A stretch of 63,743 bases of DNA, filler included, from Diploschistes diacapsis (lineage: Eukaryota): NCBI GenBank assembly GCA_023645945.1. It is 15 parts of 15 records of this genome, joined end to end, with 100 filler letters (N's around TTAATTAATTAA, not from the genome) between each part and the next. Parts side by side here need not be neighbours in the genome. Positions count along the whole stretch, not along the records: positions 1 to 21,627 come from JALAIB010000303.1; 14 more parts are not named here. One strand, given 5' to 3'. How positions within the stretch are numbered: the stretch's first letter is position 1; every line of letters starts with the position of its first letter. A program made the position numbers and the translations under genes. This document shows, one piece after another, positions 1 to 63,743 of the stretch. The notes under the pieces were generated by a model. That model had not been told where the DNA came from. It saw nothing but the letters and a program-made list of their open reading frames with translations, and did not search any database.

Positions 1-1292
1 GAGGGGGAGGTGGAGGGGGGAGGCTGGTCACAGCGCGGTTAACGATGAATCGACTTTCTCCAGTGCACTACCAGCTTAAGCCCGATTCTTCTCAACCCGA
101 GAACGTCCTAAATTCCGATTCGCTCATTCTTACCGTAGGAAAAAATTCCACTTCTAAGTTCCCACAAATGTATATTATCGAAAACAACGAACAGAACAGA
201 ACACAGCAGCAACAAAGAAAAGGAACGACTGTTGGATAGGAGGGGTTGAGAATATCACTCTACGACAAGCCCGCATCGTTCAAGATAACGCGTGTGGCAG
301 CAACACGTTTTCGTCGATCCAAAGCTCGACCACTCGCAGGGATGACCTGCCTTCAGCTCAGCAAAACCCTTCCCTGTCTGTACTCATGGGGGCTCAAACC
401 TCAAGAGACGACGTCTTCGTCTTCGATACAACCGTATCTAACGTCTGATAGTGGGAACTCGCTAGGCATTTGCATTGATTACTGGAGGTCCTGGCATTGC
501 AGTGGTTTATCCTTCTTTCGCTAAGCCCAACTGCGCATCAGCTTTCTTACCATCCTGTCCACTGTCACGGTAAGACTGCCGCCCAATCATCGCATGCCAT
601 GGAAGCGTCATCGACGCACCGAGTTCTGGAATAGAAAATCTACACAACCTACGAAGCATGGTCCTCGTTAACCACCTCTCAGTTCTACTCGCGGCCTCAT
701 ACTCCATTGTTCGGTCCTTTTACGGCCCGTTTCCACCCTATGGCATTCACGGACGGAAGTTGATCCCTAACGGAGAGTTTTCTGTGTCTTAGCATCATAC
801 CACCTCGCTAAACTACCGATCATACGAAGACAAACAGAGAGTCAGAATATCTCTTCTCTCTCGCCAGGGACCAAGAGAATTTGGGGGCATGTTGCCAATT
901 TCATATCGGCATGCATGACCCGTTCTAGGCCTCCGAATCCCAACCTCTTCTCCAAAGTTACGGAATGCACGTATAAGTAAGAAGCAAGATCAGGTACCAT
1001 TTTCCAGATAGCTTGTTGCGCGACGTCCAATCGCTCGGGTCGAGCAGCTGCAGGCCGCACATTGATTTGCGTTTCACGGATTTGTTTCTCGCAGCGCTTG
1101 GGATCTCGCTACGCAGGGTTCTCGTGCTTAGTTCATTTCCTGATTAGAAAGGTCCATGACCATCACATTGGCCTGTCACTTTACTTGATAACGTTCCAAG
1201 CTGGCGTTAAAAGTCGGTCGAGGAGATCTCCTTCTTCCCCCCTTTTCTTGTACCGGACAAGTTTGGTCCCATACGCCCCCTCCAGACTTACC

Positions 1293-2495
1293 ATGATGCC
1301 ATCTCAACCCACAAAGGGCCCCAAACTTCGACAGACGTGCGATCCATGCCGCAAGGCGAAGGTCAAGTGTGACAAAAGAATGCCGATATGCGGTCGCTGC
1401 ATTGCATCCGGGGCTCCTTGTGACTACGGTATCTCGAACCAGGGCGGTCGGTGGAAGGACGGAAAGAAGTTGGGGGGGATTCGTCATGAAACACGGCCAT
1501 CAGTCGACTCAAGTGCGTCCACGAGCGCAGCAGAGGAATCCGGAATGCCCATGGTCTCCGAGTCACCCATTTCCGATCGGAGCTTTCCCGACGCTGCAAG
1601 CGCTGGAATGACACAGCACCCCGCCATCGGTGATCCAGCAATGTTCAGACACTCGTTCCAAGAAAACAATATCTGGGGTTACGACCTGTCCATGTGCCAG
1701 CAGAACGCCTTCACACCTTTTGCAGGGCCAACTCCTCTACCTCCAGCGTCCTCGGCTTTCCCATCGCCCTTATCAAGTGCCAGCTCTTTCTGGCTTCCCC
1801 CAGCTGGCGCTCCAACAAGCGAGAGCGATCAGTCCGACGACTTTATGCAATCTATCATGCCTTCCGCCCTCGATAGGCCAAAGACGTGCACATGCTTCGT
1901 GTCCACTCTGTCCGTCCTCCAGTCTCTACACCAACGATTTCCCCAAGGTGCCCCTGTCCAGCATCCAATGGATCCATCGAATCTCAGCTACACTGCCGTG
2001 CTTGACATGAACGAGCAAGCATCATCCTGCTGTGCTACTATGCTAAGATGTCCCGTTTGTCGAGCTGACGACACGGGTTACTCTTTTATCCTGCTCACTA
2101 CCCTCATCCGCAAGACCCTTACTATGATCGAGTCATGGGTTGCCCTCCCAGCCAACAAGCAACAGCAGCCGCAACAACAACAACAACAACAGCAGCAGCA
2201 TCAGCAAGGTGATGATGGTCAGCAAAGCAACATGAGTCCCACAAGCAGTGGCCTTCCTAGCTCCTACGCCGCCGCGGCACGCGAGGATGACCGCCGACTC
2301 AAGGCAGAAGTCTCACTAATCGGCATCAAGAAGATGGAAGAAATCTCGCTGGAGCTGAGGCTGGCCAGCCAGGGCATCCGTGTGGACTACGACCGGTTGG
2401 CATGCGCGTCCCTTGCGGCAAGTCTTTCTGCGAGGCTAAGAGCAGCGTCGGATATGCTCAGCGTGGAGCTGGACAACAAGGCAAGCATATCTTAG
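1293..2495 (+). CDS. AflR-like Zn(II)2Cys6 pathway-specific transcription factor (~400 aa, apparently intronless)
   Basis: CDPCRKAKVKCDKRMPICGRCIASGAPC is a Zn2Cys6 cluster near the N-terminus. The C-terminal CTCF...CCATMLRCPVC helical region resembles AflR-type regulatory domains. Poly-Q tract at ~2160-2207. First in-frame ATG is at 1293; the ORF-track start at 1062 is a TTG. Confidence 0.85.
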   Translation: MMPSQPTKGPKLRQTCDPCRKAKVKCDKRMPICGRCIASGAPCDYGISNQGGRWKDGKKLGGIRHETRPSVDSSASTSAAEESGMPMVSESPISDRSFPDAASAGMTQHPAIGDPAMFRHSFQENNIWGYDLSMCQQNAFTPFAGPTPLPPASSAFPSPLSSASSFWLPPAGAPTSESDQSDDFMQSIMPSALDRPKTCTCFVSTLSVLQSLHQRFPQGAPVQHPMDPSNLSYTAVLDMNEQASSCCATMLRCPVCRADDTGYSFILLTTLIRKTLTMIESWVALPANKQQQPQQQQQQQQQHQQGDDGQQSNMSPTSSGLPSSYAAAAREDDRRLKAEVSLIGIKKMEEISLELRLASQGIRVDYDRLACASLAASLSARLRAASDMLSVELDNKASIS

Positions 2496-3081
2496 ACAGT
2501 TCCTTGGAGTCGCATTCGAGGTCATCATTTCGCTTTGCTGTTTTTGCTATGGCCGGGCCTTCGACGTGAGGAATCTTTTACCGACATGCTGGCTGTCTGG
2601 CTGATGAGCTGATGTGAGAGTGCTGCGTGGTAGCGCAGCTCATGACTGCACGGTATCAGAAGAGGAGCCCTCCCACTGCCGACTCTCGAAACAGGCCGCT
2701 GTCATCTCATGGTGTTTCAGTCAGATAGACAAAAACATAGACGGAGGCCCTTTTGCCTGGGACGGCGGGCGCAACGGCTGGATTATTTATCATGATTACG
2801 ATTGACGGCTTGTTTTTACTACAAAAATGGCACGTGGGTGATCATAATCATAATCGAGCGGGAACTGGCGGCCATGGGTGTGACTTGCTCTCTGTTCATA
2901 TCATCCAATTGTTCAAAGCTTTGAGCATCTTGGTGCTTGATGTATAATGTTCGCATTTATCTTGTTGAGGCTGGTGACAGATGCAATGCAGTACAGGGTG
3001 GGGTGGTTTCAAGTAAAAGTTCCACAGAACGAGTAGCGATCACATGACCGAACAAGCAGAGTGCTTTACAAAGAATCTTGG

Positions 3082-3177
3082 CTACTACTAGATACTATTA
3101 CTACTACTATTACTGCTGCTGCTGCTGCTGCTGCTACTAACTAATAGTACTACTACTACTACTACTACTACTACTGC
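3082..3177. repeat. Compound trinucleotide microsatellite (TAC)n/(TGC)n
   Basis: Runs of ctactacta... and ctgctgctg... are read directly. Confidence 0.9.
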
Positions 3178-3810
3178 TAAAAAGTGGCTAACGCCATGGA
3201 GGGGCCGGTATGAGTGGAAGCCCGTGATTTACTACTTAACGGTACCTATAGTCGGTATAGTATTACCATTGGAAAATGTAGTATCTGCGTGTACCATTAT
3301 TGTACTTGCAGGCTTTGGTCGGCCAGAACACGACGGAGCAAAAGGATCCCGGGGAGTAAGTAGGACAAGACCCCCTTTTCCGTTCCCTTGGGAAGTCTTA
3401 GCACACCGTGTGGTGTGTGTGGTGTGTGGCGTGTGGTTGCGTGAGGTTTATTCGTTACTGTTACTCTTATTGTTACTGTACGTAGATAGGTAGAACTGTT
3501 CCCTTTTTTCGCTTGCAGCAGTGGGTTGATGCGGCTTCGGTGAGGTCGGAACGGTGAGTTGGGGAATTAGCGATTGGGTAGATACTGGCCATGGTAGTAG
3601 TATGTTGTTGACTGCATCTTTAGATAACATGTAGCTGGATATGGATACATCTAGTAACATAGGGCAGACTGTGAATGATCCCGTAATACCGAATACCGAA
3701 TACTGTGTCATGTTATAGTACCGAGGTACTATATTCGGTATGGTGCCGTGTAGGAGTGCGGGCGTGTAGGACAGTAGGAGCAATAGCAATGATTCCATCA
3801 GATTCATAGA

Positions 3811-3844
<34 letters not shown>
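3811..3844. repeat. (TATC)n microsatellite
   Basis: About 8 tandem TATC units. Confidence 0.9.
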
Positions 3845-6321
3845 CTATTGTAGTTGGATTGAGGCCGCCAGTAGTGGCTGACGCATAATAATCATAAGCT
3901 TTTCTTGCGGCTATCCATCATAGTCCAATCAAAATTTCTCCATTCACTTGGGAAGTTGGAACTCACTTTCAGGTTCCCTTTCCCTAGCCTAACTTACTCC
4001 CTTACTATGTACTACTCCGTTACATGTATACGATTCCCAAGACGGAATGCACAGCTCTCCGATCGGGGTGGTTGTACGCTATCAAGCTAACAAGCTAGAA
4101 GTGACGAACGATGATCCCAGTACATGGGGTGGGGGCCTCTCATTCACACTCACACATCCCCAAACAACGCAAATCCAGATGCTTTTCTCCTCTCGGAATG
4201 CGAAGATGTTACAATTTCATTATCCGTGCCTGCAACTCTGTACCACGTCTGTTTCATTCCGCTGTTTGGCTCAAGCGGCCGAGACTGCTACCTCACAATC
4301 ATGTGAAAATCGCGTGCGAGCATTCAAGAGCCAGAACCACAGTATCGGAGGTGAGGTCGGAGTAGCTGGTACGCCTGGTATGGCTGGAATGGCCTTAACC
4401 ATTTGAGGCCGGACACGGTAAGCCAAATCGTCCCTTTTGGGCAGCGTGCTTTGCACCCTTTCGTGGTTCCTTCGGGGTTGTGAGTCTCAAACTGCACGCT
4501 TTCCATGTGCGCTCGACCCTGCTACTACTCTACCGGTTTCGGATGGATACCGGTCTTTACGCCTACGCGGACATGGGTTTACATTACCCCCCCCCATTGG
4601 TTCTTTGCTTCAATGACGACTGCACCAATTGGTGTCCGTGTACACAGTACTCTATGCTCAACGCGGCCACAGAGATGATGCGAAATTTGCCCCTGGACGG
4701 CAATCTTGGTTGGGGAAAGCATTCTGCTTTGATGTCTCGTGCTTAAACCACACAGCTTATGGAAAACACGAAGGACGAGATTATCTGCAAGAACAGCTAC
4801 AGTGACATGTGCAGAACTCTGCCCTACCCGACTTTCCCCTGTTCGTTGCCCTTGATGCCGCTTCCTTTCAGCCCACCCTCCAACCATGGATACGCTTGAT
4901 AAGCTTACCCACCTCAACTGTTTATCCGCAGAGGCCAATTGACAAGTACCAGTGTCTGGCGTGGCGGTGAGAGCCGGATGAGCTGATGTGAGCATGATTG
5001 ATGGCCTAGTTGCGCGTTATGATTTGGGATGCCAAACCAAGAATGATTTTCAAACCCGACCGTTGGGACTCATCTGCATTGTATATTGGTGCCTTCCCGG
5101 ACGGAAACCGTTGTCAGAATAATTTGAGTGAGTATCCAAGCATAGATTGCCAATCGCTGGGGTGAAGGATAACATTTTCGGCAGTTCACCACAATGCAGC
5201 CCTGCTGCTGCGAGTCACCATGCCGGCTTCATCATGCATGAGCACTGTACTAAATGAATCGGGGACTCGATCCAGTAAGTGGGTCCGAGAAGCGATTAGG
5301 CAGAGTGGAAGTAGAGTCTTTCTAAAGCGGTTTCTCCAAATCGGTCGCCACCGGAGTGACCTCCCCAAACCATAAGGCTGAACTCAAGAGACTCGATCTA
5401 CTAATGTAGCAGGATTGCCGGAAAACCCATGACCGGCTATTCAGGCAACCATCATCATTGGCTGCCACCTCGTGAAGAGGCTCAGAATCAAGCTTGACTA
5501 CAGTTAATCGTGATAGGACTAGTGCATTTGCTTCAGGGTGGGTACCTGAATGGAGGCGGATTCACTTGGCCACTTTTGGGGCCATGTCAAGTGACATCAA
5601 TGCACCAGAAGCACAGAATATGCCATAACATTGATACCATACGCATGGAAATCTATTGACCACGCCGGATATCTATACGCGAAAGCATCGTCTCGGACCC
5701 AAAAGAGACTGGGTTGATCGGCGGTTTCCCAGCGTATGTAGTTGTGAGATCTCGGAATCATATATGCTGACCCTACTAGCTATCTATATGAGTCCTGGCC
5801 GCTCAAACACCAGCGTTGCCGACAATTGACATCTGAGAACGACGTCTATGCTCGTTCCCCGCTCCGAGGCAACATGGTGACCTTCTCAGGCGTTTAAGCT
5901 CTTGGTATCTATTCTAAGCTCGTCTGGCTCTCCGAACAGCTGCTGCTCTGTCCTTGGCATTCAGTCTCCGAGACGTGCAGAGCTGTAATTGTAATATCAG
6001 ATCATACTCTGGCGGCCTTGCAGTGCTCGTGCAAATGCATGACGAGAAGACATGGATACGTTCGTCTTGTCAGAATCAGCTGTTCTCGCGTGGCAGCTCG
6101 GCAGCTTCGTCGATGACCATAGATTAAGGCAAGAAACTATGCTTCCATGATATCGCCACGACCAGGCACAAGGTTGGTACATCTCTCTGGGCTCTCATAT
6201 ATAGAATGACAATACGTTCCCTCATATCACTGCTCAGTACGCTCCTACTTCTCTGCGGTGTTCAGACAGGCATATTCTCCATCCCTCCTCCCATCTTCTT
6301 CCTTCCCCCAAAACCTTAGTC

Positions 6322-9300
6322 ATGGCGAGTACGTCGGTAGATGTCCTCGTGTTTGGTGACCAGGCCGTCGACACCTATCCCTACCTCCGCCAGCTTCTCA
6401 CCCGCAGAGAACATACTGCTGTGCTCTCTTCTTTCCTCAAGCAGGCCACAATAGCTCTCCGTACCGATATCGCATCCTTACATCGATCACAACGTCAAGC
6501 GTTACCTTCGACTCACGACCTTCTCGAGTTTATCGAAGCCTATCGGATCTCGCAAGGCCACAACAGTGCTGTCGGCAATGCTTTACTGGTCATTGCTCAG
6601 CTTGCTCATTGGATAGGGTATGTTGCAACATGGAAGGTGTCGCAGCTTTCGCTAATGGAACCAATCAGCTTGGCTGAAGAGTCGCCCGAGATCCTTTCTG
6701 TCGACAAGCGGATAGTCGGTAATGGCGTTGGCCTCTTATCAGCTGCCGCCGTCTCCTCCTTCTCAAGTCTTCCGCCCTTCCTTCCCCTGGCCGTTGAGCA
6801 TGTCAGAATCGCCTTCCGACTTGGTGTGCAGGTGGATGCGGTGAGCGAGAGGATCTCCTCCTCAGAGGCCGGACAGGCAGGCTGGTCGAAGGTTGTTCCG
6901 GGTTTCAACGAAGAATCCGTAGAAGAGATTCTAGCGGATTTTCATCGGCAGGCGGTAAGGATTTTTCTGTTCCCCGCAGTATCACAGCTGACGCGAGGAA
7001 CAGGCCACTCCCGCACCGAAGTCTGCATACATCAGCTGCATAGGTCCTGCAGGTGTCACAATAAGCGGTCCTCCCGAGACAATCAGCAGCCTCTTTGACA
7101 CGACCATGTTGAAGAACTCGAGACCAACCGAAGCCGAATCATTCGGACCTTACGGTGCTTCCCACTTGTACGATGACATCGCCGTTCGTGCCGTGCTCGC
7201 CTCCACAGACGATGAGGCAACCACCGCAATCGAAGCCGCCAGACCGCAAGCAACGGTCTTCTCCACCTCAGCAGAATCAGAGTACGCCGCAGACTCCTGT
7301 CGGTCGCTACTCGAACAAGTCGTTGCAGACGTGCTCCAGAAGACAGCGAACTCTAATCGAGCTCTGAGCGTGTGCGCTTCGCAGGTCAAGACTTCGAAAT
7401 GCCGCGTTGTGCCAATTGGTCCCTGTTTGGATGCTGAATTAGTAGTGTCGAAGCTACAGGAGGCCGGAGTTGAAAATATCTCGCTTTTCGAAACTGCACT
7501 CGGTGCGGTCCAGAGACGCGGGACAGGTAACTACAAGTCCAGCAAAATCGCCATCGTTGGCATGTCTGGCAGATTTCCCGGAGGTAACGATATCCACGAA
7601 TTCTGGGAGATGCTTCAGAAGGGGCTGGATATGCACAAAGAGGTAAGCGATCGAGGCCCCCCCCAACCCCCGTTCCGCTGTATCCTGTCCTCACCTGCTT
7701 TAGGTCCCCGCAGACAGGTTCGATGCGCGGGCACACTACGATCCGTCCGGCAAAGGCCGCAACATGAGCCATACTCCCTTCGGCAACTTTATCGAGAACG
7801 CCGGCCTTTTCGATCCACGCTTCTTCAACATGTCTCCCCGTGAGGCTACACAGACGGATCCCATGCAGAGGCTTGCGATAACGACCGCCTACGAGGCACT
7901 GGAGATGGCTGGTTACGTAGCCAACCGGACTCCTTCGACGAAGCTGGAGCGTATTGGCACGTTCTACGGTCAGACCAGCGATGACTGGCGAGAGATCAAC
8001 GAGGCCCAGGACGTCGACACTTACTTCATCACCGGCGGCGTCAGGGCCTTTGGACCTGTAAGCAAAGCTTCTACGGAACGTTGAGCAGAAAACTAACGTT
8101 AGCAGGGCCGTATCAACTACTACTTCAAGTTCAGCGGGCCTAGCTTCAATGTCGACACCGCTTGCTCGTCCAGTATGGCCGCTCTGCAATTGGCCTGCAC
8201 ATCGCTTTGGGCCGGCGACTGCGACACAGCCATAACCGGAGGCCTCAACGTCATGACGAACCCCGACATTTTCTCCGGTCTCAGCAAGGGTCAATTCTTA
8301 TCCAAGACTGGCAACTGCCAGACCTTTGACAACGACGCTGACGGATACTGCCGAGGCGACGGTGTCGGGACTGTCATCCTCAAAAGGCTCGAAGATGCGG
8401 AAGCCGACAATGACAACATCCTGGCTACTATTCTCGCTACTGCCACGAACCATTCTGCAGAGGCCATCTCCATCACCCACCCGCATGCCGAGACCCAAGA
8501 GGCTCTCTACAAGAAGGTGCTTGATCAAGCGGGCGTGGATGCTCGAGACGTCGGCTATGTTGAGATGCATGGTACTGGTACCCAGGCGGGTGACAACACC
8601 GAAATGACTTCCGTCAGCAATGTCTTTGCGCCAGCAGAGCGGAGGCGAAAGCCCCACCAGAAGCTCTACCTCAGTTCCGTCAAGGCCAACATCGGTCACG
8701 GCGAGGCTGCTTCGGGTATATCTGCGCTCATCAAAGTTCTCATGATGTTGCGGCACAGCACCATTCCACCCCATGCGGGCATCAAGCGCGACATCAACAA
8801 GACCTTCCCCAAGGACCTGGCCGCTAGGAACGTTCACATTCCCATGGTATCAACACCGTTTCCGCGAGGGGACGATAAGCGCATTGTCTACATCAACAAT
8901 TTCAGTGCCGCGGGCGGAAACACCGCGCTGCTTTTGGAAGATGCGCCAAAGAGAGCAATCAAGGGCGCAGACCCTCGCTCCTCACACGTCGTCGCTCTTT
9001 CAGCTCGTGCTCTGTCCTCGCTGAAGAGCAATCTTCAGCGCCTGGACTCATACCTCCAAGCTCACCCAGACACGTCTCTCGGCAGTCTCTCGTACACGAC
9101 ATTGGCTCGTCGCATCCACCATAATTACAAGATCTCCTTTACCGTTTCCAGCGTCGATCAGCTGCGGCAGGCCCTCTCCAAAGCTGCGGATTCTGACACC
9201 GAGCCGACCTCCACTGCGCCAAATGTCGCTTTCACCTTCACCGGCCAAGGCTCGCATTATGCCAGTCTGGCTGCTGATCTCTACAAGACATCCTTGTCCT

Positions 9301-12300
9301 TCCGTACAGACTTGGACAGTTACAATTCCATTGCCACGTCCCTCGGCTACCCTAGCTTTCTGCCTCTCATCGACGGTAGCGTCTCAGACGTCTCGGCCTT
9401 GTCACCCACTCTCGTCCAGGTCGGCCTGACGAGCGTGCAAATCGCTCTCACCAGACTGTGGACTTTGTGGGGCGTCAAGCCAAGCGTGGTGATCGGTCAC
9501 AGCCTGGGCGAGTACGCTGCGCTCTACGCAGCCGGTATCCTTTCCGTTAGCGATGCCATCTACCTCGTCGGTGAGCGCGCTAAGCTTCTGGAGAAGAACT
9601 GCACGGCTGGTACTCACGCCATGCTGGCTTGCAAGTCCAGCGTGTCTGGCGTACAGCACGTTATCAACGCGACGGGCGCTGAGGTTGCCTGCATCAACGG
9701 CCCTTCGGAGACTGTACTCAGCGGTACCTCTGCCGTCATCGACAGTGCGAAAGAGATGCTCGAGACGCAAGGTTTGAAGGGAACGAGATTGAATGTGCCG
9801 TTTGCGTTCCACTCTTCGCAGGTTGATGCGATCGTTGAGGAGTTTGCTCGGATTGCTTCGGGTGTGACCTTCAACAAGCCCAGGATACCGCTGCTGTCGC
9901 CACTATTTGGTACCGTCGAGACCGACGTCGGCGTCAATGCCGAGTACCTATGCAGACATGCTCGCGAGGCAGTCAACTACCTTGGTGCCATCAACGCTGG
10001 CCAGGAAGCTGGCCTCATCAAGAGCTCCACCGTCTTCGTTGAGGTCGGCCCCCATCCGGTCAGCCTCGGCTTCGTCAAGGCGGCTCTAGGCACATCACAA
10101 GCAGGCGGGCCCTCACTGCGCCGGAACGATGCTGCCTGGACTGCGATTGCTTCAACTGCTTCGCTACTCTACAACAAGGGCGTCGAGATTGACTGGAACG
10201 AATACCATCGTGACTTCCTTTACGCACATGAGCTCCTCGAGCTTCCGTCCTACGCCTTCGCCCTCAAGAATTATTGGATCCAGTACAAGAACAACTGGTG
10301 TCTGACAAAGGGCGACCCTGTTTCCAGCCCGGCCGCAGTATCCCTTCCCAAGCTCTCGACATCGTCGGTCCAGAACGTGGTGCAGGAAGAATATACAGAT
10401 GGCAAAGGTTTGCTCGTCGCAGAATCGGACATTCACCGCGAGGATCTTCTCCCTGCTATCGCCGGCCACGAGGTCAATGGCAACCCGTTCTGCCCTTCAT
10501 CGCTGTACGGCGATATCTGTGTGACTGTTGCCGAGTACATGTTCAGACGGGTGTGGGACTCAAATCCGGAGACACCCCTACCTGGCATCAATGTTCGGGA
10601 TATGGAAGTCCCGCAGGGACTTGTCGCTAAACCGGGCACCGAGCAGATTCTGAAGATCACAGCCAAGGCAGACCGTGCGCTCGACCGTATCGGCTTCTCC
10701 TTCAGCACCGGCAGGACAGAGCACGCGCACTGCATCGTCGACTTTGGCGACAGAGCGGCTTGGGAGATGGAGTGGTCGCGATCCGCATACCTCGTCGACG
10801 ATCGCATCAGGTTGCTGCACGCACGCGCTGAGGAGGGAAAGGCCAATGTTCTCTCCTCCGGAATGGCCTACAAGCTCTTCGAAGCGCTGGTCAACTATGG
10901 CGACACATATCGCGGCATGCGCCGTGTCGTGTTCGACGCAAGGAACACCGAAGCTACTGCCAAGGTCGTCCTCCAGGCCCTCCCAGAGGGTCAAAAGTTC
11001 TCGCTGCCACCGTACTGGATCGACAGCGTGGGGCACATTGGCGGTTTCTGTGTCAACGCGAATGATGAGCTCGACTCCAGGAGCCAGGTATACATCTCGC
11101 ACGGATGGGAATCCATGCGCCTGTCCAGGCCACTTGAGGCGGGCAAGGAGTACAAGACCTACGTGCGCATGCTTCCCGGTGAAGGGAAGGTAGTCGTGGG
11201 TGACGTGTACCTGTTCGAAGGTGAGACCGTGATCGGTGTGTTCGGTGGTCTCAAGTTCCAATGCATCCCTCGACGACTGTTCGAAATGATGCTTCCCAAC
11301 CCGAGTGGCCGCAAGGTCGCCGTCCCAGAACCGGCTCCAGCCACGATTCAAACTACCAGCAAGGTCGAGAAGCGCGACAATGTTGCCAAGATAACGAAGA
11401 GCATTATCGTCAAGCAAGCTACCGCCAGCGTTACGAGCCAGACACTAGACATCGTCGCTGAAGAGTGTGGAGTCGCGCTTTCGGAGCTGGCGGATGGAAA
11501 CTCCTTCGCCGACCTGGGCGTGGACTCGCTCATGCAGCTCGCCATCTCGGGCCGCATGCGCGAGACCCTCGAGTTGGACATCTCCTCGACACTGTTCGTC
11601 GATTACCCGACCATAGGTGCGTTGAAGGGCTACCTTGCACCATTCGAGCAGCCTTCTGCCGCTGGCGCCGTGGAGCCTCTGGAAGATGGTTCTTCTGCCT
11701 CCTCTTCTCCCCACTCCTCGCAGTTCGGAGACGACAAGAGCTCCACCGTGTCCTCACCCAACTCTTCACCACCGGACAAGGAACTCTACTCCCAAGACAA
11801 GGTCTCTCGCGCGGTGGAAGTGATTGCTTCTCAGCGGGGCCTCAAGGTCTCGGACCTCACGTCTGCCCTCTCCGATATCTCATCCACCTCCACCCCAAGC
11901 CAAGTTGTCGGCCCTGTCACAGCCGCCAGCACCACCATCGTCTTGTCGCCAGCGCCGCAGAAGCAAGCTCAGTCCATCATACTCCAGGGCAGCCCGAAGA
12001 CCGCCACCCAGAATTTTTTCCTACTTCCGGATGGCGGAGGAAGCGCGGCATCGTACGTGCCAATCCCGGAGATAGCGAAGGGGACGTGCGTCTTTGGGCT
12101 AAATAGTCCGTACATGAAGACCCCGGAAGAATATCACTGCGGTGTGCCAGGTATTGCGGAGATGTTTGTCAAGGAGATCCGACGGAGGCAGCCGGAGGGC
12201 CCTTATGCGCTAGGGGTATGTTTTTTTTTTCTTTCCTTGTCCTCAATCATACTATCTCTTCATACCACCACTCCCTTGGTTTCAAGTCCTTCGCTAACCT

Positions 12301-12929
12301 AACCCAGGGCTGGTCTGCCGGCGGCGTCATCGCCTACGAAGTCGCCCAGCAACTGCTCAAAGCCGCGCAGCCTGTCTCGCACCTGATCCTCATCGACGCG
12401 CCCTGCCCCCTCATCATCGAGCCCCTGCCCCTGACCCTCCACCAATGGTTCAACGAAATCGGCCTCCTCGGCGACCCCACCGTGCCCATGTCCAAGAAGC
12501 TGCCTTCGTGGCTGCTCCCGCACTTCGGCGCCTCCATCAACGCTCTGAGCACGTATAATGCGCGCAAGCTGATGGATCCGGCAGGCAAGGCGGGAGACAT
12601 GAAGACGGTTGTGATATGGTGCGAGGATGGGATTGTCAAGGAGGAGGGCGATCCGAGGCCGGAGCCGTACCCGTATGGCCACGCGCAGTTTCTGCTGGAG
12701 AGAGGCGAGGATTTCGATTGGGGCGATGGGCTGTGGGATTCCCTGTTGGGGAAGGGGAAGGTGAGGAGCAGAAGGGTGCCCGGGAACCACTTCACGATGA
12801 TGAAGGGCGCGAACGTGAGTTTGCCCCTGGCTACAAAAAGCCGTTTGTTCGTGGGTAGGGCTTCGGCTAATCTTTTTGTCATAGGCTGTGAGACTCGGCG
12901 ACGAGATTCGAAACATCCTCTGTGGATAG
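6322..12929 (+). CDS. Non-reducing iterative type I polyketide synthase, SAT-KS-AT-PT-ACP-TE/CLC; TE resembles T4HN/melanin-type NR-PKS
   Basis: GT-AG introns inferred at 6618-6668, 6955-7003, 7643-7703, 8058-8105, 12216-12307 and 12815-12884. Motifs: SAT VLVFGDQ and [39 protein letters not shown] and AFHS; PT GHEVNG...CPSSLY and YWIDS; ACP DLGVDSL; TE GWSAGG and GNHFTM. Stop TAG at 12927-12929. Confidence 0.95.
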
Positions 12930-14151
12930 AGAGACGGCACGGTGTCGGATGCTGTGGAGTTCCTCGAGCGTGGATCTTTTTGTTTTCTTTTCGTTTTGGT
13001 TCCGCTACATCATCCGTGGACAGGAGCAAGGGCGGCGCGTTTGCCGGATGCCCAATCATGTCTTTTGCAAAGCGTTTATTGTCAGAGAGAGTGCGGTTAA
13101 TGATGTGGTTGCCGCTATCTGAACAGGACGGGGGGGACACAGAGTTGCGATTTTGATTGCATGTACAGGTATCGCATACGTGCGTGGACTTGTTTCGTTA
13201 TCGTTATCGTTATCTGCCGTCGCTGTTGCTGTTACACGGTTTGTATAAAGGCGTCGATAGATAGATAGGTTGCGACAGGACGGGGGGACAGGATATAGGA
13301 TAGGTTAGGTTCCTATAAAAAGAATACAGTTAACAATGCATCACTTTCCACCTTCCGTCTTCACTCTCAACGCCATACCCAACAGCGCTTCCCCGCTGCT
13401 ATCCGCACCTCTGGAATCGCCCGGCCTATCGTCTTGTCCGTTTGATCGCCCAGTTGCCATTGCTCGATGATCTCCCCTCCCGGCATCCCGAGGGGCTCGT
13501 CTCGCCAGAGCCCCTCGTCCTTCCTCCACTCCTTCCCATTCTACCTGCTGTTTTTAGCTTGCCCCTTCCACTCGCCTCGTTCTGGCCTAGCCGTCGAACA
13601 CACCGACCACACTGACGCCCCGCCGGCCGTGGCGCCTGCACTACGCTATGGACGGTCTATTACTAAGCCATCAAACCAGCCTCCGCCGCGCTGCGCACAG
13701 GGTACGCCATAGCTGTCGCTGTCGCCGTAGATATCGTAAAAATTAGGCTACCTCAGAGGCGTGATGGAGGAAAAGATGAGGAGGTTACGAGACGAGATGC
13801 TTTGAGATTGGGGCAGTGCGTCCCATGTCCCACGGGGCGTAAGGAAGTGCGGAAGACGGGGTCCTGGCGCGATATAGAGAAATAGGTTGGCTGGGGGGGG
13901 CGGGCAGAGTCGTTTGGACTAGGGAGGAGGGGAGAGGGACGGTGCGTGCGTTGCTGGCCGGGCTGGCTTTGAAACCTGTGCGGTCTCGCATGTTTATGTC
14001 GGTTTTGGTTCAATACTGGCACGTTCCGGGATCGTTGGGTCTTTTGGCTGTGTGGGCCTAGCGGTACTACACTGGCGCGCTTTTTGCAAGATCACACTTG
14101 AACTGGTTCACCTTACTGTAGTTACATGGATAGGATAGGATTTATTTTCTC

Positions 14152-14511
14152 CGAGATGGTTCAGGAGCACCACCTGCTCCCACCCCTATCCACATATAGT
14201 GTGCCTGCCAAGCTGTTTAGCTTATATCTGGCTCCTATAGTAATTGGTATACATTACATATACGAGCCACAGCTGACACTGTCGCAAGCAAATTATCTAG
14301 ATATTGATGATCTGGATAGCCTGAAAAGCGACGCATTAAGCTCTAAGAATGAGCTCTAAAGTGTATAAAAAACCATGAAATAATGATAGATGTTATCACG
14401 TGACTGCAAATTTGTATGGGACATAACTTAGCGTATACGCAAATTAATTATCAGCCCTACAGGATTTGTATGGACAGGGTTGGGAGCAGGTGGTGCTCCT
14501 GAATCATCTCG
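14152..14511. mobile_element. Non-autonomous TIR element (MITE), 360 bp
   Basis: ~45-bp imperfect terminal inverted repeats: cgagatggttcaggagcaccacctgctcccacccctatccaca at the left, tgtatggacagggttgggagcaggtggtgctcctgaatcatctcg at the right. AT-richer interior. Flanks attttctc / tttttctc match at 7 of 8 bases, like a TSD. Confidence 0.8.
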
Positions 14512-15482
14512 TTTTTCTCCCGCACACCTCTTCTTCAGCAACCTGGGCATCTTTCCCCATTCCTTTTTTTTCTTGCCTTTTTTTTCTTTCTTCTTTGCTT
14601 CTTCCTTTGTGCCGCTTGAACCTGCAGCTGTGACGTAGCACCGCTTTGAGACTTCGCCGATTGATTATATCTCGTGCCCATATTCATGCACCCCGCCCCT
14701 GCGCCGCGGACCGGTGGCGGCGGCAGCGGCGGCGGTGCTTGTGGGGAAATAGCCCGTTCAATCACGGGCTCGTCATGGTTCTTTGAATATGGTGGGTAGG
14801 GCAGCTGGTGAGCCACTTCTTGCTGGGGTTTTCCTACCTTCCTTTTGGGAATGGCCTAAGGTGTGCGTGGTACGGCGGATTGAAGAAAATTGATCGCTGG
14901 TAAAAGCAAAGCATGGTGGCGATGCTCCAGACCCTTGCCGGCAGCTGTTCCGGCAAGAGTGCATCATACAATCGAGGGCTTGTTCTACAACTTATGAATT
15001 TACTGCCTATAAGTCTTATACATCATGACGCCCGCCACCATCGAACAGAGATGAAGCATAGTAACCGCCATGTGTGACCTCCAATGGGCTTGCCTCATGA
15101 GGCACAGACAAAACCACAAGCACCACAGGCAACCTTTGTGCAGTGGAACACAATATGCCGTGAGGCACAGCTACCATCTGTATTACCAAACAGTCAACGT
15201 GGACCGTATTGAATGGCAGCGCCTGCTCGAGATGCGAGATGATCTTCACATAAGCCACCGTGCAGCAAGGGCTGGACATGATCTACCCGCTCATGCATGG
15301 ACTTGACTCGGACCGAATGATCTGAGAATTAGTTTTCCTCTGTGTTGCTGTCAGTATCTTTCTAACGTTATTCTGATTTGCTGTATGTTGTCTTGGAAGG
15401 GTTTGTATTTGACCATCCTGGTGTCCCTGCTCTTGTTGTCTTCCCGTAAGCCCTAGAAGTTTGCCCGTGAGTCTACTTTGCG

Positions 15483-17093
15483 ATGTCGGTTTATCACACG
15501 AGACAAATCCCTGGATTCGAAGATTCACCCTCTCAAATTCCTCCGCCAGGGGTAATCCCCAACTTTTCCGATCCAGAGAGCAAAGCCTTTCAAGCCTATA
15601 TCACCGCTGCCGTGTTGCTTCCCGTTATCGTGGCCTTTGCTGCGGTCCGGCTGTATGCCAAGGTTGTTATCCTCCGTTCCAGAACGAAGGATGACTGTGA
15701 GTCTCGAATCTACATATGATATTACGTGTTGACTTGAGTGAGGGGCATATCCTGTGGCAGTGGTATGGAAGAATTTCCATCGAATCCGACTACCATTGAT
15801 ATATTGTAGGCTTCTGGCATCACCTACATGGCGATGGTCCTTGTGCGTATGTTATCAGCCAAACACACTGAAAGTTACCAGAGAGCTCACAGTCACAGTC
15901 GTACGCTATGGAGGCGTTGGGGTTCATGGCTGGGATTTAAAAATGGGTATCGTGACTGCGGATCAAATGCGGGTCAGACTGTCCCTATAAAGCGCTGCAC
16001 TGTGCTAATATCTTGAAAGTTGGCTCTGGCCGTCGAATCAATGTACGGTCCGTTCCTCTGGCTGAACAAGCTTCCCCTGTTTCTTTTGTTTCTTGAGGTC
16101 TTCGGACGCTTGAGATGGCTCAGGATTCTCACTTGGTTCGGTATGCTCGTTTCTGGTCTCCTGTACATTTCAGGGGGGATCGTGATTGCTGTGTCCTGCG
16201 CTCCAAGGACCGGGACAACCCAGGTGGACTATCTCGACTCCTTTGGCTCCTCGAGTTGCAGCTTCCAAGGAACATCCGTTGATACGTTACTGCCAGACAT
16301 AGTCAACATCACCAGTAACCTGTTCATTCTTGTTCTGCCTATGCCGGCCATCTGGTCACTCAAGCTATCTATACGCAGGAAGATTGGGGTGTCCCTGATC
16401 GTACTTACAGGGCTAAAGTAAGCGTTAAAAGCCCAGAAACAACACCTCAACTGACTAAATCCGCAGCACCGTAGTATGTAGCGTCCTACGCTTTTACTAT
16501 AGAGTACAGCTGAGAAACGGTAACGACTACACCTGGGACCTACTGCCCGTCTATGTCCTCACGTGAGCCGCTCATTCCCATCCGTTCCCATCTCACGCAA
16601 ACCCGCAACTAACCCCAAACCTCACCCCAGCATAGCTGAAATAGCCTGCGGCCTCATAATCCCCTGCATGCCCTCCCTCTCCGTCGTCTACCACCGCAAA
16701 GTCCGCCGCCTCGCCTCGACCTTCACAACACGCAGTAAACACTTCCTCCGTCGCAAGGCCTCGCCAACTGCTTCGGACGAAATACTTGAGGGCGCCAAGG
16801 ATCGCAGGGGTCCGGGCGCTGAGGGAGAATACGAAATGATTGGCGATTCGATAGAGAAGAGTAACCAGGGGCGGGGGCAGGGTCAGGGGCCGAGACCGAC
16901 ATCGTGGCCTGAAGAGAATGTTTGGCCGGTGGCGGCGGAGGAGGAAGAGGACGGAGAACAGGGACAAGGGGAGGGGATGGGGATCAGGCGGACGACGGAG
17001 ATTCTGGTGGTTAGTGGGCCGACGGGATCCGAAGGGGCGGGGTGGGGAAGCCCTGGTGTTTTCGACGGGAGAGCAAGAGGCGCTCTCGCGTAG
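15483..17093 (+). CDS. PTH11-like (fungal rhodopsin-domain) integral membrane protein, no CFEM seen
   Basis: Spliced reading gives PPPGVIPNFSDP, VRLYAK...DDW, GVGVHGWD, DIVNITSNLFILVLPMPAIWSLKL..RKI and EIACGLIIPCMP, which are hallmark motifs of this family. Several short GT-AG introns (e.g. 15697-15742, 15763-15809, 15973-16019). Confidence 0.85.
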
Positions 17094-17401
17094 TATGAGC
17101 AACATATCGCGACAATTAACCCCTTTGATAAGGGGTCACGTGTACTACTTCCCTGCGGCATGTGACACGTATTTCCCCCCGTCTTCAGTAGTATGCCGGT
17201 CACACATGGGAGAACCTCGCAGCTTCTATTCGGCATGGGCCCGTTCTGCTGCGCGACGCTGCTCCTTTCAGCGGATCTACCTCTTTTACTGACCGTGTTT
17301 ACGGGTTGGATAAAGAAATGATTGGGCAAAGTCCCAATCTTGTCACAGTCTAACCCCCCCTCTTAAGTCTCGCCATTGCGAACTTATTTTCCATATTACC
17401 A

Positions 17402-17790
17402 ATGCTAATAACAAGCCTCCCACATCCTCCACTGCAACAGCGTCCTGGACGCCTACGGTCACTTCTCCGTCCGCTCGCCCCTCAGCGCATCCACACTCTA
17501 CCTCATTACAGGTTGCTATTTGATATAAAAATTCGCCTCTCCAGTCTCCCCCAACGCGCCGCAGGGCTAAATTGAGCGCAACATCCTACGCTGCGGTCCT
17601 GCACTAGTATCCAGGGTAATCTGCATCATCCACTCCCACTGCGAGGACGCCGTTTCCTGCTCCATCCTGCCCCAAGGCCCCGCACTCAGGCCCGTCTGGC
17701 ACATGGCCGGCTTCCTCGGCAGCGCCGGCAGCCCCGTCTTCGACCTCGAGCTCTACTACGGGCCCGAGGACCCGAGGGGGCCTACTGAGA
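17402..17790 (+). pseudogene. Class II aldolase/adducin-family pseudogene
   Basis: Fragments HILHCNSVLDAYGHFSVRSP (from 17421) and ICIIHSHCEDAVSCSI...LRPVWHMAGFLG..PVFDL match fungal class II aldolase motifs. They are interrupted by frameshifts and stops (TAA ~17568, TAG ~17604) and truncated at the 3' end. Confidence 0.75.
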
Positions 17791-19192
17791 CGGACTCCGG
17801 GGCTGGGCTCGGCGTTGGCGGCGTTTTTCTCGTCGAACAGGTCAGCTTGCCGGCTACCTACCTAGCTTTGGCCTAAACGTGGAGTATATGAAGCCATAAA
17901 TCCGAAAAAATTACCATGTCCTGATATGCTTTGTGATACCAAGTCCTAGAGCTTGGCCGCAAACAGGAGTACCCTCTGTGAGCTGGAGCACATATGACTA
18001 TTTTATCGTGAAGTACCCTGCCATCTCGTCTTTCTCTAAATCGGCGACTTCGTCGAGACGGAGTAAGTATTTTTGTCATATATTCCTTCTCCCTCGCTCT
18101 TAACCCTCCACGCCCAGTGCCCACATCCCAGCTCGAACTCGCCCCATCTGCTTTCCATCATCAACCTTCGCGAACTGGATAGTATATCATCCTCCTCTCC
18201 CTCCACCTGCTCTCCAGCAACGCCCTGATCGATAGGCACAGCAACTCTAATTTCTTAAACTTACGTTCACCTTTGGCTCACCTCAAGCATGCCTTCCCTC
18301 GCCGTCGTCGCTGTCGCCACCCCTCCCTCCCTCTTGCTGCCTGCAGATATAGCGAGCGCACAGGATTGTCCATGATATAGTGGACACCGGATACCGGAGA
18401 ACTGCGTATTATGACCTGGGTTACTTGGGGCTTGAGAGATGTGGAGAGCGGAGGGTATGAGGAGGGTGAAGAAATGGGGGATTTGTTTATGGGATGGTAG
18501 TGCTATGGCGACCAGCGTTAGTGGCGGGAGTGGGGATGAAGGTGGTGATGGTGATGGTAATGGGTGCAGCGATGGCAAGAGAGAAGGGAGTGGGCGGCGT
18601 TTGGTAGAGCTGGGTGGAGGTGGTGCGGTGTATGGGCTGCATCATGAAGTGCTCAGGTCTATCTAGTGGGTTATTATCCTTTTGGGAGGAAAGGGGGCAT
18701 TAGCAGCTTCCATGCAACATCTATTGTTCAAAACCACTGATTTACCTGCGGTGTGAGTTTCGGGGACGAAGGTAAGTGACAGTACTTTGTCGAAACGTGT
18801 TGTTGTGATGAAGAGACACTGATGAGGACATAGGGAACCGTTGCTGCGCCCAAGCATCGATGGATGGTACGCTTCCTAAAGCTTGCTTTTGAGGGCCCCC
18901 CTTTCTGTCCCCATGATTCGTTGGTCATTATAGCTGTAGCTTACAAATATCTCCTAATAAAATCATTACAATACAAACCAACCCACAAACATAGACTCCT
19001 ATACGCAACCCCTAGTTCAATAAGAAGCTACAAGCAGAACACCTAATCTTCTAACACTACCAAACAACCATAAATAACCCAGCCAAATTCAAGTTAACAT
19101 CGTCAGGATTCCATTACCTAATCCCTTGCTCCCATGTTCATTTCCCTTATGGTATCTCTATAAAACTCATATAGATTCGGATTCACCATCAT

Positions 19193-19404
19193 GATGTCTT
19201 GGCCGAGTGGTTAAGGCGACAGACTAGAACCCCGTTGAAAACTTCTGGCGAGCTCGCCCCGTCGCTCGTTCGAATCCCAGATCTGCAAGCTAGCAAGCAA
19301 GCAACTGGCAGATTCGCCAGCGCATGGCTCAAGCTCTCTCAGGGGGATAGATGGGCATAAATCTGTTGGGTTCGCCCGCGCATGTTCGAGTTGTGCAGAC
19401 ATCG
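19193..19404 (+). tRNA. tRNA-Ser(AGA) with a 131-nt intron (19230-19360)
   Basis: Acceptor stem GATGTCT/AGACATC; D arm TGGCCGAGTGGTTAAGGC; anticodon stem ACAGA/TCTGT around CT-AGA-A^A; Ser-type long variable arm GGGTTCGCCC; G73 discriminator; TTTTT Pol III terminator immediately after. Confidence 0.85.
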
Positions 19405-20057
19405 TTTTTATTTTTCCTTCTTTTTGGTCTTGGCGAGGTTTGGTTGGGGATATGTTTTTGGGGTACGTATGTGACTTTAATGGGCTACGCTGTTTTTTCT
19501 ATGGGTAAAAAACTAGGGTTCTTCTGGTAACAACTAATCCTTCTCTCAGCTGGCGTTGGATACGTGATTGTTAAGAAATCCGCACAATCATCTCATTCCT
19601 AATCGGTAAGAATCTAGGTCTATAATGGCTAGGCACCCATCCTGGCGAGGGTTTTGGGGGAAACCTCACATGCAGGACGTTCCTAAAGCGAGGCTACTGG
19701 GTATAGCACCTATTGCTCGTATAATTTCACTTTGTGTGTCTCATGGCCTAAGACTATCATGATAAAACAATAGCTCATACGCTCGGGTCCTGCTGGAATC
19801 AGCGCCTGATGCCAAGACCAGCATATCAGCAGGATTTGCCTGATTTGGTAAGTGTGACTGCGCTCAGCAAGCCCTCTTTTTCCCATGCGGATAAACCCAA
19901 AAATTCTCCACCATAAGGGTCTTGCGCATTGGCTTCGACTTTTAAATCTTCTGGAAATCCTCAGTGGTTCCTCGCTGCAGCATCTCTGGGCGCTTTGTGT
20001 CCTGGATAGAGTACTGCCGGTTTTGATTACGGTCTGTATCTAGAAGCTGCTTCCAAC

Positions 20058-20059
<2 letters not shown>

Positions 20060-20092
<33 letters not shown>
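20060..20092. repeat. (CT)n microsatellite
   Basis: About 16 CT units. Confidence 0.95.
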
Positions 20093-20096
<4 letters not shown>

Positions 20097-21627
20097 CAGC
20101 GTAGTGGCCTCGCTACTTATAACAAAGCACGCATAGAATACTGAATGCGTCCCGCCAAATAAATACAAGCTTCCGATTCTCGTAGCATACAGCGCAAAGC
20201 TATTCGATTTCACGACGCTCCCATCTCCCCAATATCTCAGCAACCGGAAGGATACAAAATGGATGTAGAACCTCAATCTGCCGTGTGTTTACAACTATTC
20301 TATTTCATCTTATGGCACCTTGCTCCTCGCCTCTCCTCACCTCTTGAACGCGTTCTGCTTAAGCGCCTCTCCTCCTTTGCCTTGGTTCATCCGGTCGATT
20401 TTTCCCAATCCCTCTCCATTCCCCTTTCCATCCCCCGCTTTACCACTACGTCTTACGTAGTATCTCCGCTTCGCAGCCTTGAAGCCCTCAGGAGTTCGGC
20501 TGCGTATGAGCAGCGCCTACTTCGTCGGAATCGAAGGGCAAAAGTCTCGTACCATCGTCGCTTTTCCATCTTAGTCGATGCCGCGCCCCTTTCTGGTTCG
20601 GGCGTCACTCCAGGGTCGCGATAGATCATGCAATCGCCTCCTCTTTCGCCATGCCGTCGGGGGGGGGGGGGGGTTGCGACATAATTATTCTACGTCTTAG
20701 ACTGAGCTTCACTCATCCAGGAAGTTGGCGCCACCTTCACAAGCCCCATCTTATAAAACACGCTGTAACACGGCGTGCATGACCCCCCCCTTCCTCAGCT
20801 CTTCTCTCTTTAACACGTCTGCTTCCTCCTCTAACGCGTGTGGCTCTTTCATTTCGCATGGCAAGTTGGAGCCAAAGGCCTGACTAAAACCCCCGCGCAA
20901 CCCCCCACTCCTTTCTACGTGCTCTGCTAGGAACAGGTGTATGTGGATTAACTAGCTAAGGGATCGGGAGGACGGATAGGGAAACGAGGACGAACTGCGG
21001 TACAGAGGAAGTGGGTTCCATCTGGCGCCAGTGAGGAATGGCAAATGATGATAGCAAGTTGCCATAGACCGGTGGAGTGTACTCCAAAACCGTAGGCTGG
21101 GGCGCTGCGAGGGCCTGAGATTGCACGCTCTTTGTGGCGATGGGGAGAACTGGGAAAGAGAAACGGGACGGGAGAGCGAAGAGTTAAGAGAAAAGGGGAT
21201 GTAGGATGGGGGGAAGGCGTAGAGGGGAAAGGGAATGGAATAAAGAGAATATGCTGACGCTGTCATAGCTTTGGCATTTTGGATCGGGGTGTGGGATTCA
21301 ATGTATGATTCACCTCTGGCGGAGGAGAGTAAAAAGTTGAGGGGAGCAATTTGAGCGTAAAGCTCGATAGAGCGACGATCCCCGGCTAAAGGTTTCCCAA
21401 CCTTGTTTCCAGAAGTCTATCTATCCCAGCTGAATGGGCGCTTTTCTGACACAAGTCCATGCGCACAATGCTTCCAACACCAGCTCTGCAAAGACAGCCC
21501 CACTTCCCCCAACGCCATTTCCTATCAGGCCCCAATTCCAACTTCCACATGGCCCCCCTGCTTCGCCGCCAAGGTGCTGCACCCCAAAGGATCCGTCCTC
21601 CACTTCCCCCAACTACCCCCCTCACCC

Positions 21628-21727
21628 NNNNNNNNNNNNNNNNNNNNNNNNNNNNNNNNNNNNNNNNNNNNTTAATTAATTAANNNNNNNNNNNNNNNNN
21701 NNNNNNNNNNNNNNNNNNNNNNNNNNN
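21628..21727. other. Artificial contig-joining spacer (first of 14)
   Basis: N44-TTAATTAATTAA-N44, which stops all six frames. Repeated at 23200, 24772, 26343, 27913, 29482, 31051, 32620, 34188, 55910, 57477, 59044, 60611 and 62178. Confidence 0.98.
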
Positions 21728-22158
21728 TTTTTTATTAGCGGGGGTTATTATTTATAATAAATCGGCGGATAATACTTTCGAGTTCGGTTATCGTAGACTT
21801 ACTCGAATATTTAATTCGATTAACGTTTTAAATTCTCGTCACGAGTGCGAAGATAAAGTAAGTTTTTCGAATATAAAACGCTAGCGTAAAAAAGGATACT
21901 ATTTTATCGAAAATTAAATCTAATCAGGAAGAATTAGATATAGCTTAAATATTTATAAATAAAATATCTCGATTCGAAAAGCTAAAGAAGAAACTATTTA
22001 AATGAAAGGAGGGTATCGTTAAATAATATAGGTGCTAGTTTACCGGGGTTCGGGGACTACTTATCTACACAGCCACCCCCTGACCCTGCCGTGTCTTGGC
22101 AAGCACCTGGGCATTGACCCTGCCGTGGCTTGGCAAGCCCCTGGGCTGGGCTGTCTCA
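21728..22158 (-). mobile_element. LTR-like repeat family A terminus (TGAGACAG...), 34-bp-repeat subfamily
   Basis: Ends ...gggctgggctgtctca at 22158. Homologous to 25577, 29582-29872, 58136 and 59960-60246. Two 34-bp tandem units (22081, 22115). Confidence 0.75.
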
Positions 22159-23199
22159 TTCTTATTTCAAAATTAGATCTAGATTGAATTATTTAAACTA
22201 AAGAATATTCGTTGATTAAAGTCTTAAGGAGTCATATCGCGTTAATCGTTAATAAGTAGGAAACAACCAGCGACATTAAGCTAAGATTATCTCGAATTAG
22301 TATTCTAAAGAATTATAAAGAGGTTATTAATGACCTAATCTTTAAGAAAGAATAGAAAGAAACAATAGAAAAAAAAATCGATTCTTTATTCCTAAATCAG
22401 ACCTAGACTGAACTACCTGAACCAAAGAATACCAATATAATAAGCTTAAGATAGGTATTTAACGTAAAATATAATCTTAATGGCGATATTAAGAGGTTTA
22501 AAACTAGATTAATCGCAAAAAGGTTCTCGCAGCAGAAGAAAATCGATTATAACACGATATTTGTTCTTATTATTCGAGCGGACTTCCTACGTATCTTACT
22601 AACGATTATCGCAGTAAAAGATCTAGAATATTATTAAATAAACGTCAATAATACGTTTACGGAAACGTCGTTAACGCATTAAATCTATATAGCGCCACTT
22701 AAAGGATATAGCGTCCCTAAGAATATTATATTAAAGATTAATAAAAGCTTATACGGATTAAAATAAACAATAAAGAATTAACACGAGAAATACGGTAATA
22801 TAATCCTAAATCTAAGATTTAAAAGATACGACGCCGATCCTTATATTTTCATTTTATAAAATCGAAAGCTATTAATTAATTTATACGTCGACGATATTAT
22901 CGTAATAACACCTAAATTACGAGACGTGAACTAGTTTAAGAAAACCCTCGCTGAACGTTACAAGATTAAGGATCTAGAGGAGATTAAAAAGATCCTAGAA
23001 ATAAGAGTTCAGCGACAACGCCAGAAAATAATTTAGCTGAACCTTGATCAAGAAGTTTCCGCTAAGAAGATACTCGATTAGTTCAAGATGGCAACGGACA
23101 CGTATAAAGATTAAAAGATCTTACTTAATAAATATAGCTACATTAAATAAAGCGACTCGTCTAAATCAACGAATAAGATTTAGTATTAAAAAATAATTA
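22159..23199 (+). mobile_element. RIP-degraded Ty1/Copia reverse transcriptase relic
   Basis: Translates to VFNVKYNLNGDIKRFKTRLIAKRFSQQKKIDY (Copia KARLVARGFSQ..GIDY), KINKSLYGLK and LYVDDII (22881), with many premature stops. Confidence 0.85.
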
Positions 23200-23745
23200 N
23201 NNNNNNNNNNNNNNNNNNNNNNNNNNNNNNNNNNNNNNNNNNNTTAATTAATTAANNNNNNNNNNNNNNNNNNNNNNNNNNNNNNNNNNNNNNNNNNNNT
23301 CTTATTTTTTATAAGATATGGAAGGGCTTTTAGACAATTCCTTAAATTAACCCCCATTATAAACATAAAACGCGCTGTTTAGGGAGACTTCCCTTATTAT
23401 AGTAGATAAGTAGTCGTAGGTGGTGTAGTAAGGGAATGTAGTGTGATTTCGTAGTCAACAGCATACTTAGGTAAGACATTTGTAAAATGTAGGATGCTTT
23501 AATTGTCTAGAGTTACCTAGCAGGCCTCCTTAAATGGAGCTGCCCTGAGGGGACCTATCCCCACCAAGTCTATAGCCTACATTTCTGTTTACATTATATA
23601 AACCTATTAAAGTTCACGACGATAAAGAAATTTAACCCGAGATAATTTCGTTGGTCAAAATTTTCGGACGATACCGTTTCACGATCAAGAAAATCGCAAA
23701 AAAAGTAAACGAACGAGTTAACGCGTTAAACAAACGGCCAAATTA

Positions 23746-24392
23746 GGCTGGCCGTTCCGTGCCACTGACACTGACACTGACACCGCAGCAAAAATTTTCT
23801 CGACACTGACACTGACACTGACACTGCACTGTAGTGAAAGCACGGACACGGATATCGCAGTTAAAATTTTTAAAATACTGACACTGACATTGACATTGTA
23901 CTGTAGTGAAAGCACGGATACGGATACCGTAGCTAAAAAATTTAAAACATTAATATTGATATTAATACTGCATTTCCGTGAATCCATTGACATTAACATT
24001 GATATTGTAGTGAATTCATCGGAACACCGTAGTGAATTTTTTTTTAAAAATAAAAGCGTGAGAAATAGGCGTGATAATTCTAGAATTATTAAAAAAAAAG
24101 TGTTTCGGTGAATGTACGGATAAGGATATTATATTTCCGTGAATTTATTAACACGGATATCGCAGTAAAAATTTTCTCGGCACGGACATTAATACGGATA
24201 TTATATTATAATGAAAGCACGGACACGGATACTGTAATTAAAATTTTTAAAATATTAATATTAATACGGACACTGCACTTCCGTGAATCCACGGACACGG
24301 ATACCGCAGCTAAAAAATCTAATACACGGACATTGACACTGTCAGTGTCCGTGTCACTGACACGGCCATGTCAGTGTCAGTGACGGCCAGCC
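23746..24392. mobile_element. TA-flanked TIR element filled with ACTGAC/ACGGAC hexamer arrays
   Basis: ta|ggctggccgt ... acggccagcc|ta. The interior consists of cactga/cacgga repeats. A second copy ends at 63481. Confidence 0.75.
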
Positions 24393-24394
24393 TA

Positions 24395-24771
24395 TTATGA
24401 ATACCATTAAAGCTATTTAACGAAACTATCATTTCGAAAGAATGACACAATACGTTATAAATTTCATTAAATAATACGAGAGCTGCCAAATGAACAAATA
24501 CTCTACGTATAGAAGATACGGGATTCCGTATACTATTAAGAAACCAGATCAACCATAAAAAACAATCACAATGGACTTTATAGTCAAATTATTAATATTT
24601 AAAGATTTAGTAATAGGTGTTCTATATGACAGCATTGGGGTTATAATGGACAAATTTAATAATAAACCACATTACATACCTTTCAGAGAAGCTTATAACG
24701 CAAAAGTATTATATAATATATGGATAGATTGGGTTATGAAAATTCATAAATATTTAAAGGAAATAATTAAC
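24395..24771 (+). mobile_element. Ty3/Gypsy integrase relic
   Basis: ITMDFIVKLLIFKDLVIGVLYDSIGVIMDKF...HYIP matches the Gypsy integrase core start (MDFIxKLP...YDSIxVxVDRLTK). RIP-mutated. Confidence 0.8.
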
Positions 24772-24982
24772 NNNNNNNNNNNNNNNNNNNNNNNNNNNNN
24801 NNNNNNNNNNNNNNNTTAATTAATTAANNNNNNNNNNNNNNNNNNNNNNNNNNNNNNNNNNNNNNNNNNNNCAGGGGGGGAAGTTCACCTGAACTGAACT
24901 TCCCGGTTACCCGAACTGAACCTCCCGGAATTAGATCGAGCCTGCCATGCCTTCTGCCTGTCCGCCCAACAGATTATATCTA

Positions 24983-25041
24983 AAAACCGTAGAATGTTGG
25001 CGGTAGTGATTTGAGGTGGCCGAGCTGACCGTCAAACACGT
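24983..25041. mobile_element. pogo/Fot1-type TIR end
   Basis: ...ggtggccgagctgaccgtcaaacacgt|ta. The same terminus occurs at 60925-61001. Confidence 0.7.
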
Positions 25042-25353
25042 TATAATTAAATCTTTCGATAAATTATCGGGCGGATAATATTAAAAAAAATAATGTTACG
25101 ATCTAAATATTTAACTTATCACGTCTCAATTATTCATTTAGGAACCTCGCGTAGGCGCTTATTACATAAATTATTAAAATGAACGGCGCCGATCTATATG
25201 TTTTTTAAAAACAATAGGCAGCGTTTTTTTATTTTATAAAAGTTATTGCTGCCGCTCCTTTCATTCCTTAGAAACTAAAGAAATAGATACCGATGTTTTA
25301 TCTAAAGTTATTTTATATAATTTTCTTATCAAGATTAGTTATATTCTAATATA

Positions 25354-25576
25354 ACGTGTTTGACGGGGAAGTGGGCCACCTCCAGAAGTGGGCCACCTCT
25401 CATTACCTTTCGTCTTTTTCTTCGATTTCTTCAACAATGGCCACGTCGCATAACACCGATTCAATCTTATTAAAATTTAATATTAACGACTGTATTAATG
25501 CCCTAAATTCTTAATACTATACTAACGTTCAAGAAACTGTCCGCTTATTTAAAGTTCCTCGTTCAACTATTATACG
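25354..25576 (+). mobile_element. pogo/Fot1 DNA transposon 5' end with HTH start, interrupted by a family A insertion
   Basis: ta|acgtgtttgacgg followed by the subterminal direct repeat gaagtgggccacctc x2. ATG at 25437 leads to ...VQETVRLFKVPRSTIIR (psq-type HTH, F.VPRST). Cut at 25577. Confidence 0.75.
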
Positions 25577-26342
25577 TGAGACAGATCAGCCCAGGCGCCT
25601 GCCAAGCCACCGGGGTCATGTGACGACAGGGTCATGTGACGACAGGGTCATGTGACGACAGGGTCATGTGACGACAGGGTCATGTGACGACAGGGTCACA
25701 TGACGGCAGGGTCACATGACAGGTGCCAGCCGTGCCAAGGATGTTAGGGGGTGGCTGTATAGACGGGTAGTGCATGAACCCCGTAGGGCTAACACCCACA
25801 CATTATTTATTTATGCCACCTTCCCTCTTAAATAGTTTCTTTTCTAACTTTTCGAATCGAGACCTTTTAATTATAGATGTTTAACTACACGTAATCCTTC
25901 CGGATCAGGCCCAGCCCTCGATAATATAGTATCCTATTTCTGCGCTGGCATTTTATATTCGAAAAGCTTACTTTATCTTCGCACTCGTGACGAGAATTTA
26001 AAACGTTAACTGCATTAAATATTTAAATAAGTTCACGATAACCGGAACTCGAAAGTATTACCCGCCGAATTATTATAAAAAATAACTCCCGTTGATAGAA
26101 AGGATTAAAAAAGAAAGAAAGAATTTAGTGTTTCCGACCTTTAAAGAATAACCGAGATCTCAACGATTAAAAAATATAATTCAAGAAACGAATCGATAGT
26201 TAAAAAATAGTTTATAAGGTATCCCGCGTTACGGTAATTATTTATATTAAAGATTTTCGAGGGATTTAATGCCAGCGAAATATTAATGCGGGAAGAATTT
26301 TAAAAAGACTCCCGCGACGAATTTAAACGAAAAATATTTTCG
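25577..26342 (+). mobile_element. LTR-like repeat family A terminus plus internal sequence, 16-bp-repeat subfamily
   Basis: Starts TGAGACAGATCAGCCCAGG. Seven 16-bp tandem units at ~25613-25720. Colinear with 58136-59043. Confidence 0.8.
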
Positions 26343-29300
26343 NNNNNNNNNNNNNNNNNNNNNNNNNNNNNNNNNNNNNNNNNNNNTTAATTAATTAANN
26401 NNNNNNNNNNNNNNNNNNNNNNNNNNNNNNNNNNNNNNNNNNTAGTCACCACACTTCCACTTTTCAACAGTTATAATTAATAATATATAGATAGATCCTA
26501 CTGTTACTGGGCTTAAAAGCTTAAAACTATAAGTAAAAGCTTTTATCTATTTTGAGTTTATGATTTGTCTTTTGTTGCGGAGCTGGAACTGTTGAATTGA
26601 ATGGTTCAGCTGAATAAGATTAATAATTTATAGGTCCCAAAATGTTTTCTAATTAGATCGCTGTTAATACCGCTCTTTTCCCTTTTAATACCGTTTTCCT
26701 TCTTCTTTCTTCCAACGCCGTTCCTTTCTTTTCTTTTTTCAATCCCGTTTCCTTTCCCGTCGACGTCCTTTCTTTCCCTTTCGATGTCATTCCCGTTCCC
26801 GCCGACGTCGAGCGCCTTCTTTTTTTTTTATTCTTTTCGATATTATAGTCTTGCGTCCGGTTTCGTCCGTTTCGAAGCGTAAGGTTCGTTTTACGTTTTT
26901 AAAACTGACGGGCCGGAATAGAAGTGGATAGGAAGGTTCGTCGCCGTACGTGGCGTCTTTCGAGGGTGTTATAGAAAGCGAATTAATTTTTTTAATTTAT
27001 AAGAGAATTAACGAAAAAGATTTCGGGGTTGAGTTTAAAAGTTTAATTAAATCGGATGATTTAGGTCCGGAAAAGATTTCCGATATCGGTTTTTAATTCG
27101 TCGATTATTTTAAGCGGTTTTCCGATAATAATAAATATTATCGGTTTATTAGAAATATAATGATAAATATTATTATATATTTCTTTCTCGGTCGAAATTA
27201 TGCGAATTATATCCGTTACGGGCGGTATTATATTTAAATCACGTTCTTTATACGATATATATTTTGTATCGAAGTTACGTGTAAATTTAAAAAATATATA
27301 AAGAATTTTATACGTTTATTAAAAGGATTTAAACGTAAGCGGGGACCCGAATCTCTAATCGAGAAATAAGTTTAATCTTAAACCTGAACCGTTTAGATTA
27401 TAATTAATTGATAATAGGAGGTTTCGCTCTTATAGAGCGATCGTAATTAATGTTTTATTCGTTTTTAGTATCGTTATCGCCGATAATCCTTCCGGCGTTA
27501 TTATCGATTATAATGACGTATTAAGCGATAAAGATTTTCTGGCGATATAAACGTATATTATTTTAGGGTTTTTCCGGTATTATATCCCGAATTAACGTTC
27601 TTCGTAAGTTAATTTATTTCGCGTTTTTTTTTCTATTTATTACCGAAGCGTAATTAATATAACTATAATAATCCGGATCTGGTAAAAGAGCTCGTGAAAA
27701 CGCGAATAAATGGTAATCTCGGGTTTTTGTTGGTTATGTTCGTTCGATTCGTTGCGAAATTGCGGTCTGTTCTGGCGGTAGAGTAATAAGCTCGGAAGAT
27801 CCTCGAAAGAACGGTTACCGAGCTTGAAAAAGAAATTTTTTTTTAACGTATCGAGAATGTATCCGACGAATAACGTTCCGTTTCCTCGAGTTTTAAAGGA
27901 ATGGTCTAATAANNNNNNNNNNNNNNNNNNNNNNNNNNNNNNNNNNNNNNNNNNNNTTAATTAATTAANNNNNNNNNNNNNNNNNNNNNNNNNNNNNNNN
28001 NNNNNNNNNNNNGTTCTGACGCGTCGGCGTCGTTCCCGCGTATCGTTTCCGTTATTATAATCTAAAATTATATTAATCTTTTATATTATTTTATTTTCAC
28101 GTATGTTTCGATTGTTTATATTACGTTTTTTAATCTGTTCTTTGCGTTCGAGCTCCCCGCCGTCCCGCCTGCGCGGTCCTATTAGGGATGAAACGCGTCG
28201 CGACGCGATTCTCCTCCTTCTCGTTGCATCGCTGCTATCTCTCCGCTATTACCCTAAGGGGCGCTTGTCAAGTATTTCGTCGGTAGGATATCAGTCGAAG
28301 TCATTCCAATGAATTTCCTCCAGTGGATCCTCAAATTAACGTATATTAAGTTTATAACGTTTCCTATAAGATATATTATTAGAATCATTATCGAATATTC
28401 AGGTGAACGTAATCCCGAAATAAGACCTTTTTTAAAACAACCTAGTCGCGTTTAGTAAATTCAGAAAAAGCTTTAATTAATATATTAATAAACTCTTTAC
28501 TATAATCAGGCAAACGAATAAAGAATTTTTTTACTATTATAAATACTTCCGACAGAATCCTTTTTATTAAATAACGAACTTGGACATATTTTTATTAATA
28601 AAGAAAGGAATTCCGGTTATATCTAACTTAGAAACGTGATATTAATAAAAAGGAATATTTATACTCGTCGTCGGTGTTAAAACATTCTAGGCCGCATATA
28701 TTAAAAAATTCTAATTTTATATCCGTAAACGATCTATTCGGTAATAACGGTTCTTCTTAAGTAAACGTTTTTGATTACTCGCTTCCTTCCGAGGGCATAA
28801 TATCGAATTAATTCCTTATTTTTAATGGAATTTCAGGCCTAAAATCACGATATATCGTTTCTATATTGATCGTGATCGAATAATGATCCCTAGAGGTCCC
28901 TAATATTATTAATACTTAAAGAACTATAAACTAATTACGAAAGAAAAAGAAACGCGATAATCCGTAACTAGTCTTCCGAGTTAATTTATAAACGATATAA
29001 AAAAAATACTTCTTTTTTATTTCTTTACGCCGTTCCACCGTTTCCTTTCTATATTTTTTTGATTCCTTTTTAGAATCATAACATTATACTTTCTTTTATT
29101 CTTTTTATTATAAAGCTCAAGGCTTTAATAATATATTAAACTTTCTTTTTTTATTCTTTATATTTGTTTTATTTTTCTATTAATATATTATGTTTTCTTT
29201 TACTTCTTATTTTTTAATTCTTTCTCGCTATTTTTTTTATAAAACTCGTATTCAATCCCGTATTCGATCTCTTTTTATTATCGTTCCATTGTTACGATCC

Positions 29301-29581
29301 AAGTACCAGACTTGGCACGTCCCAGCTTTCTGTATATAGCCAATCACGGTGACGGGGGTTACGTGACTGACAGATACCCGTTAATAGATGTCTATTAAGG
29401 ACAAATCTACTCGAATAATTATTTATCAATAATAGCGCTATTACGACAACTTATTATCGATAATTAACTATTAGCTTAAACNNNNNNNNNNNNNNNNNNN
29501 NNNNNNNNNNNNNNNNNNNNNNNNNTTAATTAATTAANNNNNNNNNNNNNNNNNNNNNNNNNNNNNNNNNNNNNNNNNNNN

Positions 29582-29872
29582 CTTGTCACGAGTCCGAAGA
29601 TAAAACGAGCTTTTCGAATATGAAACATTAGCGTAAGAATAACATATTATATTATCCGAAGCTGGGCCTGATCCGGAAGGATTACGTATAATTAAATATT
29701 TATAGGTGAAAGATCTCGATTCGAAAAGTTGCAGAAGAAATTATTTAGGTGGGAGGAAGGTATCGTAAAATAATGTGAATATTAGACCTATCGGGGTTCG
29801 AGGACTACCCGTCTACACAACCACCCCCTGATCCGGCCGTGGCTTGGCAGGCCCCTGGGCTGGGCTGCCTCA
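29582..29872 (-). mobile_element. LTR-like repeat family A terminus
   Basis: Ends gggctgggctgcctca and aligns by eye to the other family A copies. One 34-bp unit. Confidence 0.7.
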
Positions 29873-29979
29873 GTAGCAGGGGTTTGGGGATGCAATCCCC
29901 AAAAATAAAAAGTAGGGGTTTGAGGGTGCAACCCCCAATAAACCTACCTAGTTTTTTAAGCTTTAATCATGGAGCAGGG

Positions 29980-30436
29980 TGTTATGATCTCTATCTCTAT
30001 AAGGTAGACACGAGGTATTGATCAAGGTGGGTTTGGTCTCGTTTAGAAGAGGAGTGCAAGCAAGAGAAGAAGATAGAACAGTCATAGGTCTTAGATTATT
30101 TCTAGAAAGAAAGTTCTAAAATGATAAAGGTAACGAATATAGATTGATCCCGAGTAATAACTTAAGATGTCTATAAAAATAAATACGTTCTAGATTTATA
30201 AAGGCCATAACAACGTTCTTATATAACCAACAGCTCCTTTAATAAAATAGATAAATAAATAAGTAAAACTACCGTTCTCCCTTTCTATTTACGACTAAGT
30301 AGAATAATCCCCTAGACCTTTTACTCATCACGTGACCCGTGTCATCCTAATTGGACTATATATAAGGAATGATTAGGAAATGCCCGACTAGCTGTTGCGT
30401 GCCAAGTACTACCGACTAGTACCTTGGATCGTAACA
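29980..30436. mobile_element. LTR family B, complete 457-bp copy
   Basis: Inverted termini TGTTATGATC...GATCGTAACA. Near-colinear with 62823-63278. Partial copies at ~29289-29400, ~30840-31050 and ~33300-33484. Confidence 0.8.
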
Positions 30437-31978
30437 GAAGTAAGGTCTTATTTATATTAATACGCGGTCACGTATGAATCTTACGACGAAAACGGTTCGT
30501 TTCTTTTAATCGTCTATGATGTGCGAGTTTTAGTAGAAGTATATTGAAAGTTAAAGTATCTAATGTTTTAATTTCTTTCGATTTTTATAAAACGTTATTA
30601 ATCTTATAATTTTCATAATAGGTTCTTTATACGGTTTATTTTCGTCGGATTTATCGTTATTTCCGGAATCGTTATTTTTAATTTTCGTAATGTTCGTTAT
30701 CGGGATATCGGTTTTATCCGGTAGCGTTGTTATTTTAAGTATTCGTAGTGATGCGGATCTAGTTATCGGTAGCGATCGCCCGGTTATATTATTTAAGATA
30801 TTTATTCTTAAAAATGTTTAAGTGTTATAATTTTTATTTATATAAGATATACACGAATAGAATCAAGATGGGTTTAATCTTTATTAAAAAAGAAATATAA
30901 TAAAAGAAAAAAATAGAATAATTATAAATCTTAGATTATTTTTAGAAAAAAGGTTTTTTAAGGATAGAGATAACGAATATAGATTAATCCCGAGTAATAA
31001 TTAAAGATGTTTATAAAAGTAAACACGCCCTGAATTTATAAAGATTATAGNNNNNNNNNNNNNNNNNNNNNNNNNNNNNNNNNNNNNNNNNNNNTTAATT
31101 AATTAANNNNNNNNNNNNNNNNNNNNNNNNNNNNNNNNNNNNNNNNNNNNACCAAGATTAATATTTATTTTATATCAATTATTTTATATATTTATATATA
31201 AACAATAAATCTTTCGATAATTAATATGATAACGGGCGCGATTTTGAATTACGTTAATTTCGGGTTAAATTAAAGAATTCAAAAATTCTAAAATCTAGAT
31301 TATGAAGTTTAGAAAATATTTTTAAAAATAAAAATTATATTACTTTAAAAGAACGCGGGACTTTATTACGCTGACATAATATGTATTTAAATAAGAAATA
31401 TTTAATTCTAGATTCGTCTGTATAGACCAACGAGAAAATGCCCGATTCTTTTTATTCCTTAATAACGATTGAAGTTCAATTAAACTATTATTGAACCTTA
31501 TCGATCATTTGTTAACCATCGAAATTCTACCATTACTTTTGTTGAAGCCATTCGATTTCCGATAACGATCCAAGTTCAGCTGAACCGTCGCTAAATCCCA
31601 TCGATTATCTTGTCAATCATCGAAATCCAGCCGAACCGTTATTTTCGTTAGACCTATTCGATCCCTTTTTAATTGTCGAAATCTAACCGAATCATTATCT
31701 TCGCTTAACTATCGAATTTCAATTGAATCGTTACTGAACCCACTCGATTCTCTTCGATAACCATCGAAATCCATTTAAACTACTACTAGACCTATTCAAC
31801 TCCTTAATAATCATCGATATTCAGCCTTACCGCCGCTAAATCCTTCTATTTCTTCGACAATTATCGAAAGTTATTTAAACCGCTATGAAACCATGCAATT
31901 ATTTTCGTTTCTATTACAAAAGATCACCCTCTATATTATTATTAAAATATTAATTATAAATCATTCATTTATCTGTAA

Positions 31979-32258
31979 TGTAACACCCGAGTATGCGCAC
32001 CGGGGTACAGGTCGCCCTGCTGCCACAGCCACGCACCTACATATAGTGTAATAGGGAAACAGTGCTTCGGGGTTCCTGAAAACATTGTGTTCAGTCTTTT
32101 GGCTCAGTGGGATAGCGCTACCTATTAGGCACTACCCCCGCTGTTACAGTTATGCTTTCAGTAACCCCGAAGCACTGTTTCCCTATTAAACTATATGTAG
32201 GTGCGTGGCTGTGGCAGCAGAGGGACCTATACCCCGGTGCGCACACTCGGGTATTACA
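31979..32258. mobile_element. 280-bp foldback element: 170-bp TG..CA LTR-like unit plus an inverted partial copy, 5-bp TSD
   Basis: TGTAACA...TGTTACA spans 31979-32148, followed by an inverted ~105-bp copy of its left part. TGTAA is present at both 31974-31978 and 32259-32263. A related unit lies at 57679-57811. Confidence 0.8.
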
Positions 32259-34287
32259 TGTAAAAACAGTAAAGATATAAACAACATCATATACAACAAG
32301 CGGGTTACTTTTATTATTTTACTAATCACTTATAACATTATTACCTGATTAAGCAATCATTATCGACATCTTATTTATGATAAATGGTTTAATAAATTAA
32401 CCGACAAACAAAAAGAACTAGCAATATATTTAATACGTTAAACACGATGCAGAAAATTTAAGTAACTTACGTGAACTAAATCTTAACCTAAACTCCAACC
32501 ATAATCGATTAATTATATCTATCTAAATACTTAATTCCTATTCGAAAACAGGGAATCAAAGTCGGAAAAAAAACTTTATTTAGATTACGTTAAAAAGATT
32601 AGATTCTAATATTTTATATNNNNNNNNNNNNNNNNNNNNNNNNNNNNNNNNNNNNNNNNNNNNTTAATTAATTAANNNNNNNNNNNNNNNNNNNNNNNNN
32701 NNNNNNNNNNNNNNNNNNNGTTTTAAATAAATCCATAATATTTCTACGTAAGGACGATTACGACGTATATATTCCGAATACTTTAAAACTTTAGAACCAA
32801 ACGATATAACGAAATAGAACTTATCGTTAAAAAAATAATATTTATAAAAAGAAATAATAAGAATTTTATAACGAGCGATAGAACGGGAAAATTAGATTCG
32901 TTCGACGAACCGATTACGAGAAATTAAAAAAGATATCGTTATTTCACGATTTAAGATTTTCTTTTATTTAATATTTATATTAGATCTTTCGGCGAATTAT
33001 CGGGTCGATAATATTAAAAGAAAAGAATAATATTATAATCTAAATATTAGATTTAGCACGTCCTAGTTTTATATATAGATTAATTACGGGATTAAGGGTC
33101 ACGTAATACGTTCATTATTCGCGTTCATTCTTATAAGCGATAAGTAAGCTTTCGTTACCGTTCGATAATCGCGTTTATTCTCGTGAGCGACAAGTCTCGA
33201 AAATACCGTTCGTTGAATTTACGGTAAGCGGCGAGCGAGCTAATTATATATAAACACGATTATATTTTCGTGGAAGAGAACGTATTTATTTTTATAGATA
33301 TTTTTAGTTATTATTCGGGATCAATTTATATTCGTTATTTCTATTATTAAAGAGCCTTCTTTTAGAGATAATCTAAGATTTATAACTGATCTATCTTCTT
33401 TTCCTGTCATACTCCTCTTCTAACAGAGACCAAACCCACCTTGATCCTACTCGTGTATATCTTGTATAGATAGAGATCATAACAGTCGCGAGCTCTCGCC
33501 GAATGCCGATCTTATTTAAACAGCGCGTAACGTAGATCGTTAAGCGATACGATACGTTCGAAAGAAAGCTTTCATATATAAAAAAAAAAATAAAACTTCC
33601 TACTATCCCGAAATTATATATAAAAATAACGAAAAGTATCGGAATCAATTTATTAAAGTTTTAAAAAATCGAAAGATAATAAAACGATATAAAACTAAAT
33701 TATCTAATAATTATTTTTTACGTTCATTTTTCACGGCTAATAAACGAGATAAAAAATATAATAAAAGAACATATTTATCGATAACGTCAAAAGTAAAAAT
33801 AAAATTTTAAGATTAAGGTCACGTCAGAAACTCTAAACGAACAGATCATAAAAGCCGATAATTTAAGAAAGTTCTTAAACTCGTTATCTATCTTATTTTT
33901 TAGTAAGAAAAGGCCGTGGATTATAAATCCTTTCGAAAATTAGCGATAAACGAGGTAACGGATAGGATGTTTTTGGCGTTTTGTAAAAAAGGCGGGCATA
34001 TAGTAGTTAAAAACAGTCTATAAAGAATAAAAAGTTTATAATGCGATAGTTAAAGTTTAGAAAGAAATCGCCGACATGATTTAAAGCGATTGTTGTTATA
34101 AAAAGGATATTTTATAGGATCGTGGTTCGGAATATATTGATTTTTTACGTTTATTTTTCACGACGTATAATTAATAATATATATTTCNNNNNNNNNNNNN
34201 NNNNNNNNNNNNNNNNNNNNNNNNNNNNNNNTTAATTAATTAANNNNNNNNNNNNNNNNNNNNNNNNNNNNNNNNNNNNNNNNNNNN

Positions 34288-35571
34288 CGCTGATGATGGT
34301 GGTGGAAGAAGTGGAGCAGGAGCGGGGCTGTGGACGCCCGGGGGCCAGGGGGTGGCCGCGGTGCTGATGGTGGGGTAGTGTACCCACCAGGCGTCCGGTG
34401 ATGGTGGCGCCGGGGCCGGGACGGAAGAATAGGGGTGGCCGATGGGCCACTCGCGGTGGGAGAAGTTGCGATAGGAGGGGATGCGCGCCGGTTGAGCCTG
34501 CCAGTGGTGCTCTTCTTTGATTGTCGGACCTATGCTTTGCGAGGGGGCGGTGTCCTCCGAATAAGCGCAGAGCTTTCGCAGATGCTCTTCCTGCTCCGCG
34601 GGCGTGGCCGGGGTGCTGCGGACTGTGAGGCGGCCTTTCTGACGACGTAGCGTCCTAGGGGAGAGGATGGGGGAGGCAGGGGCGGTGGTAAGCTCGAGGC
34701 AAGAGGAACTGGAGGAGCTGGAGGAGCTGGAGGAGGCGGCCGAGGCGGCGGAGGCAGGTCTTGAAGGGGGAGAGTTTGGGGAGTTTGGGGAGCTTGGAGG
34801 CATAGAAAAGACGACGGGGCTGGAAGAGGACGGCTTGGGCGGTGAGCGGGTAAGGATAAATGGGGGAGAGGAGGGTGGAGCTGTGGCCGGAAATGGGATG
34901 ATTGGCGGAGTTTGAGGGGTGATTGGTGGGATTCGAGGAGGGAGCGGCTGCGAAGGAGGGATAAAGGAGGTAGGCTCCCCGATTACCGTGCTTGGATCCC
35001 GCCTGGACTTGCGGGTAAAAGCGAGTCGCTGTTTCAGCCTGCTCCACTTTGACAGGACCTTGCCCTTGATGGTCCGTACCGAGGACCGAGAAGGGATTTG
35101 TGTGGGACGAACGTTTTCGTCGTTCCCATATATAACCACATCTTGGCTTGATGTGGCCGGTGAGGTTTGGAGTCCTGGGAATTGGCTTTCTCCCTGTTGT
35201 CTCTCTTCCCTCTTCTTCTTGTTATATATGTTCGAGCTTCTCAGCTCGTGCGTCCCCTCCTGCATTACAAGGGCAGATGGGAAAATATCGTTCGTCTGGC
35301 CTATTCTGCCGTTCTTGTAAGGAGGCGTACTTGAACTCTGAAGAGCGGCGGTGCTGTGAAATAAAGACGGCCTATTTCCTGTACCGGAGCTCCCTTCGCC
35401 ACCATAAAGAAATGGGTTGACGCTGCGTAAAGGTCCTGGGCCCATTCGCTCTGGAGCGTACTTGTGCGACCTTGTTAGAGTTAGGGAAGATGTATTGCTC
35501 ATGTCCGACGCTGTGCTGTCGCTAAATCGAAAAGAGATGCGTTCCATTTTGAGGCGTGTAGATGGATGCAA
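34288..35571 (-). CDS. Hypothetical Ser/Pro-rich protein, 3' truncated at the contig end
   Basis: Open frame of more than 420 codons with low-complexity S/P tracts and no recognised domain. Start may be 35571 or 35547. Confidence 0.6.
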
Positions 35572-36505
35572 AGGCTTCTTTTACTGTTGTCCTAGTGATT
35601 TGGGGCTTGCTGATGGGTGCTAACAATGGGCTTTTGCGAGCTTGACGAGGTGAAGAGGGTGGCTTGATGGCAGGCAATGCTAACAGTGATCTCCTTTTAT
35701 GAATTCGTGATCATAGACTGAGGAGTTTTGGGTTATAGTATAGAGGGAGTAAAGCCAGCAGCCAGAAAGTGAACAGGAGGAAAAGTGAAGAGGAGAGAGA
35801 AAGGAAGCAGAGATTTGTGAGAGCTTTGATATACTAAAGAAAGGATTGCAGAGTGGTCTAAGCATCGCTTCTTGAATTACACACTTGAAATCGAATCAGG
35901 ACTGAAGCATTAAGCTTGGACCTTAAGCAGAGCCATTCTAGACTGAAATTGCCTTAACGGCGACAAAAGTGAGAAAACCCTGTCATGAAAGACACTGTAC
36001 TACCATAGTTCATGTTCGCCCAGCAGCCGTATTTGATATTCTTTTAATGGCCGTGGTTGTGATACCAGATAGTCCAATATTAGATCTCTGGCTTTGGCAA
36101 GAGCAGCTGTGTGAGAAATTTTCATTGCCTCAACCGATCAGCACTCTGTCGGTATCTGGCTGAATAGAATTCTTCCCATGGGCTCTCCAGTGAGCGAGAT
36201 GATGGATAATAGACCATATGGAATGGACTCATGGCGTGACTGGGAACCGTATGTGCGCCCTAGGGTGCGCTCTAGGGCATTCCGTTTCGGGAAGGATGGG
36301 CATCTAAAAGGGGTAAGCTACCTATTCGGAAGCGAACCTTGCCAATTAGTTGCTTGTAAATCGAGGAATCTCTGGCATAGTGAGTACATAAATTTGTAGA
36401 CAGGAAAGGGTACGAATAAATCAAGGAATTGTTATAAGCTTGCGTCACAGAGGCCAACAAATCGGAACCAGCGCAACACCTGCTCCCTCACCCTTTCACC
36501 CATTT

Positions 36506-37381
36506 TTAGCCCTCCACTTTCAAACCCCCAATCCGTTCTTCCACCTCTACCGCTTCCGTCTCCTCATCCTCTTCTGCCTCCTCCTCCTCCTTCCCAACAA
36601 GCCCCCTCTCCCAAAGCTGCCTCCCCGTCAACCTCTCCTCCCTTCCGCCACCTCCTCTGCCCGCAGCTTTCTTCCTCTCCATCTCCCTCTCCTCCTCCTT
36701 CTTCCTCTCATCCCCCTCCACCTCCCTCCTCCACTCCTCCCTCCACCGTAGAAAACTCTCCCTCGTGACCGCTTCGCCCTGGAACTTCACGTTCTCTGCC
36801 TCTTCCACCTTAGACCTTTCGACCTCTTTCAGCGCGACTTGCGCTTTCTGGCGCTCGCTTATGAGCAGCTCGGCGGAGTCTTTGAGGGTGCTGATCAGGG
36901 TGAAGATCATCTGGGTGCCGAGGGAGGAGGAGGTGGGTTCGTCAAGGGAGGAGAGGAGAGTGGCGCTGTCGTCGGAGAGGTCTAGAAAAGGGTGTTTAGG
37001 GGCGTTGGGTGGGGATGAGAGGCTGAGGTTGGGCGCGGTGTCGGGGTAGGATTCGGGGAGGGAGATGGTGAGGAGGATGGTTGCTAAATGGGAGAATTGT
37101 TAGCGACTCGGGCGGAAGCGTAGGGATCAGTGGCGATGTAGAGGATGCGCGGGAGACGGGCGAGACGGGGGAAGCCCTACGGGTTGGTGTGTCGTCGTCA
37201 TCTTCCTGTTGCACGTCCAGTGCTATCGTGACGCGGAAACTGTCTTGGCTGAGATCTGTAGAGCGATCTGGTCAGCGCATGTCGGCGTGGAGAGCCATTG
37301 CTGGTGAAGCATACCGGTAATCTCGTCTGGGAAGATTGAATCAAGGACTTCGCGCTCCTCAGCCTGCTCCTCGCGTCCCAT
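36506..37381 (-). CDS. GIR2: RWD-domain protein (Gir2/RWDD1, DRG-GTPase partner)
   Basis: MGREEQAEEREVLDSIFPDEI, RWD motif ESYPDTAP, LGTQMIFTL, VTRESFLRW and LTGRQLWE, with an acidic tail. Introns at 37256-37314 and ~37084-37180. Confidence 0.9.
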
Positions 37382-37683
37382 CGTTCCATTATGTCAGGGC
37401 AAAGATTTGTGGTGTTGCATGAAAATGTAGTATACGGCGGGCCACTGAGAAGGAACAAGGTTTGCCCCACCAGGAAGTCACTGCGGAAAAGGTCCGCTAT
37501 AACAATGTGTGTACACGTAACGTCGTAGATAGATTTTCTAAGTGTCCTTTACGTATGGCTTTTCTAGATGAAGTAAGAACAGTTTGGACTCTAGCTTCTA
37601 AGCTTTCCAGGTATACGAGTTCTTTATTTCGAGAACTGTTCATACGGTACGTATCTGATTGCGTATCTACAAACTAGCTGCGG

Positions 37684-40215
37684 CTATATAAACATCGCCA
37701 TCGACGAGTTACCTATAGACGATAGACTCGGCGGCAAGTCTCCAGCTCCTTGTCCCCAAGTGCTCTCAGTGCTTCCGAGGGTCAACTCAAGCGTGTCGCC
37801 ATTGAGGAAGAAGCTGTGGGTAAGATAGTTCTTGGTATAGCTCTGACCGTTTAAGGTAGCACTTTGAATGTATATGTTCTGATATGACCCGTCGAAGTTA
37901 AGGTTTCGAATAGTCGCCGTGTTGCCTGTCTGACCGTTCTTGATCGAGACGGATGGAAAGAAGGGTGGTGTGATATAGTAAACGTTCTGACCAGGGTTGG
38001 GGAATGTACCCATCATGGACAGAGCCACAAATGAGCCCATTGCGCCGCTGTCGTCGTTGCCGGCGATACCGGCGGTCGTAGTGTTGAATTGGCTTGGGAT
38101 GTAATAGTGAACACGCTCAGCGCTTTTTGCAGGACGACCAGCATGATGGTACTGGAAGACAGGCAGGAAGGCTTGCTCATCCCCAATATATAGAAGCCCA
38201 GACTCGTGAAGATAGTCCAACCTCTTGACAAAGGTATCAGCACCCCCAAGCGTTGAAATCAACCCAGCCATATCCTGTGGGACGAAGAAAGAGTACAGCC
38301 AAGCGCTACCCTCGTAAGTTTCGTGCCCATCGGGGTTGAGGTAACAGGAAGTGAAGTTAAGCAGGGGTGAGCAGAAGGCAGGATCTTGGAAACCCCACGT
38401 TCCATTCAAGAATTTGGGCTGGAAGAACCCCGTAAAGCCAGTATCTGTACCGTTGAGAGTCGAAGTCTGATCAGCCTTGAACAGGTTCTGCCAATAACCA
38501 CTTCGGCCCAAGTACTTTTGATAGTCGTCCATGTGTCCAAGCCCCTTCGCCATTTGAGCAACGCAGAAATCATCGTATGCATATTCGACCGTCCGTGAGA
38601 TACTCCTAGTGTGCGGGCCGACCCCAAGCACGTCTAGATCCTCTGCTGGAATGTAGTGTAGGTTATGCCATGACATTTGGCCACCCCTCCCTTCAACGCT
38701 CCAATTCGGTGGCTCGATCTCGGCATCAGAGACAAGCCCTTCATAAGCAGTCGCCCAATCCACACCATCGCTGATGTTCTTGAGATACGAGTCCGTTAGA
38801 ACAATATCAGCATTGGATCCACCCTGGGTGAAGCCTTTGCACAAGGACATGCGACAGTCCGGGAGTTTCCCTTCATGTCGATAAATATCGATTAACGCTC
38901 GCACCATTCGTGTTTGCGACACAGGGTCAACAATGGTGATAAGCTGATGAATAGCCCTAAAAGAATCCCAAATGCAGTAGAATGAATCATAGTACGGTTC
39001 GCTGCTCTGCCACAAGGGGTTTTCGCCGGTGTAGTCTTGAGGAGAAATCATCGCCCTGTACACACCTGAATAGAATATCTCGAGGAACGAGCTTTTGACG
39101 CCGGCCTGGTCGGCACTGACCACTCCAAGTTTCTCGTGCCAGACGTTCTCCGCTGCACTCAGTGTCTGATGGAAGTCAAAGGCCGGAATTTCGCTCTGCG
39201 CGTTGCTACAAGCTTGGTCCGAGCTGATGAAGCTCATACCTACTCGCGCTAGAAGCTGGTTGTTTTGCGGTGCTTGAAACCTCACGAATCCGCCCGCCGG
39301 AAGAACAGTGTCCACTCCGTCGTTGACGACTGTCACATTTTGAGTGGCGTTTGTAGCACGGACGTCTACCCAGACACCAGTATCTTGTATCGTGCCTCCT
39401 GACCAGTCGGCACAAAAGTGAGCTACGTAAGATCCAAGTCCGAAACTGGGCTGGAAGGTGCCGTTCCCCGTCATCCTCCCTGTCTTGCTGTCGACGTTTA
39501 TACTCCCGTTAATCCTTGAAAGAGGCAAATCCGTGAGTTCCAGAAGAATAACCGGATTGAGGGGAATAGGGGCTGCAGGCGCAGAAGCATTTGTGCTGTC
39601 TGTGCTGTTGTACGGATTCGTGGGATTGCTTGGAAATGTGAATCTGTACAGAGCAGTGTGGTTTGTGACGGTCATCTCAGCTGTAATATTAGAAGCTAAG
39701 TTGAGGCTGAAGTAGCCAGGTCGGGCAATGACCGAGTCGCCCCTCCCAACGGCTCTATCAGCCTGAGAGAACTTGCAGTTATCGATGTCGCCATCGGCGC
39801 AGCCGGCCTGAGGGAAGATTGGGAACAGCCCCAGAGATGGTGAGCCTCCCGTACCAGAGTCATGCATGTGGGAAAAGCCAGTGATGTCGCTACCGTCCGA
39901 GGCAAAGCCACCTTGGTCGTCACCATTGCAGTCTGCTACAGCTTTGGCCATGCCTGTTCGTGGTCAACAATGCACCATCTCCGGTACATTCCAAGCCTAC
40001 CAAAGGGAAGTGTTGCGCCTGGAAATACATGGCCTACAGTTCATCAGCAATGTACAAGACAATTCTTGGGCAAGCGTACCTCCATTGGCAGTACCAATCA
40101 AAGGGTTGACAAAGTTATAGCCGTTAGTAGTGGCATTAGACGTGGCATTCTGTGCCAGTGACAGCGTAGCAACTCTGAGCCAAACCAGCAACACTAGGGA
40201 CCTTCTAAGCTCCAT
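37684..40215 (-). CDS. Secreted glycoside hydrolase family 92 (alpha-1,2-mannosidase-like)
   Basis: Signal peptide MELRRSLVLLVWLRVATLSLA; motifs VNPLIGT, GFSHMHDSGTGG, TQGGSNAD, SRTVEYAYDDF, YEGSAW and GNDDSGAM. Two short 5' introns between ~39954 and ~40078. Confidence 0.93.
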
Positions 40216-41615
40216 AACGATAAGGCCTTTGACATGGAAAAGCACAGAAAGCAGCAATCCCAGCGACACGCGAAAGCGCCCCTACTGAAGGCAGTGATCC
40301 CAGCTCCAGTGTGGGTGGCAAGACAACGCTCCCCTCCGCAAGTTGAGGGGAGCTCCTTCCCCTTTTATGGATGACATGGTAGGAAGCCCTGCAGCAGACA
40401 AAGCTGCAACCTCTAATCCCCGCAGACCTAGGATATGCAGCGAGATTTCGTTGATCGGCCTTGCAGACGGAGAATGCTTCATCGAGGTTAAAGCTGGGCG
40501 CGCATGATTCAGCTGTACCATATTCCCCGCGGGGTGACCCTTCCCCGCCCATGCTAGGTTAATCGGCTAGCGGGGCTGCTAAAGTCATTCAGGCTTTGGC
40601 CTCAAGAAACTTAGGCTCTGCAACAAATGCCGTAGATTTGGGGAGCGTAGATTTCAATTCCGTAGGTTTTGCTGCTTCCAAAGCAGGCGTAGATGTCGGT
40701 GTTGTGGAGTTAGATAGCTGAAGTCAAAGTATAGTCGGAGTCGGGTCCGGGGAAAGGAAGCATCAAATCAGGGTTATCTACTGAAAAGAACGAAAAAACA
40801 GATATTATAAATTACACTGTAAATGGGATAGTTGTGATGAGTTATTACCGCTACCGTTTTATACGAAAACAAAAGTTCCCGTCGCATACGTAATTGAATC
40901 ATATTTTTACGTCGTATGGCCACGCAGCATATTAGGCTTCTTAGAAGGATACTGGTTAGTGAACCACTCGTACGCCCATAACAGGTTGGCCGTTAAGTAC
41001 CTCCAACCTAGATATTGCTCGTAATTTATAATAAAATCCGTCTAGATCTACGACGCCCGTTTGTAGAGCCTTAGCTCAACTCCTCAAACAATCTTGATTC
41101 TCTATATACAAGAGCATGTACAGACACCCAATTCGTTGAAATCAGTTGCCGCCACTGTTGCCAAGTCGAATGCTATGTCAGCTGCATTGCCTTTTCTGCC
41201 TGGGGGAAACATGTGCTTCTACTAGCGAAGAAGTATTCAGGACGAACAAGCTTAGGATCGAGTACAAGACATTTATTTCAGCATACTTTGACCGTTGCTT
41301 TCATTATACGATATCGCTATCTCTCATCTATATCGCGTCTTCCTAACTTATCTCTCCTCCTGTACGCCCCTGGCGTTCAGCTAACTGGAGTGTTCCCGAT
41401 GGTCATTCCCCTAATCATCCAGGTCCGATGCATTCAAATAGCTGTTCATAAGAAGAACGAACCTCAAAGAAACCCAAACTCCCCTGAGTCTCTTACACCG
41501 TCAGACAGAAACATCTCTGCGTCAGCCTCGCTCCGCCCGCGAAAGTCATGCAAACACCGACTACGCTCAGCAACCCATTCCCTTCGAGCCCGTGTCTACC
41601 AAATTCGCTCCGCTC

Positions 41616-41880
41616 TTAAAATTTCGATTTCGGAATGGTCGGCGCCCCCCTCTTAAAGGCCACATCCCAGAAGGTGACCGTGCGAGGCTTGCTGGATACT
41701 ACTAGGAAGTCAGTGCCAGTCCATATCGAAAGCTGAGGAAGGCATCGTACCGTTTCCGGACTTGCCCTGTGCGCTAACAGAGTTCCGTGGGCTCGGCCTT
41801 GCGCTCTCCATCGAATTTTTGTAGTCGTCGAAAGAAGGGTAGCGGAGCTCGGTTGCCCAGTTGTTGATAGGCCAGGCCAT
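41616..41880 (-). CDS. Possible small two-exon hypothetical protein (~70 aa)
   Basis: MAWPINNWATELRYPSFDDY... joined through a plausible intron (GTACGA...CTGAC..TAG, ~41702-41750) to VVSSKPRTVTFWDVAFKRG. No recognised homology. Confidence 0.3.
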
Positions 41881-42787
41881 TGTGCTGTGCTTGGAGATGA
41901 TGTTTTGAAGGGCAAATCGGATTTTGTGATTAGAGGGAGTTTGATAATAGTTCGATGTCTTGGTGATTGAGAAGGCTTGATGCTTGCTGCTCGTAGAAGT
42001 CTGATGGGACCTTGAAGCTGGAGGACGCATCCTCTTTATACTGCTTCACATACATGGTCCTCGTCAATACTATATGCGGCGTTCAGTTTGCCAACTCCGG
42101 ATTTCAAGTAGTACTATATGTGGCGGCTATTCCGACTCACTCAATTGAAAGGCGAACTAGTACCACTCACGGCATTCAACGGCGTTGAGCACTGGACAAA
42201 GCACATGTCAACACCACGTACGATTATCCCTAATTGAGTAAAAAGACGTATGGAAGCCGTCAGCTACGTGTTTCCACTGGCTGAACGGTTCTCGAGTCCT
42301 GAACAAAGAGAAAATGTCTTCATTCCGTGGGTGTGTTACGTCGAACTCCGGAGGAGGTGTGTGCGCGACTACGAATTCCGTGGTGGTTGAATTTGGACCT
42401 TTCCAAGCTTTTTTTCCGCGTGATCACCGCTGGCCTGCGGACTTCGTTTACTCCGACACAGATACTACTCCTGAATTCGACCATTTCCAAGGCTTTTGAC
42501 AAGAGTAGTTCAGCTATTGGTCGATTTGTGAAACCTCGAATCCCGAAGGCTAGTATTACAAAGCGAGTAATAAGTGCAAATATCTATGAACAAAGAGGAC
42601 CAGCCGGACTAGATGAATCACACTTCTTCAAATTCCCGGACGAACCAGTGTCCAAAGGAGCAGAAAATCAGACTAAACCGTGAGCCGCAAACCGCACACC
42701 ACGTCCGTCATCCCAAGCCTTGCCATTGCAAGCACCCATGCATCATTTCCGGCTCCTTGCGATGCCTTTTTCCCACCCTTGAATAGG

Positions 42788-43163
42788 TCAAGAAGTAACA
42801 ACCTCCACGACACCTCCACTGCCTAATTCAAACTGCCCTCCTGTGCGGCCATTTGGGAGACATTGCTGCTGATGTGGTCCGCGTAACTCGCGACCTGGGC
42901 ACAAATCAAGCCGCTAGACCCGCCGCAGATGGAGATGGCGGCGTTATTGTGTGACACTAGAGTAGTGCAGTCACTGCCAGAATCATTGGTACTTGGGAAA
43001 TTGCCGCCTTGGCCGTTAAGCTGGTTGATGACATCGGTCACATCCCTGTCGGCGGACTAGCGTCTGAAGTCTGACAAAGGACGTTGCTCTGGCGCTTGTT
43101 CAAGGTCACTGGTGCTGCCAGGGCAAGAGTAGCGGCGATGAGGGTCGGGATCGTCGAGAACAT
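42788..43163 (-). pseudogene. Frameshifted small secreted Cys-rich protein (Ecp2/Hce2-effector-like)
   Basis: Signal peptide MFSTIPTLIAATLALAAP, Kex2-like KR, CQTSDASP, DCTTLVS..AAISIC and LICAQVA. Two single-base frameshifts (~43045 and ~42870) are needed to reach CLPNGRTGGQFELGSGGVVEVVTS*. Confidence 0.7.
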
Positions 43164-44124
43164 CTTCGAAGCGGTTAGATAGACAGGTAAGAGACGAAGG
43201 GAAGGAAAGCTTGTACGATGAGCAGATGATGACTTTTGGATAGACTTCGGTAGGCTGAAGTGTCGATGCTGGCCCAGTCGTCTCGGGTTTGGTAGCTGGC
43301 TGTTGAACCCAAGACCTGATGAAGAGGATTGGGGAGTACTTCTACTCCTTTGCTCCCTTGGGCATGGCATTTTTTTCGTGTTGCTCAATAGTTAGGAATT
43401 CAACCTTTTCAGATGGCATTCATCTCCAATCCTTCACAAGCTCGCTCGCAGTCACGCAGATGTAGGAGGGCCATGCAAGAGCGTCATGAAATTGTCCGAG
43501 ATAGTTGAATCGCCTCGCTATTGGTGATGAGCAGCAGAGATAGGCCTGACGAGCTTAGTCTCGCCTTTGAACGTAGCTAAACACCATACGAAACAGGGCC
43601 AGGTTGCTTGTCGCCACACGTGACAGAAAACTGTAAAGTGGCGAATATCACAACGAAAGGCTCAACCTCGCCCAGGCCTTGCAAGTTCATTGAGATCATG
43701 CACAATCGCCAATAGAATGACCACGGACAGCCACACAATAGCCGCACGTTTCAAGCGCCCATCCTCTTAGGAATAAAGACGTGCTGAAAACGGTAGGCTG
43801 TCGCAGCTTATTTAGCATTAAAAAGCACACCGGTCAACAAGCGGTTGTACCAAGTAGGTGTCTGGCAACCCCAAGCTGAACCTACGCAGTGAGCAGTCCC
43901 GTACAAAAAGATACCATTGAGCACTACCCCGGAACACAAGTCAGGTATGATATCAAATGCTTCATGGAACAGAGCTATGAAGATACCTGCATATCAGGAT
44001 GGAGAATCGTCGATAGTGCATCGAAGCTTGTACTCCGATCCTGATCCGGATTCTACAAACGAAAATCGGCAGGCTACTCCGAATCCTGCTAAACCCTTTT
44101 CACGCTGGGGGGCGGTGTCACCAC

Positions 44125-44140
44125 CGGAGTGACTACTCCG
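44125..44140. promoter_or_regulatory. Candidate Zn2Cys6 binding site CGG-N10-CCG
   Basis: Palindrome CGGAGT-gact-ACTCCG. Additional TACTCCGA copies at 44031 and 44075, about 200-300 bp upstream of the regulator gene. Confidence 0.4.
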
Positions 44141-44338
44141 ATATGGAATTTTTCCGAGTCGAACTCCGCATATACAAAACCATAGTTTTCCAAGATACAA
44201 GATACGACGTGAAGAAAATTTTAACTAAAGAAGATGCGTTTTGTACGACTTTGGTGTCTTTAGCGTCCCATACCAGTGGGAGTGACTCCATTTCCGTATT
44301 CCGGGAGCAGGGCAGTCACTTATCCGCTACCTTATGCA

Positions 44339-46790
44339 ATGGTAACCCCTGGAGTTGTTCCATCTCCTTCAGCTGCGCCAGCTGCGCCAGCTCCTGCATC
44401 TGCTTTGCCACGACGGAGGAATGGCAAACCCCAAAGCTGCGAGCCTTGTCGTCTAGCCAAAACAGCTTGTGATCATACGTTTCCGAAATGCAATCGCTGC
44501 GTCCGCAGAGGTATTGACGCTCGCTGCACTTACCACCCTTCCCCGATGACCAAGGCCCAAGGGTCACCAAAGGTCATCCAGCACACAGAACCATGGAAAA
44601 AACACTGTCAATTAGCCCGTACAGCAACCCCAAACATACTATCTTTGCTGGCACAACAGCGCTCTCCAGTGGCAACCCCACAAGGGATATCTAACGCTCG
44701 CGGTGAGCGGGACACGGAAGCGCAGTATCTGGGCTCGACCAGTTACTCGGCAGTCTTCCAGGAAAATAAGGAGAGTATAGGATCGGAGGTGTGGAACGGT
44801 CCCTCGTCGATCGATCTTTCATGTGTCAAAGGCCAGGACTCAGATAGCCACAGGTTAAGGCTAGCTTTAAGCGCTCTCCGAGCTATTCCAGATCAAGATG
44901 TCTGCGAATTATTACTGGACAGTGATTTCGAAGTCCATGCTAGTCCACTGCATGAGCCAGCGACGAGATATTGCCTTCAATCGCTTTGGGACACATATGG
45001 TGATGCCCTAAGGGATCGAGACGATGATGGTAGAATCCGACAGATGGCACAGGAGATCTTGCGAAACACGGATACACCTGTCTCGCCTCAGCCTACATCC
45101 GCCGAGTGGCTCGAGTCTCATACGGGTAAGAATCTTCGCTTTGAGATGGTTGGAACCCTTCTTGCTCTTTTCGCTCTTGCTTTACCAGTCCTGCCGGACC
45201 AGCATCCGGTATACAGAGCACAGGACCTTTCTCCATTTGAATATACGTATAAGCTAGGAAAAGCAGCAGAAAACTGCCAAATGGTTTGTTTTGATATGTC
45301 GATTGTGAACGAATTCTCTTTGTACCTTAATTACCATTTGCAAGTAACGCAAGGCATCGTGCGCGGAGAAGATAGTGAGTGTTGGCCCCAGTTTCTGATG
45401 CTGAATACCAAGCTAAGTCAACGAAGGTGGATTCTTTTGGCGAAAGTCCGGCCATACCGCAACTACAATCACTGCACTTGGACTCCACCGAGAGAGTACA
45501 ATTACCAAGTCTGCTCCATTCATGGTCGCGGAGATAAGAAAACGGATGTTCATGGCGTCTTTCATCGTCGACAAGCAACTCGCAACCCTTTTTGGCCGAC
45601 CTCCAAGATTGAGTCGAAGATACTCGAATTGCTCGCTTGCATTGGACTTGGACGACCAGGAAATCATGCTCCAAGGAGATGACCTATCTGACAAAATCTC
45701 CAAACTCGATTCCAAAGGCTGGAAAACCGAAGGTAAAGTCACCTTGGTTGGATGCATGCGTGCCACAATGATTGCGTCTCTCATTCGAGATGAGGTCTTG
45801 GAATTGTGTCTTGGTCCTGAATCCGGCTGCACGGCTCAGCGACGAGAGTAAGTGCCGTCTCATAGATAAGGAGCTAGGTATCAATGTTTTGTTGAGTGAT
45901 CGTGCGGTTGTTAACCACAGCCAAGTCCAGATGTGGCTTAAAAGCTGGAGTACTCTTATGTGTATTTGCCTCTCAGGCTCCAATTATGTGAATACCCTGT
46001 CGTTTATTGAATTCCATGTGTATCTCGTTGTTGACTGGATTAATCGGGAGTCTACACCAGCTAACCTGTTTTCAGAGAAGTTAAACTTAAATCAACCGAA
46101 GCCTTCGCCTCCCTTCCCTCACAATTTCAATACTCCCCGGCCCCAGAGCTCCCAGAGCTGACAACCGTCGAACTCAGTAGCATCATAACCCTCAAACTTG
46201 AGTTCCTATTAAACACCTACCTCCTCGATCGCCTCCCTACCGAAGACGCTCAGCAGAACAAGCAGTCCCTCATCACCACCGCCATCGAAATCCTCAGCAT
46301 CATCATCCCCTTCTTCGGCCGCGGTGATGTGGCGGGCGGTTTCTTTGTCAGCTCTTCTCGTCTCCACATGTACTTTGGTATCCCTGCCGCAGGGGTCCTG
46401 GCCGTGGAGCTACTCAAACAACACCAGTATCCGAAGCGCTATTCCCTCGTTCTGCCCAGGTCGCAAGTGATACGAGACCTTAGCGTCTTCAACCACTATC
46501 TGGATATGGTGACGCCGTACAACGGCAACTACGTGGTGTGCTCGCGCATACACAAAGTCATCGAAAAGGTGCTGGAACAGGTCCTAGATCCCTCCGCTGT
46601 CCCGACAATGGTACTAGATAGGGATGGGGATGGGGACACGGTAGCTGAGCCGGACGAGCTTCCGGACGACTTTGGCGACTTGCCAGAGCCGGACATGCCG
46701 GCTGTTGTGGGACCGATTGGGGATATGGAGTTTATGGAGTGGATGAATGCCGTGGATTGGACAAAGGGGCCTTGGACAGAGACCATCTGA
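44339..46790 (+). CDS. Zn(II)2Cys6 transcription factor with Fungal_trans middle homology region
   Basis: RRNGKPQSCEPCRLAKTACDH..PKCNRCVRRGIDARC; ALGLHRE and EIRKRMF...DKQLATLFGRPP; YFGIPAAGVLAVELL. Introns at ~45375-45427 and 45848-46075. Start codon uncertain. Confidence 0.88.
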
Positions 46791-47156
46791 GCCGTGTGGG
46801 TTGCTGCGGCTTGAGAGAAAAGGCCCACTGGCGCGAATTTCCTGCACTGATCGATGGTGGTGACCAACGTATTGATACCCACTAATTTCGGACATGTTGA
46901 GCGGCACGGGTGATTTAGGATGCAGAAGAAGTAACATTCTCATATGGCTTGAAAGGGAGTCCCTGATGTACAAACATGTAGTGAAATGGAACCCGCAAGC
47001 GCGCTCCTTTAGGCATAAGAGGCACTGTCCTCTAAACTCCCGCTATTATGCTTTCGTACACAATAAAGAGAAATGGAAACCCTTCAACGTGACCCAATGC
47101 TTGTTGAATCATAACTCTCGCTCCGTAACGGCGGCGCAAAGCTACTAGCTGAGAAT

Positions 47157-47923
47157 CTAAAACATCGAACCCTCAGGTGGCTGCGGAAGTTTCTTGTGCT
47201 GCGGTAGAGCCATGTACCTGTCTCTCAATAAGCTGCTGCACCCTTGAAAATAGACCGTGACCCCTTTCGTCCAATCTCAAGACCCATAGTAAATGGTCTG
47301 AACAGGTAGGTCTGCTCCATCCAAAAAAAGAAGGACAGTGTCACTCACCTCCTCAACTCAATCAAAATAGTCTCCATAGTGTAATCCCTCTTCCACTGCG
47401 CTAGGCACGGCAGGCGCGCGGCATCAACCTTCCCCGTCCTTTGGTCCACGCACGGCAGGTTGACTCGGGAGCTGAACTGCACCGTCGGCGGCGAGTCCGG
47501 GTAGGCGTCGCCGCAGTGGATGTTGACGCTGTAGATGCGGTTCTCGTGGACGGACTGTGGCCCTCGCCCGGGGGAGAGGGGGCTTATGTTAGTTTATCCT
47601 TCTGTGGCCCTAGACGTTGTTGCGTGGGGTAGAGGGTATATGGGCTTATATTGACGCACGTGAGGCGGCCCAAGAATCGTGCCGTTCCAGTTGGACATCA
47701 TGAGGTCATCGCCGTCTGTGAGGCCGTAGGAGCAGGCTTCTGTTTTCGCGCATTAGTGTGGTACCGGAGAGATCGCTGGATGCAAGCCCCGGTAGCTGAG
47801 CGATGCTTAGGTATAAGGATGGAGAATGGGGAGGAGGGGGTGGGTGATACCTGCTCCGAGGCCTTTCTCGCCCTTTTCAAGCTCCTCTAGGAGGCGGAAG
47901 TTGCGGGGGATCTTGGCGGACAT
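47157..47923 (-). CDS. MMS2: Ubiquitin-conjugating enzyme variant Mms2/Uev1
   Basis: Spliced product MSAKIPRNFRLLEELEKGEKG...CSYGL...WNGTILGPPHSVHENRIYS...KKLPQPPEGSMF. Three introns. Confidence 0.95.
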
Positions 47924-48348
47924 GGCGCTTGGGGTGGAATAAAGGTGAATTGGTGCCAAGGCAAGTATTGGGGAGATAGTCAGGATCGACAATGGAAGGA
48001 GTAGAGATGGAAGTGATTCCCACCTACGCAGTCACGCAGTTAAGGAATAGAGCTACAGGATGGAGGGGTAGTATAGGTTTGGTGGGGTAATTTTGTCTTT
48101 CCTGCTTTTAATTGCCTAAGCTCCCCGGGTCAGCTTCTGTTCTTCAAGTTGTAGTTTAGAGACCACTAAGACGTACACTCCTACCACCTATGAGAAATAC
48201 ATTACCGGTAAGGCAACAATCATCCAGCCTTGTTAGGTCTGACATGTCGCAGCATCTTATTTGTTGGAATCAGATAGCCCCAGATGTATCGTCTCTGGCT
48301 CGACGAACATGAGGTCCTTCAATTGTTATCTTAAGAGTCCAAATCAAA

Positions 48349-51300
48349 ATGACAGCTCAGATACTTGTATCGGAGCTGTCTACGCTTATTCAAGACACAA
48401 AGAGGAAAAATACAGAGATTCGTAATGTGAGTGGCTCAGGAGAAGCATAACAAATGACAACGCTAACATGAACAGGCTGCGGAGAAGTCATTAAGTGATT
48501 TGAAAGCTTTGCCCAATACTTCGGAGGCTCAACTTGGAGCTGGTGACTGGCTCGACATCATGGTTAAGCGCGTGCTGACTCTTCTAGAGATCTTAGAAGA
48601 CGACCAAACTTTGTGCGGCCTTTTCTCCTCTCTTGTGCCTCCAAGAATGTCAAGTTTGTAGGCACATCCATCGTGTGTCTGCAACGCCTGGTGTTCTCCC
48701 GAGGTCTTGCTCCTGAGACCCTGAAGGACAGCATAGATGTTCTTCGGGAATGTACCGGTCTTGCTCAAGATATTCAACTGAAAATTCTTCAGGTTCTACC
48801 CTCACTTCAGCAGAATTATGCAGAATACCTTACAAAGGATCTCTTAGCTACAACCTTGCACATCTGTTTCATCTTGCTAGCGAGCAAGACTGCAGTGATT
48901 TCGAACACTGCTGCGGCTACTCTACAGCAGCTCGTTCCAGCTGTGGTTGGTAAGGTCTCTAGAGAAGATGAATCTGCTAAGGACCGGGATTTTGTCGCCG
49001 AAGTCCCCATCGTGGATGGATCCATATCGGTCATGTCTGCGGCTCTTGACGCCTATCGTTTATTAGACGACATTTGCCTACTTGCAGAAGGCGATCGACC
49101 ATCGTTCTTGCACCCCACATCTATGCCACCAAATTTCGGTCTTGAGCTAATTGAGTCAATTCTCTCCAATCATGCTGCTACAGTGACATCGCACCCGGAA
49201 CTCATCCACATCCTACGTGTCCGCCTCATGCCATTTGTGATTCGAGTTTTGTCTGAACAGAAGGCTTTCTCGACTACTGTTCGCGCCATGCGTCTTCTAC
49301 CAATCATGTTTAACAACATGTTGAGTGCTTTGCCTTCGGAGTGCGAAATGGTTTTGAGCTTATTGAACCATATGCTCGACCCGAATGCTTCACCGATGTG
49401 GAAGCGCGTTCTGTGCTTGGAGGTTTTCCGCGGTGTCCATAACGAACCTTCGCTGGTACGAAGTATGTACGCGCATTTCGACGAACAAGACGGTAAGCGA
49501 ACCGTAATCAAAGACCATCTTGACATCGTCGTTCGTCTGGCGTCCGAAAAGCCTGCGGTGATTGGCTTAGGTGCCCAATCAACGATTCCAGCTTCTGCGG
49601 GACAGACGGAAGATGAGCTAGACGAAATGGCCGCTTTGCAAGCTGAAGGGATAGGTGGATCCATCGGTGTAGCTGTCACATTAAGAGCCTCGACTGCGCC
49701 CGGTATCAGTGCTCGATTAAGCACGATGAGAGTACCATGCTTGGATCAACTGGATAAAGGCGACCCTCCACAGATACCTCCAGCGTACCTATATACGCTT
49801 GCTCTTACTTGCATAAACAGCTTCTCGGAGGGCTTAGCGAGGTTTTTGTTACCGTTTACTGTACTCACTGACTCGAGGGGTAAAAGAAAAGCCAAACCTA
49901 AAGAAAGCGATGATTCGAAACCTGCTTCTGGTGATGAACGGCAGGAGGAAGAGCAGCTCAAACTTGCGCGAAGCCAGTCCAACTCTACTTCGAGACTGCC
50001 AATCAACCCGCTGTTCCTTGAAAACAACCCGCAATATCATCAGATCAAAACCTCCTCCAACATGATTGAAGCATGTTGGCCGGCGCTTCTTGCGGCTTAT
50101 TCTACTTTTTTTCGTGCTGCCCTGGATTCTGAATACTATCACGCGCTAGTCCGGTCATTTCAGAAATTCACACAAACATCAGGCCTACTGAGGCTTTCGA
50201 CTCCTAGAGACGCCTTTCTAACTGCATTGGGTAAGAACGCTGTGCCCTCCTCAGTCGTTTCCATACCAGCCGCTAGCCAGCATCAGTCCGTCTCAGCTAG
50301 CCACGATTCGAGGAAAGGGTCAAAAACCCCCCAGCCAAACACTCCAGCTCCAGATTCAGCACGCAGGTCGTCTGCGGACATTGGTGTGGCTAGTCTAAAT
50401 ACCCGCAACTTGCTTTGTTTGAGGGCTCTTCTTAATCTAGGTATTGCGCTTGGTCCAGTGCTACAGGCGGCTTGGTCCATAATTCTAGAAACTCTTCAGC
50501 AAGCAGATTTGGTTATCAATCATCTTTCAGCCCAGCGTCGCCAGACACGCAGCGGGCAGGCCACACCAACGTCTTCAAGTGAAACGGACGTCTTTGGTGA
50601 TATTGGTAATGAGATCGCAGCTGTGAGGATAGCGGCAACACGAATGTTAGAGAGCAGTTCTGATTTGCCGGATGAAGCATTTCTTGATATCATTGCAAGT
50701 ATGAGCGGACTGCTCAGGAACTTGACCGATTCAGAGAGCGCCGCGGATGCTAAGCTTGCAGAGACGAAGCCAGCGCTCAGTGCGACGTCCATCTTAGGAA
50801 GCGCATCAGACCCGCGAGCGAATCTTTTTGTTGTGGAGAATTTAGGAAAAGTCATTGAATTCAATCTTTCACGGTTCTTGGGTCGCTCGACACAGGCTAA
50901 CGGCTGGCATATATTCGTTAACTCCTTTCTTTGCATTGTCTCTGCCCAACACTTTGACGCAGAATTGCGGACTCGTGCGGCGAAAGGCTTATGTGATCTT
51001 GTTGGTATCACGTCGTCTTCAGACATTGTGAAAGACACGAAAGATGATATGAGAGTCGAGGGATTAGTAGCCATAGCCCGACAAATTGACAGTCTGAACC
51101 GCAAAAGGAGTAAGAATAAATCGTCGAGAAGCTGCGAGCTCGATATCCATTATATGTCACTAGAGACACTCAGATCATTATTAGAGCAGTTTGGTGATTC
51201 CCTGGCTTCGGGATGGTTCGATGTATTCACGATTGTTACTAGCGTCTTCGAGGAGTCTCTCCCGCCTAAAGATGGAAACGAACACGATATGAAGGAAAAG

Positions 51301-53564
51301 CTGCCCCGGATAACGGTGGCAAAATCCCCCAAGCTTGTCAGATCTGCCTTTGGATCCTTACAGCTCATATGCTCTGATTTTCTGGCCACGGTGCCGGAAA
51401 ATTGTCTTCCGGTTTTGCTAAGTGCCATCCATTCATTCTGTGCTCAGCAAGACGAGTTCAACATCTCCTTAACAGTAAGTGCCTGATACAGCTCATAGGA
51501 TGCCACTTATCTCTGTCGCAGTCTACTACTCTGTTCTGCAATGTCTCGGACCACCTATGGGCCGAGCAAGCCTCTCTTGCTTTAGATGCCTTTGATTCAG
51601 GAGATTCCATTAAACTGGATTCCCTCGAGATACAGAACTTTGAAAACTTGAAAGCCGAACTTGTTCTGCGGCTATTAGTCCTGCTCGCGGAAATAACGAG
51701 GGACTCAAGGCCGGAAATCAGACATGGTAGATTCCAACTGCTAAGCTCTAGTATCTAAGCTGATCTGGATATAGGGGCTATTCACTCAATATTCAGAATA
51801 TTTGATTCCTGTGGGGACAAGCTAAGATCGAGCGACTGGATGGTATGCCAAAACCGTATCGTTCGAAAACTACTTGCGTACAATGAAGAAGCGTTCAAGG
51901 CAGCTGATAATGAGAACGGGAGTGAACGAGATTCAGTCGTCGCAAGTTGGAACGAAGCCGCAACCATTCTTCTCGAGCATACCTCTAGTCTGATAGGCAA
52001 CTTTGTTAACGCTCTGTTGGTCGAGGATGGATTCCTTGATCTCTGGATAGAACTCTGTGCCAGCTTCAAGCTCTTCTTGAAGCGCTTAGACCTTACTTTA
52101 AGCGCCACTGTCTATGCAGCGTTGGAGAAGATATTATTGGAGGTAGAAGAGAAGCATAGGGCCACCTTTGGACCTTGCACCGGTGTAGTATGGGACATGT
52201 GGAAAGAGAACAACCCTTCGACTCACAAATCCCCAGGACGGAAAGCCACAGATAACCAGGCAGCGTTGGTGGCCTACCTCCACTGCCTGACTGCACTGTA
52301 TCCTTTGCTATGTGAGGACTTAAAATTGCACCATATCGAAGTTATCCTCGAGCAATTGCAAAGGTGCGCAATAGGCTCAAGTCCCACCGCTTACAGCGAT
52401 GATAGCGACAATTTGACTGCTCTTCAAATGCAGATCTTGCAATGTATGAAGATACTAGATGACAGCATTCATGGTGCTGCTTCGGAGCTGATAAAGTCCT
52501 CCTCATTTTTTGTCGCCCTCGCATTCCAGCGAGATGCTGCCAGTGCTTCGGGTCGAGGTGGTCCTACATTTGTCGCCCTTGCGAAGGCTTCAATGGACCT
52601 ATTAAGCGTTCACATAGTAAAGCACCGCAACACTTATGATATCTACTCTGACGGAAGCTTTCTGGGAGCGCTTCAAGCTCTACATAATCCAATATCACTA
52701 AAATACCAATGGAGGCCGGAGGGGAAAAGCCCCCCTACTTGGCAGAAAGCTACCAGTACTGCCATCGATATTCTTAAAGCCACAGTCAGCGCACAGAGCG
52801 AAGTATTGCTTAAAGCAGCTGACGTATCTGCACTATGGCAGGGAATACTGGCAATTGCAAAGGCCATCACATCAGCAGATCCTGTGGCCGCGAAGAAATC
52901 CCCATCAGAATCTGCACTTGATCAGTCTTTTGATATTTCTGCTTTCATCAGCATCTTTGACCTCCTAGTCCCTGCGTTGGGTTCATCACAAATACCCGAT
53001 CGTCTTCGCCGCTCATTCTCCAGCTCGCTCTTCCAGAACTCAATCATTCATACCCCTCATCCAGACGACCTACCGGACTCTGACACGGAAGAGATATTGG
53101 CCAACCTTGTTTCAAAGCATATCGGCCGTACAAATGACCTTCCTCCATCACGGCGCGCAAAGATCGCGTACGTTTGCCTCGACAAGCTCTTCGATCTGGT
53201 TGCACAGCACGATTCCTCGGCTGAGCGCGTGCGGCTTGCGCAAGCAACAGCCCCTTTTCTTATTCTCCGTGTCGGTATCGTCCTCAAAGCCTACATCCTC
53301 GACCAGCCACTGCGAGGTCGTATGCCCACGCCGGCGTCACAGAAGAAGGAGCTCCTGTACGTAGTCCAAAAACTGGTGCAGCTAGAAAGCGAGCCCAGAG
53401 CCATTCCAGATGCTCCAGGTATTAAGAGCAAAAGGAAAAAGCATCTGTACAGGGTGTATGGTCTTATCAACAAGGCTATCCCTGTTGCAAGACGGGACTC
53501 AGAAGTTCAAATATCGTTGAATAACGTGATTGAAGTCGTTGCAGAAGACTTTGGGATCGAATAA
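48349..53564 (+). CDS. MON2: Mon2/Ysl2 endosome-Golgi Sec7-family scaffold
   Basis: MTAQILVSELSTLIQDTKRKN..IRNAAEKS, DIQLKILQVLPSL, FGLELIES, RNLLCLRALLN, LVRSAFGSLQLICSDF, QDEFNISLT and YILDQPLRG. About four short introns. Confidence 0.93.
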
Positions 53565-54833
53565 AATTAACAACGAGCATAAACTGACTTGTTCACCTAC
53601 CAATAGCTTCCGCGGCGACACCGAAAGTGGTTTGTGCTTTTGATTGCTGAATCTGGACTAGGGTCATGATGGATCGCTATTGCCCTTGCATCAACATTCG
53701 TGCGTCAGAACGTTGCAATTACAAGCCAACCTAAAGATTCAACAGCATAAACAGAAATGCTCCGGAGCCTTTGTGCACCTTGAGATGAGACTAATGAGCC
53801 AAGCATGCTAAGCTTCATCGATCCACTGTTGCCCTAAAACAACTAGCGTCTCCATTGACTTTTGTGAGGCAAGATAAATCCCTATCTTGGATGACAGGGG
53901 ATAGGGCTTGTGAAGCGTTAGAATATCCAAATTTACGTGTACCTCTCTGTGTCATGAGTATGTTGTCTCAGATGTAAGCAAAACAGGCTTATGGTCTACA
54001 AGTTACGAGATATTTAGGGACTACAAGGGCAACAATCACACGATTCAAGACCAAACTACGGAGAATGAGGCCAATTCGGGCATTTTGCAACTGTAAGAAA
54101 TCCCTTGTCAATTAGAAATTATTGGCTGGCGGATGCCTTGGACACGAGAAGCTAAGCTCCTAGCAGTATTCGCCTGGTTGAGCAGGCAGCCTTGTCCGAA
54201 ACCAATAGCTGCTCCTTCGTGCCTCTTCCTTGACTGTGTACTCCGAATATACAGCCTTGCCTCTCCTGCTTCTTCAATCTATCCTTCTCTCTATTGTGTC
54301 TTATCTTTTGCTAGCATCCCTCAACCAGCTCTTGTCATTTTTGCAATACAGGTAATGAGTTTTCAATTTGAAGTTATCCCATTCCTTGATTAGCTGTATA
54401 ATTTGAATCCTACTTCAATGGTTTTGAGGCACTTTGGCCGTTGTTACAAGACTTCTTCGAGTTCTCCCAGTTACCTTGATTTTACAACAAACGAAGGGTC
54501 CAATATAGCCCTTTGGCCGTGATGCCTTGGTGCTACCGGTCTACATATGGTAACTACCCCATGCTCAACATCACAGTCACTGGTACCCCTTGTAATATGC
54601 CGAGTACCTATCGGGGCTCCGGCCCTGTTGCTATAGTGGGAATGTTCTAGAACAAGTTAGCCACGCAGCGATCTGCCACTCTACACATGCGAGCATGGTG
54701 ACAGTGGTTACTACGAACAGCTTTCCAGGCCAAGCACCAATGATCCGGCTGGTCGAAACAATGCAGAGATTGAATATACCAAATGTCGTATTCATACTGT
54801 AGAGTCCTGTGGACATGCTGTGGCTCCAACGAC

Positions 54834-54905
54834 AACAAAATGGCGCAGTGGAAGCGCGTCGGGCTCAGAACCCGGAGGACATTGGATCGAAACCAATCGT
54901 TGCTG
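54834..54905 (+). tRNA. Initiator-tRNA-Met-like gene with CAG anticodon (probably degenerate or a pseudogene)
   Basis: TGGCGCAGTGGAAGCGC D arm; GGG/CCC anticodon-stem pairs; ATTGG-ATCGAAA-CCAAT T arm (A54/A60); A1:T72. Anticodon loop is CT-CAG-AA. Acceptor stem has 3 mismatches. Confidence 0.75.
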
Positions 54906-56009
54906 GATTGTGTTTTGCTTTTGTCCTTTGTTCTTTAACAGGGCGCCGGCCCATAGGAAATGCACTGCTACCCCTATGAAAGCCGGTGAAGCCTCCCTCA
55001 CTCCAGAGATTGGGCAGGTAAAGTTCGCTATGTGGAGCTAGGACTGGGATCCGCTTGCTGTACTAGAGCACCTGAAGAGCTCCCTACAGGATGAGCTGAT
55101 GTCGATAGCAAATGATGTCTGTCTCCAGGCAGCCATCATGCTTTTGATGTTTTACAAGGATGTCAGTCGGAGAGTCAGTCTTTCAAGACACAATCTACCG
55201 TGGGCACCTCCCTCTCTGACCCATCAATACATCCTTCAGGAGTGTGTACAAGCCCCTATCAAAATATCATGATGCTGATTTCTGGGGAAAAGGACAGACC
55301 AAACCTGCTGCTAGCAATCCTCACCGCACTTAACCTCAGCCTCAAACAACGTGCTTCGCTCCCTTTCCGCTAACCCCCAATCCAGCTCCCCCTTCCCCTT
55401 CCAAACTCTTCTTACGACCACCCATTAACCCCATCCTGCACGCAACCATCAATCCACACGAACCCCCCCTCACCAGAAAAAAGGGCTGTCCTCATCCTCC
55501 TGAAGGCGCCCCTCCCGCCTCCGGCCCAACCTTCATCACACTAGCCTCGCTTATCTCCCTTCATCTTATCAGCACCCCCGCACTTCTGCACCTCATGACC
55601 TGTACTATGCCTCCTTTCCCCTCGCCACCCCTGAACCGCGGCGCCATGAGCACGGCCTCGTGTATGCCCCCTTGCGAAATCCTGCCTGACCCTCTTCCTT
55701 GTCATCGCTTTCGCTTCGGCTTCGGCTTCTGTTTCCGGGCTGATGCGGGTGAAAGTAGTGGAGGAGGAGGAAAAGGAGGAAGAAAGACGAAGAAGGCATG
55801 CTGCGGGACCGGGGATTATGTGATCGGTCTGTCTGATAGATTGGGCTTTGTGCGGAGGACGAAAGGTTTGGGGGGTTGAAAGAGGTGGGTGATGTGGGGG
55901 ATGGAAGGGNNNNNNNNNNNNNNNNNNNNNNNNNNNNNNNNNNNNNNNNNNNNTTAATTAATTAANNNNNNNNNNNNNNNNNNNNNNNNNNNNNNNNNNN
56001 NNNNNNNNN

Positions 56010-56400
56010 TAATAAAAGAAAAGAAGATTATCGTCGAGGCCCGAAAACTTTTAGGATATTTCGAGTAAATTAAACGATATTATTATTTTAAGTATAAACG
56101 GCGTTGGGATAAAAACGCTAACGAGTTTAAAGATATAATCGAAATGTCGTAAATCTTTTTTGTAAATTTCGTTTTTATTATTATGACGCGAAAGTTCGTC
56201 CCTTATTTTATCGTTTCAATCGACGTAATTTTTAATATTAATAAATACCGCTATTTTCTTTTAATAACGATAGAAGTAATTAACGTCGGTACGACGTTTC
56301 CCGTCGTTTTTTAAATTATTGTTAACGAATCGGAAAAGATTTTTAATTAATTATTCGTTTATTTCGATCGATTCGTCTTTATCGCGATATTTCCTAATGC
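56010..56400 (+). mobile_element. RIP-degraded Mutator (MULE) transposase relic
   Basis: ~56210-56314 reads IVSIDVIFNINKYRYFLLITIEVINVGTTFPVVF, resembling the MULE D.TFNTN.Y..PL...G..N.G.TFP.AF segment. Confidence 0.55.
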
Positions 56401-57678
56401 TGTTTAATGTTTTTCGATTAAATGCAAGATATAATCGCCGTTTTTATCCGCCGTTAGGTAGTTATCGGACGACGCGTAACAGCGAACGCGGAACAATAAA
56501 TCGCGGACATAAAGATAGAGGTCGAAAGATTTTTCGAATAGATTAAAATCGTTATAGCGTAAGACGTATCGACGACGATATGCCGCGTAATCGAAATCGA
56601 TTTATTTAAAACGAAAATACGCCTAAAGAAAATCGAGTTAAAAATAACGAAAATAAAAGCGGCGGCGCGAGCAATAATAGAAACGATCGGGAAAAGAAAG
56701 GGCGACGTAGCGATTAAATAAGGATTAACGGCGAAAATATAGACGACGACGATAAATAAAATTAGTTAAAGTATATGCATAGCGAGCGGACACTTATAGC
56801 GAGCGGACATCCTTCTCGATTCGTATGAGTTGTAACTACATTTACATAATTAATTCTTACGATAATTTATTATATTAATTATTAGTATCTTCTTTAAAAG
56901 CTATAGATTTTATTTCGTAAATTCGCGTATTATACCCGGACTGATTATATTTACTATAACGTCGTACGCGCAATTCGACCTCTTTTGTACGACCTTTATT
57001 TTTAGATATATTAACTTCTTTTATACGAATTTCGATCTTTAAAAACTATAATACGATTATTTTTAATACGTTAAATAATTCTTTAATTCGTACGAGCGTT
57101 TGTTTAACCCTTCTTCGTTTATTAAATACCTTATTCTTCGTACGAAGTGTCTTGATTTCGATTTCAAGAATTATTATTCAACGTATAATCGTCCGCGTAA
57201 ATAGTTTAAATAATAGAAACCTATTCTCGATTATCGGGTTGTTTCGTACGAAATCTATTTTTACGATTTTAAAGTAATTACGACCTTTATATGGCCTAAT
57301 ATTCCTATAAGAAAGCCGGTTTTATCGAAATTATAAATATTCGAATCGAAGATATCATATTTATTAATCACGTTACGTACGAGATCGAATTAGTTTGGTA
57401 CGATTCGTAAATCTTTAATTAATACTTTCTAATAACGTATTTTAAATATTTTTTATTATAATACGAAGTTTTATATNNNNNNNNNNNNNNNNNNNNNNNN
57501 NNNNNNNNNNNNNNNNNNNNTTAATTAATTAANNNNNNNNNNNNNNNNNNNNNNNNNNNNNNNNNNNNNNNNNNNNGAAATAAACATGAGGAATATCAAC
57601 TGGCGTTTACCTTTAAATAGAGATACTAGTTATGCCTTTGCGGTTTCTTAAATTCTATTTATCGTAAATCGCCGAAAG

Positions 57679-57811
57679 TGTAACAGCGGGGGTAGTGCTA
57701 ATAGGTAGCTTCTATCCCACTGAGTCAAAAGACTTAACACAATGCTTTCAGGAACCCCGAAGCACTGTTTCCCTATTACACTATATTTAGGTGCGCACAC
57801 TGCGGGCGTTA
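57679..57811 (-). mobile_element. Internally deleted copy of the 170-bp LTR-like unit
   Basis: Reverse-complement match to 31979-32148 (tgtaacagcgggggtagtg...cccgaagcactgtttccctattacactatat). Confidence 0.75.
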
Positions 57812-58135
57812 CGGAAAGCGTAGATCGAGTTTAAAATCTTAAGTTATTTTTTTTATCAATCGCTAGAATGATAATTTAGAAAAAAGGAGATTAATCGTTT
57901 TTTAATATTTTCGGATTTCACGTAATATTTATACTATAAATAATTAAATTATGCTTATAATTCTTATACTTAATTCTCACGACCTACCACCGGATTTAAC
58001 ATGGCGGGCCTTTTTCGGTAAATCTAGAAAGGGAAGGATACGGTTTGGTATGGTAGGTTCAGTTTTTTCGGGATAGCGTATTTAGTTTTTAAAATTTAGA
58101 AAAAGAGCCGGACTAGGATGCGTTATTAATAATGT

Positions 58136-59043
58136 TGAGACAGATCAGCCCAGGCGCCTGCCAAGCCACCGGGGTCATGTGACGACAGGGTCGCATGACG
58201 GCAGGGTCACATGACGGGTGTCAACCGTGCCAAGGATGTTCGGGGGTGGCTGTGTAAGCGGGTAGGACCCGAACCCCGTAGGGCTGGTATTTATACATTA
58301 TTTATTTCTGCTATCCTCTCATTTAGATAGTATCTTTTCTAGCTATTCGAATCGAGACCTTTTATCTGTAGACGTTTAGTTACACGTAATCCTTTCAGAT
58401 CAGGCCCAGCCCCGGGTAGTATAGTATTTTATTCCTGCGTTGGCGTTTTATATTCGAAAAGTTTATTTTATTTTCGTATTCGTAACGAGAGTTTAAAACG
58501 TTAATCGAATTAAGTATTCGAGTAAGTTTACGATAACTGGAATTTAAAAGTATTATTCGTCGATTTATTATAAATAATGGTTTCCGTTGGTAGAAAAGAT
58601 TAAAAAAGAAGAAGAATATCGATAATATTTTCGTTTTTTAAAGAATTAATCGAGATGTTATCGGTTGAAGAATACGATTTAGTAAATGAATCGTTAGTTG
58701 AAAAATAATTTATAAAATATCCCGCGTTACGGTAATTATTAATGTTAAGAATCTTCGAGGGATTTAATATTAGCGAAGAATTAGTACCGGGAAGATCTAA
58801 GAAAGGCTCCCGCGATGAATTCGAACGAAGAAGATTTTCGTTTAAAGATTTAATGAAAGAACGTATTAATTAAGAAATAATAATCGAGAACGTGATAGAC
58901 ATATAATAATAACATCGAATAAAAGAGATTTATTAACGAATTAAAAATAAATGAACGGAATTAATAAAGTTAAAACGTATTTACGTAATAATTGTCGAAG
59001 AAATAAATCGATAGAACAATCGGAAGCTTTAACGATTTTATTA
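58136..59043 (+). mobile_element. LTR-like repeat family A terminus plus internal sequence
   Basis: TGAGACAGATCAGCCCAGGCGCCTGCC is identical to the start at 25577. Three 16-bp units. Confidence 0.8.
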
Positions 59044-59959
59044 NNNNNNNNNNNNNNNNNNNNNNNNNNNNNNNNNNNNNNNNNNNNTTAATTAATTAAN
59101 NNNNNNNNNNNNNNNNNNNNNNNNNNNNNNNNNNNNNNNNNNNACAGTCCATCAACCGTCGGATGTTGTAGTCTATATATCGGAAATACGTCTGATTTCT
59201 AGGTTCTTAATCTTTGTAATAATAAAAGTAAGAAACCAACCATTTATTATAATCAGGACGTAAAGCTACGTATAATAAGTAATATATAGGGTACTATTTT
59301 ATTACCTGCTGTACCCTAGAGTGGAATATGATCCGATTCTAGTTCAAATTGGGCTATCCGTTACGTTTATAAAGATGTCATTTATATATAGCGAATTCAG
59401 CCTCGATTATGGTTATGAAATCCAATTTATTTAATATGTTAGATTCGTTAGCTCGTCCGTTAAAAAGCTAGTCGAAGATATCACCCATTATAATATTATT
59501 ATCTCTGTTCTAATCTTACTTGGTCTACAGGTTTAATCCGGCTGCGTTAGGTAGACCTATCGAAGTAATATTATTCTTAAAATATTATAAGATTTCTTCA
59601 TAGTCCGGAAAATCCACCTTTAATATTGAAATGAAATACTTATAGTTACCTAAGTTATCTAAAGATCGCGCCGGTCGGTTATCTTTTCTAAACATTTGAT
59701 ACGTTTTATTATTAATTTTTAATTATTTTATCCTAAATTTATCCTTATAAATCCAATGTAGTCTTATTATTAAGGTAATTTTGTTTCCTTGCCTGTTCTT
59801 AAGCCCTATAGTTCCGTATATAGTCTTTAAATGCCGAAAACAAAGAAAACGCTCGCGATCCTTAAAAACAAAATTTCTTTCTGAATAAGATACCTTTGGT
59901 TCAGAATAATATATAATTTCCTTTCTTTGAAACGCCAGCGCAGGAAAGGATGCTACTCT

Positions 59960-60246
59960 ACCGGGGGCTGGGCCTGATCCGGAAGGATTAGGTGTAGCTG
60001 GGCATCTGTAGATAAAAGGTCTCGATTCGAAAAGCTGAAAAAGAAACTATCTAAATGGGAGGAAGGCACTATTAAGTAGTATGGATGTCAGGCCTACCGG
60101 GGTTCGAGGACTACCTATTTACACAACCATCCCCTGACCCTGCCGTGTCTTAACAAGCTCCTGGGTATTAACCCTGCCGTATCTTGACAAGCACCTGGGC
60201 ATTAACCCTACCGTGGCTTAACAGGCCCCTGGGCTGGGCTGTCTCA
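59960..60246 (-). mobile_element. LTR-like repeat family A terminus
   Basis: Ends gggctgggctgtctca. Three 34-bp units at 60135, 60169 and 60203. Confidence 0.75.
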
Positions 60247-60924
60247 CTACCCCCCTCTCCAGATGCTTATATCTCTTATAAGCGCGATACTCTTTTTTAA
60301 TCAATCTCCACCTCGATCTTCACCTCTTTTTCTAATTTATTTAAAAGAATACCCGTTATTTTTTCGTAATAGATGTTTCCGTCTCTTTAAATCTCTTTCA
60401 ACGTCGTTTTTAATTAAATACGTTTTTAGATTCTATAAAAGAATATAATCGTCGTAATAATCGATATCGCCTTATTTTAAAAATTCGTCCCCGTTTATAA
60501 TTCTTATTAATATTAATTATTTATTTTCGAGTATTATTAGTTATGAAAATCTTATTTTTTCGAAATTTAATTAATAAAATTTTTATAAGATTTCGAAGAT
60601 ATCTTCGAAGNNNNNNNNNNNNNNNNNNNNNNNNNNNNNNNNNNNNNNNNNNNNTTAATTAATTAANNNNNNNNNNNNNNNNNNNNNNNNNNNNNNNNNN
60701 NNNNNNNNNNAAATAAACGAATCGAATTAAAAGATCGTTTTATATTTAATATAAACGAAATTCTTAAGATAATAATTCGGGTTAAATCGAGTCGGATAAT
60801 TTTAAAACGATTTATAACGCGTAAAAAACGTCGTCGCATTTTTAAAATCGAAAAAGATAAAGAAAAAGAAAATAGATTCGATTTAAATCGATTAGATTCT
60901 AATTGCGACGAATAGGTTATATTT

Positions 60925-61001
60925 AAAAACCGTAGAATGTTAGCGGTAGTGATTTGAAGTGACCGGACTCTGGAGGTGGCCGGACTCACCGTCAAACACG
61001 T
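60925..61001. mobile_element. pogo/Fot1-type TIR end
   Basis: ...ggtggccggactcaccgtcaaacacgt|ta with a subterminal direct repeat. Confidence 0.7.
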
Positions 61002-61830
61002 TATAGGTGATCCATATGTTCTTTAAATTTCGTTGAATAGATCACGATGTTGTTTTAATAGGCGCGATAAAAGGATCGTAGGTTTCTTAATAGGTTGTTT
61101 ATTACACGTTGTACAAAAGTAGGTGTATTCTTATATCCTATAATCGATATTTTAAATGTCTTTTGGTCCCGATGAGATATTATCGTCAATCTATACCGGT
61201 GCTTTTCTTTCGTTTAGAATTGGTAGAAGAATTGGGTAATATTTATTATCGATATGAAGACCGATCCTTTAATAGCGTTTAATATATTTATTTAATGTAG
61301 TATCGGATAGATGTTCCTTTTAGACACCCGGTTTAAGATCTTAATATCGATAACGACACGATTTTTTTTGATATTATTAGTTATTTTCTATATCATAAAT
61401 ATAGGAAAGTTGAACGGCGTAGGTTCTTTAATTTATTCTATTCGGCTTTTATTCTGTAATTTATCGAAAATCTCGTTAATTACGGCCTTATATCGGTTAT
61501 TAATAGAGTATATTTTTGTTATATCGGCGTTGTATTTCTTTCGTTAATCGTTAATTAGTGATATCTTTAATCGTTTTGGTATATTGATATTGTCGATGTT
61601 AATAAATAGGTTAGGATAGCTATCGATTAACTTTTATAGTTCTATTATTTCATACTTGTGTCCGTATGTTATAATTCCGTTATTTAATTTCGATTTAAGC
61701 TTCTTCGGGTTAGTCGAGATAGCTTTAGGTTCGAATTATATAGGAAAATATTTCGCTAGATTCTCGAAGCTGGTATCGATAATATAAATATTATTACCGT
61801 CGTAATCGATGATTAGTTTTGGGCAACGCA

Positions 61831-62038
61831 TGTATTGAAGTCTAGATATCTAGAGATCTAACTAGAAGGAATAGTCTACATACAAGCTCTTATACCAATA
61901 AGATCCACTAAGCCCTATAGACTTGCACTACTCCCGATTAGGATTAGCAGGAACCCCAGTAGGTTCAGCTGAACTGAACCTGAACCTGAGGTTCAGCTGA
62001 ACTTCCCAGCCATGCATTCTACCTACCTGTTCAATACT
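61831..62038. mobile_element. Short LTR-like element (family D)
   Basis: Termini TGTATTGAA...TTCAATAC(T). Internal ctgaac repeats are also seen at 24872-24930. Confidence 0.5.
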
Positions 62039-62822
62039 CCCCTACGGGCGGAACCATCGGCATGTTTATTTAATTTAACTGGATACCTTTTATATTAATT
62101 TAAATCCTTTAACGAACATATCGTGTTTAACATAGTTTAATAATTTCGTTAATCCGTCGGCAACTATCTTATTTATANNNNNNNNNNNNNNNNNNNNNNN
62201 NNNNNNNNNNNNNNNNNNNNNTTAATTAATTAANNNNNNNNNNNNNNNNNNNNNNNNNNNNNNNNNNNNNNNNNNNNGTATTACGCGATGGTTATTATTT
62301 CTATAAAATAAACATTCTTTTATTGAATTGGAATGGCGGCGTCGTCTTTCGTCGGATCGTTTTTAAGAGCGGAAGCCTCACGGGTGCTATAATTTATCAT
62401 AACGCAAAAAATATATTATAATTTCTTCTATTAGCTTATCTTATTTATCGATAAACCTGTTAAACCATTTATTAAAATCGATATTAACGAATAAAACATT
62501 ATCGATTTACGTGTTAATAGCGTCGATAATAATTCCGTAATAAGGCGATAATATTGTAAATAATTATTAAAAAGGAACTTTTAAGGCGTATTCGATTCGT
62601 CTATACGACAGCTTCTTTAAAAGTTTTATTAAATATATTCATATTTTTTGAATAATCGTACCTTCCTTAAATTTATAATTAGCGAACTTAAGATTCAGTT
62701 AACGACGTTCAGGTTCAGTAATCGCCTAGTATTTTGTTTATAGAGAATCTTATCTAGCTTTCGTAGTAGATAAATCACGAAAACGTTCTTAATCGATCTT
62801 CTCTGTACAAATTATAATCTAG

Positions 62823-63278
62823 TGTTATGATCTCTATCTCTACAAGGTAGACACGAGGTATTGATCAACGTGGGTTTGGTCTCTGTTAGAAGAGGTGTAT
62901 AGGAAGGAGAAGAAGTAGATCGGTTATAGGTCTGTACTGATCTTTAGAAAGATTGCTTTCTGTTAATAAAAGATAACGAATATAGATTGATCTCGAACAA
63001 TCGCTAAAGATATTTATAAAAATGAATATATCCCGATTTATAAAAGCCATAACGCGTTTTTATATAGCCAACTGCTTCTTAGCGGAGTAGAGTAATAAAT
63101 AAATAAAATTATCGTTCTCCCGTTTTATTTATAGAAGGTAGAATAGTCTTTAAGGCTTTTTATTCATCACGTGATTAGTGTCATCATGATTGAACTATAT
63201 ATAAGGAATGGTTGGGAAGATGCCCGATCAGCTGTGAAGTGCCAAGTGGACTACCACCTAGTTACTTGGATCGTAACA
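62823..63278. mobile_element. LTR family B, complete 456-bp copy
   Basis: TGTTATGATC...GATCGTAACA, colinear with 29980-30436. Confidence 0.8.
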
Positions 63279-63650
63279 TATATTTCCGTAAATCCTCGGA
63301 CACGGAAACCGTAATTAAAAATTTTAAAACACGGATACTAACACGGACACCGTAATTAAAAAATTTAAAACACGGACATTGATACGGACACTGCATTTCT
63401 ATAAATCCACGGACACGGACACCGCAGCAAAAAAAACTAAAACACTGACACTAACACTGTCAGTGTCAGTGACGGCCAGCCTAACACGGACATTGACACG
63501 GACATTATAATATAATAAAAGCACGGACACGGATATTATAATTAAGATTTTTAAAACACGGATATTAATACGGATATTATAATATAATAAAAGCACTGAC
63601 ACGGATACTACAATACAATAAAAATACGGATACGGGATATTATATTAAAA
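63279..63650. repeat. Hexamer-array TIR element fragments (same family as 23746-24392)
   Basis: cacggacacggat / cactgacact arrays. The TIR ...gacggccagcc|ta ends at 63481 and further array sequence follows. Confidence 0.7.
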
Positions 63651-63743
63651 TATTCGTGTATTTATTGACATTATTCTAATATACGTATATTATTTTAACA
63701 GCGTAAGAATTGATCGTAAGAATTAAACGTAAGAATTTTATTT

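Follow-up and report, generated by a model that had tools for sequence, protein, structure and literature searches.

Positions 1-21627 of the window, i.e., the stretch of 63,743 nucleotides (filler included) of the Diploschistes diacapsis genome that was analysed, represent one contig of a 29 Mb assembly made up of 4361 contigs. On this contig ARAGORN, run with introns on, retrieved a tRNA-Ser(AGA) gene at 19193-19404 on the plus strand, called as Ser(aga) with an intron of 131 nt at position 37/38. An earlier, sequence-only reading had extended the gene to 19193..19410; the tRNA-Ser(AGA) is real, but the gene stops at 19404, and positions 19405-19410 belong to the T-run terminator. The 131-nt intron that had been placed at the canonical 37/38 position lies there, at 19230-19360, immediately after A37 (19229). 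The same contig harbors, at 981-13156, an AflR-type Zn2Cys6 regulator adjoining a non-reducing polyketide synthase (SAT, KS, AT, ACP, TE), in an ascomycete neighbourhood; near 16017 it also carries a gene with a fungal rhodopsin domain. The features of the tRNA locus are the following:

19159..19165, plus strand: TATA-like element spanning -34 to -28 relative to the mature 5' end (read from the sequence; putative function)
19193..19229, plus strand: 5' exon, positions 1-37, with the A box at 19200-19211 and the anticodon at 19226-19228
19230..19360, plus strand: intron of 131 nt at 37/38, predicted to form one long rod (ARAGORN, folding)
19230..19242, plus strand: linker 1, 13 nt; 19231-19236 pairs with 19350-19355, closing the rod
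19243..19286, plus strand: copy 1, a decayed copy of the 3' exon with a broken T stem (alignment to the 3' half of the paralog)
19268..19276, plus strand: what remains of the T loop of copy 1, reading as a perfect B-box core (C56 at 19271)
19287..19302, plus strand: linker 2, which forms the tip of the rod and contains a GCAA repeat (Tandem Repeats Finder, folding)
19303..19347, plus strand: copy 2, a decayed copy of the 3' exon with a decayed B box (alignment)
19348..19360, plus strand: linker 3, 13 nt, without the anticodon-intron pair, the U at -3 lying opposite C32
19361..19404, plus strand: 3' exon, positions 38-73 (U52 is 19383, U61 is 19392)
19405..19415, plus strand: T5-A-T5 polymerase III terminator (read from the sequence)

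The A box, the anticodon arm, the TATA-like element and the terminator are all intact, and the longest T run within the gene is of two residues. Once the 37/38 insert is removed, a cloverleaf with an intact anticodon arm is obtained, as in an intron-containing eukaryotic tRNA gene. The intron occurs once in the genome, which rules out a mobile or repeated insert as its origin; no GT..branch..AG candidate exists within 19193-19404, which rules out a spliceosomal intron. According to the available text of PMC4090602 and PMC10275265, eukaryotic tRNA introns range from 6 to 133 nt, and those of budding yeast from 14 to 60 nt. With respect to the canonical 37/38 intron handled by TSEN and Trl1 (PMC4090602, available part), the position after A37, a length within the 6-133 nt range and the presence of Trl1 in the genome are shared; unlike it, the present intron stands near the top of the size range, is built from two copies of its own 3' exon and has an intronless isodecoder partner. 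The other canonical introns of this genome measure 7-34 nt (12 parsed, with 7 further genes not parsed).

The isodecoder partner, a second Ser(AGA) gene, is intact and lies on contig C3855; a 16-letter pattern from exon 2 has exact matches at two places in the genome, and the flanks of the two genes are not alike. Their exons differ at 6 sites out of 81. In the 5' exon only positions 3 and 4 differ, a double compensatory swap is seen in the acceptor stem (3/70, 4/69), and C>T changes at positions 52 and 61 give U52 and U61. The exonic T loop reads GTTCGAGTT; it lacks C61, as had been noticed from the sequence, and the T stem contains the G:U pairs U52:G62 and G53:U61. C61 is kept in all 71 parseable metagenome matches (73 in total, two not parsed) and, in this genome, in all 30 tRNA genes that could be parsed among 32 ARAGORN calls at non-mitochondrial loci; the two mis-parsed genes possess it too, as judged by eye. 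The computed energy of the T arm is -1.6 kcal/mol vs -5.7 kcal/mol in the paralog, and the probability of the canonical T stem is 0.02 vs 0.70; neither G53-C61 nor a stable T stem was found in the intron-bearing gene. In yeast, variants of SUP4oc at G53-C61 are not functional, and destabilization of the T stem leads to rapid tRNA decay (PMC4117946, available part). Since the G53-C61 variants of SUP4oc are not functional, the mature tRNA of the intron-bearing gene may be useless. Judged from its sequence, this is a spare, weakened tRNA-Ser(AGA) gene, backed up by the intronless paralog. As for Ser(CGA), the sole gene seen in the genome (contig C388) has an A in place of the first D-loop G and, at position 55, a G.

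The same observations bring in the alternative of a once-functional gene that has since become a pseudogene, silent or useless, with U52 and U61, both CpG to TpG changes, as its first hits. Two CpG transitions within one T stem, the loss of a C61 that is invariant elsewhere, the in silico misfolding of the T arm and the existence of an intact intronless paralog would all fit such a fate, but the A box, the anticodon arm, the TATA-like element and the terminator have been spared.

As to the origin of the intron, its 5' part had been described as a degenerate copy of the tRNA's own 3' half, from which an internal duplication had been proposed. The likeness is confirmed: copy 1 (19243-19286) aligns with the 3' half of the paralog with a score of 41, reached by none of 5000 dinucleotide shuffles and, in real sequence, by none of 2126 windows of 60 nt from the contig. 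The duplication is supported as well, but it appears to have happened twice, as a second decayed copy, missed by the earlier reading, is present at 19303-19347 (copy 2), with a period of about 58 nt. Of 33 tRNA 3' ends, that of Ser(AGA) comes out first for both copies: copy 1 has its score of 41 (runner-up 36), and copy 2 scores 35 and 32 when aligned with the two Ser(AGA) halves (runner-up 27). The signal of copy 2 is weaker, its score being reached by 1 of 5000 shuffles and a score of 32 by 8 of 2126 contig windows; the joint score of 76 was reached by none of 1056 contig windows. The columns identical to the 3' half of the paralog are 30/46 for copy 1 and 27/46 for copy 2, which also has a 13/14 ungapped match with exon 2 at 19313-19326. 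Ungapped repeats lie 118 and 58 bases upstream of exon 2, and the three units (copy 1, copy 2 and exon 2) align together; Tandem Repeats Finder retrieved only the GCAA repeat from the intron.

A tandem duplication of the whole gene, the mirror of permuted tRNAs, was discarded, the comparison of the intron with the 5' half giving a score of 17 that 2852 of 3000 shuffles attained. RIP was discarded too, the substitutions of the copies showing no C>T bias, and this lack of a RIP-type bias also runs against the pseudogene alternative. Moreover, differences from the paralog are found at 4 of the 44 sites of the true 3' exon, vs 16/46 and 19/46 for the copies (p 0.005 and 0.0006), which argues that the exon stayed protected as the copies degenerated. 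On this comparative basis, the intron very probably originated by duplication of the gene's own 3' half. A few sites hint at two successive events, with copy 1 nearer to the paralog (C52, C61) and copy 2 nearer to the present exon (U52), and linker 1 is possibly the original short intron. A fungus-like contig from another sequencing run carries a 37-letter insert in its Ser(AGA) gene; thus, both intron expansion and intron gain fit. Reads of that run matched the present gene in pieces of the exons only, and a further run gave no match at all. The boundaries of the duplicated unit are uncertain, because the three linkers are not clearly alike. A scan of the metagenome retrieved 73 matches in 72 loci; 71 continue directly into the 3' half, and none has this intron.

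Intron gain in tRNA genes is treated as an open question in the available text of PMC4090602, which offers transposition or RNA repair, and not internal duplication, as a source. Our literature search, outside of which most subscription papers and supplements lay, retrieved no account of a eukaryotic tRNA intron derived from its own exon, and the available portions of PMC8450103, PMC13578239, and PMC9757828 contain nothing on this point.

The intron has a favourable predicted fold (-49.7 kcal/mol, z -2.72, with 3 of 200 shuffles as good), its two copies pairing with each other into a single rod, the longest helix of which is 7 bp. Of the nested stems proposed from the sequence, cccgtt/gatggg stands (pair probability 0.98-1.0), but ctggcga/tcgccag and atctgc/gcagat have a probability of 0.0, and forcing all three together gives -28.7 kcal/mol. 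An Rfam scan matched the intron to no family, which rules out a known RNA family. When the full precursor is folded, the rod loops out and leaves both the acceptor stem and the anticodon stem formed (mean 0.89 and 0.80, respectively); the rod may hide the decoy halves from exon 1. Neutral decay simulated with the same substitutions and indels yields -37.9 +/- 3.6 vs the observed -49.7 kcal/mol, a value reached in 4/1500 and 8/1500 simulations, or in 33/1500 and 55/1500 when the copies are taken without the outer linkers. A duplicate without any decay would already fold at -50.4 or -39.7, according to the assumed source; thus, the rod is in part a by-product of the duplication. Since its stability exceeds that of simulated neutral decay, the rod has also been kept or rebuilt, either by selection or by palindrome-perfecting mutation, which could mimic selection on the rod.

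A close relative, about 3.5% diverged and represented by contigs of one sequencing run that comprise several haplotypes, possesses the intron, with all 30 bins covered. Its listed intron substitutions are 19236 T>C, 19248 G>T, 19271 C>G, and 19343 G>A; in addition, four letters are missing at 19292, in linker 2, one further intron difference is counted without details, and the TATA-like element has one letter changed (19163 A>G). Among the matches listed, divergence is 4/90 in the intron vs 25/720 in the flanks (p 0.55); in these counts the deeper record was used at overlaps, records 7 and 13 were dropped, and 34 exon bases were taken off record 9. No exon difference appears among the listed positions, which exclude those within 30 letters of contig ends, and the relative's positions 52 and 61, read from depth bins, fit several solutions. 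At such a divergence few exon differences are expected, so that their absence is a weak point against the pseudogene alternative, and the drift of the relative's intron and B box is a point in its favour; on the whole, we regard a pseudogene as unlikely.

The rod is retained in the relative (-45.9 kcal/mol). The change 19236 T>C makes a U:G pair C:G; overall, two of the four listed substitutions turn G:U into Watson-Crick pairs and two break pairs. Their net effect on the rod is -0.4, vs +4.6 for random changes; an effect as gentle was reached by 13.5% of 1500 random sets and is not significant. The relative's letters at 19248 and 19343 are those of the tRNA, in a comparison that has no outgroup and leaves the direction of change unpolarised. 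As for the covariation of the intron stems that might have been expected, this one relative keeps the rod, but its sequence drifts like the flanks and no two-sided change is present.

The B-box core GTTCGAATC, noticed in the intron at 19268-19276, is indeed there and corresponds to the T loop of copy 1. The GTTCRANNC core is not rare in itself (11 in the window vs 16 expected). It lies 56 bp from the A box vs 172 bp for the U61 exonic box, and is thus within the 31-93 bp range of yeast reported in the available text of PMC11724288, according to which TFIIIC contacts the template-strand G56 and G61. Compared with the type II polymerase III promoter (PMC11724288, available part), the locus shares an intact A box and an intronic B-box core at a normal distance; it differs in having two candidate B boxes, the exonic one being far off and without C61. 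Copy 1 retains 7/7 B-box consensus positions vs 23/39 other columns (p 0.038, marginal and inflated by the alignment anchoring on the box), and the box of copy 2 has decayed. In the relative, 19271 C>G is C56G in the intronic box; the core is not kept in this one haplotype, the best covered, of one relative (contig depth 53, flanks ~90).

These data bear on a rather unlikely alternative, a division of labour in which the near B box of copy 1 would have kept the promoter job, freeing the exonic box to lose C61 while the RNA still paired. The full retention of the box in copy 1 next to its decay in copy 2, the short distance to the A box, the TFIIIC contacts at G56 and G61, and the loss, only here, of a C61 present in all the parsed genes speak for it; C56G in the relative, the absence there of any listed exon difference outside the 30 letters next to contig ends, and the inflated p value tell against it. 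Furthermore, a C>T change of a stem C always gives G:U, so that the preserved wobble is no sign of selection. We hold just as tentatively its wider form, in which the jobs were split after the tail duplication, the intronic copy serving as the TFIIIC promoter and the distal exon RNA structure only, with a selected rod hiding the copies. The proposal that the intron supplies a TFIIIC promoter element stands in part: with a perfect core at 56 bp, use of the intronic box by TFIIIC in this genome is plausible, but maintenance by selection is doubtful, because the relative has C56G and the intron diverges like the flanks. Most likely, the intronic B box is a leftover of the tail duplication. A B box within an intron, a spliceosomal one, is present in the U6 gene of fission yeast.

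Concerning the fate of the intron, its release as a circular RNA, also suggested earlier, is not supported; a circle is unlikely because the genome has Trl1 and a search for RtcB was negative (PF01139 gave 0 matches, with a control found in 10/14, in an assembly that may be incomplete). The tRNA introns of budding yeast are linear and mostly destroyed (PMC4536317, PMC10275265, available parts). The available text of PMC10485636 presents the anticodon-intron base pair as a general rule, critical for TSEN. The pair of position 32 with intron -3 is absent here; its absence was dropped as a proof of a dead gene, 9 of the 12 other parsed introns (7 genes not parsed) being without it.

Two Dicer genes are present in the genome, and a further alternative sees the rod as the product, the tRNA body being merely a promoter and processing scaffold for a Dicer-cut hairpin or a stable RNA. 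A known case is Drosophila tric31905, a 113-nt tRNA-Tyr intron that is long and double-stranded, as here, and gives phased small RNAs (PMC4536317, available part). That intron shows compensatory changes across species and is circularised by RtcB, whereas in the present genome RtcB was not found and, between this fungus and its relative, the rod is kept and its sequence is not. A stability above simulated neutral decay and a weak T arm that would doom the tRNA agree with such a product, but the intron diverges like its flanks among the matches listed, the helices do not exceed 7 bp, and an Rfam match is absent; we consider this alternative very unlikely.

The explanation that we prefer, and in which we would place about half of our confidence, is that of a spare Ser(AGA) gene whose intron was inflated by two tandem duplications, with paired inner copies and a linear intron that is degraded. 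The duplicated unit of about 58 nt would comprise a short linker and the 3' exon, without the terminator; polymerase III would read through the three units to the single T run, and the outermost unit would work as the exon. The inner copies would lose sequence and stay paired together, and these decoy 3' halves would be kept off the 5' exon; the cloverleaf could form, the splicing endonuclease and Trl1 would make the tRNA, and the intron would leave as a linear RNA to be then degraded. The exons would have been under selection for most of the time, the gene being now weak (U52, U61) with the paralog as a backup; the intronic B box would be what is left of a T loop, possibly used by TFIIIC in this genome but not firmly maintained.

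The intron sequence itself reveals its source, the gene's own 3' exon copied twice, with an intronless sister gene in the same genome. A simple mechanism of intron growth becomes testable genome-wide, by comparing long tRNA introns with their own exons, and the gene represents a natural two-B-box case for promoter tests. If the job-splitting reading were true, the locus would show, caught in the act, a route for the birth or lengthening of eukaryotic tRNA introns. The impact is moderate, since it concerns one spare gene, possibly dying, in one fungus.

Other tRNA loci of this genome carry inserts of a different kind, which in three genes are of the spliceosomal type. The tRNA-Gln(CTG) gene on contig C668 (~42879-42997, minus strand) has a 47-nt spliceosomal-type insert after position 23 (GTAAGT, CTAAC, TAG); when it is removed, ARAGORN calls a 72-nt Gln(ctg), the sole gene found with the exact D-arm motif. 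On contig C53, a tRNA-Leu(TAG) gene (from ~1546, plus strand) has, besides its canonical intron, a GT..AG insert of 50 nt within the T stem, with no ARAGORN call before removal of the insert and a Leu(tag) call after it. A Leu-type tRNA on contig C1458 (~22120-22260, minus strand) has positions 33 and 34 separated by an insert of 50 nt (GT..CTAAC..TAG); after its removal, a TAA anticodon (by eye), a short canonical intron and a 31:39 mismatch are seen, and ARAGORN misplaces the anticodon. A Thr-like gene (C3557:33050-33222), for which the ARAGORN call is not clean, has a long canonical intron and an insert with a GTTCGT start, a CTGAC branch-like motif and, by eye, an apparent AT rather than AG end. 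In the window, the Leu(CAG) called by ARAGORN at 54833-54906 nearly duplicates the initiator Met gene, but its anticodon is CAG and its acceptor stem is damaged; it is probably a pseudogene. Finally, contigs C731 and C1017 harbor AT-rich, decayed tRNA-like copies within AT-rich repeats, resembling RIP-hit tRNA-derived elements.
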